In this document: in pieces, positions 1 to 64,000 of the stretch
Position numbering within the stretch: position 1 is the stretch's first letter
Layout of the letters: the number at the start of each line of letters is the position of its first letter
Origin: Aplysia californica
Taxonomy: Eukaryota
Length of the DNA stretch: 64,000 bases
Direction: 5' to 3'
Assembly: GCF_000002075.1 (NCBI RefSeq)
Contig: NW_004798408.1
Coordinates: 67,339-131,338 of the forward strand
Position numbers and translations under genes: made by a program
The notes under the pieces: generated by a model
What the model was told of the DNA's origin: nothing
Databases searched by the model: none
What the model saw: only the letters and a program-made list of their open reading frames with translations

Positions 1-23300: not shown

Positions 23301-26300
23301 TTGTTGACCGGGAACTTTTTAAATTAAATAATGCAAGGTGATCAGCATATATCTTTTTTTTTTTTTTTTTTACTCTTTCCAGGTGGTGCCATTAAGTTTA
23401 TGAAAAATGAGAAGAATCCGATCACGCCCATCAACAAGTAGGTATAGCATTTAAGTGCTGAATATACTGAGCAGTTTATTAAAAATTACTGTATTCTTTT
23501 TTTTTTAAAGATGTATTTTCTGTTACTTTCTTTCACCTTCACTGTCTAATTCTTTAAGACACTTGTCTTTATTTTATGCGAGCAGTTTTGAGAGAAAGAC
23601 TTGTATGTCAGTGAATTACAAGAACAGAAAGTGGGTTGAAAAAAAAACCAACCCTCATAATTATATGTGGTTGTCGTCTCTGAGAAATTTCCTAAAAACT
23701 CTCACTGTTGTCTGTCCGGGAAATAGAGCTGCTGTTGTTGTTGCGCTTCCTACCTTTAGTCCAGTGTCATGGGGTTCTAGGAACTCAAGTTTTGTTCAAT
23801 TATTGTGTGTGGGTGATCGGCGGGTGCTGTGGTGTGGTGTGCTTTTTTCCCATAAAGCATCTGTCGTCTTTATCTCCCCTCCTTGTTTTTTATGTTTGTT
23901 ACTCTCTTGTAACAAGTCCGGGTTCAAGCCTCGATTCGGACACAGATTTTTTCCGCCCCCTCCTGCCCACCCAGCAGTAATGGGTACCTGACTTCGAGTT
24001 GGGGAAGTAAAGGCGGCGTGGAAAGGAACTGGCCACCCTACCACAATATGCCGAAGGTCCAGGAAGTTGTCTCACTAACAAGGCAGTCCTCAATGTCCGG
24101 ATTGGATGCGGGAACAGCTTTTCTTTTTACTCTCTTGTAACACCTCTAATCTTCGGCACTTATATGACCTTATTGTGTTGCAAGCGATGGAAACTCTTAC
24201 TAAAACAAACAAACAATTATTGTGAAGTTCCATTGGGTGTTTTCTATACATTTGATCTCAAAGAGAAATGAGTCACTATGATGTTCTTGTTCTTAAAAGT
24301 TGGAGGTATATTTTGGGGGGAAATATGTTTTGTTCTTTCCATCTTTCCTGCATGATTTGTTACATGTGAGTGAACAATGAATCTGTCAGAGATAGTATTG
24401 TCTTGTGTGTGTGTTCTATTTGCTGTGTATTTTTGTCTGTATTTCACTCCTCTCTTCCAGTCTTCCATCGTCTTTGTCTTTATCTATAATCTCACTCCTC
24501 TCTTCCAGTCTTCCATCGTCTTTGTCTATATCTATAATCTCACTCCTCTCTTCCAGTCTTCCATCGTTTTTGTCTATATCTATAATCTCACTCCTCTCTT
24601 CCAGTCTTCCATCGTCTTTGTCTATATCTATAATCTCACTCCTCTCTTCCAGTCTTCCATTGTCTTTGTCTATATCTATAATCTCACTCCTCTCTTCCAG
24701 TCTTCCGTCGTCTTTGTCTATATCTATAATCTCACTACTCTCTTCCAGTCTTCCATTGTCTTTGTCTATATCTATAATCTCACTCCTCGCTTCCAGTCTT
24801 CCATCGTCTTTGTCTATATCTATCATCTCACTACTCTCTTCCAGAATGCCCACATTACCCATCATGCTAGTCAACACAACAGTTCCCAGGAGCACCAAGG
24901 CGCTAGTGGCAAAGTTCCGACAGAAATACGACACGGTAAGTCTGTTTTTTATGCACACAGAAATATACTTTTAAAAACTAACATGTCAGGTACATGACAG
25001 TTGATGCTATATTTACAGCGAGTTAGTTTTGTAAGAATGAAAGGTCATAATATTAGTCAATGTGGCTGTCTTCTACTCAAATACCACAGACCTGTTGTAT
25101 AAAAATTGTGTTGCGACAATTCACTGATTGGCAGCAATGTGTCTGGTTTCCCAAACCAACTACTTACATACATTATTAGTTTATAGCTGTACCATATTTG
25201 AAGTGTGCTGATAAAATGAGTTACTTCTCGCAATCCACAAATGGAGATATTTGGCCTAAAATCGACATTTTGGTCAAATTTGTAGATATTCTCTATTGAT
25301 GCCATATTCTTTAAGTATAACATGCCTTTTTATTATTTCATACTTATAAATGATAAAACTTCACCTGTGAATGAGGTCGATGTATCTATTTCCATACGGC
25401 TGGAATCCGAGAAGCAACTCATTTTGTCGGCACCCTTCACATTTTTTAGTTGTCTCTTCCAAAGATGTAGGCCTATAGCCTAGAGATTTTTACCAAAGCT
25501 TGCTCAGCTAAAAATGAACTCCTCAAATTTGGGAATGACTTACTTCTGTTTCTCTCGTGGTTTCCCTCAGTACCGAGATGTGTGTGACCCCATCCTACAG
25601 GCCATGGAGTCTATTGCCAACAGGAGTCTGGACGTCTTTACTGAACTTTGCGATAAGCCCAGTGAAGGTTGCTATACGTCCCTCGCGGTAAGTTCAGAGC
25701 TTTGAATCATGAATGTTTTCCTGCACTGTGAATGGATCGCTGGAGTGCTTTGTCGTTCTTGTCCAAGGACAGACTTTTGAATTTCTTTCTTGTATTCAGA
25801 GAGTGAGGGAATTCCGTCAAATCTTGATAAAAGCTTTGTGTGGATTTGAAGACCAGGAGAGGACAAATATTGGTACTCTAAATTGATAACCCACTTTTTG
25901 TGTTGCGTGTACAGTAGTTCTAAAGTTTGTTTTGAATTTCATTTTGACAACAGACATATTTATAATTTTCCAAATAATGCTTATTTCAACAATCTGAACT
26001 AGGCTATACTGAATCAGGTTTGTAATATTTATATAAACTAACTGTAAACTATACAGCGTCGCATTAATAATAATTGTTACTGTACTGTATCACCAGTGTA
26101 TGAAACATTTTGTTACAGTCAACTGGACTACGTGTATCACTTTATAACGATCAAAGATACAACGCTATGTATAACATTTTGTTACAGTCAACTTTTACCG
26201 AATGTACCATTTTATAAGTTAACTGTACAGCGCTACATAGTGCATTTTGTAACATTTCGTACCACTTTGTAACATTTCGTAACATTTGGTAACTGCGCTA

Positions 26301-26611
26301 ACTCCCAGGACCTGGTGGACATGAACCAACAACTGCTGGACCTGATGGGCATGGGGCACCCCGCCCTCGACCAGATTGTCTCCGTCGCCGCCAAGAACGG
26401 ACTACACGCAAAGCTGACCGGCGCTGGTGGTGGTGGTTGTGCCTTCGTCCTTATTCCTCCGAGTAAGTTCTGTCGTTCCTTGTCTCCTTTTTTCTGTCAT
26501 TCCTTCTGTTGTTCCTTTTGTTCTTCTCTAACACTGACAGTTATGTCCTTGCTCCTAGGTCTGGTACACATTTTTTGTGTTGTGCTCTGTAAATGTGTCG
26601 GTCTGTGTGTG

Positions 26612-26644
<33 letters not shown>

Positions 26645-26923
26645 TTCTGTCTGTCTGTCCATCTGCCTGTCTGTCTGTCTGCCTGTCTGTCTGTTCTGGT
26701 GACGTTGATGGTTTTGCGGAGACACCTCATTTCGCATGCATTGATTAAAAAAAATTTTTTTTTACCTGCTCCATTCCTAGTAGAAAATGTTCTTTTCTTT
26801 TCTGACTTCCCAGGTACCGAGGCGTCTTGTCTGGAGAAGTTGAGGTCAGAGCTGGAGAGTTTGGGTCAACAGGTGTGGATGAACGCCACGGTGGGGGGTC
26901 ACGGGGTGCGCAGACATTTGTGA
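20279..26923 (+). CDS. MVK: Mevalonate kinase (GHMP kinase family); 10 coding exons, 391 aa
   Basis: join(20279..20365,21230..21383,21515..21665,22249..22354,22817..22967,23383..23437,24845..24935,25571..25687,26309..26462,26814..26923) = 1176 nt, all GT-AG, phases consistent. Motifs: [29 protein letters not shown] (ATP loop), [10 protein letters not shown] (catalytic Asp), [23 protein letters not shown]. Confidence 0.97.
21230..21383 (+). CDS. MVK: MVK exon 2
   Basis: [16 protein letters not shown]...LQFPDIG... Confidence 0.93.
21515..21665 (+). CDS. MVK: MVK exon 3
   Basis: ...[18 protein letters not shown]. Confidence 0.92.
22249..22354 (+). CDS. MVK: MVK exon 4
   Basis: [35 protein letters not shown]. 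Confidence 0.95.
22817..22967 (+). CDS. MVK: MVK exon 5
   Basis: FSGAINAE...[28 protein letters not shown]. Confidence 0.93.
23383..23437 (+). CDS. MVK: MVK exon 6
   Basis: [18 protein letters not shown], long polypyrimidine tract. Confidence 0.9.
23915..24126 (+). mobile_element. 5'-truncated SINE with RTE-like tail nested in a short retroposon, 16-bp TSD
   Basis: TSD TTACTCTCTTGTAACA at 23899-23914 and 24127-24142; B-box remnant GGTTCAAGCC, CACCCAGCAGTAATGGGTACC, ACTGGCCACCCTACC. Confidence 0.75.
24443..24844. repeat. 48-bp minisatellite (~8.4 units) made of the MVK exon 7 splice acceptor
   Basis: Unit CTCACTCCTCTCTTCCAGTCTTCCATCGTCTTTGTCTATATCTATAAT. Confidence 0.95.
24845..24935 (+). 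CDS. MVK: MVK exon 7
   Basis: [30 protein letters not shown]. Confidence 0.92.
25571..25687 (+). CDS. MVK: MVK exon 8
   Basis: [20 protein letters not shown]...YTSLA. Confidence 0.93.
26309..26462 (+). CDS. MVK: MVK exon 9
   Basis: [21 protein letters not shown]...[17 protein letters not shown]. Confidence 0.95.
26814..26923 (+). CDS. MVK: MVK exon 10 (last coding)
   Basis: [35 protein letters not shown]. Confidence 0.92.
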
Positions 26924-27065
26924 TGTTTCTCGGCCCGTGGGTGTGGGGAGGGGGTGAGGGGGGTCACGGAGTGCACAGACATTTGTGATGTTTCCCGGCC
27001 TGAGGGTGTGGGGAGGGGGGGGGGGGGTCACGAGCCACAGCTGAGCTCTGGGAGGAAGCCTCTAT

Positions 27066-27249
27066 CTGTCCCCGCGGTTTTATGCACCCAAAAAAATATT
27101 AGGAAATTGTACAAATTGAGCCCAAACATGTGAAATTATGCGATTCTGTTCATTTTAACACAGAATGACAACGGAAAATAATCCGAAATTATGCAAAAAA
27201 TGATAAAATTTTGCTTAATTATGCGGGGTGCATAAAACGGTGGGGACAG
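27066..27249. mobile_element. MITE, CTGTCCC-TIR family
   Basis: Clear terminal inverted repeats. Confidence 0.75.
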
Positions 27250-27256
27250 CTCTCTA

Positions 27257-27925
27257 TAGTTTGTTCACTTTCGCCTGACTGCAGTTACAACAAGATAAAG
27301 TGAAATGACTCTGTTCAATCTTCTCCGATCTTTGCATACGGGTCTAAAAGTGGGGTGGTCAACAGAATCTATAAGTCCATTTGTAAAAGTCACTGCAGAC
27401 TGAGGTTCCCACAGTTTTCTTTGATGTAAGCCTAAAGCGGGTCAAAAAAATAATAGGGGATTTCCAGCCTACACGTAAGACATTCAAAAGTTGACATATT
27501 TTCCTCAACACCACACTTTAACGTTCGCCAAAGAAACACAATTCAAGAGACGGGGTGAGTGTTTTTCAAGACTCACGTGGAGCACGTGGAGACGTCTAGA
27601 CAGCCGGGGGATGAAATCTTCAAGCTTACACTGAAATGTGGGGGCAGGGTGGTGTCGCTGTCTCAAAATGAGCTATTTGTTGGCAAGATTACTGTAAGTC
27701 ATTTATTTTAATTTTAGTGATCCTGTGTATGTATCCACAGAGGGGATTTTTAATATGGGGTCCAAAGAGAAAAACTTTTTTATTACTGGATCAAGATTTT
27801 AAAAAAAAAAATTTCTGTTTGGTCATTGGCCTTCAAAAATGCCGTGCAAAGTTTCATGGGTGTAGGTTTATTTCCTCAATGAGCTAGAATGTTTTTAGCT
27901 CGGTCAGATGAAAGTGAACAAGCTG
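27257..27925. mobile_element. Tc1/mariner-like non-autonomous element (TA TSD)
   Basis: ta|tagtttgttcactttcgcctgac ... gtcagatgaaagtgaacaagctg|ta. Confidence 0.7.
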
Positions 27926-28412
27926 TAACTATCAAATTTTACCAAGAGTCTTTAGAAGTGTTTGTACCAGCTCTACGCAGGACTGCCAGAATTTTTTGAA
28001 TGGGTTATGGAAAAAGTGATTTGAATTGTTGTTGATTTTATGATTATTATTGTTTCAGGGTGTTTTTTCTTCTTAGAATAACAAATTCCTTTTCACACTT
28101 TCCTGTTACCATTCTTTGCTAACTATGACAGCCCATTTGTTCAACTTCCTAGGTGTTTATGTTATTTTGTGTGGATGGTTGGCGGGTGCTCTGGTGTGGT
28201 TTGCTCCTTCTTTCCTATCAAACATCTGTCGTTCTTATCTCTCCTCCTCCTTTTTGTGTTTGTTACTTTCTTGTAACACCTATATTCTTCGGCACTTATA
28301 TGACCTTATTGTGTTGTAAGTGCCGTTAAACTCTTACTAAAACTATAACTATGTTCTTTTGTGGTTGTGAAAGAACTTGATTTTGGCCGGGTTGAACAGG
28401 AAAGGGTTAAAT

Positions 28413-28415
<3 letters not shown>

Positions 28416-28470
<55 letters not shown>
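28416..28470. repeat. (CAT)n microsatellite
   Basis: Seen directly. Confidence 0.95.
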
Positions 28471-28471
<1 letters not shown>

Positions 28472-30048
28472 GCCTCTCTCCCCTTGGGTCAAGGAATCCG
28501 GCCACCAACAAACACTTTCCGTGAGTGGTTGGCGGGTGCTCTGGTGTGGTTTGCTTCTTCTTTCCTATCAAAATCTGTCATCCTTATTTTTTTATGTTTG
28601 TTACTCTCTTGTAACACCTCTAATCCTCTGGCGCTCATATGACCTTATGCAGTTGCGGGCGCCGCAAAACCTCTACTAAAACTTTTAAAAACATTTTCCG
28701 CTTTTCTCTATCCTGGGCTAGCTACCGCTCCCTGACTTTATTCCACGACTTTCCACTTTTCTCAACATCATTCTCTGTTTGTTACTCCTCTGGAAGTTCC
28801 ATAGGGTCTTTCTCTTCATCTCTTACCCTGTTGATTCCTGTCCAGCACTTTCTTTGTTAAATGATCTTTACTTTTCCGATCCAGCTTTCTTTGTTAAATG
28901 ATAAAATAGTCAAATATTTTTTGTTTGACTTTATGGGAAAGGAGGCAGTTTATTCTTTGCAACTTTATGCTCATAACATTGTTATTAATTATTGTCCCTT
29001 TGTGGAGAAAGAGGGAATTTCTCGAGTCACGAGCGATGGGTCAGGGTAGAATTGGTTTGTTCCTTGTTTCCTTTTGTTTTTTACGACAATCGCAAAAGAA
29101 CGCTCAAATGATGGGTGAGGAGCTCTCCCTCAGAGATTTGGCTTACTTCTGTGCCATACTTCTTGACTGACAGCTGATCACCTGTTTACTTGTTGTTGTT
29201 GTTGTTGTTTTTTTAAACATGACAAATTTTATTTTATTTAACTTTAATTTTATTCATGTCAACTTCTTGAAACCGGTGGCTCGTTTGCTCCATAGGACTA
29301 GGATGTAGTATTTTGAGGTGTTTGTACAAAATTCTGTAGAAGTACCATTATTAAAATAGTTGCAAATGAATTTTCACTTAAAAAACTGTACCCCTTATTA
29401 TAATCAAAATAGCATGAACATAAGAATCAACATTCCAGCCTCAAGCTTTGTATTATTTCTGTTTTGAATTAAAAGTATCTTGTGCAACCCTCACCCCCTA
29501 TCTAAATTGTCTGCTTACTGTTTGGGAATCGTAAAGAATTGCTTTGGTAAGGGGCTGAACCATTGCCCTACCGCAGAAGTACAAAGATCTATCTGACATT
29601 TTTGGCCGTTTTGAGTTACTACGACCGTGTGGTAAGATACCAAATATTCTATCTCAATCTGCTCTATCACAATCTTAAGATTTTTCGGAGTCATTATCAA
29701 GATATTCAAAGAATTGCTTTTGAAAAAGCTTGACTGACATGTTGTGGAACTCAACATCTTTGATGACAAATGTCTCAAAACTTGGCACTGAGCAGATAGA
29801 ACAGTGTAATTCTGAGGTAGCGATTGGTTTATGTGCTGGACAATTTCCTGGTTCCCAGAGTTGAGTATCAAACTATGCAATGTCGCTCTCGACATCGAAT
29901 ACTTTTTTGACTTGTAATGTCTTACGATGCTCAAATTCTTTGTCGTTTTGTGGTTTTTAAAATTGTTGTTTGTTGCAGAAATTAAACAGATATGAAGATG
30001 AACGAATAATTTCTTTGTCGCCTTTCCTTTTTTCTAGAGATGTGAGCT

Positions 30049-30572
30049 GGGGGGTTCTCGTGGCCTAGAGGTTGAGGTGTTCGCCTCTCATTCAATAGGT
30101 CCTGGGTTCGAATCCGGATAGCAACCGAAAATGTTCTTATCTAACCTTTTCCCCTTTCACATCCTTTCGTGCTCTCTAACCGTGCTCTGTTGTCTGCTTT
30201 CATCTCCACTTTCTACCCCCACCTCTCCTTCTTGGCCCCCTCCTCTGGGCTCCTGGCTCATTCTGCAGCCTTTCTACTGCTACTCCATGGCTCCTTCTTA
30301 CTGCTGTCTTTCAGCCACACCCCTAAATCTTAGGGTAGGTAAGATCTAACACCTAGCCTTCTTGGGTAACGGCGAATAATCTCGGAGGTTCTGTGTGCAA
30401 GTTGCGCATGATAAAGATCCCTTGGTGGTCCTAAAATCAATAAGAGTAGGCTTCAGCCTCCACCCACGCTCAAAATTCGAAATTAATTTCTACCAAACCG
30501 TAAATGCTAATGTGTCCATCGTGCTCATATGACCTTATGCAATTGCAAGCACTGTAAAACACTTATTGAAAA
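30049..30572 (+). mobile_element. tRNA-derived SINE with Meta/MESC-like central domain and I/Nimb-like tail
   Basis: Head with GTGGCCTAGAGG and GGTTCGAATCC; centre GCATGATAAAGATCCC...AAGAGTAGG; tail GCTCATATGACCTTATGCAATTGCAAGCACTGTAAAAC. Confidence 0.7.
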
Positions 30573-30699
30573 AAAGACAGAATGAACCAGCCATGAACGA
30601 TGCTGCTTACAAGAGGTCTGTGGCTGACAAACCATGAACGACAAACTTTGAAGCTGTTCACGACAGTCTATCACAGCTTCGAAGAGCCATTAGTACATG

Positions 30700-30940
30700 T
30701 GGTCGCTTTCAAGGACAAGCGGGCTAACCCAGATTTCGGGGGTTTCCAGAAATCTTGACCTACACCAAAAGTGGGCATTGCCCTACCTATAGAAGTTTGG
30801 TTTCATCGGTGTGTATATTTGTTTGGTTATAGAGAAAACTCTCCTTGTTTAAAGAAACTGAACAAGGGGCAAAAACTTTACCTTCTATTTTCTCAAAACA
30901 GCATTTTTCGGGAAAGCCCCCTGGTGCTTAAAGGCGACCA
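30700..30940. mobile_element. MITE, TGGTCGC-TIR family
   Basis: tggtcgctttcaaggacaagc...ggtgcttaaaggcgacca. Confidence 0.8.
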
Positions 30941-32453
30941 TGTATGCATTAACAAACAATCCCCAATAATTGTAAAACTACAAACAAAACGAAGACAGTG
31001 ATGAAAAGCAAAGCTCAAGCTTTATTTAAATATCTCTCTTAGAATTTTATTACTAATCATGAGTAGTATGCAATAGATAATAATGTTAATAAAAAATATG
31101 TGTAATAATGGAAATAATAACGGTAATAATAATAATATAATAAAAATAATTTATAAAAATAATACTAGTATAATAATATCTTAATTCAAGATGGATCGCG
31201 TGTACAAAAATTCTGGTTGTTATTTTAAGCCTGTGAAATGAACGAGGCCAGGAATCAGCTTCCACAATAGCATGATAAGACAATTAAATCGTAACAGACA
31301 TAAGACATACATACAGACAGAATTTCACGACAACTCGGAAATTGCCAAAGAGAGCGTGCATGGCACAAACTGACCACCTGAACACAACAACAGACACACG
31401 TATCAACTTCACAGGGTGGACGTCAAGTGTGACTCTTGCTTTAGTAAAAGTTTTACGGCACTTGCAACACAATAAGGTTATATAAGTGCCGAAGATTAAA
31501 GGTGTTACAAGAGAGTATCAAACACAAAATAGAAAGACGGGAGATAAGGACGATAGTTGTCTGATAGGAAAGAGGAAGCAAACCGCACCAGAGCACCCGC
31601 CAACCACCAACGATTATTTCTTTATTTTTGCTGTGCACCCTCGTAAAACACCAGGATAAGCTATATCGAAGACAAAGTGTTGACGTCTCTAACAAGGAAC
31701 CAGGCATAGAAATCGATTTTTTATAAGAAAGAAGGAGCAAATCACACCAGAGCACCCATCAATCACCCACACGGCAAATACTCATATAAAACATACGACT
31801 ATTATAGTCTATATACCAAACTAGAGGGCAGCACTAGGGTAACGGAGAAAGTATATATATAAAGTACTGGTATTGGACTTGAACAGTGAACAGAACTGAG
31901 ACTAAGGAAATCCTAGGGTAAAAATGTAAAGGTGGAAATAAACACATAAAATAAAGACATAAGAAATGAATACAGACATAAGAAATACAGACATAAGAAA
32001 TAAATACAGACATAAGAAATAAAGACATAAGAAATGAATACAGACATAAGCAATAAAGACATAAGATACAGAAGTTCAGTTCAAAATGTTGGGTACAATG
32101 GTCTCCATAAATAATACGCTTGCTCAATACCATACGATAAAGGCCACATTCATTCCTCTAGAGAACGAAGAATGAAGATTCCTCATTGTTTGGAGCGCAT
32201 TGTGAAAAAAAATAAATTTCATGTCTTTTAATTAAAAATTACTTGGAAATTTGATCACAACACATTCATTTCAATTTACGATGTGTTAGTTGGCCATAGT
32301 ATAGGAAGGTCATGGGGCCAGTCATTTTGGCTTTGTCAGATCTAACTTGAGCCGTTATCGAGGCACACAGACAAGTTGCTGTGGACACACGACAAAACAC
32401 AGCACAGCAGACAAGTTACACACTGCGGTGGAGTGGCGGGCCGGGAATCAAAA

Positions 32454-32888
32454 TGTGTCACAACGCGGTGGAATCAGGCTCTCGTCAATTTTGGGCATAT
32501 TGAGTTATTGGTATCATCTTAAAGCTTGTTCATTTGTCTTGCTTTCAATGAAAAAATTAACCATCCATTTTCAAAAGAAGTGGAGATATTTTTGAATGAA
32601 GGAGGTGGGGGTCACCTGATTTAAGAGGTAAAATTAGCGAGAAAATGACCACCAAAGCTTGGTAACTTTCACAGCTGGATAGTCCATGGAAACTGTACAT
32701 GTACATTTTTGTGCCTTTAATCAATGTTTTTCGGTGAAATCCTCCCAGGAATTTGTTTGTAAATGAACATGAAAGGTGTGGAGCCAAAAAACAAAAATTT
32801 GATAAAAATTGCTAAGTGGGGAGAAAACTGCTGTTTTCTTCGATTTCATTATTTTGATGAGAGTCTGATTTCACCACGAAGCCTCATA
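32454..32888. mobile_element. MITE-like element, 4888-5324 family
   Basis: Shared IRs and internal sequence. Confidence 0.8.
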
Positions 32889-33287
32889 AATGGTCTAAAA
32901 TTTCAAACAAAGAAATATATAAAAGCATAAGGATATTGTCAGAATAAGCATCAATGTGTATTGCTCTTTAGAGTATGTGTCTATATAACTCTAAAGGTCT
33001 TACTTTTAATTAAATTCCTGCATTTGGTTGAATGATGCATCTGATGTGATATCTACATTTTGTCAGCTTAACTTATCTTTTTTAGAGTAATATATAATTT
33101 AAATTTTTATCTATACCTGCATGTGTTTTTATGGTCCTGTACAGCCAAGAAAGACTTCCCTCTGGGATAATAAAGTATTATCTTATCTCTCATCTTATCT
33201 TGCACTGGGTCAACTCTTATTTGTTAGCTCCCTAATCAACACGCGAGGTGGGGGGGGGGGGGGGGGGGGTGAAGAAACTGTACTAAA

Positions 33288-33466
33288 CTGTCCCTGTGGT
33301 TTTCAGCACCCCGCATAATTGAGCAAAATTTGATTATTTTTTGCATAATTTCTGATTATTTTCCTTTATCATTCTTTGTTAAAATTAACAGAATCGCATC
33401 ATTTCACATTTTTGGGCTCAGTTTGCATAATTTCAGAATTTTTTTTGCATTAAACCACAGAGACAG
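33288..33466. mobile_element. MITE, CTGTCCC-TIR family
   Basis: Similar to 4263-4440. Confidence 0.72.
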
Positions 33467-36400
33467 ACTTAACAACAATCTGTACTCACATACAATTTCA
33501 TCCACAAGACGCCCAAATTCAACACAAAACATACAGGGTATCAGAAAAAAAAACTCTGAGAAGATCATAGCATTATCCCTGAGGAACAGAAATATTTCCA
33601 AGGACTACGGAGAATAAACAAACAAGAAGAAAAAACAAATGACTGACTAGACTTGCCTCCAGGCACAAAGCTGATACATCTCAGCTGCTACTAGATTTAC
33701 AGCAAAACAAACTAGACATCATTTACAAAGGAATACAAGAAGCCGGACATTACAAGTGAAAAAACGTTTCCAAGCAGGAAATTCCCAGTTACAACTGAAC
33801 CCCTTAACGCCACAGAGATGTAGATAGACACTGTACAACAGATCACAAGCCCACCTTCAGCTCTCCGGGCCAAATTGTTCTTTTTTCTGTGGGCATCTCA
33901 CGTTTATGAGAATATATTTTTGCCGACGCGCATTATTCGTTCTTTCGGGGAGCATCTCAGGTTCACGAGCACATATTTTTGCAGACGGGCAGTATTCTTT
34001 CTGGCATACACTCTTTACAAGAGAACCATACCTTATCAAAAAATACAACAACCAAAAATCAAACATCTGTGAAAAAGGAGAAACAAAGATACAAAAGTGA
34101 ACTTTTCAAGGTTGCAGTATAAGAAAAACGGAAGAGAGCGTGAGCCTGATATTTCAGAAGAAAGATGATGATGATGACAAGCACGAGCGAGATGACTATT
34201 TCTGGCTCTCTGTCAATTTTGATCTGACAAACTAATTTTTTTCGGTGAAATTTCGAGCTTTATTAGACACAACAAAGTGGAGTACTTGGTTCCCCCTTTC
34301 ACACTTTTCACCCACGCAGCACGCAGAGCGCCCAACACTTATCCCGTCAGACTAGGATACAGGTGCCGTACATGTTATTTCCCGAGGGGAAAAGGTACGG
34401 CTTCTTAACAGTGCCAATTGGCGTCCCGTGGGGGCATGGTGTTAAAACACTGGGCCGAACGAGGAAATATTGTAAAAATTGCGAACAAATTCAACCCAAC
34501 TGAAATCTGAACTCAGATTGTCCACATGTCCGCTTGTCTTGCCAAGAAATGGGATACAGCAGTCTTTTTCTTTTTTAGTAGAGGGTTTTATGGCGCTGGC
34601 AACTACATAAGGTCATATGTACAGCAGTCTACTAGATGAAAGATCAACTCAAACAATTGATGAACCATTTTAACTGCACTAGACGTGTAAAAAGAAAAAA
34701 ACTAGCCATGTTTTAAGTAACACACATAAAGCTATACTACAACAAATTCTCCAATAGAAATGGTTATAAATCACAACAAGTCGTCAAATATCAAAATATA
34801 TCACAAATTACAGTATTTTAGGAAGATACTTGAAACAACACAAATCTTTTTGTTAAGAAATAACAAATATTTCAACAAACCAACCAAACAGAATCAGTAG
34901 ATCCCAAACATAACTTCCAACACAACATTTCCTTCTGGAATATCCAGTAACAAAACATAACGTCTGAATCAGTTACTCTCACATGATCAGACCAATTTGT
35001 TCGTCAACAACTCGGAACAATTTAACAGAATTTATGGCTCGCAACATTACAGCGGGCACTATTTAGTGCAGTAAAAAACCATTAGAACAAGAAATTTTAC
35101 CAAAGCTTTTCGCTTATCTCACGTGAGTTTTCAGAAACGATCTGGAATGTTTCGGGGAATAACATGTTCAAAAATAAAAAAGGTTTTCCTTTCAGATAGT
35201 TGAGCTAGTATTTACAGGAATGCCATACCATAATACGTATACAAAACACATCATAATACGTATACAAAACATACCATAATATGTATACAAAACATACCAT
35301 AATACGTATACAAAACAAATTAGAGACACATAATTAATTAAAAAAACAGAGTGAATCAGAAGCTGGAAAAAGATCATAAGAAAATGAGTCATCCATACAG
35401 ATTGAAAGATTTATACATTTGTGGCATTGTTCGCAGCCGTCAACAAAAAAAAAGCAGGCAGTCTACAAACTTTGGGCTTTCAGAATTTAGTACAAACCAT
35501 CGAAGAAAGGAATATTTTATCCAACGTGAATTTCTCAACCCTGCAGCAGTAACAATGTGCTTGACACAACCCTGCAACTTTACACATAAGCAAGAAGTAA
35601 AAACAACCATTATTTCCCCATGTATGTTCATAATTCTTATTATAAAGGGATTGCCGTAACAAAAAGAAATACAAAGCAGATATTTTAATCCAATCAAAGT
35701 ATTCAAAGATATCATATTAAAAAGCAAATAATATGAAACTTTCCATGTTATGAACAGGCTGCACAATAGGTCCAAACCTAAAAGTTTGAAAACACATCGG
35801 AGGAAAGAGAATCTTTTGTCTTAACAACAAATGATCTGATTATCTCCTGGGTAGCTGAAGGAATTGCTGCAGGGGAAAGAAGTCTAGCATCATCCATTTT
35901 CCATATATATAAAGACAAGCTCTGGATGCAGACTAAGACCAGATTCAGAACTGAAGCAAAGAGCATCCCTAGACACAGCGAACAACTCCCGGGAAAAAGA
36001 AAACTTAGCAGAAAAACTTCCTCAGATTCAATTTGATTACAATGCAGCCTGCATGAAACACGAAAAAAAGGAAAGATAAATACACAACAGCCTTTTGTGT
36101 CTCAACAAAAAATAAATAAATAATAACATAGTGTAGGCTTCAGACAAACAGGCGATAAAATGAAATTCAAAGTAATCAAAGAGGACAAAGAACAGGATAG
36201 TAATGATATTACAAAAATAAACAGTTACAAATATGTGACAATGGGGAAACAGCTCAGACTTGCTGCACAGTTTGGATGCAAAAGTCAGCTAGAGACGATA
36301 ATTGGGAATCAAAATGGTCTATAATATCGAACATAGTCTCATTTTGAGGCAAAGCAAGATCTGTGTATGATGCAGTTAACTAGCTAGTATACTTTAAATA

Positions 36401-39346
36401 TTCAGACTCACTGTAAACTTAAACAGACCTCAGCAGAAAACTAGCATCAGAAACAAGATTCATACAAAGTGGCCACCAAGCAAAAAGATGAAAATGAAGT
36501 AGGAACAGGAAAACAATAACGCTCTCATCACAAAGTGAACGTAACACAGAGACAAACATCACAACATTTGTAGCAGATACAGCGGAGTTCCCTTGAAGCA
36601 GACTCCAGTGTGTAGGACAGCGAGGTGTATGGGAGGAAATGAGACTGCTTTCAGAGACGGTTTCCCTTTCTTCAACAGTACAAGCAGACTCCAGTGTGTG
36701 CAGGAGAGCAAGGTATAAGGGAGGAAATATGTGGTTTCCCTTTCTTCAACAATACAATCCTGTGTTCCCAAACAATTACCGTGGGCTTCAGAATCCACCA
36801 ACAGTCCAATAGAAAGCATCAAAGTAAACCCCAGAAGATTCTATCTCTTTGTCCTCCTTGCTTACAGCCCAAAAAACACATAACATGATTCCCCATAACA
36901 ACATCTTGCCACAAATTATGGTCCAAAAAGCATTTTCCTCTTTTTTCCAATTATACAGAAGTCCTCATCAACGATTTTCTCACGTATTTTGTAAAATGAA
37001 ACATTTTTATATTTAATAATAATAATAGATAGCATTTGTATAGTGCAAATCTCCGCTCAACAGCAAGCTCTATGCGCTTCACAATCTATACTATTACCCC
37101 AGCAGACCTGAGAGCATTCTGAAACAACCACAACTTTCTGGGAAGCATACAGTGCAAGCAGCCATTTACAGGTGCTAAAACAAAAAAACAAAAACAAAAA
37201 ATAACTTAAACCTTTTCTCAAAGAATTTTCCATCAGAAAAGCCCATTTCAAGATCTCTTGTGTAAGACAAAATTCTGACCAGTTGTCAAACACATTTTGT
37301 GAACATCATTTCTGAGCATCAGACCCACACAGTTGTGACATGACGAGGCAAGAAAGGAAACATTTTGCCGACTCCTGTCTATTCTTAGCTCTTGATCATT
37401 CTTTTTCTGACTAAAAGTATAACAACTCTGTGTCTCTTCAAAAATGTAGAAAATGAGCCCTGCGGGAGTTTAGGGAGGAAGGAGAGAGAGCATGGGAGAG
37501 GTACAGGAAGACAGACAGGGAGGGACAGGGAGGGAAAGGGGAAGGGAGAGACAGAAAAGGGGTGGGTGGAGGGACAGGGAAGGGAAGGGAGGGAGGAGGG
37601 GCAGGGACCAAAGTATAAATCCTTCACGCACATTTCTGTAGCAAACTGCAACACTTTGAGATGAAATATGACAATATGACATCAATATCTACGTTATCGT
37701 ACAAGAACCGGTATCGTAAGGACTATGACTTGACTGATATTGCAGAGAACAGCAACAATAGTCAGCTTTGACAGAACTGATCCAATGATATGTGTTCGAC
37801 ACGGTGAGTAAGTACATTGTACATTCATATCCTCCTCCGACCAGTCACGACAATGACAAAACACTTGTCATCTAAAGCCAAACACAAACTACGAGGACTT
37901 TGGTGTTATTTTGCTCCTTTGAACCTACTCGGTAACATGAACCAGGCATTTTGCCGGAAAAACAAAAATGCTCGGAAGAAATTTGTGAGTACATGGAGCG
38001 AGTTAACAAACGGTCCAAATTGTCGGAGACAGCCACACATTGTTGAGGAGAACACTGGCTGAGCAAGACAGGTGGATGTCTTGCACAGCGTCTATGATGT
38101 GAAAAAACAGACGCGAGGGGGGAGGAGGGAGGGGGGGAGGGAGGAGGGGGAGATGGGAAGTGGCTGGTTATACAGGCGATTGTCTTAGACAGGTGGCCGT
38201 TAGAGCAAGTTGGACCATATTTGTAACGAAGTAAAGAGCTGACAATCTGTGATGTGCTCCGCTGTAAATCACACTCCTTGCGATAAACTCTTCACTGAAC
38301 AGGTATCTTGCATATATATGAAATGGCTTCATTTTCTCTACGATATATGGTACTCTTATACAAGATTGATTCATTTATTCCTAAAATGCATTTCAATGTC
38401 CTAAATTATTTAATTTATTCGCAAATTTAAAAAATCACTTTCATTTCCATTTCAAAGACTTCAAATTCATGAGATTCGCTTCAATGACCACTAGCAATGT
38501 ACAACAAGCAATATTTGAATAAGGAGAATGAGAAATCTGTACGGTACCTCACTTCGCATTGTGCAGAAAAATGCCTGGGACTATTTTTTTAATCTTTAGC
38601 GGCACGAAAGCTGTCCCCATTCTTACGTCTGCTTTTTCTCCATGAAAACTGCAAGCTCTCTTTCTCTCTCTTTACACACACACAAATACAGTCTCCCTCT
38701 TTCTCTCTCTCTCTCTCTCCAGACATAAATACAGACATCCCCCCCCTCTCTTTCCTAAACACACATAAACACTCACACACTAATTCACTTGTTCAAATCA
38801 CATTCACATACTCACTCTTTCTTTCCCTCTCTCACTCCTATATAAATACAAACACAAACATTCAAACACATCCATATTCCAGCTTTGTGAGTGTGTGTAG
38901 ATCTCTGACAAAGACAGAGTGAATGACAAAAACTAAAAAATTTGCCTTGTATTGCATGGAGTGAGCTAATGTAGGATGACAATTTAACATCAGTGAAAAG
39001 TTTTGTCGAAGGTTTCATGTGGACAATTTTACTGTTTTGATCTGTTAAAATATGATATGTTCATTATTCCAAGCTTGTTGGTAATATCTTCTTGTTCCCC
39101 TCCCTCCCCAGTAAAACATTGAAACCCCCCCCCCAAAAAAAAAGAAAACACAAAAAAACCTGTATCTCCCACCCCCCCCCCTTCCCCCACAAACACAAAT
39201 ATCAACTGGACCCCATTAAACAAAAAGCCAACAACAAATCTCCAATCAGAGCTAGACTTCATACAACAGACATTTTTCCTCACGTTGAGATCTTTCAATC
39301 TTTCACAGAGGCACCATACTCCATCTGTCTTCTGTGCTATACCATC

Positions 39347-40045
39347 ACAGCATCGTTATATCGGTGCTATGAAGGCACAGCATCGTTATATCGGTGCTAT
39401 GAGGGCACAACATCGTTATGTCGATACTATACAGTCACAACATCGTTATGTCGATACTATACAGTCACAACATCGTTATGTCGATACTATACAGTCACAG
39501 CATCGTTATGTCGATACTATACAGTCACAGCATCGTTATGTCGATACTATACAGTCACAGCATCGTTATGTCGATACTATACAGTCACAGCATCGTTATG
39601 TCGATACTATACAGTCACAGCATCGTTATATCGGTGCTATGAGGGCAGAGCATCGTTATGTCGATACTATACCGTCACAGCATCGTTATATCGGTACTAT
39701 GAAGGCACAACATCGTTATGTCGCAGTCACAGCATCATTACATCGGTACTTTACAGTCACAGCATCGTTATATCGGCACTATGCAAGCACAGCATCGTTT
39801 TATCGGTGTTATGCGGGCACAGCATCATTATATCGCAGTCACAGTATCGTTATATCGGATGTTGTAACTATGATATGTAGTCACAGCATCATTACATTTA
39901 TATCGGAACTATGCAGTCACAGCATCGTTATAGCATCGTTATGTCGCAGTCACAGCATCATTATAGCATGGTAATGTCGCAGTCACAGCATCACAGCATG
40001 GTAATGTCACAGTCACAGCATCACAGCATGGTAATGTCACAGTCC
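39347..40045. repeat. 30-bp minisatellite with degenerate flanks, starting at the HPS4 stop codon
   Basis: Unit CAGCATCGTTATGTCGATACTATACAGTCA. Confidence 0.95.
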
Positions 40046-40192
40046 CCTAGCAAGACCCGCGTGGCCTCCTGGTCCAGAACAAACGTCTTGTCCCCCGGCG
40101 TGCTGATCCCGGCACACGAGCGCGGCAGCCCCGTCTGGAAGAAAGTCTCCGAGCTGGCGTTACGGTGACCCAGGATGGAGGCGGAGTGGGAC
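40021..40192 (-). CDS. HPS4: HPS4 last coding exon
   Basis: SHSASILGHRNASSETFFQTGLPRSCAGISTPGDKTFVLDQEATRVLLGDCDITML*. Confidence 0.88.
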
Positions 40193-43100
40193 CTGTCACA
40201 TACACGGACAGGAAAACAGTCATAACTTGGAACATTTGTGTCACGTAGACTAAGTAAGGTTTGCACATTTTTTCAAAACTAAGATTATTTCTTTATTTTT
40301 AATAATAATAATAATAAATAGCATTTGTATAGCGCATATCCCCGCTCAACAGCAGGCTCTATGCGCTTTACACAATATTATTACCCCAGCAGACCACAGA
40401 ACACTCCGAAACATTCTCAGCTTCCCGGAAAGCATACAGTGCAAGCAGCTGATTAAGCGCTTAAACACAAACAGACAAGATCTTTCGCTGTCTATAGCCG
40501 GATACCCATTCCCACCTGAGTGGAGTGAGGAAAATTTGTGTAAAGTGCCTTTCCCAAGGACACAACGTCGGGCCCCTGGCGGGATTCGAACCTACGACCT
40601 TACGGTTGCGAGTCCGAGAGCCTTACCACTAGGCCACCGACGCCACAATGCGCCCTCATAAAACACCAGGATAAGCTATTTCAAAGACTAAGTGTTGATG
40701 TCTCTTGTTTTAGTAAGAGTTTTAAGGTACTTGCAACACAATAAGGTCATTTAAGTGACAAAGATTAGAGGTGTTACAAGAGAGTAACGATCACAAAAAA
40801 AAAGGAGGGAAGATAAAGACGATGGATGTCTGATAGGAGAGAAAAAGTAAACTGCACCAGAGCACCCGCCAACCACCCACAATTATTTCTTTATTTTTGC
40901 AGTGCCCCCTCGTAAAACACCAGGATAAGCTATTTCGAAGACAAAGTGTTGACGTCTCTAACAAGGAACCAGGTAAATAGATCTATGGAAAGATGAAGCA
41001 CTTCAGACTGCATTTTAAAAGACAAAGCATTAAAATCTCTGACAAGGCACCAGGCAACAGGCATATAAATCTAAGGACACAGATACAATGACACGTGACG
41101 ACTCATCCAAAGTGACACCATGGACACAGATACAAGATTTAGGTCATATCTCTTGTCAAGTCCAAATGGCTACAAGAACTTTTCAGCACGGGACATACCA
41201 TACCTAACTCACAAAGTTTTTAAAAAATCAATTTTTAGGAGAGCTAAATAATATTTGAAAACAAATATTCAGGAAGTTTAAGTGTGTTTGTCATAGGTTG
41301 TATCCGCATACTGCTTCTATAAGATGTATTTCTAAAAACAAATCGCAGATTCATATTCAGCAACACTTTTTCCTTACAAAGAAATTTGTTTCTTTTAGAA
41401 ATGGCAGTATTTGCAAACCAGGTCAAATTAAAGCAAGCGTACACTCAATCTAGCGCTACTCTGTGTCCCTGGGGATCCAAAACTATGCGCGGCGAAGCAC
41501 GAACTGACCCTGTGTGTGGCGTCGGTGGCCTAGTGGTTAGGCTCTCGGACTCGCAACCGTAAGGTCGTGGGTTCGAATCCTGCCAGGGGCCCGACGTTGT
41601 GTCCTTGGGAAAGGCACTTTGCACAAATTTTCCCCACTTCACCCAGGTGGGAATAGGTACCCGGCTATAGACAGTGAATGATCTTGTCAGTTTGAAAGTG
41701 TTTGAGCGCGTGAAATCCGCAGCTTGCACTGTATGCTTCCGCGGAAGCTGAGAATGTTTCTGAGTGTTCTCAGAGGGTCTGCTGGGGTAATAATAGTTGT
41801 AAAGCGCATAGAGCATGCTCTTGAGCATGGATATGCGCTATATAAATGCAATTATTATTTATTATTATAAGAATTCGACCACTTAATCTAGCGCTACTCT
41901 TTGTCCCTGGGGATCCAAAACTGCCCGGCGAAGAACGAACTGACCCTGAGTCACCAAGGGGACAATACGTCCACAAGGACTTACCGGAAAGTGACATCCT
42001 GAAGGTCTGGCATCTCCGTGAAGCTCTCGTGCATCTGTACACAGGAGTCGACGATCTCATTGGCTAGACTCGTCACTGGCTGTAAGGCTGAGCCTGGGAG
42101 AGGATGAAGAAAGTCTCAGAGTTTATTTCTTATAGCACAGACAGACGGCTTGAAGATATTTCTCTGAGTAACAAGATAGTCCAAATGTGTGCAATTTCTG
42201 AATTCTGAATGTTAACTCAACACTTTCACAGACTTTAAAATTAACTTTCTGTATTCTAGAACTCACAACAATATAAAAAAAAAATGTTCTTATATAATTA
42301 GAATATCTGGTGTGGTGAGAATGGTTATGAAATGTGTGGTTTTCTACATTCTGAAGTAAAGAAGAGAATGGCCCTACAAGACCACAAAGTTATCTGAACA
42401 AAGACTATTTAAAAAAAAAATTCCTCTGGGAACATTTTTTGGAGCTCAAAATAAGCCAACTTAATTAGGTTTTTTTAAGCTTTAAACGTTAAACAAACAG
42501 TCTCCTGTTTGTGAGACTGTCAACTGAATAGTCTCGAGCTTTTAAAAAAATTTTACAAGGCATTGGGGTTTCATTGTTTTAATTCAAAGGTACAGGATCA
42601 GTTGCTTGAGCCATCGTGCGAGTGTCTTCTGTTCTCAGCTGATCTGATAAATGGCAGGACTTTATAAACTGACTAAGACTAAAGCAACATTGTGGTGGGA
42701 ACTTTGCAGCAAGCACATAACAAAANNNNNNNNNNNNNNNNNNNNNNNNNNNNNNNNNNNNNNNNNNNNNNNNNNNNNNNNNNNNNNNNNNNNNNNNNNN
42801 NNNNNNNNNNNNNNNNNNNNNNNNNNNNNNNNNNNNNNNNNNNNNNNNNNNNNNNNNNNNNNNNNNNNNNNNNNNNNNNNNNNNNNNNNNNNNNNNNNNN
42901 NNNNGCAGAACAAAAAGCACCAGTGTAACACATGCGAGCACACAACCAGACATGTACAGCTTGCTCTGCCTTTATTGCATCTGTCCAGGCCTTGGAATAT
43001 CACAGGAGAAAACACGCACATTTGTTTTGCTTTGCGGTGGAATCAGGCGCTTGTCAATTTTTGGACAAATGGGGTTACTGGTGTCATCTTAAAGAATAGT

Positions 43101-46100
43101 CATTGGCCTTGCTTTTAGCGAAAAAAATATCCATCTATGTGGAATAGAAGTCGAGATATTTGAGATTGAAGGAGGTGTTGAATCAGTAAAACAAAATTAG
43201 GACAAAACTGCTAGACCGCCAGAAAACCGCCAGTTTCTTTCATCTCAACATTTTGACGAGCGCCTGATTTCACCACAATGCCTCACATTTGTTTTCTGAT
43301 CCGACATTGGTCCAAAAATAAAAAAAGAATCACAGAACTCAACACATAATACAATACAACCCATCTACCCAGGTAGAAGAGAGAGTAAGGGGTACGAAAA
43401 AGAAAAGGATGTCTAAACTTGTGTACACCAAAACATATATTTGTATGAATCATAAAACTAATGACTTGGAAAATATGAGTTGTTGTTTTATTTTACAAAA
43501 CAAAAATGACTTGGAAATTAAGATAAAAATTCTTTTTACAAAAGTAGAGGAATATTTTAGATCTGAAACAATACCAGCCCTTCTCTCAGCCTTAAATATT
43601 GTTGAAATATTTGGTATTTTAATTTTGTTTTTCAGTTTTTTTTCCCAGGGGGGGGTTGGAAGTTGTTTGTTTGTTGTTGTTTTTTTTGGGGGGGTTAACG
43701 ACACTTTTTACAAAAAGGACACATTCATGTTTTGTCAAAAACAGTGTCTGCCCCCCCCCAAAAAAAAAACAAAACCCCCAACAACCCCACCCTGGAAAGA
43801 GTTGTAATTTCAGGGTCATGTGCCATAATTTTCCCAACCAAATCTGAAACAACAATTTCCACTAAAATGGCATCTTGTGACGAGGACACAAAAATCTGAG
43901 ACAGGATTTCGTCCATGTGGGATAGACTCTGTTTAACAGACAATCACACGAAAGAAAAAAGCTCTTTTCAGCAACAACATGCTGAATGAGAGGTTGTACA
44001 AAAAAACACTGAATTTCCAAAGTAAATAGGAAATATAATGAATGTTGAGCAAAATACATCATTTACAGGCGACATTGAAATACATCAAAATGAGGTTGAC
44101 TGCAAGAGCTGGCACAATATTTCCCATTTTTCTAACAAATCAGTTCACTCTTATAATGTACTATTCAAATAAGAAGATAACATTCTTACACCCTTGCTCT
44201 TGTTTCGGGACTAAAAAGATGAAATTCTTTCTTTCGCACTATCCATGTACTATAAAGCAACATTGATTTGTCAAACATTTTCCATTTAGGCAGCCAATAT
44301 CTTTAAAAATTCTAAGGTCCTTTATTGCTGTATAGCTTAAAGGCTGTTGAAAAAAAAATATTTCATTTTATGTATTAATCCTCCATTTCCTTTAATTTGC
44401 TGTCATTCAGGAATTTCGTGTCTCATCAAAGCTTTGTCTTGAATATTAATATGTCACATGATCAGCAGCACTTTGTTCATCTTACTGGGTCAGAGAGAAG
44501 TTAGAGAACATTCCTGCAGGAGAGACAAATCTGACGGTTCATCTCACAGAAAAAAGGAAAAAAACAACAAAACAAAGACGATAAAACAAAACAACAATGC
44601 ACAATCAAAAACTCAACCATGGGTGAAAAAAAATGAGATAATGTCGTCTCACAAGAGGAACTAACTCCCAAATCAAAGCAACAGGATGCTTGATTTATCA
44701 AACGCCTGTTCCATGAAATCTTCAACTTGAGGGGGAAAAGGTTAAATGACAGAGGAATTGAAAATGAAAGAGAAACAAACAGAAACGGGATGAAAAGAAA
44801 AAGAAAGCAAAAAAAAAACAAAAAAACCACAACAAAAAAATAACCGAACAATATAAAACCAAACGAATAGAGCAGGTTGGTGGTCATAAGGTTCACAGAA
44901 CAAAGTATTAATTGATTCTCACAGGTAGAAATATGAAAGACACTAATAAAAGCGAACTTTTGATGATGAAATTAAAATTTAACCGAAACAAAAGAATGAG
45001 AGATAAAATTATAGACCTGAGCCTTCTGAGAGCATCAATATATCAATGTCTCTGAGTCTCTGAATCAAAATAATAAACTAGGACATCCTCACACCACAAA
45101 TTGTACAACTACTTTATACTTCAACAACAAACAACAAACAAACAGTCAAAGTGTGGTAATAACAAAAAGTCAGTTTTTAAAAAGATTAACTTTACCCTGT
45201 TCAGTAAGACCTGCCAGCTCAATAAGACCTGCCTGCTTCTCTGAACACAACAAAGACCCTGTCCAAATCAGCATAAAACGACAGTGTGTAGAAATTGCAC
45301 CCCCCCCCACCCCTACATTAAATGGCTGCTATTTCAGGACTTCTAGGTTGTCATTCATTCATACAAACTCGAGTAAGTACATATATATATATACGAGTAT
45401 ATCGCGTCCAAGACTAATCAATATCACAATGTTTTCCCCATGTTCTTTCTCATCCGTAATCTCAATGGACGTTCTTTTTCTTTCCATGTCCCTTCTGCTT
45501 GCAGCGTAAATGAATATTAGCATGAATACATTTTTTCCAAAATACTTTAAAAACTTTTGGTATATGGCAAAAATATCAAGTTCATCAAAATTAAGTAAAA
45601 TAAAATGCTTCTTAAGTAATTAACAGCAACTTCACATGAGAAGTAGCCACATGCTTGAAGAGTGGGATTCATATCAATGTACATTTATTAATATCCATGC
45701 AAACGTCATTCGTCATACAAAAAAAGTCTGTGTCCTCAAAACTTTGAAGCAGAACCTTGTCTGCTCTATAACTTAAAAATGTTTGGCTCTTGAAAAATGT
45801 ATGTAGTGGTGGGGATAACTGTCCACATATATCTTCTTGATTCTTGATACCACTTCACACTTCCATAGGGAACTGAACTTTAAAGAGATTTAAATCAACT
45901 TTATCAAAACCTGGGGTACTCCAGCAAGTTTTTGACGTCATTTCTAAGAATTTAAAAAAAAACCTTCATCGAAAAAACTATCCCTTCATCCTCTGTGAGA
46001 TTTATTCTTTGTAAGTCTCATCCGGCATCATCACCGAATTCATTTCAAGTTGACAACTAATCCAAACTTTGTTTCCTAAACTGTAAGTAGATCTACGTGT

Positions 46101-59200: not shown

Positions 59201-60604
59201 TCCTCTTTAGGGAGGAAGACATAGAGGAGCCGCACCCCGCCGGGCAGTTCTAGGACTGCTGTCAGGTCATCCACAGCGAGGGATTGCGGAGGAGGGAGGG
59301 TGGTGGGAGGGGAGTGGGGGAGAGCGGAAGGGGTGGAGGGAAGAGGAGAGGGGAAGGGGAGGGGGAGGGGGGAGAGGAGAGGGAAGGGGAGGGGGGAAGG
59401 AGAGGAGGGAGGGGGGTTATAAGGCAAGATGGTTTGAGAGGAAAAGAGAGAAAATTGGGGGGGGGGGGGTTGGAGGTGGTGGTGTGGCAGAAAATCAAGA
59501 AAAGATTATCATAAAGTACATGCAAGTGTTCTTCTGAGGACAATAAAAAAAAGTAACTTTATGAGCACATTTTAAAAGTAAGAAATATCCTGTCCAAGGT
59601 CTCAAGGTCTCAAATTCAAAAGTCATAGGTTCATCTCTTCACTGTATATTGAAGAAAGTTGTGATTTAAAGACTTAGGTGACACTCTTAGCAAAGGTTTG
59701 CCCTGCCTACAAGCTAGGCTTTTCTTTAGATGCTTAGGGTGAAGTTTGTGAGTCGGGACGGGTGGGGGGTGACTTGTCTACTGGGTTAACTTCAAAATTG
59801 GAATGTTTTTTTAGATTAAGTTAGTGTTTTGCGGCACTTGCAGCACAATAAGGTCATATAAGTGCCACAGACTAGAGGTGTTGCAAGAGAGTAACAAACA
59901 CAATAAGGTCATATAAGTGCCACAGACTAGAGGTGTTGCAAGAGAGTAACAAACACAATAAGGTCATATAAGTGCCACAGATTAGAGGTGTTGCAAGAGA
60001 GTAACAAACACAATAAGGTCATATAAGTGCCACAGATTAGAGGTGTTGCAAGAGAGTAACAAACACAATAAGGTCATATAAGTGCCACAGATTAGAGGTG
60101 TTGCAAGAGAGTAACAAACAGAAAAAAAAGGAGGAGAGATCAGGAAAATAGATGTTTGATAGGAAAGAAGGAGCAAAATTGGAATGTATCTCAACTCAGT
60201 ACTTTCATTTTAGTTATAACCAGACAAAGCCAACAGATGATTAACGATCAGCGTAAACTCAAAAACTATAACATCACTGTCCTTGTAATATCATTTTCGT
60301 TAGCACTTGACGAACACCACAGAAAATAACCGATCAGCGCAAACTCAACAACTATAATAATGTGGAATCAGTAAACACATTGCCATACTCACAGGAGTTC
60401 GCTCGGACACAGGGGAACTGAAACAAAGTTTAGAACATGGGAGGTCATGGGAGGTCACAGGAGGTCATGGGAGGTGACAGGAGGTCATAAACACATAACA
60501 GGAGTTTCAAATTAATAAACTGTTTTCAACCAAGAGATGGGAAATTTTAAAAAATCCCAACAGTGTAAATTTTATTTTTATTAATATTAATAATAATAAT
60601 AATG

Positions 60605-60656
<52 letters not shown>

Positions 60657-61376
60657 TAATAATAATAAATAGCATTTGCATGGCGCATAACCCCGTTATA
60701 GTTATATTAACTAGTAATAGGTCCTTTCAACACTGACATAATGAGCTATGAACAAGAACTGGAAGGAAGACAGAAGAGCAATTAAGAAAGATTGTACTGT
60801 GATTTATAACAGAAGTGAAAGGTGAAGATACAATTCGAGCACTGCTAAGTGACAAATAATTAAAACCAATATTGTTTGCTTGAGTGAACTTCTAAGCTCC
60901 TTAAAAATAAAGAATAACATGAACATTTGAACATAAGATGGGNNNNNNNNNNNNNNNNNNNNNNNNNNNNNNNNNNNNNNNNNNNNNNNNNNNNNNNNNN
61001 NNNNNNNNNNNNNNNNNNNNNNNNNNNNNNNNNNNNNNNNNNNNNNNNNNNNNNNNNNNNNNNNNNNNNNNNNNNNNNNNNNNNNNNNNNNNNNNNNNNN
61101 NNNNNNNNNNNNNNNNNNNNNNNNNNNNNNNNNNNNNNNNNNNNNNNNNNNNNNNNNNNNNNNNNNNNNNNNNNNNNNNNNNNNNNNNNNNNNNNNNNNN
61201 NNNNNNNNNNNNNNNNNNNNNNNNNNNNNNNNNNNNNNNNNGTTATGGGACATGAGAAACAGAAGCTTCCGGGTCAAACTGTTGCTGAGCTGGGAACACA
61301 GGACCCTGCACCAGAGATGGAGTCATTGTGGAAAGGTCAAGGCCATGCAAACACAAAAGAACGAATTGCGTCTTGT

Positions 61377-61434
<58 letters not shown>

Positions 61435-63181
61435 AACGGTGACAATTCTCATACCCATGGAGTTTAGATCTACCCTACGCTGACCTAACACCTTTTTCTT
61501 ATTCGCAGCAGTTTTGAGAAATCAATTAATCAAATATGAATAAACCAACAAGCTCTTATCACAATCTGCAAAAGAAACANNNNNNNNNNNNNNNNNNNNN
61601 NNNNNNNNNNNNNNNNNNNNNNNNNNNNNNNNNNNNNNNNNNNNNNNNNNNNNNNNNNNNNNNNNNNNNNNNNNNNNNNNNNNNNNNNNNNNNNNNNNNN
61701 NNNNNNNNNNNNNNNNNNNNNNNNNNNNNNNNNNNNNGGATAACATATGTTGGTTTTTAAGGTATTAAATGCATAGTTCTGTTATCCTTTCTTTCCCCAA
61801 CCCTCTGATGACCTGTTTCTGCTGAACAACGCTCCGGCGATGACACCTTTGTGTCGCAAACTTCGCTGCAGGATGTGAGAGGCATGGAGAAACAGGCCGC
61901 CCTGACTCTGTCGACAAAGACAAGAAGAAAAGTTAGAGAGTAAATGGTGGACGCAGAAAGAGAGTTGGACATTGAAATTGAAAAACAAAAAAAATAAAAC
62001 AAAACCCAAAACCCTCAACTAGTGCAGTTGGACATTCAAACATTCAAATGGAAATTTTGAAAACAACAAAGCAAAACAAAAAACAACAAACCTTACCTTG
62101 TGCAGTTTGAAATCTAAATTTAAAAAACAACAAAGCTCACCTGGTGTAGTAGGACATTCAAACTGAAATTTAAAAACAAAAACAAAAACAAAAAACCCTC
62201 ACCTTGTGCAGTTCAACATTGAAATTGAAATTTTTTTTAAAACCAAACAAAAAAACCCAAAAAAATCCTCCTCTCACCTAGTGCAGCTGTATATTGAAAT
62301 TGAAATTAAAATATAATAGTGCAGTTGAACAGTACAACTGAAAAAAAATATAAACAACCCTCACCTTGTACAGTTGAACATCAAAATTTAAAAAACAACC
62401 AAACATTACAACCAAAAAACCTCCTCTCACCTTGTGCAGCTGTACATAAGGCAGGATCTGGAAGGCCTGGGAGAGAATGTCTCCCCTGAGCTGACACAGC
62501 GGCACGTACATGTCCCACACCTGGTTCAGCTCACGCAGGAAGTGATCCGAGGACACACGCTGTGGGGAACGAGGAGGGGGAGGAGGAGGGGGGGGGGGGG
62601 ATAATGTTAACACGAAAAGGGGAGGAGGAGGATTAATGTAAACAGGAAAAGGGGGAGGAGGAGGAGGGGGGGGAGATAATTTAAATAGGAAAAAGAGAGA
62701 GGGGGGGGGATAGTGTTAGCAGGAAAAGGGGAGGAGGAGGAGGAGGTGGAAAACTATTAACACAAAAAGGAGAAGTGAAGGACGAAGAAAAAGGTTAACA
62801 GGAGAGGAGGGGGGGGGGTGGAGGAAGGATAACGTTAACAAAAAAGGAGAGGAGGAGGAATAAAATTCATAAGTAAAGAAGAGGAGGAGGAATAGAGTGA
62901 ATTGGGAAAATGGGAGGAGGAAGAATAGAGATCATATGAAAAAGACGAGGATGAGGAGAAAGTGTTGCAGTTTCTGGCCAGTCTCTGGAAAATGACAAAC
63001 TCAGAAACTGGCTTTGAGAGCTAACATTTTAAGAGATTCCAAATTGCCGTGGAGACAAGACACACCCACTGACCTCCTTCAGCGCCAGCAGACTGCCCTG
63101 GTAGAAGATGAAGGTGGACCAGACGTACTGCATGTGAGACACCAGGAACTTGTCCGGGATGTCAGGGCTACCAGCCAAGCC
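40021..63181 (-). CDS. HPS4: Hermansky-Pudlak syndrome 4 protein homolog (BLOC-3 subunit, tri-longin Rab32/38 GEF); 5'-partial
   Basis: Exons (minus): 63074..63181, 62431..62559, 61813..61907, <61242..61305 (runs into gap), 60393..60417, 56803..59258 (or 59255), 52998..53078, 51934..51991, 41985..42093, 40021..40192. Segments resemble, in order, recalled human HPS4 segments: FIFYQGSL, LHASHILQ...GVIAGAL, VLCSQL...LTRKLL, LPGGVRLLYVFLPKEE, a long disordered insert, LTLYVQGHSDTLLVLLL, YQFMKYD, MHESF, ETFFQ...G.S.P.D..F.L. Phases are consistent wherever both splice sites are visible. Confidence 0.88.
40301..40647 (-). mobile_element. CORE-type SINE
   Basis: Full-length reverse copy with (AAT)n tail. 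Confidence 0.87.
41515..41868 (+). mobile_element. tRNA-derived CORE-type SINE with an L2-like tail ending (ATT)n
   Basis: A box TGGCCTAGTGG, B box GGTTCGAATCC, CORE-like GTTGTGTCCTTGGGAAAGGCACTT, tail TGTAAAGCGC...GCGCTATATAAATG. Confidence 0.88.
41985..42093 (-). CDS. HPS4: HPS4 exon
   Basis: GSALQPVTSLANEIVDSCVQMHESFTEMPDLQDVTF. Confidence 0.88.
46688..46900. repeat. 45-bp minisatellite, ~4.7 copies
   Basis: Unit CTACGTAGATCAAAGATATTATAAGAGATCCTATAGTTTGGAACA. Confidence 0.95.
46982..47510. mobile_element. TTAA-flanked MITE with CTCTTTCAC TIR, carrying a nested MITE at 47238-47486
   Basis: ttaa|ctctttcac...gtgaaagag|ttaa. Confidence 0.7.
47579..48750. repeat. 66-bp minisatellite, ~18 copies
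   Basis: Unit AGTGACAGATGACCAAGTTTTACACTGAGTGGTCAGACTGTGGCCTCTACTCTACAACTCTATATA. Confidence 0.97.
50828..50947. repeat. 43-bp tandem repeat, ~3 copies
   Basis: ATATCGTGTAAAGAGACAGGAGTCATGGGCTACGATGCCTCAC. Confidence 0.9.
51135..51657. mobile_element. MITE-like element with ~22-bp TIRs
   Basis: ctaaggtatcgaataaa ... tttattcgatatcttag. Confidence 0.6.
51934..51991 (-). CDS. HPS4: HPS4 exon
   Basis: NLGASYQFMKYDPLTQKLR. Confidence 0.85.
52998..53078 (-). CDS. HPS4: HPS4 exon
   Basis: WKSCLSHLAELDFEVKDAERHMKDDSE. Confidence 0.85.
53366..53545 (-). mobile_element. ~180-bp headless retroposon with I/Nimb-like tail; representative of ~16 copies (about 11135-11302, 11432-11610, 11677-11850, 12394-12580, 13630-13803, 23809-24210, 28169-28345, 28522-28683, 31440-31610, 40705-40881, 51662-51832, 52580-52830, 54505-54682, 56274-56441, 59820-60178)
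   Basis: Consensus GTGGGTGGTTGGCGGGTGCTCTGGTGTGG...GGCACTTATATGACCTTATTGTGTTGCAAGTGCCGTAAAACTCTTACTAAAAC; TSD GGGGAGGGGTGTTAG at 53351-53365 and 53546-53560. Confidence 0.85.
55284..55722. mobile_element. MITE-like element, 4888-5324 family (inverted)
   Basis: Shared IRs and internal sequence. Confidence 0.78.
55734..56094 (-). mobile_element. CORE-type SINE (partial copies also at ~2361-2515, ~37019-37170, ~63300-63356; degenerate at ~21730-21995)
   Basis: Full-length reverse copy with (AAT)n tail. Confidence 0.87.
56207..56258. repeat. (AG)n microsatellite
   Basis: Seen directly. Confidence 0.95.
56803..59258 (-). CDS. HPS4: HPS4 large exon (~2.45 kb; longin-2 strands flanking a long Ser/Asp/Glu/Gly-rich linker)
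   Basis: Core of ORF 56662..59427; acceptor ctgacagcag, donor TTG|gtgagt. Confidence 0.9.
59844..60120. repeat. 55-bp minisatellite (5 copies) amplified inside a short retroposon
   Basis: Unit CACAATAAGGTCATATAAGTGCCACAGATTAGAGGTGTTGCAAGAGAGTAACAAA. Confidence 0.93.
60393..60417 (-). CDS. HPS4: Putative HPS4 25-nt microexon
   Basis: tttgtttcag|TTCCCCTGTGTCCGAGCGAACTCCT|gtgagt; if read from phase 0, its phase-1 exit matches the big exon. Confidence 0.6.
60589..60670. repeat. (AAT)n microsatellite, expanded SINE tail
   Basis: Followed by SINE tail remnant AAATAGCATTTG. Confidence 0.9.
61242..61305 (-). CDS. HPS4: HPS4 exon, truncated by assembly gap
   Basis: VLCSQLSNSLTRKLLFLMSHN. Confidence 0.8.
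61813..61907 (-). CDS. HPS4: HPS4 exon
   Basis: SQGGLFLHASHILQRSLRHKGVIAGALFSRN; weak donor gtcatc but the phase fits the next exon. Confidence 0.82.
61960..62445. repeat. Degenerate tandem repeat of an HPS4 exon end and splice donor
   Basis: CTCACCTTGTGCAG-like motif recurs ~7 times at 44-90 bp spacing. Confidence 0.85.
62431..62559 (-). CDS. HPS4: HPS4 exon
   Basis: RVSSDHFLRELNQVWDMYVPLCQLRGDILSQAFQILPYVQLHK. Confidence 0.88.
63074..63181 (-). CDS. HPS4: HPS4 exon
   Basis: GLAGSPDIPDKFLVSHMQYVWSTFIFYQGSLLALKE. Confidence 0.88.
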
Positions 63182-64000
63182 CTGTAATAGATAGATAGAT
63201 AGATAGACAGATAGATAGATGGATAGATAGACGGAACAATGGATGGATGGGTGGGTGGGTGGATGGATAGATGGACAGATACATAGATGGATAGATACAT
63301 ATAGCATTTGTATAGCGCAAATCCCCTCTCAACAGCAAGCTCTATGCACTTCACAATCTATTCTATGATACCTATATATCTATAATACCACAGCACAACA
63401 AGTTATACACGTGATCAAACAGGCAGTCCATAGCAGCAACATTTTCTTCATCTCTGCTAACTCTGTACCTAACTTGGAATAATAAAAAGAACAGTTTATG
63501 CAAAAAGCAACGACACAGGCACTAAAGAAACAAAGACTAAGAAGAAGTAAAATGGACTCTGTGTTAGTGTGTCATTGCTTAAAAACTCCTCAGGAAGCTG
63601 AAAATGTTTCAGAATAGTATACAGAGAAGTCTGACAACGTTTAGCCTACATTCAAGTAAGGAAATGCACTATATCAATGCAATCTACGACCATTCTTCCT
63701 ATTTTTAGTTACCACTTCGTCTCATCCCCTCCAACTATCTTTGCTTCTCTCCATTCATCAAGCTATTCCTCAATCTACATCTAAATACCTTTCTCCCCCC
63801 CCACTTCCTTTACATTTGAGACAAGTCTAGTTCTGTCAAAGCCTATCAACACACTTCATCACTTCTAGCATCCACACCAAATCAGAGTCAAAGCGATCAG
63901 ATCAAAACATGATTTTTTAAAACCTCAAATGTATTAACAATTCAATATCTGTTGCACAGTTCTCCCATTCAGAAGACAAGTGTGTAATAGCAATAAAAAA

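What the first reader, a model, noticed from the sequence alone, without database searches (positions are those of the whole stretch)
24443..24844. Nine in-frame splice acceptors in a 48-bp minisatellite before MVK exon 7
Seen: each unit carries a branch-like CTCAC, a polypyrimidine tract and TTCCAG. The AGs end at 24460 + 48n up to 24844, and only the last gives the canonical exon. The unit is a multiple of 3 and stop-free in the MVK frame (ORF 24405..24974). Any upstream acceptor would therefore insert 16n aa of Ser/Leu/Ile-rich sequence ([16 protein letters not shown]) near the inter-domain region. Inference: this is either a VNTR-tunable isoform ladder or a natural test of how the spliceosome skips eight near-identical decoys through exon definition.
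Basis: partly seen in the sequence, partly recalled or inferred. Interest (0 to 1): 0.7.

Follow-up and report, generated by a model that had tools for sequence, protein, structure and literature searches.

The report
Silent repeated splice acceptors in MVK
The last 48 bases of an intron in a sea-hare mevalonate kinase gene are repeated about eight times, giving nine look-alike splice acceptors, but the assembled transcripts examined join only to the last one, so the extra copies are likely silent passengers of a kind already known from human and lancelet genes.

Summary
The array is real: 8.4 copies of a 48-bp unit (24444-24844) and nine AGs at 24460+48n, all in frame and stop-free. The gene is Aplysia californica mevalonate kinase; my 10-exon model equals the 391-aa database protein. 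Spliced contigs from two studies join exon 6 directly to 24845, and none of the 4 runs laid there has a contig joining exon 6 to a repeat unit. In the deepest run the repeat lies at depth 3.6, against 196 for the exon and 3-8.7 for the intron. The isoform ladder is therefore not supported, though contigs drop rare forms and no raw reads covered the junction. The open frame is likely chance (about 1 in 4), and 120 of 120 homologues keep this segment at 21-24 residues. Decoys look as strong as the real site, so exon definition likely picks the exon-adjacent AG (inferred). It works like amphioxus 'mirage' and human F7 minisatellites, but its unit holds no exon bases. The scan noted similar arrays before in other genomes. 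Low interest.

The parts
20279..26923 (+). Mevalonate kinase gene, 10 coding exons, 391 aa
   Evidence: Exon model translates to exactly P0001, named mevalonate kinase of Aplysia californica by its sources; E 1e-85 to human 2r3v; Pfam GHMP N and C domains.
23383..23437 (+). Exon 6 (55 nt), phase-2 donor at 23437
   Evidence: its 3' end is the loose end in front of 24845 in contigs of X4 and X9.
24413..24460 (+). Degenerate boundary unit with the first AG (24460); longest AG-free zone (63 nt)
   Evidence: Aligns to the unit over its last 29 nt with a 7-nt gap; similarity outside the 17-nt terminal match is weak (372 of 5000 shuffles reach it).
24444..24844 (+). 48-bp minisatellite, 8.4 copies, purely intronic, ending exactly at the intron end; found only here in the genome
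   Evidence: units differ from the majority unit by 0-2 nt; a 27-nt unit pattern gives 7 matches genome-wide, all in this array; DNA search likewise.
24459..24796 (+). Eight unused look-alike acceptors (AG ends 24460, 24508, 24556, 24604, 24652, 24700, 24748, 24796), all CAG followed by T
   Evidence: no contig from exon 6 to a unit in 4 of 4 runs.
24797..24844 (+). Last unit, holding the authentic acceptor (AG ends 24844, followed by A)
   Evidence: Spliced contigs of X4 (depth 195.6) and X9 (6.87) begin at 24845 behind exon 6 letters.
24845..24935 (+). Exon 7 (91 nt), codons 235-265
   Evidence: X4 contig positions 671-761 follow exon 5 at 463-614 with exactly the 56 nt expected between.

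Best explanation
An intronic minisatellite has amplified the last 48 bases of MVK intron 6, so the real acceptor is preceded by eight look-alike copies, and the spliced contigs examined use only the last one, likely because the spliceosome defines exon 7 from its downstream side and takes the acceptor next to real exon sequence. Shown: the anatomy, the open frame, and splicing of exon 6 to 24845. Inferred: (1) origin by slippage or unequal exchange seeded on a short local duplication at the intron end; (2) selection of the last AG by cross-exon pairing with the exon 7 donor (91-nt exon, against 139-475 nt for the decoys) and by exon-type sequence behind it, whereas each decoy AG is followed by 75-79% pyrimidine sequence with 2-4 TCTT words, which would read as more intron; (3) the array is a tolerated passenger.
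For: X4: one 868-nt contig at depth 195.6 carries exon 5, exon 6 and exon 7 with no room for an insert. X9, another study, has the same joint. In one search, whose tables are complete, 0 of 9 laid contigs in 4 runs show exon 6 letters before a unit. In X4 the unit contig has depth 3.58 (1.8% of the exon), no more than intron contigs at 3 and 8.7, and the bin over unit 1 equals that 3.58 exactly. The inserts are stop-free, so decay of nonsense mRNA would not hide them (inference). The database holds one 391-aa form. The segment G218-L243 has 21 residues in 112, 22 in 2 and 24 in 6 of 120 MVK proteins, and 0 of the 267 fetched proteins hold the repeat peptide. Decoys have 14-15 pyrimidines in 17 positions against 14 for the real site, so tract strength does not choose. 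Precedents: mirage repeats do not disturb splicing (PMC3087553, passages); in F7 only the exon-adjacent site is used (PMC1557585); a duplicated CBS intron 7/exon 8 junction uses the distal copy (PMC2630376, passage).
Against: The RNA evidence is assembled contigs, which drop rare variants; no read counts exist for this junction. In X9 the unit contig is 2.3 against 6.87 for the exon (ratio 0.33) with no flanking intron contig, and X19 holds the unit contig but no exon 7 contig; collapse of about eight copies explains this but is not shown. One search hid 89 joints, 1059 loose ends and 18120 pieces. The T after each decoy AG cannot be the whole reason: 2 of the 8 other real acceptors also have T. 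In human CBS intron 13 and the 6-16 gene two pseudo-sites are used besides the real one (PMC1557585 Introduction). No splicing enhancer or silencer was tested.
Confidence: 0.82

Rival explanations
1. Leaky use: the nearest one or two decoys (24796, 24748) are used in a small share of transcripts, giving +16 or +32 aa forms that escape decay but are noise.
For: Decoys match the real site in tract and branch-like motif; frame open; two pseudo-sites are used in CBS and 6-16; contigs drop rare forms. Compatible with the best explanation if below about 2%.
Against: No such contig in X4 at exon depth 196 or in X9.
Confidence: 0.12
2. Regulated or copy-number-tuned isoform ladder: upstream acceptors are used on purpose to lengthen the segment between the two kinase domains.
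For: Period divisible by 3 and stop-free frame; the joint (K235, human R226) lies between the Pfam N (128-218) and C (298-369) domains; depth in X1 hints at a different array from the reference.
Against: Open frame expected about 1 time in 4; 0 of 120 homologues carry more than 3 extra residues here; the insert is hydrophobic (mean Kyte-Doolittle 1.38, best 19-mer 1.83), unlike a soluble linker; only the canonical joint seen.
Confidence: 0.03
3. The array does not add acceptors in use but weakens exon 7 recognition, so its length tunes intron retention or exon 7 skipping (91 nt, a frameshift) and hence MVK dose.
For: Eight extra pyrimidine tracts could bind splicing factors (inference); intronic VNTRs that affect splicing are reported (PMC5954066, PMC10078293; search listings only).
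Against: Intron 6 contigs in X4 are no deeper than intron 7 contigs (3-3.6 against 8.7). Exon skipping and genotype were not tested.
Confidence: 0.02
4. The array is an assembly artefact.
For: Copy number is not confirmed by any long read; X1 depth disagrees with the reference.
Against: Unit-to-unit contigs in 4 of 4 runs; X1 (probably DNA, with its own substitutions at 24935 and 24956) runs from the last unit through exon 7 into intron 7, and its unit contigs are 8-10 times deeper than the unique contig; reference units carry distinct variants.
Confidence: 0.01

Closest known systems
Amphioxus 'mirage' minisatellites (Adh3, globin BflGb6 and BflGb9; PMC3087553, passages read; the Adh3 paper itself not seen)
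   Same: Tandem copies of a gene's own splice junction, units 81-100% alike and 10-160 bp long, many with intact AG, regular splicing undisturbed; BflGb6 is also acceptor-side.
   Different: Mirage units comprise intron end plus exon start. This unit stops at the AG and holds no exon 7 sequence. Mollusc, not lancelet; length variation not shown here.
Human F7 intron 7 37-bp VNTR (PMC1557585; abstract, Introduction and Discussion read)
   Same: The terminal monomer holds the authentic site; 4-8 identical pseudo-sites stay silent; the site next to the exon wins, even where some pseudo-sites would keep the frame open.
   Different: Donor side; unit includes 4 exon bases; known to be polymorphic; mechanism tested by mutagenesis. 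A 5'-to-3' scan, the authors' model, would pick the first AG here, not the last.
Human CBS 844ins68 (PMC2630376; passages read)
   Same: A duplicated intron/exon junction in which splicing uses the distal copy and restores normal mRNA.
   Different: One 68-bp duplication including exon sequence, not an array.

Membership tests
Amphioxus mirage minisatellites | Unit spans the exon-intron boundary (intron end plus exon start) | tested here: not met
   Array ends at 24844; unit start against exon 7 start 10 of 31 identical; best local match reached by 3604 of 5000 shuffles.
Amphioxus mirage minisatellites | Minisatellite-like tandem, units 10-160 bp, 81-100% alike | tested here: met
   48 bp, 95%.
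Amphioxus mirage minisatellites | Repeats keep AG or GT splice signals | tested here: met
   9 of 9 sites end in TTCCAG.
Amphioxus mirage minisatellites | Regular splicing undisturbed | tested here: met
   Canonical joint in X4 and X9, at contig resolution.
Amphioxus mirage minisatellites | Length instability between haplotypes or cells | tested here: inconclusive
   X1 unit contigs 8.2 and 10.5 times the unique depth against 2.4 and 3.6 expected from the reference; contig depth is no copy number, and a collapsed assembly would look the same.
F7-type splice-site VNTR | Terminal monomer holds the authentic site and its sequence is reiterated in the intron | tested here: met
F7-type splice-site VNTR | Monomer includes exon bases; donor side | tested here: not met
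   No exon bases; acceptor side.
F7-type splice-site VNTR | Pseudo-sites become active when the authentic site is mutated | not testable with these tools
   Needs a minigene.
Recursive (ratchet) splice sites | AG followed at once by GT, remaking a donor (definition recalled) | tested here: not met
   Each decoy AG is followed by TCT; no GT in the array has a donor-like context by eye.
Mevalonate kinase (GHMP family) | Full-length similarity and GHMP N and C domains | tested here: met

The most novel reading that the evidence does not exclude
In some tissues or in animals with longer alleles, upstream acceptors are used enough to make a 16-aa-step ladder of mevalonate kinase forms that escape decay, so that repeat number tunes the share of active enzyme.
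Probability: 0.05. Interest if true: 0.6.

Novelty: new variant of a known kind. Interest (0 to 1): 0.2.

Why it matters
As it stands it is a tidy natural control. Nine acceptors with near-identical upstream sequence differ only in what follows the AG, and the last is chosen, which points to downstream (exon-side) information and away from a first-AG scan. That principle is established, and related arrays are in print for lancelet and human genes. The small twist is that the unit carries no exon bases, so the decoys lack any exon-side signal. It would matter more only if allele length changed MVK splicing.

Tried and rejected
Run search: no listed holder on record as RNA; X4 and X9 are taken as RNA because their contigs skip introns. 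Raw-read runs X21-X23 gave depth 0 over exon 6 and the first unit and at most 2 over exon 5: uninformative; their reads lay on dispersed repeats in introns 5 and 6. X19 has no exon 7 contig: uninformative on the joint. 7 of the 24 listed runs were laid. First exon models had off-by-one ends, corrected; the translations and the stop counts per isoform are in the wrong frame and not used. In one search the True/False anchor flag was mis-indexed; the segment lengths are unaffected. A search with exon 9 alone found nothing, and single exons matched no Pfam family: queries too short. The structure prediction of P0001 had not returned, so no model was seen; the position between the domains rests on Pfam ranges and on a recalled border near residue 225 of rat MVK, which the passages of PMC10910542 did not give. 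RNA folding of the array gave weak structure (28% paired, no shuffle control): masking by structure not pursued. T after the AG as sole cause: rejected. Recursive splicing: rejected. A paper recalled on introns from tandem arrays was not held and is not used. PMC2812944: outline only, not used. A search for acceptor-side minisatellites with four terms gave 0 papers; searches listed no paper on this Aplysia locus in the rows shown, but none searched for it by name, so I do not claim it is absent from print. Supplements of PMC3087553 (unit alignments) were not opened and could show how much exon the mirage units carry.

Full report
1. Observation. TRF reports a 48-bp array at 24444-24844, 8.4 copies, 95% matches. 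Nine AGs end at 24460+48n, each as TTCCAG, and no other AG lies between 24396 and 24844. A CTCAC motif stands 15 nt before the AG in 8 of 9 sites; the first has TTCAC. The eight full units differ from their majority by 0-2 nt. A 27-nt unit pattern with one mismatch finds 7 places in the 927-Mb genome, all in this array, so the unit is local, not part of a dispersed element (one search agrees, with the caveat that it skips common words).

2. The gene. Ten exons (20279-26923) give 391 aa, identical to P0001, which its sources call mevalonate kinase of Aplysia californica, one member in its cluster. It aligns over its length to rat and human MVK structures. Intron 6 is 1407 nt and phase 2. Each of the nine AGs keeps the frame, adding 16n residues and turning K235 to N. 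K235 aligns to human R226 and lies between the Pfam N domain (128-218) and C domain (298-369).

3. Is the open frame meaningful? Probably not. 70% of shuffled units are stop-free in a given frame, 2 of 3 frames of the unit are open, and one period in three is divisible by 3: about 1 in 4 jointly. The insert is hydrophobic. Among 120 MVK proteins (P0001 and the other 119 best hits listed, of 2473 found), the segment G218-L243 has 21 residues in 112, 22 in 2 and 24 in 6; none has more, and no fetched protein holds the repeat peptide. The best-hit list leans against forms with large inserts.

4. Which acceptor is used? Seven of 24 listed runs were laid. The three raw-read runs do not cover the junction. 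In X4 one 868-nt contig of depth 195.6 holds exon 5 at positions 463-614 and exon 7 at 671-761, with exon 6 letters before 24845 and exon 8 letters behind 24935; 671 is the position predicted without insert. X9, from another study, has the same joint at depth 6.87. In one search, where nothing is hidden, none of the 9 contigs laid from 4 runs shows exon 6 letters before a unit, although the stretch began 27 nt before AG 24796 so that such a joint would show. The unit appears in X4, X9 and X19 only as a 78-nt contig running from one unit into the next, at depth 3.58, 2.3 and 2.9. In X4 that is 1.8% of the exon and within the intron background of 3 and 8.7. Against my reading: in X9 the ratio is 0.33 with no flanking intron contig; contigs drop rare forms; one search hid most rows; and only 1.35 and 1.6 units of the array were laid. 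Because the inserts are stop-free, their absence would not be due to nonsense decay (inference).

5. Is it real and variable? X1, probably DNA, has a unique contig (depth 43.3) from the last unit through exon 7 into intron 7 with substitutions at 24935 and 24956, and unit contigs at 456 and 357. The tandem is therefore real outside the assembly. The ratios, 10.5 and 8.2, are about three times the 31-mer multiplicities of the reference, 3.6 and 2.4. A longer or more uniform allele, or a collapsed assembly, would each explain that; contig depth is not a copy number, so 'VNTR' remains untested.

6. Mechanism. Upstream sequence cannot choose: decoys have 14-15 pyrimidines in positions -20 to -4 against 14 for the real site, the same CAG, and the same 46-nt AG-free zone; the first decoy has the longest zone, 63 nt. 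Each unit has its own branch-like motif, so a scan to the first AG behind a branch point does not single out the last, and a scan from the 5' side would pick the first. What differs lies downstream. The real AG is followed by A, by 52% pyrimidine sequence without TCTT, and by a donor 91 nt on; decoys by T, by 75-79% pyrimidine sequence with 2-4 TCTT words, and by the same donor 139-475 nt on. T after the AG occurs at 2 of the 8 other real acceptors, so it can only contribute. I commit to cross-exon definition with exon-bound enhancers favouring the nearest AG (general splicing knowledge, recalled; TCTT as a PTB-type word is recalled too). This step is inferred. No AG is followed by GT, so recursive splicing is out. 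Origin, inferred: the flank before the array aligns to the last 29 nt of the unit with a 7-nt gap (weak outside the terminal 17 nt, 372 of 5000 shuffles), and the unit opens with a 7-nt copy of the letters that precede the final G, which fits a short local duplication later amplified by slippage or unequal exchange.

7. Base rate. The window holds 9 arrays of period 20 or more with 3 or more copies, 4.6% of its bases; an array end falls within one unit of a given acceptor with odds near 0.7%, and within one base near 0.04%. Over the many acceptors of a genome such cases are expected by the dozens to hundreds (rough inference from one window).

8. Known kinds. Amphioxus mirages are tandem repeats of exon-intron boundaries with intact signals that do not disturb splicing (PMC3087553, passages). 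Human F7, LAMIN B2 and PDGF minisatellites repeat a donor and use only the authentic one; CBS and 6-16 use two pseudo-sites as well (PMC1557585, abstract, Introduction, Discussion). CBS 844ins68 uses the distal copy of a duplicated junction (PMC2630376, passages). This array works like them but fails one defining feature: its unit contains no exon sequence. I file it as a minor variant. Earlier notes of this scan describe like arrays in other genomes and a donor-side one in this genome; they gave me the term 'mirage' and are not counted as support.

9. Verdict. Observation confirmed; ladder not supported; decoys likely silent (0.82). Interest 0.2.

Noticed in passing
window 26893-27032: 65-bp tandem duplication (2.2 copies) covering the last MVK codons and the stop codon (ends 26923), so the protein's end is copied into the 3' UTR.
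   Followed up: no
window 24935 and 24956: Run X1 has G>A at the last base of exon 7 (donor -1) and C>A at 24956; X4 shares the second in an intron contig but has G at 24935 in its spliced contig.
   Followed up: no
window 25575: The X4 contig reads A for G early in exon 8 (loose-end letters), which would change Arg to Gln at codon 267.
   Followed up: no
window about 22970-23250 and 23800-24220: High-copy dispersed repeats in introns 5 and 6 that draw thousands of polyA reads from elsewhere; look-alike pieces by eye at about 27070-27240, 28150-28350 and 28520-28680.
   Followed up: no
window 23400-23420 (exon 6): The Aplysia protein has 3 extra residues in the exon 6 segment, shared by 6 of 120 homologues.
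   Followed up: partly
window 47578-48750, 39337-39835, 59844-60120, 46679-46890: Other minisatellites (periods 66, 30, 55, 45); their relation to exons was not examined.
   Followed up: no
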